This document shows positions 1-29,447 of a stretch of DNA of 29,447 nucleotides, one piece after another. The notes beneath the pieces were generated by a model. The model made no database searches, was not told where the DNA came from, and saw nothing but the letters and a program-made list of their open reading frames with translations. Numbering within the stretch: position 1 is the first letter of the stretch; every line of letters begins with the position of its first letter. The DNA comes from a virus. Its lineage: Duplodnaviria > Caudoviricetes. Location of the stretch: positions 1 to 29,447 of the IMG/VR virus record IMGVR_UViG_3300017658_000230; one strand, written 5' to 3'. A program made the translations under genes and the position numbers.

Positions 1-555
1 ATGGAAGAAGTAAAAGTAAATGATCGAATTAAGGAGATACCAAATTTCAGCAGGTATCTATGTGATATTTATACAGCTAGAATATACAGAAAGCCAACAG
101 ATAAACGAAAAGGTGCTTGGTTGAAGAAAATCAAACCAAATAGTGTAGGTTACTGTTATACAACATTGAAGAATGATTCAGATGAATTTGAAGGGATCTC
201 TTTACAATGGGTAGTTATGTGTGCTGCTACGGAAAGTACAAAAGAGTTTTTTATTTCTAAAAATCTTGAAGTGGATCATCGTGATAGAAATAAAGAAAAT
301 AATCATATACATAATTTATTTTTGTGCAATAAGAATGCCAATATGAGAAATATAGGTGAGCGAAAAGAAAGATCCGAAAGGTTATCAGAGTCAGATATTC
401 AGTATATTTTTGAACAATTTAAAGTTTGGGATGGTAAGAAAACAGATTTCTATAAGAAAATGGCTGATAAATTTGGTTGCGTTTGGCAAACTATCCAATA
501 TTTAGTTTTGGGCATAAACTACAAGTCAGTAGCAATTAAGGGTGAAGTAGAATGA
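1..555 (+). CDS. HNH endonuclease (homing-type, HNH_3-like) with C-terminal HTH-like segment
   Basis: Motif EVDHRDRNKENNHIHNL..C....N..N; C-terminal helix-turn-helix-like MADKFGCVWQTIQY. Confidence 0.75.
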   Translation: MEEVKVNDRIKEIPNFSRYLCDIYTARIYRKPTDKRKGAWLKKIKPNSVGYCYTTLKNDSDEFEGISLQWVVMCAATESTKEFFISKNLEVDHRDRNKENNHIHNLFLCNKNANMRNIGERKERSERLSESDIQYIFEQFKVWDGKKTDFYKKMADKFGCVWQTIQYLVLGINYKSVAIKGEVE

Positions 556-767
556 GAGAAGAATTTTACATATTAGTAGATGTCGTGAAGGATAGAATTA
601 AAGAAGAGTTAGGTTTTTATGAAGCTTTATTCGATGTACCAGGATTTGATGATTTAGACGAATATGAACAAAATATGCTCACTTCAATTGTTATGACTGA
701 CTATGGATATTCAATGAAGGAGTTTATTCAAGAGTGCGTGCAGGAACGATTAAGTAAATTGGTTTAA
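552..767 (+). CDS. Hypothetical acidic phage protein (71 aa)
   Basis: ATGA overlap with the upstream stop; RBS-like AAGGGTGA upstream. Confidence 0.7.
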   Translation: MREEFYILVDVVKDRIKEELGFYEALFDVPGFDDLDEYEQNMLTSIVMTDYGYSMKEFIQECVQERLSKLV

Positions 768-820
768 TACATACATACATATTGAACACATGAATTGTCA
801 CATAACATACATATTTAATA

Positions 821-848
821 GCAGGAAAGTATCTCCTTTTACTAGAAG
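821..848 (+). promoter_or_regulatory. Possible sigma-H-type promoter
   Basis: GCAGGAAAG-N12-CTAGAAG is an imperfect match to RNAGGAWWW-N11/12-RNNGAAT. Confidence 0.35.
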
Positions 849-873
849 TATATGGTAAAGGGAGGTGTGGTAT

Positions 874-1059
874 TTGCAAACTGAAGATAAAATTATTAAT
901 CACATTTTAGAAATGTCAGAAGAAGATGTTAAATCTAAATTTGCTGAATTAATGCTTAATTACTATCGAATTGGTCGTGGTGATTATTCAAAAGATAAGT
1001 GTATTAGAGATTATGAAAGTATTTATAAAAAGATAGTATTGAGAGATACGTTTAAATAA
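874..1059 (+). CDS. Hypothetical small phage protein (moron-like)
   Basis: The RBS AAAGGGAGGT favours TTG at 874 over GTG at 865 (same frame). Confidence 0.65.
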   Translation: MQTEDKIINHILEMSEEDVKSKFAELMLNYYRIGRGDYSKDKCIRDYESIYKKIVLRDTFK

Positions 1060-1073
1060 AAGGGAGGAATCAA

Positions 1074-1277
1074 ATGTATAGATATTATTATTCAATATCA
1101 TTTAATAATCAAAAGGCTTTAGTATTGGCTGAAAGTAGTATGCAAGCAGTCAATATTTTATTTGAGAAGAAGAAAAAAGAGTTTGAGGCAGATAATAGAC
1201 ATGTCGAGTTTGATCCTAGTTCTTTTAGTATTGAACGGTTAGAGCGTGAAGATTTTGTATTGAAGGCATCCGAATAA
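1074..1277 (+). CDS. Hypothetical small phage protein (67 aa)
   Basis: Strong RBS AAGGGAGG; followed by a terminator. Confidence 0.7.
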   Translation: MYRYYYSISFNNQKALVLAESSMQAVNILFEKKKKEFEADNRHVEFDPSSFSIERLEREDFVLKASE

Positions 1278-1292
1278 TCGGGTGTCTTTTTA
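1264..1292 (+). terminator. Rho-independent terminator
   Basis: AGGCATCCGA-ATAA-TCGGGTGTCT followed by a T-run. Confidence 0.7.
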
Positions 1293-1318
1293 TTTTGGAG
1301 AAAGAAGGGTGAGAGTAA

Positions 1319-1726
1319 GTGATGGCACTCCTTAAACTTTGTCGATGTGGTAAGCCTATCTCTATGTCTGATAAAAAGTGTGAGTCATGCCAAGGTAAAC
1401 GTGAAGTAATAACGGATGAGAAACGTAAAGACAAGCAAAAGGAATACAACAAAACATATGACATGTACAAGCGTGATAAGAAAAGCACAGCCTTTTATAA
1501 GAGTCATGAGTGGGAACAAGTAAGATTGATTGCGTTAAATAGAGATCGTTTCTTGTGTGTTCATTGCTTTAATAATAAGAAGATAACGCCAGCAGATGTA
1601 GTTGACCATATAATTCCAATTAAAGTGGACTGGTCATTGCGATTAACACTAAGTAATTTACAGGCTTTGTGTCATAAGCATCATAATCGAAAAACTTATG
1701 AAGATTTGAAAAAGTATGGAGGGTAG
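1319..1726 (+). CDS. Terminase-associated HNH endonuclease (HK97 gp74-like)
   Basis: RDRFLCVHC...VVDHIIP...NLQALCHKHHNRKT; lies immediately upstream of cos/terS. Confidence 0.9.
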   Translation: MMALLKLCRCGKPISMSDKKCESCQGKREVITDEKRKDKQKEYNKTYDMYKRDKKSTAFYKSHEWEQVRLIALNRDRFLCVHCFNNKKITPADVVDHIIPIKVDWSLRLTLSNLQALCHKHHNRKTYEDLKKYGG

Positions 1727-1800
1727 GGGTACCTAAAAAAGTTTTTACCCTTTAAAGAGACCGAGCGAGCCACTTGAAAAATCCGCAAAAAATCCGTTTT
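1720..1800. other. Probable cos (cohesive-end) region; core near 1760-1772 (ACCGAGCGAGCC)
   Basis: GC-rich island between HNH and terS, preceded by GGGTAGGGGTACC and followed by AAAAATCCG repeats (1777-1785, 1788-1796). This is the usual position in cos-type Bacillus phages. Confidence 0.55.
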
Positions 1801-1827
1801 TGGAAAATTTTAAAGGAGGTGAAATCA

Positions 1828-2301
1828 TTGGCAGGAAGAAAAAAGCAACCTTTGTCCGTAATCCAAGGCAAAGGAAGGTCGAACCATCTAACGAAAGATG
1901 AAATTAAAAAAAGAGAAGAACACGAAGCAATGATGCGAGGCAATGTCGATAAGATTGAAGCACCTAGTTACCTGTTGAAAAAACAAAAAGAAGAATTTAA
2001 TTCAATTGCTGCTGACCTAATGGAGTTAGGAATAATTAGCAACTTAGATGTTGATACCTTGACACGTTATGTTGAAGCTAAAACAGAATACAACAGGTTA
2101 AGTCCAATCATTAGAAAGCTGAATCCTGTTGAGGACTTAGATATATATACTAAATTAAACAGAACCAGAAAACAATTGTCAGATGAATGTCGTTCATATG
2201 CTAATGATTTAGGTTTAACCATCACTTCTCGTTTGAAATTAGTTATACCAAAAACGGAAGAAGAAAAGCCTAAAAATAAATTTAGTAAGTTTGCTAGGTG
2301 A
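1828..2301 (+). CDS. terS: Terminase small subunit (P27 family)
   Basis: RBS AAAGGAGGTG before TTG 1828; MAGRKKQP start; APSYL and LGLTITSRLKL motifs. Confidence 0.9.
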   Translation: MAGRKKQPLSVIQGKGRSNHLTKDEIKKREEHEAMMRGNVDKIEAPSYLLKKQKEEFNSIAADLMELGIISNLDVDTLTRYVEAKTEYNRLSPIIRKLNPVEDLDIYTKLNRTRKQLSDECRSYANDLGLTITSRLKLVIPKTEEEKPKNKFSKFAR

Positions 2302-4019
2302 TTTGTATGCATAGAGTCACACAGTACGCTTTAGATGTTGTAGAAGGAAGAATTGTTGCTGGGGAACTATCAATATTAACGTGTCAAAGGCATTTAAATG
2401 ATTTAGAGAAATCAAAATTAGCACCTTACATATATAGATTCGATGAAGAAAAAGCAGACGTTATTATCAACTATGCTGAAACCCTTATTATTGGAGAAGG
2501 GGATGAACAACAACCGTTAATTTTAGAAGAATTCCAAGCTTTTATTTTTGGTTCTTTACATGGTTGGGTTAGCAAAGAGACAGGATATAGGCGCTTTAGA
2601 AGTAGTTACATTCAAGTGGGAAGACAGCAAGGTAAGTCTATGTTGAACGGTGTACTAGGTACTTTTTATGGGAATTTTGATGGATATAATTACGGGCAAA
2701 TATATTGCACAGCCACTAAACAAGACCAAGCGAAAATTGTATTAAATGAAATGATTAAATTTATTCGTTCTGACTCTGATTTAGATGAAATGTTCAAAAT
2801 TAAAGAGTACGAAAGTACAATTGAATGCTTAGTTACAAATTCTAAAATCAAAGCACTCGGTAGAGATTCAAAAAGTATTGATGGATTTAGACCGTTACTG
2901 GGCATTGTCGATGAATATCATGCTCACAAGGACAATCAAATGTACAAACTTCTAGAAGGTGGTACAGGTAATTTAAAAGAGTGTTTAATTTCTGTTATCA
3001 CGACTGCTGGATTTGATTTGAATAGCCCTTGTTATGAATTGTATGAATACTGCTGTAATCTTTTAAAAGGCGTTTTTGACAATGATACACAATTTGTTTA
3101 TATCGCTCAACTAGATAAAGACGATGATATTTGGGACTCAAAAAATTGGATAAAAGCTAATCCTTTAACTTGTAAAACTCAAGCAGGTATTAATCGCATG
3201 GTTAACATTGCGAAAAAAGCTAAAGAAATGGGCGGTAACGAGTTAAGAGACTTTATGACAAAGCGTTTAAATGTATGGGTTCAATTCTCGGACAATCAAT
3301 ATATGAATATTGAGCATTGGAAGAATTGTGCTACTGAAAAAACGCTCGAAGATTTTAAAGGAGCATCTTGTTTTGCTGGATTAGACTTATCAAGTGGTGG
3401 CGACTTAACAAGTTTGGCACTTGTTTTCCCTTATACAGCAGATGGATTTAGAAAATATTTTATCCATTCACACTCGTTCATCCCTAAAAATCGGGTAGAA
3501 GAACATATTAAGACAGATAAAGCACCATATGATATTTGGATTAACGATGGATTATTAACGATTACAGAGACATTAGGTGGTATTAAAACAGATTATAAAT
3601 ATATTATTTCATATCTTTCTAAACTCATAGAGGAATATGAGTTAGATATAAAAATGATTTGTTATGATCCACATAATGCGAGTGCTTTTTTAGCTGATAT
3701 AGAAGAATTAGGAATTGATTCTATTTCTATTGTCCAATCAGCAAGAAATCTTAATGACCCTACTGTTGATTTTCGCTTGGAAGTAGAAGCTGGAAATGTT
3801 GAATATGATAAAGAGAATAAACTCTTAACTTGGTCAATCGCTAATGCAAAAACCACTTCCAATTCGTTTGGAGAAATTAAAATTGACAAGAATTATCAGA
3901 ACAAAAGAATTGATCCTGTAGATGCAGTAATTGATGCTTGGAAAATAGCCATGACTCAAGAAATGGAAGTTAATATAAACAAAGTAACAGAAGATTATCT
4001 CAAGATGATGGGTTGGTAA
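2298..4019 (+). CDS. terL: Terminase large subunit
   Basis: Walker A GRQQGKS, Walker B GIVDEYH, ITTAG motif, nuclease GLDLS and RIDPVDA. Confidence 0.97.
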   Translation: MICMHRVTQYALDVVEGRIVAGELSILTCQRHLNDLEKSKLAPYIYRFDEEKADVIINYAETLIIGEGDEQQPLILEEFQAFIFGSLHGWVSKETGYRRFRSSYIQVGRQQGKSMLNGVLGTFYGNFDGYNYGQIYCTATKQDQAKIVLNEMIKFIRSDSDLDEMFKIKEYESTIECLVTNSKIKALGRDSKSIDGFRPLLGIVDEYHAHKDNQMYKLLEGGTGNLKECLISVITTAGFDLNSPCYELYEYCCNLLKGVFDNDTQFVYIAQLDKDDDIWDSKNWIKANPLTCKTQAGINRMVNIAKKAKEMGGNELRDFMTKRLNVWVQFSDNQYMNIEHWKNCATEKTLEDFKGASCFAGLDLSSGGDLTSLALVFPYTADGFRKYFIHSHSFIPKNRVEEHIKTDKAPYDIWINDGLLTITETLGGIKTDYKYIISYLSKLIEEYELDIKMICYDPHNASAFLADIEELGIDSISIVQSARNLNDPTVDFRLEVEAGNVEYDKENKLLTWSIANAKTTSNSFGEIKIDKNYQNKRIDPVDAVIDAWKIAMTQEMEVNINKVTEDYLKMMGW

Positions 4020-4034
4020 AAAGGAGGTGAAAAC

Positions 4035-5258
4035 ATGTTTAATCGGATAAAAAAAATATTCAAGAATGAAATTGTTGACATAAACAGCCCTTCTTTTCTA
4101 AATTGGTTAGGAGTTGATCCAGACACACCAAGGGACACCTTATCAGAAGCAACTTATTTTGCTTGCATGAAAATACTTGCTGAAAGTTTAGGGAAACTGC
4201 CTTTGAAAATGTATCAAAGCACTGATAAAGGTATTACTAAAAGTGATAAGTCCGAAATGTACAATCTTTTAAAATTACGTCCTAATCCTTATATGACAAG
4301 TGCTGTTTTTTGGTCAACAGTGGAAATGAATCGTAATCATTATGGAAATGCATTTGTTTGGATTGAAAGAAAAGGAAAAAACGTAGAAAACTTATGGATT
4401 ATGCCAAGTAAAGATGTATCATTTTTAATCGATGACGCTGGTTTATTCGGGACTACAGGAAAGTTGTGGTATAGATATGTTGATGCAAAGACGGGACAGC
4501 TATACACTTTTAACTCCGATGAAGTATTAGATTTTAAAACATCTATGACATTTGATGGAATCAGAGGTATGCCAATTAAGGATATTCTAAAGTCCACTGT
4601 TGAAGGCAATTTGGAAAGTCAGAAATACATGAATAATCTCTATAAAAATGGGATGACTGGAAAAGCCGTACTTGAATATACAGGGGATTTAGATAAAAAT
4701 GCAAAGGATAGACTTGTAAAAGGGTTTGAGGATTTCGCTAATGGTTCCAAAAATGCAGGGAAGATTATCCCAGTTCCTTTAGGAATGAAACTTGTTCCGT
4801 TGGATATTAAATTGACTGATTCGCAATTTTTTGAGTTGAAAAAATATTCGGCTTTGCAAATTGCTGCAGCATTTGGTATTAAACCTAATCAAATAAACGA
4901 TTATGAAAAGTCAAGTTATGCTTCAGCAGAGGCACAGAACTTGGCTTTTTATGTTGATACATTGTTATTTACATTGAATCAATACGAACAAGAAATCACA
5001 TACAAATTGCTAACAGATAATGAAGTTTCATTAGGATATTTCTTTAAATTCAATGTTGGTGTTATTTTACGCGCAGATACAAAGTCACAAATTGAATCTA
5101 TAACAAAGGCTATTCAGTCTGGGTTATACAATCCGAATGAAGGACGTGCTTTATTAGATATGCCAGCAGATGAATTTGGCGACAGATTAATGGCGAATGG
5201 TAACTTTATTCCATTGTCTATGCTTGGTGCTAATTATGGAGTGAAAGGGGGTGAATAG
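4035..5258 (+). CDS. Portal protein (HK97 family)
   Basis: LRPNPYMT, YGNAF, IAAAFGIKP and NPNEGR motifs; follows terL. Confidence 0.95.
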   Translation: MFNRIKKIFKNEIVDINSPSFLNWLGVDPDTPRDTLSEATYFACMKILAESLGKLPLKMYQSTDKGITKSDKSEMYNLLKLRPNPYMTSAVFWSTVEMNRNHYGNAFVWIERKGKNVENLWIMPSKDVSFLIDDAGLFGTTGKLWYRYVDAKTGQLYTFNSDEVLDFKTSMTFDGIRGMPIKDILKSTVEGNLESQKYMNNLYKNGMTGKAVLEYTGDLDKNAKDRLVKGFEDFANGSKNAGKIIPVPLGMKLVPLDIKLTDSQFFELKKYSALQIAAAFGIKPNQINDYEKSSYASAEAQNLAFYVDTLLFTLNQYEQEITYKLLTDNEVSLGYFFKFNVGVILRADTKSQIESITKAIQSGLYNPNEGRALLDMPADEFGDRLMANGNFIPLSMLGANYGVKGGE

Positions 5259-5999
5259 ATGGGCTTAGAAGTGAAAAATAAAATCGGGGACTCTGCCGAA
5301 CTTTACATCTATGGAGATATTGTAGACAACTCAGATTGGAAATGGGATGACTACGAAGTTATGCCTGACGATGTAAAAGGTATTCTTGATGAAATTAACG
5401 ATGCTAACGAATTGAATATATATATCAATTCAGGAGGAGGATCGGTATATGCTGGATTAGCAATCTATAACATGTTAAAGCGTCACAAAGCGCATAAAAC
5501 AGTACATGTTGATGGAATTGCCGCATCAATCGCTTCTGTAATTGCATTAGCTGGTGATAAGGTTATTATCCCATCAAATGCTTATTTTATGATCCATAAA
5601 GCATGGACTGGAGGCTATGGGAATAGCGATGAAATGCGTAAATTAGCTGACACTTTAGATAAAATCGATGAGGGAATCCTCAATACATACAAAGAAAACA
5701 TTCGAGATGGTGTTGATATTGAGACAATAAAACAAATGGTCGCTTCTGAAACGTGGATGACAGGCGAAGAAGCTGCTGAATATTTCAATGTTGAGGTCTC
5801 TGAATCAGTAAATGTTGCTGCAAGTACAAGCGATTATTACGCTAAATATCGCAAAACACCAGCAAAAATCGTTGATAATTCTTCTGAAAAAGCAGAAAAA
5901 AGATCGTCTTCTTCAGCAATTTTAGAGGAAAAACAAGAAAAATTAAACACAATTGATGATGAAAAACAAAAATTATTACTCGAAATCGAGTTAATCTAG
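5259..5999 (+). CDS. Prohead maturation protease, ClpP-like (S14)
   Basis: INSGGGSV, DGIAASIAS, MIHKAW and ETWMTGEEA motifs. Confidence 0.95.
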   Translation: MGLEVKNKIGDSAELYIYGDIVDNSDWKWDDYEVMPDDVKGILDEINDANELNIYINSGGGSVYAGLAIYNMLKRHKAHKTVHVDGIAASIASVIALAGDKVIIPSNAYFMIHKAWTGGYGNSDEMRKLADTLDKIDEGILNTYKENIRDGVDIETIKQMVASETWMTGEEAAEYFNVEVSESVNVAASTSDYYAKYRKTPAKIVDNSSEKAEKRSSSSAILEEKQEKLNTIDDEKQKLLLEIELI

Positions 6000-6011
6000 G
6001 AGGATATTTAC

Positions 6012-7109
6012 ATGAATAAAGAATTATTAGAGCTATTGGCACAAATTGATGCTAAAAAAGCAGAAGCTAAAAATTTACTTGTTGAAAATAAAATCGAGGA
6101 AGCAAAAGCATCCAAAAAAGAATTAGAAGATTTGCAAGCGAAGTTTGACATTGCTAAAGATTTATACGATGAGGAAAAAACTAAAATTGAAAACAAAAAG
6201 TTAGAGAATAAACCAGAAAATGATGAAAAGAAAACTTTTATTAATGGCGTTCGCACGAAATTTAAAAATGCTATGTCAGAAGGTACAAATGCAGACGGTG
6301 GTTATACTGTACCACAAGATATTCAAACGAAAATCAATGAATTACGTCAAAGTAAAGACGCGTTACAAACTTTAATTACGGTTGAACCTGTTTCAACTTT
6401 ATCTGGAAGTCGTGTATTTAAAGCGCGCTCACAACAAACTGGATTTGCGGAAGTAGCGGAAAATGGAACGATCACTGAAAAATCGACTCCACAATTCACG
6501 AATTTACCTTATTCCGTTAAGAAATACGCTGGTTTCTTTAAAGTAACTAACGAATTATTTAAAGACAGTGACCAAGCAATTGAGTCTACATTAGTTAATT
6601 GGATTGGTAATGAATCTCGCGTTACTCGTAATAAATTAATTCTTGCAGAGCTTGCTAAGAAATCTAAAACAGCTATTGCCGATGTGGATGATGTTAAAGA
6701 CACACTTAATGTTACATTAGATCCAGCATTCCGATACACATCTTCTATCGTTACGAACCAAGATGGTTTTAACTGGTTAGATAAACAAAAAGATACAGAT
6801 GGAAACTACCTGTTACAACCTTCTGTAACTTCACCAACAGGAAAACAATTATTTGGAGTTCCTGTTGTTATGGTTTCTAACAAAGACTTACCAAACGATA
6901 CAACATCTGGGGTGAAAGCACCATTTATTATTGGGGATTTAAAAGAAGCTGTTGTTATGTTCGATAGAGAAACGTTATCTATCGTATCATCTAATACGGC
7001 TATGGATGCTTTTGAAACCGATGTTACATTATGGAGAGCAATTGAACGTGAGCAAGTGTTAACGCGTGATGCTGAGGCGTTTGTTTACGGACAAGTAACT
7101 ATCTCGTAA
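6012..7109 (+). CDS. Major capsid protein (HK97 fold, N-terminal coiled-coil delta domain)
   Basis: DGGYTVPQDI, KDTDGNYLLQP and LFGVPV motifs. Confidence 0.95.
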   Translation: MNKELLELLAQIDAKKAEAKNLLVENKIEEAKASKKELEDLQAKFDIAKDLYDEEKTKIENKKLENKPENDEKKTFINGVRTKFKNAMSEGTNADGGYTVPQDIQTKINELRQSKDALQTLITVEPVSTLSGSRVFKARSQQTGFAEVAENGTITEKSTPQFTNLPYSVKKYAGFFKVTNELFKDSDQAIESTLVNWIGNESRVTRNKLILAELAKKSKTAIADVDDVKDTLNVTLDPAFRYTSSIVTNQDGFNWLDKQKDTDGNYLLQPSVTSPTGKQLFGVPVVMVSNKDLPNDTTSGVKAPFIIGDLKEAVVMFDRETLSIVSSNTAMDAFETDVTLWRAIEREQVLTRDAEAFVYGQVTIS

Positions 7110-7120
7110 GGGGCGAAAGT

Positions 7121-7270
7121 ATGAAGGTTAAAGCATTAATTGATTGCGTTGGATTAGGATATGAGTTGAAAACTGATGAAACAGCCGAGTTTAAAAAAAC
7201 TTTGGCTAAAAAACTCATTAAATTTGGTTATGTCGAGGAAATAAAAGCTACAAGAAAAACTAAGGAGTGA
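7121..7270 (+). CDS. Small head-associated protein (49 aa; absent from the ORF track)
   Basis: Translated by hand as MKVKALIDCVGLGYELK...KLIKFGYVEEIKATRKTKE*. It fills the gap after the capsid gene, with RBS AAGGGG and a stop overlapping the next start. Confidence 0.7.
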   Translation: MKVKALIDCVGLGYELKTDETAEFKKTLAKKLIKFGYVEEIKATRKTKE

Positions 7271-7542
7271 TCCTTATGTTAGAAGAAGTTAAAGAATATT
7301 TGCGGATTGACGGGACGGAAGAAGATTTACTCCTTACGTCCTTAATTTCTGCTGCAAAACAATATGTTAAAACTGGGACTGGCTGTATTGTGGACGAAGA
7401 AAACGATCTGCATAAATTAGCTATAAATTTATTGGTGACGCATTGGTATGAAAACCGCGAAGTTGTAGGGAAAGCTAATGCTTTATCTTTTAGCTTACAA
7501 TCTATATTTTTGCAAATGACTTATGGAAGTGACTCGCTATGA
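7267..7542 (+). CDS. Head-tail connector (gp6-like)
   Basis: LEEVKEYLRID and LLVTHWYENRE motifs. Confidence 0.9.
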   Translation: MILMLEEVKEYLRIDGTEEDLLLTSLISAAKQYVKTGTGCIVDEENDLHKLAINLLVTHWYENREVVGKANALSFSLQSIFLQMTYGSDSL

Positions 7543-7877
7543 AAATAAGTGAATTAAATAAGAGAGTTACTTTTTATGAATATGCACCAAACGAAGAACC
7601 AGAGCCAGGAGAAGATGTAAAAAGAACGTTATACGAATGCTGGGCAAAAGTGGATGAAGTTTGGTTAAAGGATTTGGAACTAGCGAAAGCAAACGGTACT
7701 TTATCGGATTTAACTATTACAATTCGTGATCCTAGAAAATCTTATCAACCAAATAATAAACACTATTTGTCTATTAATTCCACTTATTATACAGATAAAC
7801 ATTTTAACATCAAACATGTTCGTCCTGATTTTAAGAATAAGCGGTTTGTCACGATTGTTGCCGAGGTGTCAACATGA
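7539..7877 (+). CDS. Head closure / head-tail adaptor
   Basis: LNKRVTF...CWAKV...TITIR motif and position. Confidence 0.8.
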   Translation: MKISELNKRVTFYEYAPNEEPEPGEDVKRTLYECWAKVDEVWLKDLELAKANGTLSDLTITIRDPRKSYQPNNKHYLSINSTYYTDKHFNIKHVRPDFKNKRFVTIVAEVST

Positions 7878-8266
7878 GTATGAGAATAAGAGAGAATACG
7901 CAACTTATTCGTCAAATAGAAAATCGATTAGGGCAAGAAGCAGCAAGGCGCATAAGTGATAAAGCATTATTGGCTGGTGCTAAAGTATTTGTTAAGGAAT
8001 TGAAAAAGCAATTTGAAACATTTAAAGATACTGGTGCTTCTATTGATGAAATAACGATATCTCAACCTATTTGGGTAAAAGGAACAAGGTCTGTAAAGGT
8101 TCATTGGCGTGGTGCGAAAGAAAGATATAGGATTATCCATTTAAATGAATGGGGAACTGTAAACAATCCAAATCCTAAAGGTAAGGGTGCTGTTGCTAAA
8201 GCTTTAAGGAATTCTGAAACTGCATATCGTAATGCTATTGCAGAAGCAATAAGGGAGGGAATCTAA
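7874..8266 (+). CDS. HK97 gp10-like tail completion protein
   Basis: KDTGASIDEI and IIHLNEWGT motifs and position. Confidence 0.75.
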   Translation: MSMRIRENTQLIRQIENRLGQEAARRISDKALLAGAKVFVKELKKQFETFKDTGASIDEITISQPIWVKGTRSVKVHWRGAKERYRIIHLNEWGTVNNPNPKGKGAVAKALRNSETAYRNAIAEAIREGI

Positions 8267-8646
8267 TGGATATCCTAAAGGCGGTATATGAAGCGCTCAT
8301 TGCTGATGATTTTATTAGAGAACAAGCGTCTAGTCGGATTAAATACTATGAATATCCAGAATCAGGTGATGTAACACAGCCGTATATTATCATTGATCCA
8401 TTGGATGTTCCGTTACCAAAAGATTTTGCAGATAATACATGGCTTTCATATGATTGTCTTTATCAAATTGAAGTGTGGACGAAAAATAGAAGCACAACAA
8501 GAGAATTAGCAGAACGTATTCGTCAAGTTATGTGGAATATAGGGTTTTCACAAGGAAGTGGAATAGATGAATATGAAGAAGATATTTTTCGGGACGCTAG
8601 ACGTTACCGAGGAAAATTATATAGGAATGACTTAGACACTTTGTGA
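8266..8646 (+). CDS. Tail terminator / tail completion protein
   Basis: Position before the tail tube; YQIEVW and DARRYRG motifs. Confidence 0.7.
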   Translation: MDILKAVYEALIADDFIREQASSRIKYYEYPESGDVTQPYIIIDPLDVPLPKDFADNTWLSYDCLYQIEVWTKNRSTTRELAERIRQVMWNIGFSQGSGIDEYEEDIFRDARRYRGKLYRNDLDTL

Positions 8647-8659
8647 GGTGTCTTTTTTT
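8634..8659 (+). terminator. Rho-independent terminator
   Basis: AGACAC...GTGTCT followed by a T-run. Confidence 0.55.
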
Positions 8660-8684
8660 ATAAAAAAAAATAGGAGTGATTAAT

Positions 8685-9284
8685 TTGGCAGAAGAGAAAG
8701 TTTATAAATCCTCAACCGGTGTAGATGAGTTTTTCTATGGCGATATCGGGGAAGGAACAATTGCTACATATATTGAGAGAGTAAAGTTTTTACAGAATAT
8801 TAGTGTTGAAATGTCACAAGAAGTTGTACGTGCTTACGGTGATAATAAAACAGCAGAATTGGCGGTTTCTAGTGGTGAAATTTCTGTAACTTCAAGTTTT
8901 CATAAGATTCCATTAGAAGATAAACAAAAATTGTTAGGTCTTGAAGTGGTGGAAGGAATTACAGCAATGGGAAGTAGTGATAGTCCTCCTTATGTGGCTG
9001 TTGTTTTCGCAAAGACATATGAAGATGGATCAAAAGAATATGTTGGTTTACCTAAAGGAGTATTCCTGCGTCCTAATGTTGAAGGAGCAACAAAAGAAGA
9101 CGGTAAAGAATTTACAAGTGAAGAAATCGAAGCACAATTTATGGATCGTGAAGTGGATGGTTTTACAGATGAAAAGTCAGTTCTTTTTGCATATGATAAA
9201 AAAGGATCTACAACAAATCGTGATGCATTGTTTATGAAAATTTTCGGTAAGGCTTATCCAACTACAGCACCTGCTGGAGTTTAA
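8685..9284 (+). CDS. Major tail (tube) protein, phi13 family
   Basis: RAYGDN, PPYVAVVF and YVGLPKG motifs; the RBS AGGAGTGA favours TTG 8685. Confidence 0.85.
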   Translation: MAEEKVYKSSTGVDEFFYGDIGEGTIATYIERVKFLQNISVEMSQEVVRAYGDNKTAELAVSSGEISVTSSFHKIPLEDKQKLLGLEVVEGITAMGSSDSPPYVAVVFAKTYEDGSKEYVGLPKGVFLRPNVEGATKEDGKEFTSEEIEAQFMDREVDGFTDEKSVLFAYDKKGSTTNRDALFMKIFGKAYPTTAPAGV

Positions 9285-9287
9285 TAA

Positions 9288-9470
9288 ATGACTAAAATTA
9301 AATATGAAGTAATTAATGATTTTAAGGATTTGCAAGACAATGACAAGATTTATCTTAAAGGTGATAGATTTCCAAAACCAGCCAATAAAAAGGTTAGTGA
9401 AGATCGTATTCAAGAGCTTTTATCAGATAAAAACAAACAGGGTAAACCAGTTATCAAGGAGCAGGCATAA
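9288..9470 (+). CDS. Small conserved phage structural-region protein (60 aa)
   Basis: YEVINDFKDLQD...RIQELLSDKNKQGKPVIK, a type seen in Firmicutes siphophage head/tail regions. Confidence 0.7.
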   Translation: MTKIKYEVINDFKDLQDNDKIYLKGDRFPKPANKKVSEDRIQELLSDKNKQGKPVIKEQA

Positions 9471-9484
9471 GGCTTGCTCTTTTT
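9459..9484 (+). terminator. Rho-independent terminator
   Basis: GAGCAGGC-ATAAG-GCTTGCTC followed by Ts. Confidence 0.6.
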
Positions 9485-9522
9485 ATTTATGCGCATAAAT
9501 AAAATTTGAAGGGAAGATTTTA

Positions 9523-9885
9523 ATGGCAAACTTAAAAAGAAATATGATCGAATTAGTAAAAGAAGTGAAGGAAGGGGAAATTGTTACTGAAAAGTATCTA
9601 ACACCTGTTTTCCTTCCTATGAGTGTTGTGTATGAAGCGATTGATATGACACAAGAAATTGATAAAAGTGATAGCAAAAAAAGCATTTCTGAAAAGGAAT
9701 TAATTGATAAATTGCTAGATTTTGTAGCTAATAAAGTCTATAACAAACAATTCACAAAAGATGAACTATTCAACGGACTTCATGCTCCAGATGCTATTCA
9801 AACACTACAGGAACAAATTATTTTTGTTGCACAAGGTAGACAAACAGATGAAACAAAAAAGTTTTTAGCGGAGAAGAATCGCTAA
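9523..9885 (+). CDS. Tail assembly chaperone (gpG-like)
   Basis: Lies between the tail tube and tape measure; YNKQFTKDELFNGL motif. Confidence 0.85.
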   Translation: MANLKRNMIELVKEVKEGEIVTEKYLTPVFLPMSVVYEAIDMTQEIDKSDSKKSISEKELIDKLLDFVANKVYNKQFTKDELFNGLHAPDAIQTLQEQIIFVAQGRQTDETKKFLAEKNR

Positions 9886-10070
9886 CAGACGAGGATTTCA
9901 CTCCAGAAAAACAAAAGGAATATTTAGATAAACTTATCCTTGATCTTATGAAAGATGGTAAGGACATAAATGAAATTCTAAACATGCCTTATCACTTCGT
10001 AATCGAGATTCTCGATGAAAGAAATAAACCAAAAGAGACAAAATCTTTAATTGCTGCATTCGGTGGTTAA
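9855..10070 (+). CDS. gpT segment of the gpGT chaperone, reached by -1 programmed frameshift at A AAA AAG (9855-9861)
   Basis: The slippery heptamer is in the correct phase. The -1 frame is open to TAA 10068-10070: VFSGEESLTDEDFTPEKQKEYLDKLILDLMKDGKDINEILNMPYHF...AAFGG*. Confidence 0.85.
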   Translation, partial: KKVFSGEESLTDEDFTPEKQKEYLDKLILDLMKDGKDINEILNMPYHFVIEILDERNKPKETKSLIAAFGG

Positions 10071-10107
10071 AGATTTTTTATTTGTATAAAGAAGGGAGGT
10101 AAATGAC

Positions 10108-13100
10108 ATGGAACGTATTGAAGGACTTTCCATAGCGCTGGACTTAGATACAGCAAGGGTAGATACAGGACTTAAAGGCTTAAAAAGCCAAATGAAAACA
10201 TTAAGTAGTGAAATAAAAGCGAATATGTCTGTATTTGACCGCGCAGACCGTTCTTTGGAGAGATATGAAACACAAGTATCTGGATTAAACAGAAGATTAG
10301 AACTACAGACAGAAATAACAGCCGCAGCTAGAGAAGAACACGAAAAAATGGTGCGAGAACATGGCGAAGGTTCAAAGCAAGCTGAAAAAGCTGCAAGAGC
10401 GTATAACAATGAAGTAGCTGCACTCAATAATCTAAGAAGATATGTGGTTAATGTTAGGCAGGAACTTGAGGATTTACGAGAAGAACAGCGCATATCTGAA
10501 TCATCTTGGGGTAGAATGAGCCAATTGTTTAATGATATAGGTACAAGCTTAACTGGATTAGGTGGAAAAATGAAGGAAGTTGGTTCTTCATTATCTACTT
10601 CTCTTTCATTACCTATTGTTGGTTTAGGTGCTGGAATAACTGCGGTAGCTGCTAATTTTGAAAATTCTTCTGTTAAAATGCAAAATTCGTTAGGATTAAC
10701 AGCAGATGAAGCGAAGAATTTGACGAATATATCTAGGAATTTGTACAAAGATGGTTTTGGGGAAAGTACAGAGGAAATCGACAATGCTTTAATTGAAACA
10801 AGGCAAAATATTACTAACTTAAACAAAGAAGATTTACAAGGTGCTACAAAAAACGCTTTACTTTTGGCGGATACATTCGATAGTGAAGTGAATGAGGTAA
10901 CAAGAGCAGCTAACTCATTAATGGAAAACTACGGTTTAACTTCTGACAAAGCTTTTGACTTAATGGGGAAAGGCGCTCAAAATGGAATGAACTTTTCTAA
11001 AGAAATGTTCGATAATATGGCAGAATATACAACTAGTTTTAAAGAAGCTGGTTTTTCTGCGAATGAAATGTTTGCTATTCTTTCTAACGGTTCTAAAAAG
11101 GGTTATAACTTAGATAGGTTAAACGATACGATGTTGGAATTTAAATTGCAAAGCGAAGATTCAGGGACTGGTTATATAGATGCTATGTCTAAGATGTCTA
11201 AAAGCACTCAAAATGTTTTTAAACAATATAAAGACGGGAAAGCAAGTGTTTCTGATTTATATAAAGCAGTCATACCAGATTTAGAAAAAATGAAAAAAAC
11301 AATGTCTTCAAAAGATTTTAACACAATTGGCAAATCTCTTTTTGGGACAAAATGGGAAGACCAAGGGGCAGACGTTGTTTTATCTATGAAAACAATCAAT
11401 AAAGAATTAGAAAATACAGATGGAACAATGGATAAAATGGCTAAAAACGTAGAAAATTCTTTTGGTTTTCGGATTAAAAAGGTTTGGCGAGAAACACAAA
11501 GCGCTTTTATGCCAATAGGTGAGATTTTATTAACATTCGCTGAAAGTATCTTACCTAAAGTGTCTGCTGGCATTAAAAAAATGTCTGATTTTATCAGCGG
11601 TTTATCACCTGCAGCACAAACAGCATCTCTTATTTTTGCTGGATTATTGGCGGCAATCGGTCCAGTTATTACGATAATTGGAATATTTGCAGGAGCAGTT
11701 GGGAATATTGTAACGGCTTTAAGTCCTATGATGGGTGCTATTTCAAGAGCTGGTGGCTTATTGAAATGGTTACGATTAGGTTTAGTAGCATTAACTAGTC
11801 CAGTAGGACTTATAATAGGAGCACTCGCCTTATTAGGTACAGGGTTTGTATTACTTTATAAAAACTCAGAGACTTTTAGAAATGGAGTGCAGAATGCTCT
11901 AAATAAACTGAAAGAATTAGCATCCCAAGCATTAACAGCTATACAGCCAGCAATACAGGCAGTTATTCAATTTTTCAAAAATCAATTAGCTGTATTACAG
12001 AAGTTTTGGCAAGAAAACGGCACTGTTATTATGCAGGCTTTAACGAATATTGGAAACTTCATAAAGGCTACTTTTAACAATGTAATCCTTCCAGTTATCC
12101 AATTTGTTATGCCTTTAATACTCGGTATAATCAAATCTGTGTGGGGGAATATTCAAGGAATAATTACAGGGGCGCTAAACATTATTATGGGCGCAGTCAA
12201 ATTCTTTTCTGGGTTATTTACTGGAAACTTCTCTCAAATGTGGGCTGGAATAAAACAAATGTTTTCGGGAGCTGTATCGTTTGTTTGGAATTTAATCCAA
12301 TTGCAATTTATCGGAAAAATTTTAAAAGGAATTGGCGGTTTTGTTAGTTCTTTCGGCTCTACTCTTAAAAATGGATGGTCTAGTGCAATTGGTGGAATCA
12401 AAACTTTTGCAGGAAATACTAAGACTTGGTTTAAGAGTTTAGTAGATGATGGACTTAAAAGATTCGATGATTTGGTTGCAGGAGCAAAAGCCTTACCTCA
12501 GAAAATGGGTGATGGTATAAAGAGTATGGCAGGAAAAGCTGTCGATGGAGTGAAAAGTCTAGGAAATTCTATGGCTAGTAAACTTGAATCCATTGTAAAT
12601 GCAATAACACAGGATGGAATCAACGGTATTCTTAAAAAGCTAGGTGTTAAAGGGAAATTCCTCATTCCAGCACTTAATATACCTGAATATGCAAATGGTA
12701 CTGATGGACATAAAGGCGGTCTTGCTGTTTTAGGAGATGGAGGACAACGAGAATTATTTATCACTCCACAAGGGGGAATGGGACTATCTCCAGCAACAGA
12801 TACTTTAATGAATCTTCCTAAAGGTACACAAGTATTATCTGGTGAAAACACGAAAAAGGCATTAGGAAGCGTACCGAAATATGAAAAAGGTACAGGCTTT
12901 TGGAATGATATTTGGAGTTATGTAACTAATCCTAAAAAGTTAATGACAAAGCTTTATAACAATTTAAACTTGCCTACTTTACATATAGGAGGAGCATTTG
13001 GAGAAATCGGAAAAGGTTCTATCTCATTAATTAAAAATAAAGCATCTGACTTTGTTAAAGGAAAATTAAAAGAATTATTTAAATCTAATCCAGTCGGTGC

Positions 13101-13779
13101 AAGTGTTGAACGCTGGAGACCTTATGTTCTTCAAGCCTTACAAATGAATGGTTTATCTGCTTCTTTAGTGGATAAAGTAATGAGCCAAATTCAAAGTGAA
13201 TCTGGTGGGAATCCGAAAGCCATAAATTTGTGGGATAGTAATGCAAAAGCAGGGCATCCATCAAAAGGGTTAATGCAAACTATTGATTCAACGTTTAATG
13301 CTTATAAATTTCCAGGTCATAACGATATTTGGAACGGCTTTGATAATATGTTAGCAGCGTTAAACTATGCTAAAAACAGATATGGGAAAAATCTTTCTGC
13401 ATTAGGTAAAGGTCATGGATATGCTACAGGTGGATTAATTAACCAAAGTGGCTTATATAATTTAGCGGAAGATGGATATCCAGAGTTTGTTATTCCAACA
13501 GATCCAAAAAGACGTACAGATGCTATGAAACTATTGGCATTAGCAGGAAAGCAAATACAAGGGAATAAACGCCCTAATCAATTGCCTAATGTTAGTGGCG
13601 ATGATTACAGCGCTATGATAACTAGACAGGATCAACAGATTTCTTTAATGCAGCAACAAGTGGATTTATTAACAAAACTTTTGTTTAAAGATTTAAAAAT
13701 AGACAAAGATGCATTAATGAATTTCGTAAACAGGAATCAAGCATCACAAACGGCAATATTAAATGCAATGAAAGGATGA
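10108..13779 (+). CDS. Tail tape measure protein with C-terminal lytic transglycosylase (SLT) domain
   Basis: 1223 aa helical protein with LFGTKWED and aromatic repeats; QSESGGNPKAINLWDSNA...KGLMQ SLT motif. Confidence 0.95.
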   Translation: MERIEGLSIALDLDTARVDTGLKGLKSQMKTLSSEIKANMSVFDRADRSLERYETQVSGLNRRLELQTEITAAAREEHEKMVREHGEGSKQAEKAARAYNNEVAALNNLRRYVVNVRQELEDLREEQRISESSWGRMSQLFNDIGTSLTGLGGKMKEVGSSLSTSLSLPIVGLGAGITAVAANFENSSVKMQNSLGLTADEAKNLTNISRNLYKDGFGESTEEIDNALIETRQNITNLNKEDLQGATKNALLLADTFDSEVNEVTRAANSLMENYGLTSDKAFDLMGKGAQNGMNFSKEMFDNMAEYTTSFKEAGFSANEMFAILSNGSKKGYNLDRLNDTMLEFKLQSEDSGTGYIDAMSKMSKSTQNVFKQYKDGKASVSDLYKAVIPDLEKMKKTMSSKDFNTIGKSLFGTKWEDQGADVVLSMKTINKELENTDGTMDKMAKNVENSFGFRIKKVWRETQSAFMPIGEILLTFAESILPKVSAGIKKMSDFISGLSPAAQTASLIFAGLLAAIGPVITIIGIFAGAVGNIVTALSPMMGAISRAGGLLKWLRLGLVALTSPVGLIIGALALLGTGFVLLYKNSETFRNGVQNALNKLKELASQALTAIQPAIQAVIQFFKNQLAVLQKFWQENGTVIMQALTNIGNFIKATFNNVILPVIQFVMPLILGIIKSVWGNIQGIITGALNIIMGAVKFFSGLFTGNFSQMWAGIKQMFSGAVSFVWNLIQLQFIGKILKGIGGFVSSFGSTLKNGWSSAIGGIKTFAGNTKTWFKSLVDDGLKRFDDLVAGAKALPQKMGDGIKSMAGKAVDGVKSLGNSMASKLESIVNAITQDGINGILKKLGVKGKFLIPALNIPEYANGTDGHKGGLAVLGDGGQRELFITPQGGMGLSPATDTLMNLPKGTQVLSGENTKKALGSVPKYEKGTGFWNDIWSYVTNPKKLMTKLYNNLNLPTLHIGGAFGEIGKGSISLIKNKASDFVKGKLKELFKSNPVGASVERWRPYVLQALQMNGLSASLVDKVMSQIQSESGGNPKAINLWDSNAKAGHPSKGLMQTIDSTFNAYKFPGHNDIWNGFDNMLAALNYAKNRYGKNLSALGKGHGYATGGLINQSGLYNLAEDGYPEFVIPTDPKRRTDAMKLLALAGKQIQGNKRPNQLPNVSGDDYSAMITRQDQQISLMQQQVDLLTKLLFKDLKIDKDALMNFVNRNQASQTAILNAMKG

Positions 13780-14606
13780 TCAGTGTGAACTATTTATTAA
13801 TTGAAAAAGATGGCAATATCATTGATCATCGAAAATTTAATCTCAAATTATTAAGTTTTCGTCCACAATCATTGAACCATCTACACACATTCGAGGATAT
13901 AGAAGGTCGAAATGGTTCTATATACAAAGGAACTACATTCGATAAAAGAGAACTAAAGGCTACATTCCTTTTAAAAGGGAGTGACTATTTAGGATTAAAA
14001 TTATTACTTATTGAAATCAACAAATTATTTGCAACGTCCAGTGAAGTATATCTAACTCATTCCGAACAAATGGGTAAACGGTGGAGAGTATTAACAAACA
14101 GCGTGTTTGATCCTGAATATCTTAATAGCAGGATGGCAAGGTTTGAACTTGATTTTATCAGCTCACAGCCTTTTGCGGAGAGTATAGGAACTACATTAGA
14201 CGAATTTTCTCCTGATTCTGGATTATGGGGAATAGGTATGAATTTACCGATGGGGAAAGATTTAATTTATCGACACCGTACAAATGCTTTTCAAATATAC
14301 AATCCTAGTGATGTCAAGATACGTCCAGAAGAATTTCCGATAAAGATATTCTTTAAGGGTGAAAGTGATGGATTATTAATTAAAAATAATACTACAGGTG
14401 ATTATGTTCAATATTCAGGCACAACCAAATCAAGTGACATTATTACGCTAGATAGATTAAGACACTTAAAAAACGGAAATAGCATATTTTCAGCAACTTC
14501 TCGAACATCCTTAAGTTTAAATCCAGGTTGGAATTCTTTTGTAATTTCGGGAAACTCGGGAAGTTTTGAAATATGGTTCGATTTCCGATTTTATTATTAT
14601 TCTTAG
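13776..14606 (+). CDS. Distal tail protein (Dit, Sipho_tail family)
   Basis: Follows the TMP; IEGRNG, PFAESIGTT and LNPGWNSF...FRFYY motifs. Confidence 0.88.
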   Translation: MISVNYLLIEKDGNIIDHRKFNLKLLSFRPQSLNHLHTFEDIEGRNGSIYKGTTFDKRELKATFLLKGSDYLGLKLLLIEINKLFATSSEVYLTHSEQMGKRWRVLTNSVFDPEYLNSRMARFELDFISSQPFAESIGTTLDEFSPDSGLWGIGMNLPMGKDLIYRHRTNAFQIYNPSDVKIRPEEFPIKIFFKGESDGLLIKNNTTGDYVQYSGTTKSSDIITLDRLRHLKNGNSIFSATSRTSLSLNPGWNSFVISGNSGSFEIWFDFRFYYYS

Positions 14607-14620
14607 AAAAAGGTGGTTTA

Positions 14621-17353
14621 GTGAAACCTTTATTTATTAAGATTTTAACAAATGAAATAGAACCGGTTTACGATTACACTGTTACGAAAAATGACAGTTT
14701 AACAGGAGAAAAAACCATAAAGGTAAATGTATTAAAGACAGAACATAACGCAATTGCTTATGATTTAATTCAAGATGAAAATATTTTTATTTATGAAAAT
14801 GAAGAATATGTTATCAAAGACCATACAGAGATTATCGCCAACGGTGTACCAGCAGTCCAAACGACAGCTATACATCGTTTTTTTGATGATTTAAAATGGC
14901 GAAATCGAATATATAGTGTTATGTCAGGAACTTATGGAATTGAAGCATTATTAGACTTTGCATTGGAAGGAAGTGGATACACCTATACGGTAAATCCTTC
15001 TTTGTTAGAACAAACTGTTAAAGTGACGGATTTTGGTAAAAACAATTCATTAGCATTGTTCCAAAATGTACTAGAGTTATTTTCAGCAGAGTTTGACTGT
15101 AGTGGAAATCAAATCTTCTTAACTTCACAAATAGGTGCTGATTTAGATGTTGTATTTAAGCACAAGTATAATATAAACTCCATATCAAAAAATAGCTCCA
15201 CGAATGAACTAGCTACATTTATAAAAGGGTACGGAAAAGAAAAAGAAGAAAATGATATTGCTTCTAATATTTCTATCCCATATGCATCAAAGAAAGGCGT
15301 ATATTACACAGAAACGATAGAAAATAAACAAGCAACAAAGCAAATAGGCGCTTCCTTTTCTTTCAAATTTACTGGTACTGGATTTAGCTTTAAAACAATT
15401 GTTCATAAAATGGGTGGTAAATGGACGTTTACGATAGACAAATCAACAAAGACAATCACCACATATGCAACCAGTACAGCAGAAAAAACATTTGAGATTA
15501 TCAGAGGATTAGAAAATAAAGAGCATACGGTAACAGCTGTTTTCAAAAAAGATTCTGATAACCCTAATACCAAAAATAAAACCCAAGTCCCATTTAATTA
15601 TCTTTTAGATGGAAATATTATTACTGTTTTTCGTTCTTTAGAAGGTGACGAAAAATATTCCGTTGTAACAAGTTACACTAGTCCACTATCCGAAGTGTTT
15701 GGAATTAAAATTGCAGAGCCTCATTATGATGATGAAATAACAGATAAAACAGCATTGGAAAAGAAATTAGAAAGTATGTTGACAGATGATATACCAGTTT
15801 CTATAACATTCACTGCTGTTCAATTGGAAGAAATGAATTTGAGTAATATCAATAAAGGTGATCGTTGCTGGTGTATATTGGAACCTTTTGACGTAAATAC
15901 ACAGTTACGAGTAGTTGAAATAGAAACTTATTCAAACGAGAACAAAACGCCTGTTCTTACCTTTGGAAACATACAACAAGATGTAACTAAAACGATGTCT
16001 GATTTTAACAGCACTCAAAAAACAGTCGATGTCACAATAGATAAGCAAACTAAAACAGTAAAGGATACGGCACTAAGTACAAATGTACAAAAAGCTGTAA
16101 CAAACGCTCTGAAACTTGGGGATTTATCTAGTCTACCTGATTGGTTGCAAGAAGATTTAGCAGATGCAATATTGCAAATGTACGAGTCTTTTACAGAAAT
16201 CAATGTGCGACAACCTCCTTATAATCTTAAAGCAGATGGTACAGATGAAAAAGAAGTATTACAAAAGCTTTTAAATTTAGCTGATGAAGATGGCTCTGTT
16301 CATTTGTATTTTCCAGAAGGTGAGTATGGTATGAGTGGTTATTTAAGATTGTATAGTAATACTTTTGTAAGGATGCATCCTAAAGCAACCATAAAGAGAT
16401 TAGGTACTGGATACAAAGTTTTTGTAAATGGGGAATTAGGAAATGCTGATTTTGTGACTGGTTATAATGGAGAAGGAAATATTCATTTTACAGGTGGTTG
16501 TATTGATTGTAATGCTTTTGAAAATCCATTAGCTGCAGATAAAGCAACTACTGCTTTTGATTTAGGTCATGCAAAAAATCTATCCTTTGTAAATGTAGAA
16601 ATGAAGAATAACCAAAATGGTCATTTTGTACAGATTGCTAGTTGTCAAAATGTCTTATTTGATAATTGTTACATTCACGAAGTAAACCATCTAGATTCTA
16701 CATACATGAACTGTGAAGCTATTCAGATTGAAGTAGCTACGGATGTTTCTTTTCCTAGCTTTGGTGGATATGACAGCACTCCAAGCCAAAATATTAGAAT
16801 TATAAATTGCAATTTTGAAAATCTAGTACGAGGTGTAGGTACACATGGTTATCCAGCAGGAGAAGATGGAATGCCTTCTGTTTACTGTTCAGATATCCTT
16901 CTTGAAAATTGTCAGTTTACTAATATTACCGATAACGCAATATCTCTTCTTGCTTATAAACGAGTAAATGTATTTAATATTCAAATGGAAGATATAGGTG
17001 GCTATGCGCTGTGGGCTAGATATTTATATGACTCTACAATAGACAGGTTTAGTTGTAATCATGTAAGTAAGAGTGGTATTTACATGCAATATTCGGAGAA
17101 TAACGAAGTTGGAAAAGTCACTTTAGAAAATACATGTGAAATCGGAGATTATTCAGCAATTAGGCTAGACAATGCTAATAATAATCCTTTCCGAAATCCT
17201 GTTGTAAGAGGTGCTACTCACAGATGGGCATTCTTTGCAACAAGTTGCGAAAATAACAGATTATATGATTACAATTTTGAAAATGGACTGGTAGGAAATA
17301 TAGGTGGAGATTCTTTGCCGTATGCGCCAACATTTACACAGGTTAATAATTAA
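14621..17353 (+). CDS. Tal / prophage tail endopeptidase-like hub with inserted beta-sandwich domain and C-terminal parallel beta-helix (putative depolymerase)
   Basis: RBS AAAGGTGGT before GTG 14621. ATFIKGYGK and GDRCW hub motifs; LKADGTDE...LYFPEGEY beta-helix start; EAIQI motif. Confidence 0.82.
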   Translation: MKPLFIKILTNEIEPVYDYTVTKNDSLTGEKTIKVNVLKTEHNAIAYDLIQDENIFIYENEEYVIKDHTEIIANGVPAVQTTAIHRFFDDLKWRNRIYSVMSGTYGIEALLDFALEGSGYTYTVNPSLLEQTVKVTDFGKNNSLALFQNVLELFSAEFDCSGNQIFLTSQIGADLDVVFKHKYNINSISKNSSTNELATFIKGYGKEKEENDIASNISIPYASKKGVYYTETIENKQATKQIGASFSFKFTGTGFSFKTIVHKMGGKWTFTIDKSTKTITTYATSTAEKTFEIIRGLENKEHTVTAVFKKDSDNPNTKNKTQVPFNYLLDGNIITVFRSLEGDEKYSVVTSYTSPLSEVFGIKIAEPHYDDEITDKTALEKKLESMLTDDIPVSITFTAVQLEEMNLSNINKGDRCWCILEPFDVNTQLRVVEIETYSNENKTPVLTFGNIQQDVTKTMSDFNSTQKTVDVTIDKQTKTVKDTALSTNVQKAVTNALKLGDLSSLPDWLQEDLADAILQMYESFTEINVRQPPYNLKADGTDEKEVLQKLLNLADEDGSVHLYFPEGEYGMSGYLRLYSNTFVRMHPKATIKRLGTGYKVFVNGELGNADFVTGYNGEGNIHFTGGCIDCNAFENPLAADKATTAFDLGHAKNLSFVNVEMKNNQNGHFVQIASCQNVLFDNCYIHEVNHLDSTYMNCEAIQIEVATDVSFPSFGGYDSTPSQNIRIINCNFENLVRGVGTHGYPAGEDGMPSVYCSDILLENCQFTNITDNAISLLAYKRVNVFNIQMEDIGGYALWARYLYDSTIDRFSCNHVSKSGIYMQYSENNEVGKVTLENTCEIGDYSAIRLDNANNNPFRNPVVRGATHRWAFFATSCENNRLYDYNFENGLVGNIGGDSLPYAPTFTQVNN

Positions 17354-17370
17354 CTGGAAGGAGGTTCATA

Positions 17371-19386
17371 ATGAATCTTAATAGAATAAAAGATGCTTTT
17401 CAAGATTGGTTATGGCGAAAAGAGCAAAATGAAAATTTTGATATTATTGAACAAGCTGATTTAGATAGACAACAAGAAATACAAAATACGAATAAGCGTA
17501 TTAACAATTTAATATTGAATGCTTCTGATTTGCCTGAAGTAGTTGATGCCCGTGGCGACTATGATTTATTAGGAGAACGATTAAATGCAATGGAGGGAGC
17601 ATCAGAAGAATTAAAATTCGATATTACTAAATTAAATCCTAAATTTATCACGGGCATTGGCGGTATAAGAAATGCTGTTAACCAAAGTATTAATATAGAC
17701 ACAAAAACAGCACAACTTTATACCACACAATCAGACAGCCAAACTCCAGAAGGTTTCTACATAAACAGAATGACTCCATCCGGTAAAAATATGAGTTCTA
17801 TGTTAGTGCCAAATGGTGGTCATGGAACGATGATAGCATTGGATAGAAAAACAAACGGAAATTTGATGATCTGGTTCTATCACACAGGACAAGGTAAATT
17901 AGTGTGTTATCCATACAAAGATAACTATGTGTTGAAAGAAACAGAAATAGCTGGATTAACAGATTATACGCCTGCATCTTTAAAGAGTATTTATTTTACT
18001 CCATCCTTTGATGAGCATTATGATTATTTCTGCTTTAGAAGAGAAGATGCTGTTGTTGAGTTAAGAAAAAGAACAGATGTCCTAGCCAAAGTAGATAATG
18101 TGTTGTATAAGGTGAATATTGATCCTACACAGAATACAGACGAGCGCCCAATGCAAGGCTGCGTGTCTTATGGAACAGATATATATTACATGTCAGGGAC
18201 TGCCTATGATATGACAAAAATACAAAAATATGATGCTATTACAAATAAAAAAGTATTAGATTATGATGTAACTAAAATTGTAGGAGAAGATGGAATAAGG
18301 CTCTTTCGGGATGGATTTGCAGAACCGGAAGGGCTTTGTTATTTTGTCAATCCAGTAACAGGAAAGCATGCGTTATTATTTGTCATTACAAGTGGAGGTT
18401 TAGGAAAAAGATTTAATCAACTCTATGGCTTTGTACAAAGGAATGACAATGAGTATTGGGAATCCATCGCTAGAACTGGAGCGCAAAATTATGCTATGTC
18501 AAAAGGAGACGGTCGTGCTTTATCTGCACCAGATGGAATTACTTCTGTAGATGATTTAGTGAATCCAGGTAATTATTATTTGCAAAATGACGTTTTTTCA
18601 TTATTAACAGGCTTTCCTTATCCGCATGGTGGTGCAGGATGGTATGTAGACGTTTATCCAACAACTCAAACTTTAGGAGCTAGACAAGTATTCACACGTT
18701 CTAGTGGTGAAAGAAAAATGTTTCAAATATGGAGAACGTTTGATTTAGACAGGGAAACGTTTAAATATAGTTTTGGAGAATGGACGATAACCCAAACAGC
18801 CAGCACAAGCCAAGAATATTTGGATGCTAGTGAATGGGGGAACAAAATATCTAATGTGATTTTAGCAGGCGAGTATTACATAACATTTGCACAAATGAAT
18901 GAATTTACGGATGCTCCTTATACTGATGCAGGTGCAAGATTAATTGTTTCTGCTGGAGATAATGGCGGTTCGGTAAGACAAACCATTATTCGGAATTCCG
19001 ATACCATTATTGATGAACATGTTCGCAATGTTGTAGTAGAAACAAAAACACCTTCTGCTGATTGGATACATTTTAGACAGACGGGATCGATGTCTTACTC
19101 TGATATGACTCTATCGAATGGAGCAAGCAATCCCGACTCCAATTCAAAATGGAGAGCTGCAAGTGATGGGAAGTTTATTATTGTTCGTGGTGCAGTAACA
19201 GTTCCTTCTCTTTCATCGGCTACTAAAATAGCTACATTACCGAATAGTTTAAAGCCTAGTATGTTATGGGAAGAAGAACAACTTGGAGTTAAGTTTGCGT
19301 TTCAAGCGGACGGAACAATTGAAGCAACGAATACTAGTGGCAGTGCTATAAATGTGCGAATGAACACAGTAATATCTATTTATTAA
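17371..19386 (+). CDS. Receptor-binding protein, TagC/phi11 Gp45-like beta-propeller (putative wall teichoic acid binding)
   Basis: EVVDARG stem; VNQSINID...LYTTQ, GGHGT, PMQG and AEPEGL propeller motifs; duplicated C-terminal G-x-YY domains. Confidence 0.72.
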   Translation: MNLNRIKDAFQDWLWRKEQNENFDIIEQADLDRQQEIQNTNKRINNLILNASDLPEVVDARGDYDLLGERLNAMEGASEELKFDITKLNPKFITGIGGIRNAVNQSINIDTKTAQLYTTQSDSQTPEGFYINRMTPSGKNMSSMLVPNGGHGTMIALDRKTNGNLMIWFYHTGQGKLVCYPYKDNYVLKETEIAGLTDYTPASLKSIYFTPSFDEHYDYFCFRREDAVVELRKRTDVLAKVDNVLYKVNIDPTQNTDERPMQGCVSYGTDIYYMSGTAYDMTKIQKYDAITNKKVLDYDVTKIVGEDGIRLFRDGFAEPEGLCYFVNPVTGKHALLFVITSGGLGKRFNQLYGFVQRNDNEYWESIARTGAQNYAMSKGDGRALSAPDGITSVDDLVNPGNYYLQNDVFSLLTGFPYPHGGAGWYVDVYPTTQTLGARQVFTRSSGERKMFQIWRTFDLDRETFKYSFGEWTITQTASTSQEYLDASEWGNKISNVILAGEYYITFAQMNEFTDAPYTDAGARLIVSAGDNGGSVRQTIIRNSDTIIDEHVRNVVVETKTPSADWIHFRQTGSMSYSDMTLSNGASNPDSNSKWRAASDGKFIIVRGAVTVPSLSSATKIATLPNSLKPSMLWEEEQLGVKFAFQADGTIEATNTSGSAINVRMNTVISIY

Positions 19387-19399
19387 GGAAGGTGGAAAT

Positions 19400-21631
19400 A
19401 TGGATAAAAGCGCAGATTTAACATTTAATATCTCAGCTACAACGAATCAAACTATAACATCAAATATCCGTTTTTCTACACAAGATGAAGGTACAGCCAA
19501 GCTGACCTTCTTTTTATTTAAGGACGGTGTAGCTTTACCTTTAAACGCAGTTACAGGTAAATTAGCGCTACGAATGATTGATGGAAGTAAATTTGTTAAA
19601 ACAGTAACAATAGTTGATAAAGTAAATGGAATTGCTGAATACATACTAACGACAGAAGAATTAAAGCATTATGGAAAGATTAATGCAGAATTATATCTAA
19701 ACTATGACAACAATCAAAAGATGTCTGTTCATCGATTCTCTTTTGTCATCGAGCAGGCGCTGATCGATGCGGATATTGCAGTAGATACAGAGTTTTATGT
19801 AGATGATTTTTATACGATGAAAGAAGCCATCGAAACGATTGCTACAGAAACTCAAACCAATGTGGATTTAACAAAAGAAAAAGCAGATGAAATTATTAGT
19901 TTAATCGCAGAAAATGACGTTGCAAAGAAGTCGGAATTAGAAACCACTAATGCACAGTTGGCAACTAAAGTTGAATCGGCTGATTTTAACGAAAATAAAG
20001 CAGAAGTTTCTGCACAATTGACAGCTGTATCTAATGTCATTGTTAGCATAGATAAATTCCCTAGATTAGTTCCAGAAATAGTAGATACGTTTAGATTCCA
20101 AAGAGCGATGGATTGGCTGGAAAGTATAGGGGGAGGTTTATTATTTCTAGCTGCGGTTGAATATGTTTTAGGGCAAGTGAAGATTCCTAGTTATGTAGGT
20201 ATAACTGGCATATACAGAGCTTCTATTCTTAAAATGGCTGATAATACGAATAAGCCTATGCTTGTATTAAAATCTAATACTACACAAATGGTTTGTCTAA
20301 CTAATTTTATCATCAACGGTAATAAAGATAATCAAACTTCTAGCAGTGCAAGAGGAGTCGAATTTATTAATACCACGGATGCTGCACAAGTATTGGCAGC
20401 TAGTAATGTAGGAGAGCATGATTGTAGACATTTAATTAATGATATTTACATTTTCCAAACAAAGGGTGACGGTTTTTATATTGAAGGGCGTGGAGAATCT
20501 CAAATACACAAGCTTCAGACGTTAAATTGTGAAGGCGTTGGGATCTATGCTAATTCAGCTGATACATGGTATAACGATTGTTCTGCTGGAAATAGTGGGT
20601 TAGAAGGAATAATACAAGGAGTGAAGGCTACTAATAATCATTTTGATCATTGTAAATCATGGTTTAGTGGTCGAGTAGATGCTAGTCGTGGAGTAGGGCT
20701 CTTGCTCCTTGGTGATCGTGCTACTTTAACCATTTGTGAAGCACAAGATAACAGCAAACATGGATTTGTGTTTAGCGGAAAAGACATAGAAGGTTCTGGT
20801 CTTATGGCAGAAGCCAATGGATGGCAATATGCCACAGGCTCACAATGGTTGGATGGAACAGGTTTTCTATTTTATGGAGCTGAAAACTGTAATATCCATG
20901 GTGTAGCAGCTGACAGATTTGCTAATGAGGCAAGTGGAAGTCATCAAACATTTGCTGTTCAATTCTCAGGTGGGGCTAAAAATAATTTTGTTTGTGTAAC
21001 TTCAAGGAATATGAAGGCGGCAGCAATCCCAGTTACACAACTAAATGTTAATAACAATAGGTATATTATTACAGAAATTAAGGTTGATGGCACTTCTAAA
21101 CAAAGAGTTAACTTTCAACATCTAAACATCAATATGGATAATCCATCAGACGTTACTGCTGTTTATACACGGTCACTTCAAACTTTAGGACACCAATATG
21201 GACACATTACAAGGTTTGATACAGATGAGGAAGAGTCTGTTATGCATCGATGGGAAAAATACAATGCTGCGGGTGTTTATAAAGGAAGATGGGACTTCAT
21301 TATTAACCACGCCACTAAAAATGCAAAATTGGCATCAGTAGATGGTGGATGGTTAGAAATAGATTCTATCTTAAAGGTAAAAGACAGTGCTTGGAATGGG
21401 AAACATTTTATGCTGGGGGGATTCCACTTATGGATCGATAGCAAGAATGTAATGAGATATAAAAGTAATACACCAACATCTGAATTTGACGGCTTGCCAC
21501 TAGGAGATGACGGCGTTTCTTCTATTTCTTCTGCGCCAACTCGAGTCAGACAAATGGCAACTGTAAATGGAATTGCTTATATTGCTGTCGGTACATCTTC
21601 TCCAGATGACTGGAAGCAGATCACTAATTAG
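19400..21631 (+). CDS. BppU-type upper baseplate N-terminus fused to a pectate-lyase-like beta-helix (tail fibre/spike)
   Basis: FSTQDEGTAKLTF...GIAEYIL...YGKINAELYL BppU-N motif; beta-helix (INGNKDNQ, EAQDN); C-terminal GTSSPDDWKQI. Confidence 0.8.
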   Translation: MDKSADLTFNISATTNQTITSNIRFSTQDEGTAKLTFFLFKDGVALPLNAVTGKLALRMIDGSKFVKTVTIVDKVNGIAEYILTTEELKHYGKINAELYLNYDNNQKMSVHRFSFVIEQALIDADIAVDTEFYVDDFYTMKEAIETIATETQTNVDLTKEKADEIISLIAENDVAKKSELETTNAQLATKVESADFNENKAEVSAQLTAVSNVIVSIDKFPRLVPEIVDTFRFQRAMDWLESIGGGLLFLAAVEYVLGQVKIPSYVGITGIYRASILKMADNTNKPMLVLKSNTTQMVCLTNFIINGNKDNQTSSSARGVEFINTTDAAQVLAASNVGEHDCRHLINDIYIFQTKGDGFYIEGRGESQIHKLQTLNCEGVGIYANSADTWYNDCSAGNSGLEGIIQGVKATNNHFDHCKSWFSGRVDASRGVGLLLLGDRATLTICEAQDNSKHGFVFSGKDIEGSGLMAEANGWQYATGSQWLDGTGFLFYGAENCNIHGVAADRFANEASGSHQTFAVQFSGGAKNNFVCVTSRNMKAAAIPVTQLNVNNNRYIITEIKVDGTSKQRVNFQHLNINMDNPSDVTAVYTRSLQTLGHQYGHITRFDTDEEESVMHRWEKYNAAGVYKGRWDFIINHATKNAKLASVDGGWLEIDSILKVKDSAWNGKHFMLGGFHLWIDSKNVMRYKSNTPTSEFDGLPLGDDGVSSISSAPTRVRQMATVNGIAYIAVGTSSPDDWKQITN

Positions 21632-21649
21632 AAGGAGGTTTCTTTTTTT

Positions 21650-21964
21650 ATGAGAGAAGTAAATAAAACAATTGAGGTAAATTCAATTGTTAAAGTGAAT
21701 AAGACGATAAAATACGAAGATATAACCATGTACTCGGTAAATACGCAAAATAAAGTGATTACAGCCATTCTTTCAAGTAAAGATGAACAGCAAACAGAAA
21801 TCAACTCTGAGAATTTTGAGATAACTGGCGATAATTACAACTTGTTAATGTCAGATTCTCCTAGTTTTGCACCAGGAAAGCCATCAGATGATTTCCGAAG
21901 GGAAGACTTATTTTATATAATCGATAAGATTAGAGATGAACAGCAAACACCACTTAATGAGTAG
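21650..21964 (+). CDS. Hypothetical protein, probable tail-fibre partner/chaperone (104 aa)
   Basis: RBS AAGGAGG; directly follows the fibre gene. Confidence 0.6.
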   Translation: MREVNKTIEVNSIVKVNKTIKYEDITMYSVNTQNKVITAILSSKDEQQTEINSENFEITGDNYNLLMSDSPSFAPGKPSDDFRREDLFYIIDKIRDEQQTPLNE

Positions 21965-21976
21965 GTGTATTTTTTT
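21947..21976 (+). terminator. Possible terminator closing the tail operon
   Basis: ACACC-ACT...AGT-A-GGTGT followed by a T-run. Confidence 0.45.
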
Positions 21977-22010
21977 ATGAAAAAATTTCATGGAAAGTTG
22001 GCGGTAAACT

Positions 22011-22160
22011 GTGACGGTTAAACAATTAAAAGAATTTCTTGAAAATATTCCTGATGATTATACTGTGGAAGTAGATGATTCTTATAACCAAACTTATTGG
22101 AAACTTGGAGATGAAACAGAAATTATAATCCATAAAGAAAGTAAAACAATTGTGTTTTAG
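22011..22160 (+). CDS. Small hypothetical protein (49 aa; absent from the ORF track)
   Basis: Translated by hand as MTVKQLKEFLENIPDDYTVEV...KESKTIVF*; GTG start with RBS-like GGCGGT. Confidence 0.6.
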   Translation: MTVKQLKEFLENIPDDYTVEVDDSYNQTYWKLGDETEIIIHKESKTIVF

Positions 22161-22226
22161 TATGGAGTAGGATACTACTGTGCAGCACTGATAATTAAAA
22201 AATAAGGAAAAAAAGAAGCCCCTTTC

Positions 22227-22388
22227 CTATTCGGATTGGGACTTTTCTAATCCTTTTATTATTAATTGTCTGATAGCTTCATTTCGATTTTTAATTTTAT
22301 TCTCATGCCAGTAATTATGTATCTCTTCCAATAATTCATTTGGAAAGGTAACTAATACTTGTGTATTCTTTTCTTTATCAACTGCCAA
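22227..22388 (-). CDS. Ribbon-helix-helix (CopG-like) DNA-binding protein (53 aa)
   Basis: RBS AGGAGGTG before TTG 22388; QVLVTFPNELLEEI...NRNEAIRQLI is a beta-alpha-alpha pattern. Confidence 0.82.
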   Translation of the reverse strand: MAVDKEKNTQVLVTFPNELLEEIHNYWHENKIKNRNEAIRQLIIKGLEKSQSE

Positions 22389-22409
22389 ATTTATACACCT
22401 CCTAAAAGT

Positions 22410-22433
22410 ATTATAAGTTATATAACTTATAAT
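22410..22433. repeat. Perfect 24-bp palindrome ATTATAAGTTATATAACTTATAAT (probable RHH operator)
   Basis: Read directly. A 15/16 copy of its core (TATAAGTCATATAACT) recurs at 22468-22483. Confidence 0.85.
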
Positions 22434-22461
22434 TGACAATAAGAATATTCGTTCTTATAAT
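22433..22461 (+). promoter_or_regulatory. Consensus sigma-A promoter for the recombinase, with a LexA (Cheo)-box-like site in the spacer
   Basis: TTGACA(22433-38)-17 bp-TATAAT(22456-61). AGAATATTCGTTCT at 22442-22455 has one mismatch to GAAC-N4-GTTC. Confidence 0.8.
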
Positions 22462-22505
22462 AGGTTATATAAGTCATATAACTACATGTGGATGAGGTGA
22501 TTAAA

Positions 22506-23510
22506 TTGGATGTAATTGATTTTGCGAAGGAACAGTTGTTAAATGATTTGGCTGAATTGGAAAACGCTCGGAAAAGTAAGGATTATGATGATGACAGATA
22601 CAAATTAAAGTTAGCTGGTATTTTATCAAATTACGATGTGAAACGTGAAACTAATGAGGTATTTGATTCTGACATACAGGAAAAAATCAGTGTGTTTCTT
22701 TCAGCTAAGAAAATTGAAGGGTTGTCTCCTAAAACTTTAGAAAATTATCGTCTTGAGTTAAATCTCTTTGATAAGGCTTTAATTAAGAATGTTTCTGATA
22801 TCACTTCTAATGACATACGTTTATACTTATCAAGATACGACAATTTAAAAATGTCCACTATAAGAAAGAAATTATGGGTTCTGAAAAGTTTCTTTGGATG
22901 GTTGCATACAGAAGAAGTTATTTCAAGAAATCCAACTGCAAAAGTAAAACCACCTAAAGTAGAATCGTTAATGGTGAAAACTTTTAGCATAGAAGAATTA
23001 GAAATGATGAGGGAATCTTGTCAGACACTAAGAGAAAGAACATTAGTCGAATGTCTCTATAGTTCTGGAGCAAGATTAAGCGAGTTGCAGCAATTAAATA
23101 TTAGTGATGTAGATTTTCAAGATAAGAGTAGTAAGGTAATCGGTAAAGGGCAGAAGGAGCGAATTGTCTATTTTTCTATTAAGGCAATTTTCTATTTGAG
23201 AAAGTATTTAAGAAGTAGAAATGATGATTGTGAAGCGTTATTTATCACACAAAGAAAACCTTACAGAAGGATAACTAATCGTGGAATACAAAGAGAAATA
23301 AGAATAATTAGTGAGCGAGCAGGTATCTCTCAAAATATTAGTCCTCACTGGTATCGTAGGAGCATGGCTACAAACATGATGGAAAAAGGTGCTTCATTAT
23401 CAGCAGTTCAGCATATACTTGGTCACTCTTCACCAAACACTACACAACTTTATTGTAATGTGCCTGAAGAGATGAAGAAAGAACAACATAGAAAATATTT
23501 ACCGTTATGA
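22506..23510 (+). CDS. Tyrosine recombinase, XerC/XerD-like with N-terminal SAM-like domain
   Basis: Complete catalytic set: SGARLSEL (R), GKGQK (K), HWYRR (HxxR), LGH, TQLY. The RBS GAGGTGA favours TTG 22506. Confidence 0.93.
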   Translation: MDVIDFAKEQLLNDLAELENARKSKDYDDDRYKLKLAGILSNYDVKRETNEVFDSDIQEKISVFLSAKKIEGLSPKTLENYRLELNLFDKALIKNVSDITSNDIRLYLSRYDNLKMSTIRKKLWVLKSFFGWLHTEEVISRNPTAKVKPPKVESLMVKTFSIEELEMMRESCQTLRERTLVECLYSSGARLSELQQLNISDVDFQDKSSKVIGKGQKERIVYFSIKAIFYLRKYLRSRNDDCEALFITQRKPYRRITNRGIQREIRIISERAGISQNISPHWYRRSMATNMMEKGASLSAVQHILGHSSPNTTQLYCNVPEEMKKEQHRKYLPL

Positions 23511-23532
23511 GAGCCGAAGAAGGCTCTTTTTT
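23510..23532 (+). terminator. Rho-independent terminator
   Basis: AGAGCC-GAAGAA-GGCTCT followed by a T-run. Confidence 0.7.
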
Positions 23533-23560
23533 ATTGTCCATTTTAAGGAGGTGATTCCAA

Positions 23561-23755
23561 ATGGAGCAACGTGTTTCAAAACTAGAAGATGAAATGAAGG
23601 ATGTAAAAACTCGTTTGGCGGTAGCTGAGTCTAACATTAAGGATATTAAAGAAGATATTTCTTCAATAAAAAGTAATACAACATGGCTATTAAGGATTGT
23701 AGTAGCAGCAATAATCGCAGCCATATTTGGATTGATTTTAAAAGGAGGGGTTTAG
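23561..23755 (+). CDS. XhlA-family lysis/holin-associated protein
   Basis: Coiled coil followed by NTTWLLRIVVAAII and a single C-terminal transmembrane segment. Confidence 0.82.
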   Translation: MEQRVSKLEDEMKDVKTRLAVAESNIKDIKEDISSIKSNTTWLLRIVVAAIIAAIFGLILKGGV

Positions 23756-23980
23756 ATGGATAAAGCAAGTGTTACACGATTTGCTTTGTTAATTGTAGCA
23801 GTGATAAATTCTGTGCTAAACATGCTAGGCTACGAAACTATTCCTGAAAATTTAGTTAATGATATCATCGCTGTTGGATCAGGTTTATACATATTGTACG
23901 CAGGATGGAAGAACAATTACTTAAGTAAAAAAGGATTAAAACAGAAAGAAATACTTAAAGAAAATGACTTAGCAAAGTAG
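23756..23980 (+). CDS. Holin (SPP1 family)
   Basis: MDKASVTRFALLIVAVIN...WKNNYLSKKG pattern. Confidence 0.88.
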   Translation: MDKASVTRFALLIVAVINSVLNMLGYETIPENLVNDIIAVGSGLYILYAGWKNNYLSKKGLKQKEILKENDLAK

Positions 23981-24011
23981 GAGTGATAACTAAAGGTTAT
24001 CGCTCTTTTTT
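23980..24011 (+). terminator. Rho-independent terminator between holin and lysin
   Basis: GAGTGATAAC-TAAAG-GTTATCGCTC followed by a T-run. Confidence 0.65.
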
Positions 24012-24038
24012 ATTACAAAAAATTAGGAGGAATTTATA

Positions 24039-24764
24039 ATGGCATTCACACCTAAATACAATGAAAGAAATTTAAAAAACTTAGCTCAACTTGGTGACAA
24101 TACTAAGAAGAAAGCTATCCAATGGTACGAATATTTAGTTGAGAATGAAATTGAAGTATTAATTTATGAAACTATTCGTTCCGTTGAAACACAAAAAGCA
24201 AATGTAGCTAAAGGCGCTTCTCAAACAATGAAATCCTATCATATTGTAGGTCAAGCATTAGACTTTGTAATGATTGATTCTAAAGGTAATGCATTATGGA
24301 GTGGCTACGGTTCTTCTGATGCTAAAAAGGCTATTGTAAAAGCTAAATCATTAGGTTTTGAATGGGGCGGAGATTGGTCAGGATTTGTAGATAAACCACA
24401 TTTACAGTACAACTATAAAGGCTATGGCACAGATACCTTTAAAACCAAAGGTGACGCTATTTCTTTATCTGAAGCTAAAAAATCCACATCTAAAACAACT
24501 ACAACAGTTAAGGAAACTGAAACAAAGAAATCTACATATACTTTACCAACTAGTACATACAAAAAAGGCTCTAAAGGTGCTGCTGTAAAACAAATTCAAG
24601 AAGCGTTGAATAAACTTTACTTCAAATGTGGAACTGCTGACGGTATTTGGGGGGCTAAAACAGATGATGCGCTAAGACGTTTCCAAAGTGTTTATTGCAA
24701 CCCTGTAGATGGTATTTATGGCAAGAATACTCGTGCTGCTATGTTAAAACAATTGAATAAGTAA
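24039..24764 (+). CDS. Endolysin: M15 L-Ala-D-Glu peptidase (Ply500/CwlK-like) plus PG_binding_1 domain
   Basis: R..ETQ, SYHIVGQALD and WGGDW..FVDKPHLQ motifs; Thr/Lys linker; KKGSKG.AVKQIQ...ADGIWGAKT...VDGIYG. Confidence 0.93.
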   Translation: MAFTPKYNERNLKNLAQLGDNTKKKAIQWYEYLVENEIEVLIYETIRSVETQKANVAKGASQTMKSYHIVGQALDFVMIDSKGNALWSGYGSSDAKKAIVKAKSLGFEWGGDWSGFVDKPHLQYNYKGYGTDTFKTKGDAISLSEAKKSTSKTTTTVKETETKKSTYTLPTSTYKKGSKGAAVKQIQEALNKLYFKCGTADGIWGAKTDDALRRFQSVYCNPVDGIYGKNTRAAMLKQLNK

Positions 24765-24824
24765 AACGTCTATACTTGAATAAAAATAAATCGCTTGGGC
24801 AAATATATTAAAAAACTCTAAGGA

Positions 24825-25124
24825 ATGAACTTGATGAAAAAGAGATATTTATTATTTGCCTTTCTTTGTTTATTTTTAATAATGTCAGTTGCAACAAATC
24901 CTTCTGATAAAGATGAATATGCTGATTGGGTAGGCAATCAGATTAAACAAGAAGAAGGTTCCTTATTAGGAATGATTGGTGGATCTCTTATTAAATTAGG
25001 AACATCAAAAAAGGATTTTGTTTTGTTTACTATATATGAGACAAAATTTGATGAAAATGATAAAAAGCCATTGTTGGCATTAGGGATATTCAATAATTTT
25101 ATTTGGTTGCAAGAAGGGGAGTAG
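24825..25124 (+). CDS. Membrane-anchored/exported moron protein (DUF4359-like)
   Basis: Signal/TM segment followed by TNPS.DEY..W; LGIFNNFI C-terminus. Confidence 0.55.
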   Translation: MNLMKKRYLLFAFLCLFLIMSVATNPSDKDEYADWVGNQIKQEEGSLLGMIGGSLIKLGTSKKDFVLFTIYETKFDENDKKPLLALGIFNNFIWLQEGE

Positions 25125-25140
25125 CTTATTTTGCTACTCT

Positions 25141-25338
25141 CTATTTTTTTATCCAAATTTCACGCATATCCATGTTTAATTCTTCAGAAATACTATACAA
25201 AACCTTAAATGAAGGGAACGATTTATTATTGACTATGGCACTTAAAGCTCCAGAACTAACTCCAATCTTTTTAGCAAATTCTCCTTGATGAATTTCTCTC
25301 TCCGCAAAAATTACTTTCAGTCGACATCTATACTCCAT
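25141..25338 (-). CDS. Cro/C1-type HTH transcriptional regulator
   Basis: RLKVIFAEREIHQGEFAKKIGVSSGALSAIVNNKSFPS; RBS GAGGTG before ATG 25338. Confidence 0.88.
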   Translation of the reverse strand: MEYRCRLKVIFAEREIHQGEFAKKIGVSSGALSAIVNNKSFPSFKVLYSISEELNMDMREIWIKK

Positions 25339-25408
25339 CTTAAACACCTCATTTTATTAATTCTCCATAACTTTCTATACTCCTTTTAAAAATATTTCAG
25401 TGGACAAG

Positions 25409-25438
25409 ATATATTGGACAAACCAATCTTCATACCAT
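25409..25438 (+). promoter_or_regulatory. Putative sporulation sigma-E (or sigma-K) promoter for the ftsK module
   Basis: ATATATT-N15-CATACCAT compared with sigma-E consensus (T/G)(C/A)ATA..-N14/15-CATACA.T. Confidence 0.5.
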
Positions 25439-25594
25439 TTAATATACCAAATGAATTACCACCCTAGTAGCTTGATCGAGCATATGCCAGATCTCTTTAT
25501 ACCAGTATCTGAAGCTATCTTTTTAGAATGCTAGATGAATGGGATAGATACTATGTATCTATAAAGAGGTGGCGTAGGAAAGGAGGAATATCAA

Positions 25595-26926
25595 TTGATT
25601 TTTGAAGCTGTTACAACAGTGTTGATGGGAGGTTTAGCTCTACAAGCTCATCTCTCAAAAAACGGAGTTGGAAATGACTCGAAAAAATTAAACAAAATAT
25701 TTGCTCTCACAGGACTTAATGTAAAGGACGGAACACAAACACTTACTACTCAATTAGTAAAGAAACGCAATTATGATTGGGGGACTGAATATCGTTACAG
25801 AATCCCTTTAGGAAGGAGCTTTGAGGACTATATCGCCAAACAAAAATCGATTGAAGCAGGGATAAATACACGTACAGTTAAACTTCAAATAGGAGATCTA
25901 AAACAGCTTAAATTAGACCGGAATATTGTTCAGAGTATTAGAAGTCTCTATAAGAGAAAACTCACTGAGAGGAAGGAAATAGAGCTATCCTATGATGGAA
26001 TGTTAATCATCCGTGTGTATGATGAGCCAATGCCAACATTAGTCGAAATGTTTAATGGAAAAGGTTGGTCTGTTCCAATTGGAATTATTAGAGAAAAGAA
26101 CAAATCTATATTTCACGACTTTGAAAAAATTCCACACTTTGTATTAGGCGGAGCCACACGATATGGAAAATCGAACTTAATTAATGGTATTATTGCTTCT
26201 TTAATTAAACAACAGCCGAATCATGTAAAGCTTCATCTTGTGGACTTAAAAGGTGGCGTGGAACTATGTGACTATGAAAATATTAAGCAGACTGTTTCTA
26301 TCGCATATGAGCCAGAAGAAGCCAGGGATGTTTTAGCATCTGCCTATGAAGAAATGAGAAAGATGCAACAAAGGGTTAGAAAGCTGGGGAAAAAGAATGT
26401 CCAAGAAGCTGGCATAAAAGAAAGGCATTTTATCATCATTGATGAAGTTGGAGAATTAAATCCTGATGAAGCAGTAGATAAAAAGGATGTAAAAAAAGAT
26501 GGATTTGTCATTCATAAAAGTGAAAAAACATTAAAAGAAGAATGCCAAAAATATATGAGTCAAATATCGCGATTAGGTGCAGGCTTAGGATTTCGTTTAA
26601 TTCTAGCGACACAATACGGAACAGGAGATATCATACCTAGACAATGCAAACAAAATAGTGATGCAAAATTATGCTTTCGTGTCCAGTCTTCCACAGCATC
26701 AAGAGTTGTGTTAGATGGAGAAGGGGCAGAGAAATTACCCGAAATAAAAGGTCGTGCCATATATCAAACAGCCGATAAAAAAGTCATAGTTCAAACTCCA
26801 CTAATAACTTCAGAAATTATCCATTCCATTATTAATCCACACATAAAAGAGGTGAAACCAGTTGAAACAGCTAAACAAGCGTCAAGAAGCAATCCTATTA
26901 TCATTAAAAAAACTGGACTTTCTTAA
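25595..26926 (+). CDS. FtsK/SpoIIIE-family ATPase
   Basis: Walker A GGATRYGKS, VDLKGGVEL, Walker B IIIDE, RLGAGLG.RLILATQ and GAEKLP..KGRA motifs; hydrophobic N-terminus; RBS AAGGAGG. Confidence 0.92.
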   Translation: MIFEAVTTVLMGGLALQAHLSKNGVGNDSKKLNKIFALTGLNVKDGTQTLTTQLVKKRNYDWGTEYRYRIPLGRSFEDYIAKQKSIEAGINTRTVKLQIGDLKQLKLDRNIVQSIRSLYKRKLTERKEIELSYDGMLIIRVYDEPMPTLVEMFNGKGWSVPIGIIREKNKSIFHDFEKIPHFVLGGATRYGKSNLINGIIASLIKQQPNHVKLHLVDLKGGVELCDYENIKQTVSIAYEPEEARDVLASAYEEMRKMQQRVRKLGKKNVQEAGIKERHFIIIDEVGELNPDEAVDKKDVKKDGFVIHKSEKTLKEECQKYMSQISRLGAGLGFRLILATQYGTGDIIPRQCKQNSDAKLCFRVQSSTASRVVLDGEGAEKLPEIKGRAIYQTADKKVIVQTPLITSEIIHSIINPHIKEVKPVETAKQASRSNPIIIKKTGLS

Positions 26927-27455
26927 TCGTGATCAACTACAAATTATCCACAAACTAGGAAAGGTTAGAAATGCCAATAGAATACTCAAAGAGCTATCAC
27001 CTTACTTAGAATCCTACAGAGAAGAATATTCCACTATTTATTATTTAAATACTGAAGGTAGAGCATATGTAAATTCAAATAAAATTAGACGAAAGAATCC
27101 ATTTGTAAATCACACAATTATGAGAAACTATTTTTACATTTTTGCAAAGTGTCCTGTTGAATGGGATAACGAAATAAGTGTAACTGATGGGCTAACTACT
27201 TTAGTTACAGATACATGGTTTAAAGTAAATGGAAAGTATCACTTTCTAGAAGTGGATTCTTTACAAAAGATGAAAGAAAATCGAGCAAAGGTGAAGAATT
27301 ATCTAGCATTGTTTAATGCAGGACATCTAAAGAAACATTTTGGATACTTCCCACCTTTGATATGGCTGACTACAACTGAATTGAGAAGAAAGCAGTTAAA
27401 AGAATTGTGCAAGGAATTACCGTGTGTTGTTTATACGATTGATGAAATTAGATAG
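26862..27455 (+). CDS. Replication-relaxation family-like protein (winged HTH plus PD-(D/E)xK-type nuclease)
   Basis: N-terminal wHTH (LNRDQLQ...YYLNTEG); HTIMRN, VTDTWF, FLEVD and LIWLTTTELR motifs; overlaps ftsK by 65 nt. Confidence 0.72.
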   Translation: MKQLNKRQEAILLSLKKLDFLNRDQLQIIHKLGKVRNANRILKELSPYLESYREEYSTIYYLNTEGRAYVNSNKIRRKNPFVNHTIMRNYFYIFAKCPVEWDNEISVTDGLTTLVTDTWFKVNGKYHFLEVDSLQKMKENRAKVKNYLALFNAGHLKKHFGYFPPLIWLTTTELRRKQLKELCKELPCVVYTIDEIR

Positions 27456-27548
27456 CATTTTATCCTACGTGATATTGCAGGATATTGTTTGATAGTCAAC
27501 TATCTTTGTAGATATTTATTGATAAACATTTATAAGGGAGAGATTAAT

Positions 27549-27977
27549 ATGCAAACAATAGCATTTAATGAATTCATGGACGGTAGCTATAAAACAGCTA
27601 AGAAAGAAGTTAAGAAAAAATCTAATGTAGGTAAACTGGTAAGGAGAGTAGGAACTTCAATTGCTATTCCACTTATTATGGCTAAACCTGCCTTTGCTGC
27701 TAGTCCAACAGATGCAGTTCCAGTCGGTGCGACAGAGTGGATGGGAGAACAAACTTTATCAGCTTTAGCACATGCATTAGATCCATTAGTTGATGTACTA
27801 GTTGCGTTATCTTTTCCTGTTGCTAGTGTAATTATTGTAGGTGGCTGTTTCTTCTTTATGCTAGGTAATAGCGATAAGGCTTGGAGTACAATTCAAAATG
27901 CTGGATTAGGCTATGTATTGATACAGATTTCTCCGTTGATATTGAATGTGTTAAAGCAGATTGGGAATGCAGTATAA
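27549..27977 (+). CDS. VirB2/TrbC pilin-like membrane protein (142 aa)
   Basis: RBS AAGGGAG before ATG 27549. Basic leader, PAFAA cleavage-like motif, then two hydrophobic helices linked by GNSDKAW. Confidence 0.55.
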   Translation: MQTIAFNEFMDGSYKTAKKEVKKKSNVGKLVRRVGTSIAIPLIMAKPAFAASPTDAVPVGATEWMGEQTLSALAHALDPLVDVLVALSFPVASVIIVGGCFFFMLGNSDKAWSTIQNAGLGYVLIQISPLILNVLKQIGNAV

Positions 27978-28022
27978 AATTTTACGCGTTCAAAAAAAAA
28001 CTACAAATTTTAACAATTTTAT

Positions 28023-28050
28023 AAAGGATAATCCTTCCAAATAGTCGAAT
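28023..28050 (+). promoter_or_regulatory. Sigma-H-type promoter
   Basis: AAAGGATAA-N12-GTCGAAT matches RNAGGAWWW-N11/12-RNNGAAT. Confidence 0.6.
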
Positions 28051-28075
28051 TAGTAGACAAAAGGAAGGTGATAAG

Positions 28076-28486
28076 GTGGAAAATGGAGTTGCTAAAACAA
28101 TAAAAATCGTTGGTATATTAGAAATGTTAGCAGGATTTATTATTGGATATTTCTTAGGTAATGAAGGTACAGGTTATAGTAGTGAAATGCATGAATCAGT
28201 ATTTATTTACTGGGTAATTATTGGTTTTGTATCTGGTATGCTCTTTATCGGTTTTTCCGAGGTAATACAGTTACTGCATAATATCAATGAAAAACTTAGA
28301 AAGAAATTTGATACAACGGAAGGAGATAAGGAGTTAATAGAGAAATTACAGCGAATAAAGGAAACAAAAGTAAATATGAACAATGGCAAGAACATTATGA
28401 GAATAAAAAAGATATGTAAAATAATTATACCCTTCAAATTTGAGGGGTATTTTTTTTGCTTAAATATCCTAGTTTCTTCATTATAA
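28076..28486 (+). CDS. Two-TM membrane moron protein, probably frameshifted near 28340 (natural stop likely 28417-28419)
   Basis: Two hydrophobic segments followed by GFSEVIQLLHNI. The ORF as called runs through its own terminator. Confidence 0.6.
   Translation: MENGVAKTIKIVGILEMLAGFIIGYFLGNEGTGYSSEMHESVFIYWVIIGFVSGMLFIGFSEVIQLLHNINEKLRKKFDTTEGDKELIEKLQRIKETKVNMNNGKNIMRIKKICKIIIPFKFEGYFFCLNILVSSL
28427..28457 (+). terminator. Rho-independent terminator
   Basis: ATACCCTTCAA-AT-TTGAGGGGTAT followed by a T-run. Confidence 0.75.
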
Positions 28487-28599
28487 TATAGGTGAAAACT
28501 AAACCATAAAAATAGAAAATTATGATATATATGTGGACAACTGGTATTTATCATGGTATATTTTTCTTAACATAATAGGCGAGATTAATTAGTTAGATA

Positions 28600-28640
28600 A
28601 TCGTTGATAAATCAAGGTTTTTCATGATGATGATGCAAAT
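28600..28640. other. Prophage attR junction
   Basis: Inverted repeat TTGAT-AA-ATCAA followed by GGTTTTTC, directly abutting the yneF codons ATGATGATGATGCAAATG. Confidence 0.65.
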
Positions 28641-28710
28641 GGGAATGAAACCATCCCAAAAGAAAATCAATCAAATGATGTCAGCGATGAACAAACAGCA
28701 AGGCAAATAA
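28624..28710 (+). pseudogene. yneF: Orphaned 3' end of host yneF (UPF0154)
   Basis: Translates as [28 protein letters not shown], matching the YneF C-terminus as recalled. The N-terminal TM part is absent upstream. Confidence 0.88.
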
Positions 28711-28881
28711 GTTTGTTCCCTTGCTTTGCTGCGCTAGTTAAAGCAGACGGCAAAAATGGAAACGTTTGTGGCATTAAATGATGTGCATGTATAGGACAAG
28801 TTAAAGCTTCAATTTCTTATTAAATAGAAGCTTTTATTATAAATTGTTTTATTTATGCTTTATCTTTCATCAAAACAATCC

Positions 28882-28930
28882 AAAACCACTTTTCTCTTTG
28901 GACATGCATCCAATGGAAGAGTGGTTTTTT
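28882..28930 (+). terminator. Hairpin/terminator in the host intergenic region
   Basis: AAAACCACTTTTC...GAAGAGTGGTTTTTT with an inner TTGGA/TCCAA stem. Confidence 0.55.
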
Positions 28931-29192
28931 ATGTTGTTTGAAAATGCTCTAGGTGAGGGAAGGATGTATCATGGCAAGACTGGGAGATTTACAGCAAAGG
29001 CGATGAAAAATAAATGACAGCAATTAGCGATGAAAATTGTTTTTAATGGAGTGGCGCTATTGGCAGCAAGCAGACATCTTATGAAGTAAGTGTCTGATAA
29101 AATTGCAAAGTATGCCAGCAAAAAAAGTATCATAGGAAGAAACGAAAAAGCAGCAGTTTTTCTCTTTGGCTATGTGGATAGAAATTAAGGCA

Positions 29193-29238
29193 TTTCAGCA
29201 CCAGCCGATCTTTGGACTTTGGACTATTGGTGCTGAAA
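29193..29238. repeat. 11-bp inverted repeat downstream of ynzD (possible terminator)
   Basis: TTTCAGCACCA (29193-29203) and TGGTGCTGAAA (29228-29238). Confidence 0.5.
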
Positions 29239-29291
29239 CTAATGGGGGAAATGGTGAATGTAATGGTGTTGGGTCATTTGAGGGAAGGTAT

Positions 29292-29447
29292 TTAATTTTT
29301 TTTTTGTATGTTATATTTATTTAATAATTGATCGAGTTCTTGGCTGCAGGCAATGGTGGCATGTGAAGAGAATCCATATTTTTTGGCAGTATCAATTAAT
29401 TCCTCTCTTTTTGTTTCAATGAGATGCAATAAGTGTCCTTTTGACAT
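29292..29447 (-). CDS. ynzD: Spo0E-family aspartyl-phosphate phosphatase (51 aa; absent from the ORF track)
   Basis: Translated by hand as MSKGHLLHLIETKREELIDTAKKYGFSSHATIACSQELDQLLNKYNIQKKN*. It has the SQELD signature, and yneF-ynzD synteny matches B. subtilis. Confidence 0.85.
   Translation of the reverse strand: MSKGHLLHLIETKREELIDTAKKYGFSSHATIACSQELDQLLNKYNIQKKN

Follow-up and report, generated by a model that had tools for sequence, protein, structure and literature searches.

The tip of the tail fibre in the viral DNA analysed here (a stretch of 29,447 nucleotides, hereafter the window) lies in a cassette bounded by two directly oriented, Xer-like sites, S1 and S2, with a gene for a Xer-like tyrosine recombinase next to it. 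As a genetic structure this arrangement is well supported by comparison of related loci. We infer, with a probability of roughly 60%, that the adjacent recombinase exchanges the tip cassette between two phage genomes by crossing over at their matching sites.

The tip cassette and its recombinase module

Pfam profiles identified the window as the late half of a Bacillus-type siphoprophage, with terminase, head, tail, lysis, FtsK and replication-relaxation genes, and with HNH/terminase genes at its left edge. The features in and around the cassette are the following.

19400-21631, + strand: BppU_N fibre gene, upstream of the recombinase
19400..19959, + strand: constant 5' part of the fibre, with the BppU N-terminal anchor (PF10651, residues 3-144) and a coiled linker
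19947..19978, + strand: site S1, with left arm CTAATGCACAGTT, core GGCAAC (19960-19965) and a right arm that is degenerate; read in the fibre frame as N-A-Q-L-A
19966..21631, + strand: variable fibre tip, a predicted beta-helix tailspike/depolymerase
20007..20038, + strand: degenerate S1-like site with core GACAGC (20020-20025), the second-best + strand match of the S1 matrix (8.3)
21650..21964, + strand: fibre partner of 104 aa, inside the cassette (phrog_22445)
22011..22160, + strand: cargo ORF of 49 aa, inside the cassette (ORF call)
22157..22188, + strand: site S2, with left arm TTAGTATGGAGTA, core GGATAC (22170-22175) and right arm TACTGTGCAGCAC; same orientation as S1
22227..22388, - strand: RHH repressor gene, 53 aa (phrog_4738)
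22411..22483, no strand assigned: control region with palindromes, promoter and LexA-box-like sequence
22488..23510, + strand: Xer-like tyrosine recombinase, 340 aa from GTG (Pfam Phage_integrase and SAM-like domain)
23509..23528, + strand: predicted intrinsic terminator, which parts the recombinase from the lysis genes

S1 is placed at the constant/variable joint of the fibre and S2 lies 3' of the cargo ORF, so that the cassette between them (19966-22169) comprises the tip, the partner gene and the cargo ORF. The order of fibre, partner and small extra ORF upstream of an intact XerD-like recombinase, with lysis genes beyond, had been proposed from the letters alone, and the profile matches and reading frames bore it out. 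XhlA, an SPP1-type holin and an M15 endolysin follow the recombinase module. By eye, a terminator-like hairpin follows the 104-aa partner gene at about 21947-21975, and a 99-aa ORF like this partner sits after the different tip of a related prophage (L313). The 49-aa cargo ORF matched no family in Pfam, PHROG and NCBIfam-type profile searches, and its nearest ESM Atlas cluster consisted of small viral hypothetical proteins (0.90).

The variable tip had 16 homologues besides itself, many with other N-termini. A profile of this tip family matched a pectin-lyase-like protein, a pre-neck appendage and tailspikes in the PDB, and the window tip is predicted to be a beta-helix tailspike; a part in host range would follow by analogy with that class. 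Relatives of the fibre N-terminus were not found when it was used as a query of viral sequences. Elsewhere in the window, a Tal-like tail protein (14573-17353) has a CE2_N-like region and a C-terminal beta-helix, with no S1-type site scored in it, and the right end of the prophage (25595-27977), common to L098 and L313, holds FtsK/SpoIIIE, replication-relaxation and pilin-like membrane genes.

The recombinase has the full R-K-H-R-H-Y set of tyrosine recombinases, with R196, K220, H287, R290, H313 and Y322 invariant in 38/38 aligned homologues; an alternative start is TTG at 22506. Its Pfam content was limited to the SAM-like core-binding and catalytic domains, with no arm-binding domain. Such arm-binding domains contain beta-sheet, and in the AlphaFold model (pLDDT 86) the N-terminal 47 residues form two helices with no strands. 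The closest solved structures were XerD (1a0p) and XerA (4a8e/5hxy). The protein scored below the NCBIfam equivalog cut-offs for XerC and XerD (199 vs 335 and 194.6 vs 329.6), and the only such cut-off that it passed, narrowly, was that of NF040815 (recomb_XerA_Arch; 226 vs 220).

The recombinase had been said to possess its own promoter and terminator and a divergent RHH gene, and all three were recovered. The promoter, TTGACA-17-TATAAT at 22433-22461, agrees with the consensus at 12/12 positions. The RHH gene product had a 1e-17 match to phrog_4738, "transcriptional repressor", and weak matches to NikR-type RHH models; its gene cluster (c15, 12 members) is usually divergent from the recombinase, and it is likely an autoregulator of the divergent pair. 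A perfect 22-bp palindrome at 22411-22432 has a second copy near 22457-22483. Among the loci shown it was present in the RHH class and absent from the HTH class, and since it tracks the RHH gene rather than the recombinase, we dropped it as a candidate core site for the recombinase and take its copies to be likely RHH operators. A LexA-box-like sequence, AGAAT-ATTC-GTTCT, lies at 22442-22455, and similar boxes stand between -35 and -10 of the RHH-class promoters, close to the B. subtilis LexA consensus CGAAC(n)4GTTCG as given in the accessible part of PMC4551915. These elements suggest that the recombinase would be regulated by both the RHH protein and LexA.

Loci in which the recombinase gene has no divergent repressor carried a structured leader in its place. 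A match to the Rfam family int-alpA (RF02996) was found at L124:3190-3265, with similar leaders in L105, L111, L112 and L120; when the int-alpA leader itself was searched for, 1/6 loci tested was positive. The same enzyme is thus found with three regulatory solutions, namely RHH, HTH and RNA leader.

Homologues of the recombinase numbered 577 at E 1e-60 or better, and the named ones among the best 120 were from Bacillota. In the best 80 viral loci the gene stood mostly after a variable tail gene, before a holin or before a Tal gene and in either orientation, usually with a divergent RHH or HTH gene; a minority of loci were in replication modules, and one homologue was present in a ParM-bearing phage. 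A tree was built from 178 thinned sequences, with locus labels assigned by eye and a midpoint root. In it an 89-member clade (support 0.92) includes all 66 tail-labelled sequences and has the window, L098 and L101 as its basal members, while a gut-phage clade and an hsdS-associated clade fell outside it. At the replication-module copies in L126/L296, L121 and L174, several weak S2-like sites occur between small ORFs upstream. Arrays of small ORFs with a repeated intergenic motif of 70-85 nt lie 2.4-7 kb upstream of the recombinase in L153, L154 and L156, past the lysis genes.

The sites and their link to the recombinase

Candidate motifs were first noticed by eye. We then ran a motif search from random seeds on the DNA flanking 73 related recombinase genes, leaving the window out. 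Apart from terminators and ribosome-binding sites the search returned one motif, and after refinement its two best matches in the whole 29-kb window were at 22160 (S2) and 19950 (S1). A separate search upstream of the S2-type site in 39 loci gave a second motif, which lay inside the fibre genes (S1). With both matrices trained without the window, S1 was the second-best window match of the S2 matrix and the best of the S1 matrix. When the relatives of the window were also left out of training, S1 still ranked first at a modest 11.7 bits, which is below the 12-bit cut used for the counts given below, and L098 likewise fell below the cut when the window was withheld. The window S1 is degenerate and, judged by its letters, may be a poor substrate today. 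An exact-pattern scan with the S1 consensus returned only 4 loci, two of which were already in the set compared.

The sites share a palindromic 13-6-13 consensus, TTAnTGCGCAnTW / 6-bp core / WAnTGCGCAnTAA, and the left arm of the S1 consensus and the right arm of S2 are reverse complements of each other. S1 was in an identical frame in 39/42 loci listed, encoding A-[QH]-[LKQSM]-A-[DE], and across loci S2 was placed after the last cassette gene. Both sites were oriented like the fibre gene, regardless of the direction of the recombinase. The degenerate site at 20007-20038 lies 60 nt past S1, and the homology of the tip to P0123 and P0134 begins at its S-A-Q-L-T motif; it is probably the scar of an earlier, stacked junction.

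Codon usage pointed to a constraint on S1 at the DNA level. TTG was the Leu codon of [QH]LA[DEQ] in 29/46 recombinase-locus cases vs 7/23 controls, with a background of 0.16-0.17, and the base entering the S1 core was G at 0.98, whether the codon was that of Leu, Lys, Gln, Ser or Met. It could be argued that no site-specific system exists here, that a conserved protein hinge is where homologous or illegitimate recombination exchanges the tips, and that the recombinase is an unrelated add-on. Variable fibre tips are indeed common to most phages, the A-Q-L-A-D hinge encoded by S1 is recurrent, and TTG exceeded the background in the controls too. Yet the non-coding S2 has the same arm consensus and marks the other breakpoint within a few bases, and together with the codon bias at S1 and the strong co-occurrence of site pairs with the recombinase gene this makes the hinge explanation extremely improbable in our judgement.

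An ordered S1-S2 pair was present in 54/72 recombinase-bearing viral loci vs 2/74 Dit-anchored tail loci that lack the gene, with training done each time without the locus scored and its blastn relatives. These counts retain some circularity: matrices from these very loci made the first choice of training sites, and they partly presuppose the S1/S2 core classes. The 72 loci are the best 80 less 8 duplicates, and the 74 are 80 less 2 with a recombinase and 4 under 10 kb. Among the 18/72 recombinase loci without a pair were 8 replication-module loci (labels by eye), 3 with short upstream flanks, and L098 itself. In bacterial-genome loci (n=19), 6/7 new tail-type ones carried the pair. Block-shuffled loci amounting to 2.1 Mb gave 3 S1 and 21 S2 matches. 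In a BppU control, 9/269 genomes matched, and at the cut-offs used an S1-type match was seen in 3/3 with the recombinase and 0/6 without it; one of the latter, L313, has a decayed S1 despite none being scored at these cut-offs.

Sites without an adjacent recombinase were seen in L313, L340, L394 and L211, in agreement with an enzyme acting in trans, with loss of the gene or with use of the sites by a host enzyme. These few phages also speak for the proposal that host XerC/D-type enzymes use the sites as true pdif-like modules and that the phage recombinase does something else, as does the site arm, which we take to resemble the XerC arm of dif. Against it, both arms follow one consensus and are symmetric, as expected of a single enzyme, and the pairs track the phage gene in the counts above. 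We consider that host enzymes are quite improbable as the main users of these sites.

The sequence-only reading had offered the resolution of phage dimers as a mundane alternative, with the recombinase acting mainly at dif-like sites and tip variation arising as a by-product. The closeness of the structure to XerD and XerA, the Xer-like architecture of the site, and the homologues in replication modules and in the ParM-bearing phage all agree with such a role. One site would suffice for it, however, and the second lies within the fibre gene, where its frame is maintained and synonymous sites are constrained. Furthermore, two phages with two fibre genes (L153, L125) carry two separate S1-S2 pairs and one recombinase, and a backbone without the module exists (L313); the RHH-recombinase module was likewise absent in 61/63 Dit-anchored tail loci whose downstream sequence was at least 7 kb long. 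Dimer resolution is therefore an improbable main role. The enzyme did not appear to be the required or sole attP x attB integrase either, given the L313 backbone without the module and the presence of another serine or tyrosine recombinase in 4/5 relatives' records tested.

Homology breaks, cores and a model of tip exchange

Boundaries of the variable segment near 19950 and 22190 had been suggested before the sites were found, together with a conserved BppU 5' end and sharp breakpoints among related prophages, and the alignments agreed with this. The window and L098 aligned over 19386-19966 and 22168-23761 with nothing between. L313, a prophage in a 1-Mb bacterial contig with a different fibre of 894 aa, aligned over 17372-19967, so that this alignment breaks at S1; between its S2 and lysis genes, where the window has the RHH-recombinase module, the module is absent. 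The S2 core GGATAC is common to the window, L098 and L313, and the S1 cores of the latter two are each one base off that of the window. These alignments place three unrelated tips in one slot of one backbone. Similar sharp changes were found in L107/L117, L110/L113/L114, L153/L156 and L138/L147.

Among the pairs homologous left of S1 (n=11), the homology of 7 ended 1-13 nt past the core start, and among those homologous right of S2 (n=27) it began 0-13 nt before the core in 11 and further right in 14, while in the remaining 2 it extended into related or shared cassettes; the pairs are not independent, and a conserved motif draws alignment ends toward itself. L185 and L186 are unlike each other left of S1, and from S1 through the cassette, the recombinase and the lysis genes their identity is about 99%, a pattern that reads as a single crossover at S1 alone. 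In L185/L186 and in L009/L242, identity is 100% from core position 5 with position 4 different, which suggests that a central core mismatch is tolerated. Contigs of six public runs over 18500-24500 contained no S1-S2 joint, at a low depth and with rare forms being dropped by contigs. A joint of 21973-23756 in the two best public runs extends just 27 nt to one side and probably comes from another phage.

The cores of S1 and S2 differed throughout. Their first three bases were alike in 0/69 cassettes and agreed in 89% of S1xS1 pairs across loci; the two cores had at least 2 mismatches in 68/68 cassettes, and the lack of cores within one mismatch (0/68) was not significant (permutation P 0.06). 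Core classes were distinct in 69/69 cassettes, and both cores tended to stay with the backbone. In the exchange-partner pairs viewed, the cores differed by 0-1 base. The window cores differ only at the two central bases (both GG..AC), and across loci S1 and S2 co-vary at core position 6 (0.83 vs 0.75 permuted, p 0.002; the loci are not independent).

The main rival is an integron-like process, in which S1xS2 recombination would free a circle of tip and cargo, and the empty site would take up a different circle. The direct orientation of the sites, the shared ends of the window cores, the co-variation at position 6 (which an S1xS2 excision model would predict) and the overlap of cassette stop codons with the S2 left arm, as in the 49-aa cargo ORF, are in its favour; so is a nested chromosomal clade that has direct GAC-core sites with differing last bases (L298, L019, L302, L307). 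On the other side, an empty hybrid site, with a fibre stub running into the S2 right arm, was not found among the loci examined, nor were silent-tip arrays in the close clade. The consistently distinct core classes and the L185/L186 crossover at S1 alone also disagree with it, and we regard this process as unlikely. The idea that a recombinase drives exchange of the 3' receptor-binding module plus cargo was thus supported by the sites and the homology breaks, whereas its integron-like, excise-and-capture form was less supported, as S1 and S2 behave like independent crossover points.

The differing cores, the missing empty hybrid site and the single crossover in L185/L186 together point to like-site crossovers between two genomes. 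In the exchange that we propose, the recombinase, which presumably cuts these sites, would cross S1 with the S1 of another phage and S2 with its S2. The first crossover would join two phage genomes sharing a cell into a cointegrate, and a second event, at the other site or through homologous recombination, would resolve it and leave the tips exchanged. The unequal cores would keep a phage from deleting its own tip, and S1xS2 joining would end the fibre about seven codons past the junction. The RHH protein and LexA would hold the recombinase off until DNA damage, and a new tip would change the host range.

The usual explanations of tail-fibre mosaicism are recombination, homologous or illegitimate, and inversion among tips already carried. 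If the proposed exchange is true, the gain of host-recognition domains from other phages would be a programmed, regulated event, and a dedicated enzyme with defined sites would explain the hinge motif of many Bacillota fibres. Tip exchange would then be a natural form of recombinase-mediated cassette exchange, with core variants ready-made. More tentatively, and at somewhat less than even odds, Bacillota phages of different tail types may share a standardised in-frame A-Q-L-A-D site and a damage-induced recombinase acting in trans, so that tips form a pool common to unrelated phages, and a derived branch may move defence cassettes within bacterial chromosomes.

Comparison with shufflons, pdif modules and other systems

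A classic invertible segment had been judged not to fit, as no silent inverted fibre copy was visible. Repeat searches near the gene gave no such copy and no long repeat, and repeats of the shufflon type were missing from the window and from the close clade alike. Since the sites are direct, their 6-bp cores differ and no silent tip lies in the window, this is not an inversion shufflon. The cassette, compared by sequence, would work like pdif-module exchange with an anatomy near that of the Rin shufflon, and it fails defining tests of shufflon, integron and XerC/D. Searches of the open-licence literature gave no description of a phage recombinase that is dedicated to one fibre tip flanked by two unequal sites. 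A paper on Cry-toxin recombination (PMC13730063), as far as its accessible part goes, concerns another system and was set aside.

According to the accessible parts of two reports, pdif/xrs (dif) modules, like the S1-S2 cassette, are bounded by Xer-type sites with 6-bp cores, the flanking cores being unequal (PMC11705084, PMC13141974). In Acinetobacter, plasmids cointegrate at pdif sites with identical or one-base-different cores, as in the exchange-partner pairs viewed here, and the tested cassettes were not excised (PMC11705084). Replacement of a single module through cointegrate formation and resolution is described, as is excision where direct sites have near-identical cores (PMC13141974). 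In the pdif case as presented there, host XerC/XerD act on C/D sites in plasmids and whole genes are moved, whereas the window has one phage-encoded enzyme and sites with symmetric arms, one of them within a coding sequence, where recombination would yield chimeric virion proteins.

The Rin shufflon of Bifidobacterium and Eggerthella prophages, in the portions of PMC6109161 and PMC8778435 at hand, has a XerD-like, armless recombinase that adjoins the receptor-binding gene and is distinct from the integrase, a crossover site at the constant/variable joint, and a directly oriented site also past that gene's 3' end. It differs in having several silent tips in cis and identical 11-bp repeats in both orientations, and in working by inversion, while the window has one tip, two unequal cores and no inverted partner. 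With shufflons in general (Rin/Gin/Min) the window has in common the in-frame site at the constant/variable joint and the adjacent recombinase; silent tips in cis and inverted sites of identical core were absent from the window, the latter being found in the gut-phage clade.

Integrons pair a tyrosine recombinase (IntI), with a LexA-like box in its promoter, with variable cargo bounded by attI/attC sites. The window recombinase, with a LexA-like promoter box and site-bounded variable cargo beside it, resembles this layout. Unlike an IntI-family integrase it scored far below the models (TIGR02249, 89.3 vs 265; NF011946, 50.7 vs 435), there is one cassette in the window rather than an array, and the site splits a gene in frame. 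XerC, XerD and XerA share the fold, the catalytic set and the palindromic arms around a 6-bp core; the window enzyme differs from XerC/XerD by its scores and by its paired unequal sites around a variable tip. Tyrovirus gp50 is likewise a tyrosine recombinase within a phage structural module, and differs in standing before the tape measure gene and in having one site, as described in the accessible part of PMC9703825. Relatives of 35-40% identity stand beside hsdS copies with inverted segments in type I restriction-modification loci (PMC9881135, accessible part). These hsdS-associated invertases form a separate branch of the tree, and the S1/S2 site pattern, sought with one regular expression, was absent in 11/11 hsdS loci tested.

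The gut-phage clade (L010-L015, L244-L285) has a recombinase of 40% identity with a true inversion shufflon upstream. Its sites have the same arm consensus as the tail-cassette sites, with identical cores (GGAAGA, GAATGT, GGAGAA) in inverted orientation within a locus, and in the near-identical contigs L259/L260 and L268/L270 the arms are reciprocally swapped. Such swapped arms around identical cores indicate that the core is where this recombinase family crosses over and that the cores it joins are matching ones, and this clade offers the best natural evidence for that, as far as sequence can tell.

A nested clade (support 1.0; L298, L019, L299-L302, L307, L309, L310) was found in bacterial chromosomes, away from phage tails. 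Its direct GAC-core sites (L298:6918-9015; in L019 at 1106 and 2865 nt after the recombinase start) bracket reverse transcriptases and SMC/AAA genes, with Kiwa KwaB and OLD-like genes nearby, and this clade is possibly a defence-cassette system.

Follow-up and report, generated by a model that had tools for sequence, protein, structure and literature searches.

The locus studied here raises the question of what a phage could gain from carrying, behind its lysin gene, a set of proteins of the kind found in conjugation systems. The sequence analysed (hereafter the window, 29,447 nucleotides) is a siphovirus late region from an IMG/VR provirus record that is 75% complete. The answer that we tentatively prefer is that the genes form a conjugation-derived module which would nick and pump the element's own DNA; it is the homology of the encoded proteins that suggests that phage DNA could be nicked and passed across a membrane without a virion.

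Layout and spread of the cassette

The large open reading frames (ORFs) at positions 1–22000 are all packaging, head, tail and lysis genes, and upstream of the cassette lies a lysin gene (24039–24764) whose Peptidase_M15_4 and PG_binding_1 matches confirm its identification in the initial annotation. The cassette covers about 2.8 kb and consists of a divergent helix-turn-helix (HTH) gene followed by genes for an FtsK/TcpA-type ATPase, a Replic_Relax nuclease and a VirB2-like protein, all four of the ORFs previously proposed being present. The first of them (25141–25347, minus strand) codes for a Cro/C1-type regulator of 68 amino acids, which matches Pfam HTH_3 with an E-value of 2.6e-8 (34.2 bits against a cut-off of 23) and PHROG families of transcriptional repressors, in agreement with the earlier description of a divergent HTH gene after the lysin. 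A stem-loop followed by a T-run, found by a consensus scan on the plus strand at 28427–28450, is terminator-like and would end the operon, and a second terminator-like site (25116–25142) marks its boundary towards the lysin. The terminator-bounded unit also contains a 136-amino-acid ORF with two hydrophobic segments (28076–28486, plus strand; residues 5–23 and 40–67), for which PHROG, NCBIfam and PADLOC searches gave no match, and which falls outside the conserved cassette since its protein cluster is found in one of 88 loci, the window itself. As had been observed before, neither VirB4 nor VirB6 is encoded by the ORFs at 22000–29447 or by the large ORFs at 1–22000; the window thus contains no VirB4-like ATPase or VirB6-like channel that could act as a type IV secretion system (T4SS) partner on the same element, nor other channel components, the early region being missing from the provirus record.

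The three operon genes had been expected to occur together in other elements, and this is what their distribution shows. Among 80 IMG/VR loci, the FtsK-like gene lies directly upstream of the Replic_Relax gene in 79 and the pilin-like gene directly downstream of it in 75, and in bacterial genomes both partners accompany all 38 full-length pilin-like genes. The HTH protein cluster occurs in 66 of the 80 IMG/VR loci, and in 56 of them the gene is divergent and at most 500 nt upstream of the FtsK-like gene; it is absent from the Andromeda-like phages, where the other three are present. The four genes thus travel as one cassette among the Bacillaceae, on phages and prophages as well as on plasmids, large ones included, and matches in our searches come almost exclusively from phages and plasmids of endospore-forming members of this family. 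The relaxase-family gene was found in 105 of 50,697 phage records and in 124 plasmid records.

The cassette is already known from the annotation of many phages and plasmids of the Bacillus type, and the idea that its genes had received no previous treatment has to be abandoned. Pathria et al. (2012) described a phage relaxase and coupling ATPase as part of a "DNA translocation operon" in 0305phi8-36, of which SPO1, GBSV1, Bacillus virus 1 and Gamma/Cherry/Fah/WBeta have incomplete counterparts (PMC3357382), and Skorynina et al. (2022) named the trio of TrbC/VirB2, Replic_Relax and FtsK proteins in the phages Novomoskovsk and Bolokhovo, which these authors read as left over from plasmid replication and segregation (PMC9658697). 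The accompanying claim that no function has been assigned to such genes does stand within the literature searched.

The reading of 2022 implies an explanation in which the cassette helps inside the cell, with the nuclease nicking DNA to start replication or to resolve its intermediates and the ATPase segregating the copies. The PHROG family phrog_2190 is labelled "replication initiation protein", and the name Replic_Relax derives partly from a report on plasmid replication (PMC3424549). Also compatible with this explanation are the position of the pair in large Bacillus plasmids, a few kb at most from where the record starts, the plasmid-like IMG/VR records of about 50 kb which carry the cassette near ParA-like genes, and the description of the Fah ATPase gene as a delayed gene during lytic infection (reviewed in PMC4113786). 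We nevertheless consider a replication helper quite unlikely, because the cassette-bearing phages possess separate and complete replication modules: WBeta has DnaD- and DnaC-like loaders located away from the cassette, and Andromeda and vB_BpsS-36 carry polymerase genes of their own, so the cassette is separate from the replication genes. In integrated prophages it is the last operon, at the end remote from the early genes; plaque growth proceeds without it, as reported for two systems (PMC3357382, PMC9476937), and there is no obvious replication role for either the secreted pilin-like protein or the hydrophobic N-terminus of the ATPase.

Proteins of the operon

The ATPase (25595–26926, plus strand; 443 amino acids) belongs to the FtsK/SpoIIIE family, with a match to Pfam PF01580 (FtsK_SpoIIIE) at an E-value of 7e-18 (65.3 bits, cut-off 24) and to phrog_1358 at 8.5e-106, and its Walker A (GATRYGKS, residues 186–193) and Walker B (FIIIDE, 279–284) motifs are intact, as originally described. 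The hydrophobic N-terminus reported with them could be upheld in part: the segment is conserved, and exceeds a mean Kyte-Doolittle hydropathy of 1.6 (19-residue windows) in the homologues from Pony, PT9.1 and p206, but the first windows of this copy only reach 1.26–1.36. Such a weak membrane anchor counts against a DNA pump. The possibility of a bona fide FtsK/SpoIIIE chromosome translocase was rejected, as the protein carries only PF01580 (residues 168–271) without an FtsK_gamma domain, has a single, weakly hydrophobic N-terminal segment, and stays below the cut-off of the NCBIfam FtsK model (47.7 against 1566 bits). Its closest solved relatives by sequence are instead the entries 6o1z, 6o1w and 6o1x, named "DNA translocase coupling protein" and aligned over residues 171–396; in the PDB sequence search 6o1z (1.4e-18, 70.1 bits) is nearer than FtsK 2ius (4.7e-14, 55.2 bits). 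According to the PDB title and a review (PMC12857230), 6o1z is TcpA, the coupling protein of the Clostridium perfringens plasmid pCW3. Together with the overlap by a MOBC-family gene, this marks the ATPase as TcpA-like; the TcpA hexamer is described as resembling FtsK, with a suggested transfer of double-stranded DNA (PMC12857230).

The nuclease gene (26862–27455, plus strand; 197 amino acids) shares 65 nt with the ATPase gene, and its product matches Replic_Relax (PF13814) with an E-value of 4.3e-11 (43.7 bits, cut-off 25.3). The AlphaFold model (pTM 0.81) consists of an N-terminal winged helix (wHTH) and an alpha/beta nuclease core, for which the top Foldseek matches are PD-(D/E)XK nucleases (Can2/Card1, Ecl18kI, the nickase Nt.BspD6I and Cas4), so that the overlapping wHTH/nuclease gene was correctly assigned to the Replication-relaxation family in the initial annotation. 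Residues H84, E104, D117, E130, D132 and Q135 are invariant across 30 homologues; the conservation of catalytic acidic residues and of the Walker motifs of the ATPase indicates that activity is under selection. PF13814 corresponds to the MOBC relaxases of CONJscan (PMC5357655), of which members such as TraX combine an N-terminal wHTH with a restriction-endonuclease-like domain (PMC12857230), and the MobC protein of CloDF13 was found to be homologous to phage proteins by HHpred (PMC3357382).

In a sample of 401 genomes taken across the phylum, 12 of 20 Replic_Relax loci have the gene next to a VirD4/TrwB-, FtsK- or HerA-type ATPase, which argues for a link with conjugation at the level of the family. 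Locus L156 additionally contains TcpC and a VirB4-like AAA_10 gene, and locus L148 a P-loop_TraG and an SLT gene. These neighbourhoods are also in agreement with a role in mobilisation only, in which the coupling ATPase and the relaxase would bring the phage DNA, once excised, to the mating channel of a conjugative element resident in the same cell. MobB/MobC of CloDF13 act in this way, and the same has been proposed for streptococcal IMEs encoding a TcpA-type coupling protein; TcpA-type proteins pair with non-canonical relaxases, a combination which IMEs often encode (PMC5357655). Of the 124 plasmids carrying Replic_Relax, 41 are called conjugative and 28 mobilizable by MOB-suite (via PLSDB). 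Mobilisation alone is a sub-case of the preferred nick-and-pump explanation, and its weight is partly contained there; as a separate explanation we regard it as very unlikely, given that the one host genome examined, a Niallia genome carrying such prophages, has no VirB4-like AAA_10 gene above the cut-off, and that both the private pilin-like protein and the retention of the genes in lytic phages would be left unexplained.

The third product (27549–27977, plus strand) is a small membrane protein of 142 amino acids, or 162 if translation starts at the TTG at 27489, and matches phrog_5422 with an E-value of 2.4e-43. A basic N-region and a hydrophobic stretch up to AFA (residues 48–50) are followed by two long hydrophobic helices, modelled at 59–104 and 108–141 with pLDDT values of about 80–90. 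The long leader, the putative signal-peptidase site and the two-helix hairpin with a short loop correspond to a VirB2-type layout, which bears out the resemblance to VirB2/TrbC seen earlier. Profile searches with the three proteins gave a mixed result in this respect, FtsK_SpoIIIE and Replic_Relax scoring above their cut-offs and the pilin-like protein of the window remaining below the Pfam gathering scores for both TrbC/VirB2 (PF04956; 19.3 against 27.9 bits) and T4SS_pilin (PF18895; 19.0 against 26.6 bits). Among 35 homologues, 33 match T4SS_pilin (best 2e-6) and 23 match TrbC (best 5.1e-7) at E <= 0.01; several are named TrbC/VirB2 by their sources, and some carry precomputed Pfam domains. 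By sequence, the protein thus matches the VirB2-type pilin families weakly but consistently. The model had no Foldseek match in the PDB at E <= 0.001, and a wide VIA-align search returned generic helical hairpins only (Z 7.2–8.7). The score below gathering level and the absence of solved pilins from the structure matches count against a DNA pump.

A membrane ATPase, a nuclease and a small secreted membrane protein could also serve in defence or exclusion, the first two attacking DNA that enters from superinfecting phages, plasmids or transformation and the third helping to block its entry. The cassette has the position of a moron, at the prophage end behind the lysin and with its own repressor, and pairs of an FtsK/HerA-type ATPase with a nuclease are common among defence layouts. 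Deletion of the operon from 0305phi8-36 caused no growth defect, the authors proposing a spread without virions, "propagation-by-translocation" (PMC3357382), and a block of these genes accounts for most of the difference between two B. subtilis phages of 96% identity (PMC9476937); such dispensability in the laboratory and presence or absence between close relatives is a pattern that fits defence genes too. The ATPase has domain-level PADLOC matches to SspH and mad8, and some relatives adjoin defence genes (SduA_C in locus L143, Mrr_cat and pPIWI_RE in locus L153). On the other hand, PADLOC 2.0 gave no match for the Replic_Relax or the pilin-like protein and no set of components from one system, and in most of the informative loci the relatives of the nuclease adjoin conjugative coupling proteins instead. 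A sequence-specific wHTH and translational coupling to a TcpA-like ATPase are better suited to a relaxosome, and large plasmids carry the cassette too. A defence function appears unlikely to us.

Upstream elements and the forespore

Two conserved cis elements were found between the HTH and ATPase genes. The first is promoter-like (ATA-N17-CATACCAT, 25410–25437, plus strand) and was identified in a pattern scan: ATA-N16-18-[CA]ATAC[AC]NT, a pattern picked after the alignment had been inspected, is present at a constant position upstream of the FtsK-like gene in 46 of 111 non-redundant regions, compared with a mean of 1.5 (maximum 6) in shuffled sequences and 0 on the reverse strand. It appears to resemble a sigma-E (sporulation) promoter. 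The second, read from the sequence, is a leader hairpin (25544–25562, plus strand) with the stem ATAGATAC, the loop TAT and the stem GTATCTAT. A hairpin of 6–9 bp occupies this leader position in 32 of 32 upstream regions, selected for the presence of the GAGGTGGCG motif, and the stems differ and yet are complementary; RNAalifold predicted no pairs on alignment A3, and no Rfam match was obtained. The motif GAGGTGGCG itself (25566–25574, plus strand) is Shine-Dalgarno-like, invariant in alignment A3, and located ahead of the real ribosome-binding site. With at most one mismatch it occurs in 43 of 123 loci, in some of them immediately before the start codon. No direct-repeat array or obvious oriT was seen adjoining the cassette in the window, which counts against a nick-and-pump module.

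The first of these elements raises the possibility of conjugation into the spore. In the mother cell of a sporulating host, a sigma-E-like promoter would turn on the cassette, the relaxase-like nuclease would cut the phage or plasmid DNA, and the FtsK/TcpA-like pump, with the aid of the secreted VirB2-like protein, would drive this DNA across the forespore membranes, perhaps via the host's own channel between mother cell and forespore, so that phages and plasmids are carried inside spores. This would explain the absence of an own channel, the near-restriction to phages and plasmids of endospore-forming Bacillaceae, the uselessness of the genes in plaque assays, and their retention by lytic phages, temperate phages and plasmids alike. 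We regard it as improbable all the same.

Preferred explanation and comparison with known systems

In the nick-and-pump explanation that we tentatively prefer, a self-regulated operon at the prophage end encodes a conjugation-type protein set. The wHTH nuclease would recognise and cut a site on the element, making up for the missing gamma domain of the ATPase, whose hexamer would translocate the DNA at or across the cytoplasmic membrane, and the pilin-like protein would form or prime the passage through it. A neighbouring cell, the mating channel of a helper and the forespore are candidate destinations, and the gain for the phage would likely be a virion-free route of spread or persistence. 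The missing channel components in the window and the result for the Niallia genome speak against this explanation, as does the presence of the cassette in the Andromeda-like phages without the HTH gene and in several phages with a lytic description (0305phi8-36 and SPO1, PMC3357382; gamma and Fah, PMC4113786). The absence of a growth defect after deletion and the difference between the two B. subtilis phages also count against it.

The cassette is among the most widespread accessory modules in Bacillus-type phages. The window copy adds little in itself, being one further instance from a Niallia-type prophage; what it contributes are the clean four-gene layout, the co-occurrence numbers and the two cis elements, which ease the design of direct tests. 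If phage or plasmid DNA is indeed moved free of virions or into spores, the module would open a new way for DNA to persist and to spread horizontally among soil and food bacilli. A VirB2-like protein would then also, unusually, be functioning in a Gram-positive cell, as a 2025 review describes VirB2-like subunits as absent among Gram-positive T4SSs, with Patescibacteria as the sole exception (PMC12857230).

Among the known systems, TcpA of pCW3 has its partners in the Tcp T4SS, among them TcpC and TcpF, and the window contains none of these partners. TraX of pAD1 and MobC/MobB of CloDF13 share the wHTH and PD-(D/E)XK build and the placement of the relaxase gene beside that of a coupling ATPase, but they work in, or are mobilised by, full T4SSs, whereas the window has no T4SS, its nuclease is only predicted to nick and, at 197 amino acids, is shorter than many family members (260–360). 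At the level of the ATPase superfamily, TraB of Streptomyces and TdtA of Thermus are FtsK/HerA-type membrane ATPases which export DNA without a VirB4-type machine. TraB recognises its clt site through a C-terminal wHTH of its own and works without a nuclease, whereas TdtA is a member of the HerA branch and has NurA-like and type IIG nucleases. TdtA is described as requiring nucleases encoded next to it, the recipient importing the DNA by its competence system (PMC5365140). Among phages, 0305phi8-36 of B. thuringiensis likewise has a MobC-family wHTH relaxase homologue adjoining a coupling-type ATPase, with membrane proteins nearby, but this ATPase is described as AAA_10/VirD4-like and free of a membrane segment, and is accompanied by VirB6-like and MreB-like genes, while in the window the ATPase is of the FtsK_SpoIIIE type and comes with a VirB2-like protein and a private HTH gene. 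The window pair has a direct homologue in the WBeta/Gamma pair, which follows the lysin in the same order (33.9% identity for Replic_Relax). The Andromedavirus phages (Andromeda gp67–69, Novomoskovsk and Bolokhovo) differ from the window in having replication genes of their own and no divergent HTH gene; they share all three operon genes, identically ordered, at 58–59% identity for FtsK, about 50% for Replic_Relax and 42–44% for the pilin-like protein, and their records label the last of these a TrbC/VIRB2 family protein.

Gene content and position of the cassette

The window is a complete IMG/VR provirus record of 29,447 bases, with the provirus estimated to be 75% complete. Its cassette proteins have their closest homologues among sequences named Niallia, which makes a Niallia the probable host. 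According to the ORF annotation, positions 1–22000 hold a standard siphovirus late region, with two HNH endonucleases, the small and large terminase, portal, protease and major head protein, together with adaptors, major tail protein, tape measure, Dit, tail endopeptidase and fibres. A tyrosine recombinase gene (22488–23510) follows, then XhlA and holin genes and an M15 endolysin with a PG_binding_1 domain, all ahead of the cassette. The recombinase is XerC-like (340 aa; Phage_integrase, E = 3.3e-36) and stands between tail-fibre and lysis genes, an unusual place for an integrase; it is accompanied by a small divergent repressor-like gene (70 aa; phrog_4738; 22227–23510 for the pair), and its cluster is present in 16 related loci. 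The 99-aa protein encoded between lysin and cassette (24825–25124) begins with a signal-like N-terminus and carries a DUF4359 domain (E = 4.8e-8); its cluster recurs in 2 loci only. A terminator-like site at 25116–25142, after the lysin and this small gene, precedes the cassette, and a second one at 28427–28450 closes the cassette's unit.

The initial annotation had placed four genes here, and ORF prediction with Pfam found each of them where it had been placed: an HTH gene (68 aa, 25141–25347, minus strand), the gene for an FtsK_SpoIIIE protein (443 aa, 25595–26926, plus strand), a Replic_Relax gene (197 aa, 26862–27455, plus strand) sharing 65 nt with the ATPase gene, and after it the gene for a 142-aa pilin-like protein (27549–27977, plus strand). 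All four starts carry Shine-Dalgarno sequences. Still within the terminator-bounded unit, after the pilin-like gene, a 136-aa ORF with two hydrophobic segments (28076–28486) was seen in the window and in no other locus examined; a terminator-like stem-loop lies inside its 3' end. Just past the cassette, a gene for a Spo0E-like sporulation regulator (PF09388, E = 2e-17; 29292–29447, minus strand) runs off the end of the record, and could be either host DNA or phage cargo affecting sporulation.

Six bacterial genomes, each of a different genus, were sampled for the position of the cassette. In four of them (L095, L096, L109 and L112; L-numbers denote loci of relatives fetched for comparison) the genes upstream of it include tail, holin or lysin genes that are recognisably of phage type, and no phage-specific Pfam match was obtained among the upstream ORFs of the other two (L104 and L113). 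Host genes follow the pilin-like gene in all six, and are different each time. Given the phage genes on one side and the differing host genes on the other, the cassette seems to form the terminal operon at one end of the prophage.

The ATPase has a Walker A motif GATRYGKS and a Walker B motif FIIIDE, and is nearer by sequence to a solved "DNA translocase coupling protein" (6o1z/6o1w/6o1x; 1.4e-18) than to FtsK (4.7e-14); no gamma domain was found with Pfam. The hydrophobic N-terminus initially ascribed to it is a segment conserved among homologues, but one that is just moderately hydrophobic in the window copy. The Replic_Relax model (pTM 0.81) consists of a winged-helix part and a nuclease core, for which the best structural matches in Foldseek are PD-(D/E)XK enzymes, including a nicking endonuclease. 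Its acidic residues are invariant across 30 homologues, and a comparison with PDB sequences gave weak, spurious rBAT matches only. The Pfam family has been assigned to the PD-(D/E)XK fold since 2012 (PMC3424549), and the CONJscan MOBC relaxase profile matches proteins carrying the Replic_Relax domain (PMC5357655).

In the pilin-like protein, a basic N-region leads into a hydrophobic stretch that ends in AFA, and two long helices are predicted after it (pLDDT about 80–90). The window's protein scores under the Pfam gathering score; among its homologues, 33 of 35 match T4SS_pilin and 23 of 35 match TrbC. Several homologues carry TrbC/VirB2 names in their source records, and some clusters among the ESM Atlas neighbours bear partial TrbC or T4SS_pilin annotation. 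The family profile found nothing among PDB sequences at E ≤ 10, and Foldseek with the model found nothing at E ≤ 0.001. A wide VIA-align search returned generic helical hairpins (Z 7.2–8.7), with no conjugative pilin among the 50 matches listed. For a two-helix protein we regard these structure searches as uninformative, speaking neither for nor against a pilin fold. Modelled together, the ATPase and the mature pilin-like protein scored 0.01, a "no answer" that weighs in neither direction. NCBIfam had no match for either the Replic_Relax or the pilin-like protein, and megablast found nothing matching the cassette in phage and plasmid collections, relatives being visible at the protein level only.

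Co-occurrence of the genes and their wider neighbourhood

In a tblastn search of the phage collection, the ATPase matched 293 records, Replic_Relax 105 and the pilin-like protein 43; most of the 60 Replic_Relax matches listed overlap or adjoin a gene annotated as FtsK-type. The IMG/VR set comprised the best 80 of 107 loci found with the Replic_Relax alignment, which biases it to relatives of at least 42% identity and includes many near-duplicates. Within it, the ATPase gene lies directly upstream of Replic_Relax in 79/80 loci (the remaining one begins at the relaxase gene), and the pilin-like gene directly downstream in 75/80; the HTH cluster is present in 66/80, and divergent within 500 nt in 56/80. 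A bacterial set of 53 loci was found with the pilin-like alignment, and in it both partner genes stand beside all 38 full-length pilin-like copies. The co-occurrence that the initial annotation proposed as a check is seen in both sets: the trio travels together. An apparent restriction of the cassette to endospore-formers is read from the organisms named in the tblastn and locus tables, which include two "Staphylococcus phage" records.

The other bacterial loci have pilin-like fragments only (10/53: L108, L114, L126, L127, L128, L132, L134, L135, L139 and L140) or no profile match (5/53). Eight of the ten fragment loci are without either partner, L126 retains an FtsK piece only, and L127 has both partners with a split pilin-like gene. 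These fragments may be remnants left at the same chromosome sites by prophages since lost or replaced.

More distant cassettes, from WBeta, Pony, Geobacillus PT9.1 and B. mycoides p206, have the ATPase-relaxase pair immediately after the lysis genes, and no pilin-like gene was detectable in them. Just upstream of the ATPase gene, the same four encode a 55–62-residue peptide with two hydrophobic helices; in these cassettes the short upstream ORFs with two such helices lie at 2557–2739 in L009, 2462–2629 in L010, 2398–2661 in L011 and 3067–3372 in L012. No homology of these membrane peptides to the pilin-like family was detected in the WBeta-type cassettes, and WBeta wp21, the small membrane ORF upstream of FtsK, gave an hhalign probability of 0.3% against that family.

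A sample of 401 genomes was drawn from the phylum to which a Niallia genome belongs, and 25 of them have a Replic_Relax gene scoring above the cut-off. Twenty of these loci were fetched, one per genome by best score, and 104 of their 146 ORFs of at least 140 aa were scanned with Pfam, leaving out those farthest from the match. The relaxase-family gene adjoins a DNA-pumping ATPase in 12 of the 20: of VirD4/TrwB type in eight (L144, L147, L148, L149, L150, L157, L159 and L162, with L148 additionally carrying P-loop_TraG and SLT genes), of FtsK_SpoIIIE type in three (L143, L153 and L161), and of HerA/DUF87 type in one (L156), where TcpC and a VirB4-like AAA_10 gene follow. Seven loci are without such a neighbour, and L146, which begins at the gene itself, cannot be judged. 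This is the ordinary layout of a relaxase with its coupling protein, and it supports interpreting the phage pair as the core of a relaxosome. Defence-type genes stand beside two relatives of the FtsK-type cassette: a Shedu SduA_C gene in L143, and Mrr_cat and pPIWI_RE genes in L153, whose copy of the cassette is interrupted by stops.

Conserved elements upstream of the ATPase gene

Between the HTH and ATPase genes, a spacer of 247 nt contains blocks that are conserved while their flanks diverge. Two elements in this region, a promoter-like box and a leader hairpin, are additions to the initial annotation. The box, ATA-N17-CATACCAT (25410–25437), resembles what we take to be the sigma-E consensus. 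A pattern of this kind, written after seeing the alignment, occurs in 46 of 111 non-redundant upstream regions, its distance being constant among them, with a mean of 1.5 in shuffles and 0 on the other strand. Many phages with such cassettes encode their own sigma factors, which could read the box instead of sigma-E.

In the leader, an 8-bp hairpin (25544–25562) is followed by an invariant SD-like GAGGTGGCG (25566–25574). A hairpin of 6–9 bp occupies the same place in 32/32 upstream regions chosen for carrying GAGGTGGCG, and its stems differ while remaining mutually complementary. RNAalifold gave zero pairs on A3, the alignment of leader regions upstream of FtsK-like genes, probably owing to loop lengths that put the arms out of register, and the leaders were therefore folded one by one. 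The mean z against shuffles was only -1.3 (-1.27 for the whole leader of the window copy), so the case for the hairpin comes from its position and from stem variants that keep their complementarity, rather than from stability. It could act in the mRNA, as a leader or stabiliser, or else be the DNA hairpin of an origin of transfer. Rfam over 24700–29447 returned a chance snoRNA row only, with no family for the hairpin.

Candidate functions of the cassette

In 2012, a relaxase and coupling-ATPase operon was reported from Bacillus phages along with the idea of virion-free "propagation-by-translocation", in a paper that explicitly lists the Gamma/WBeta homologues (PMC3357382), and the trio including a TrbC/VirB2-like gene was listed in 2022 (PMC9658697). 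Sporulation-related roles have repeatedly been suggested for the FtsK-like gene (PMC4197329; PMC4113786; PMC3359378), as has a role in DNA injection (PMC3853050). The literature searched, with subscription journals mostly outside its coverage, yielded no experimental test of cassette function, and nothing relevant on phage DNA in forespores or spore entrapment with a translocase or relaxase. The window copy is one more instance of a cassette already described, and as a finding it is ordinary.

Protein families, folds, gene coupling, cassette behaviour and position are shown, and every protein activity that follows is one that we infer. The initial annotation proposed a three-component system that nicks phage DNA and moves it across a membrane without virions. 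We tentatively favour a related reading, a conjugation-derived nick-and-pump module whose substrate would be the DNA of the element itself. The wHTH nuclease would open the DNA and give the sequence recognition that the gamma-less ATPase lacks, the ATPase hexamer would translocate DNA at the membrane, and the secreted two-helix protein would contribute to its passage. Several observations count against such a module. The window is without channel genes, Pfam on its ORFs bearing out the initially noted absence of VirB4 and VirB6; one host genome examined had no VirB4-like gene above the cut-off; and neither a repeat array of binding sites nor oriT-like repeats were found near the window cassette. 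Pure mobilisation through a helper's channel, which is partly nested in the nick-and-pump reading, seems quite improbable.

The cassette is also found in phages described as lytic, which speaks against the nick-and-pump module too, as does the absence of a laboratory phenotype: in phage 0305phi8-36, deletion of the related operon caused no growth defect (PMC3357382). As a stand-in for a missing replication module, the cassette is ruled out by the separate replication genes of carrier phages: WBeta has DnaD- and DnaC-like loaders located away from it, and Andromeda-type phages have their own polymerase genes, in line with the replication genes described for Andromedavirus-type phages (PMC9658697). 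That it helps in replication or segregation we regard as improbable.

The main difference between two B. subtilis phages that are 96% identical is a 2,525-bp block holding FtsK-like, replication-relaxation and HTH genes and a hypothetical gene (PMC9476937). Presence and absence between near-identical phages also fits defence genes, which counts against the nick-and-pump module and in favour of defence or exclusion; PADLOC returned nothing specific for the cassette proteins. We consider a defence or exclusion module unlikely.

For the nick-and-pump reading, there are known systems to compare. The studied MOBC relaxase TraX has the same build as the Replic_Relax protein, a wHTH with an endonuclease; it binds direct repeats 70–120 bp from the nick site and, according to a review, shows no covalent intermediate (PMC12857230). 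Streptomyces TraB, and Thermus TdtA with its nucleases, are precedents for DNA export without a VirB4 machine (PMC5365140).
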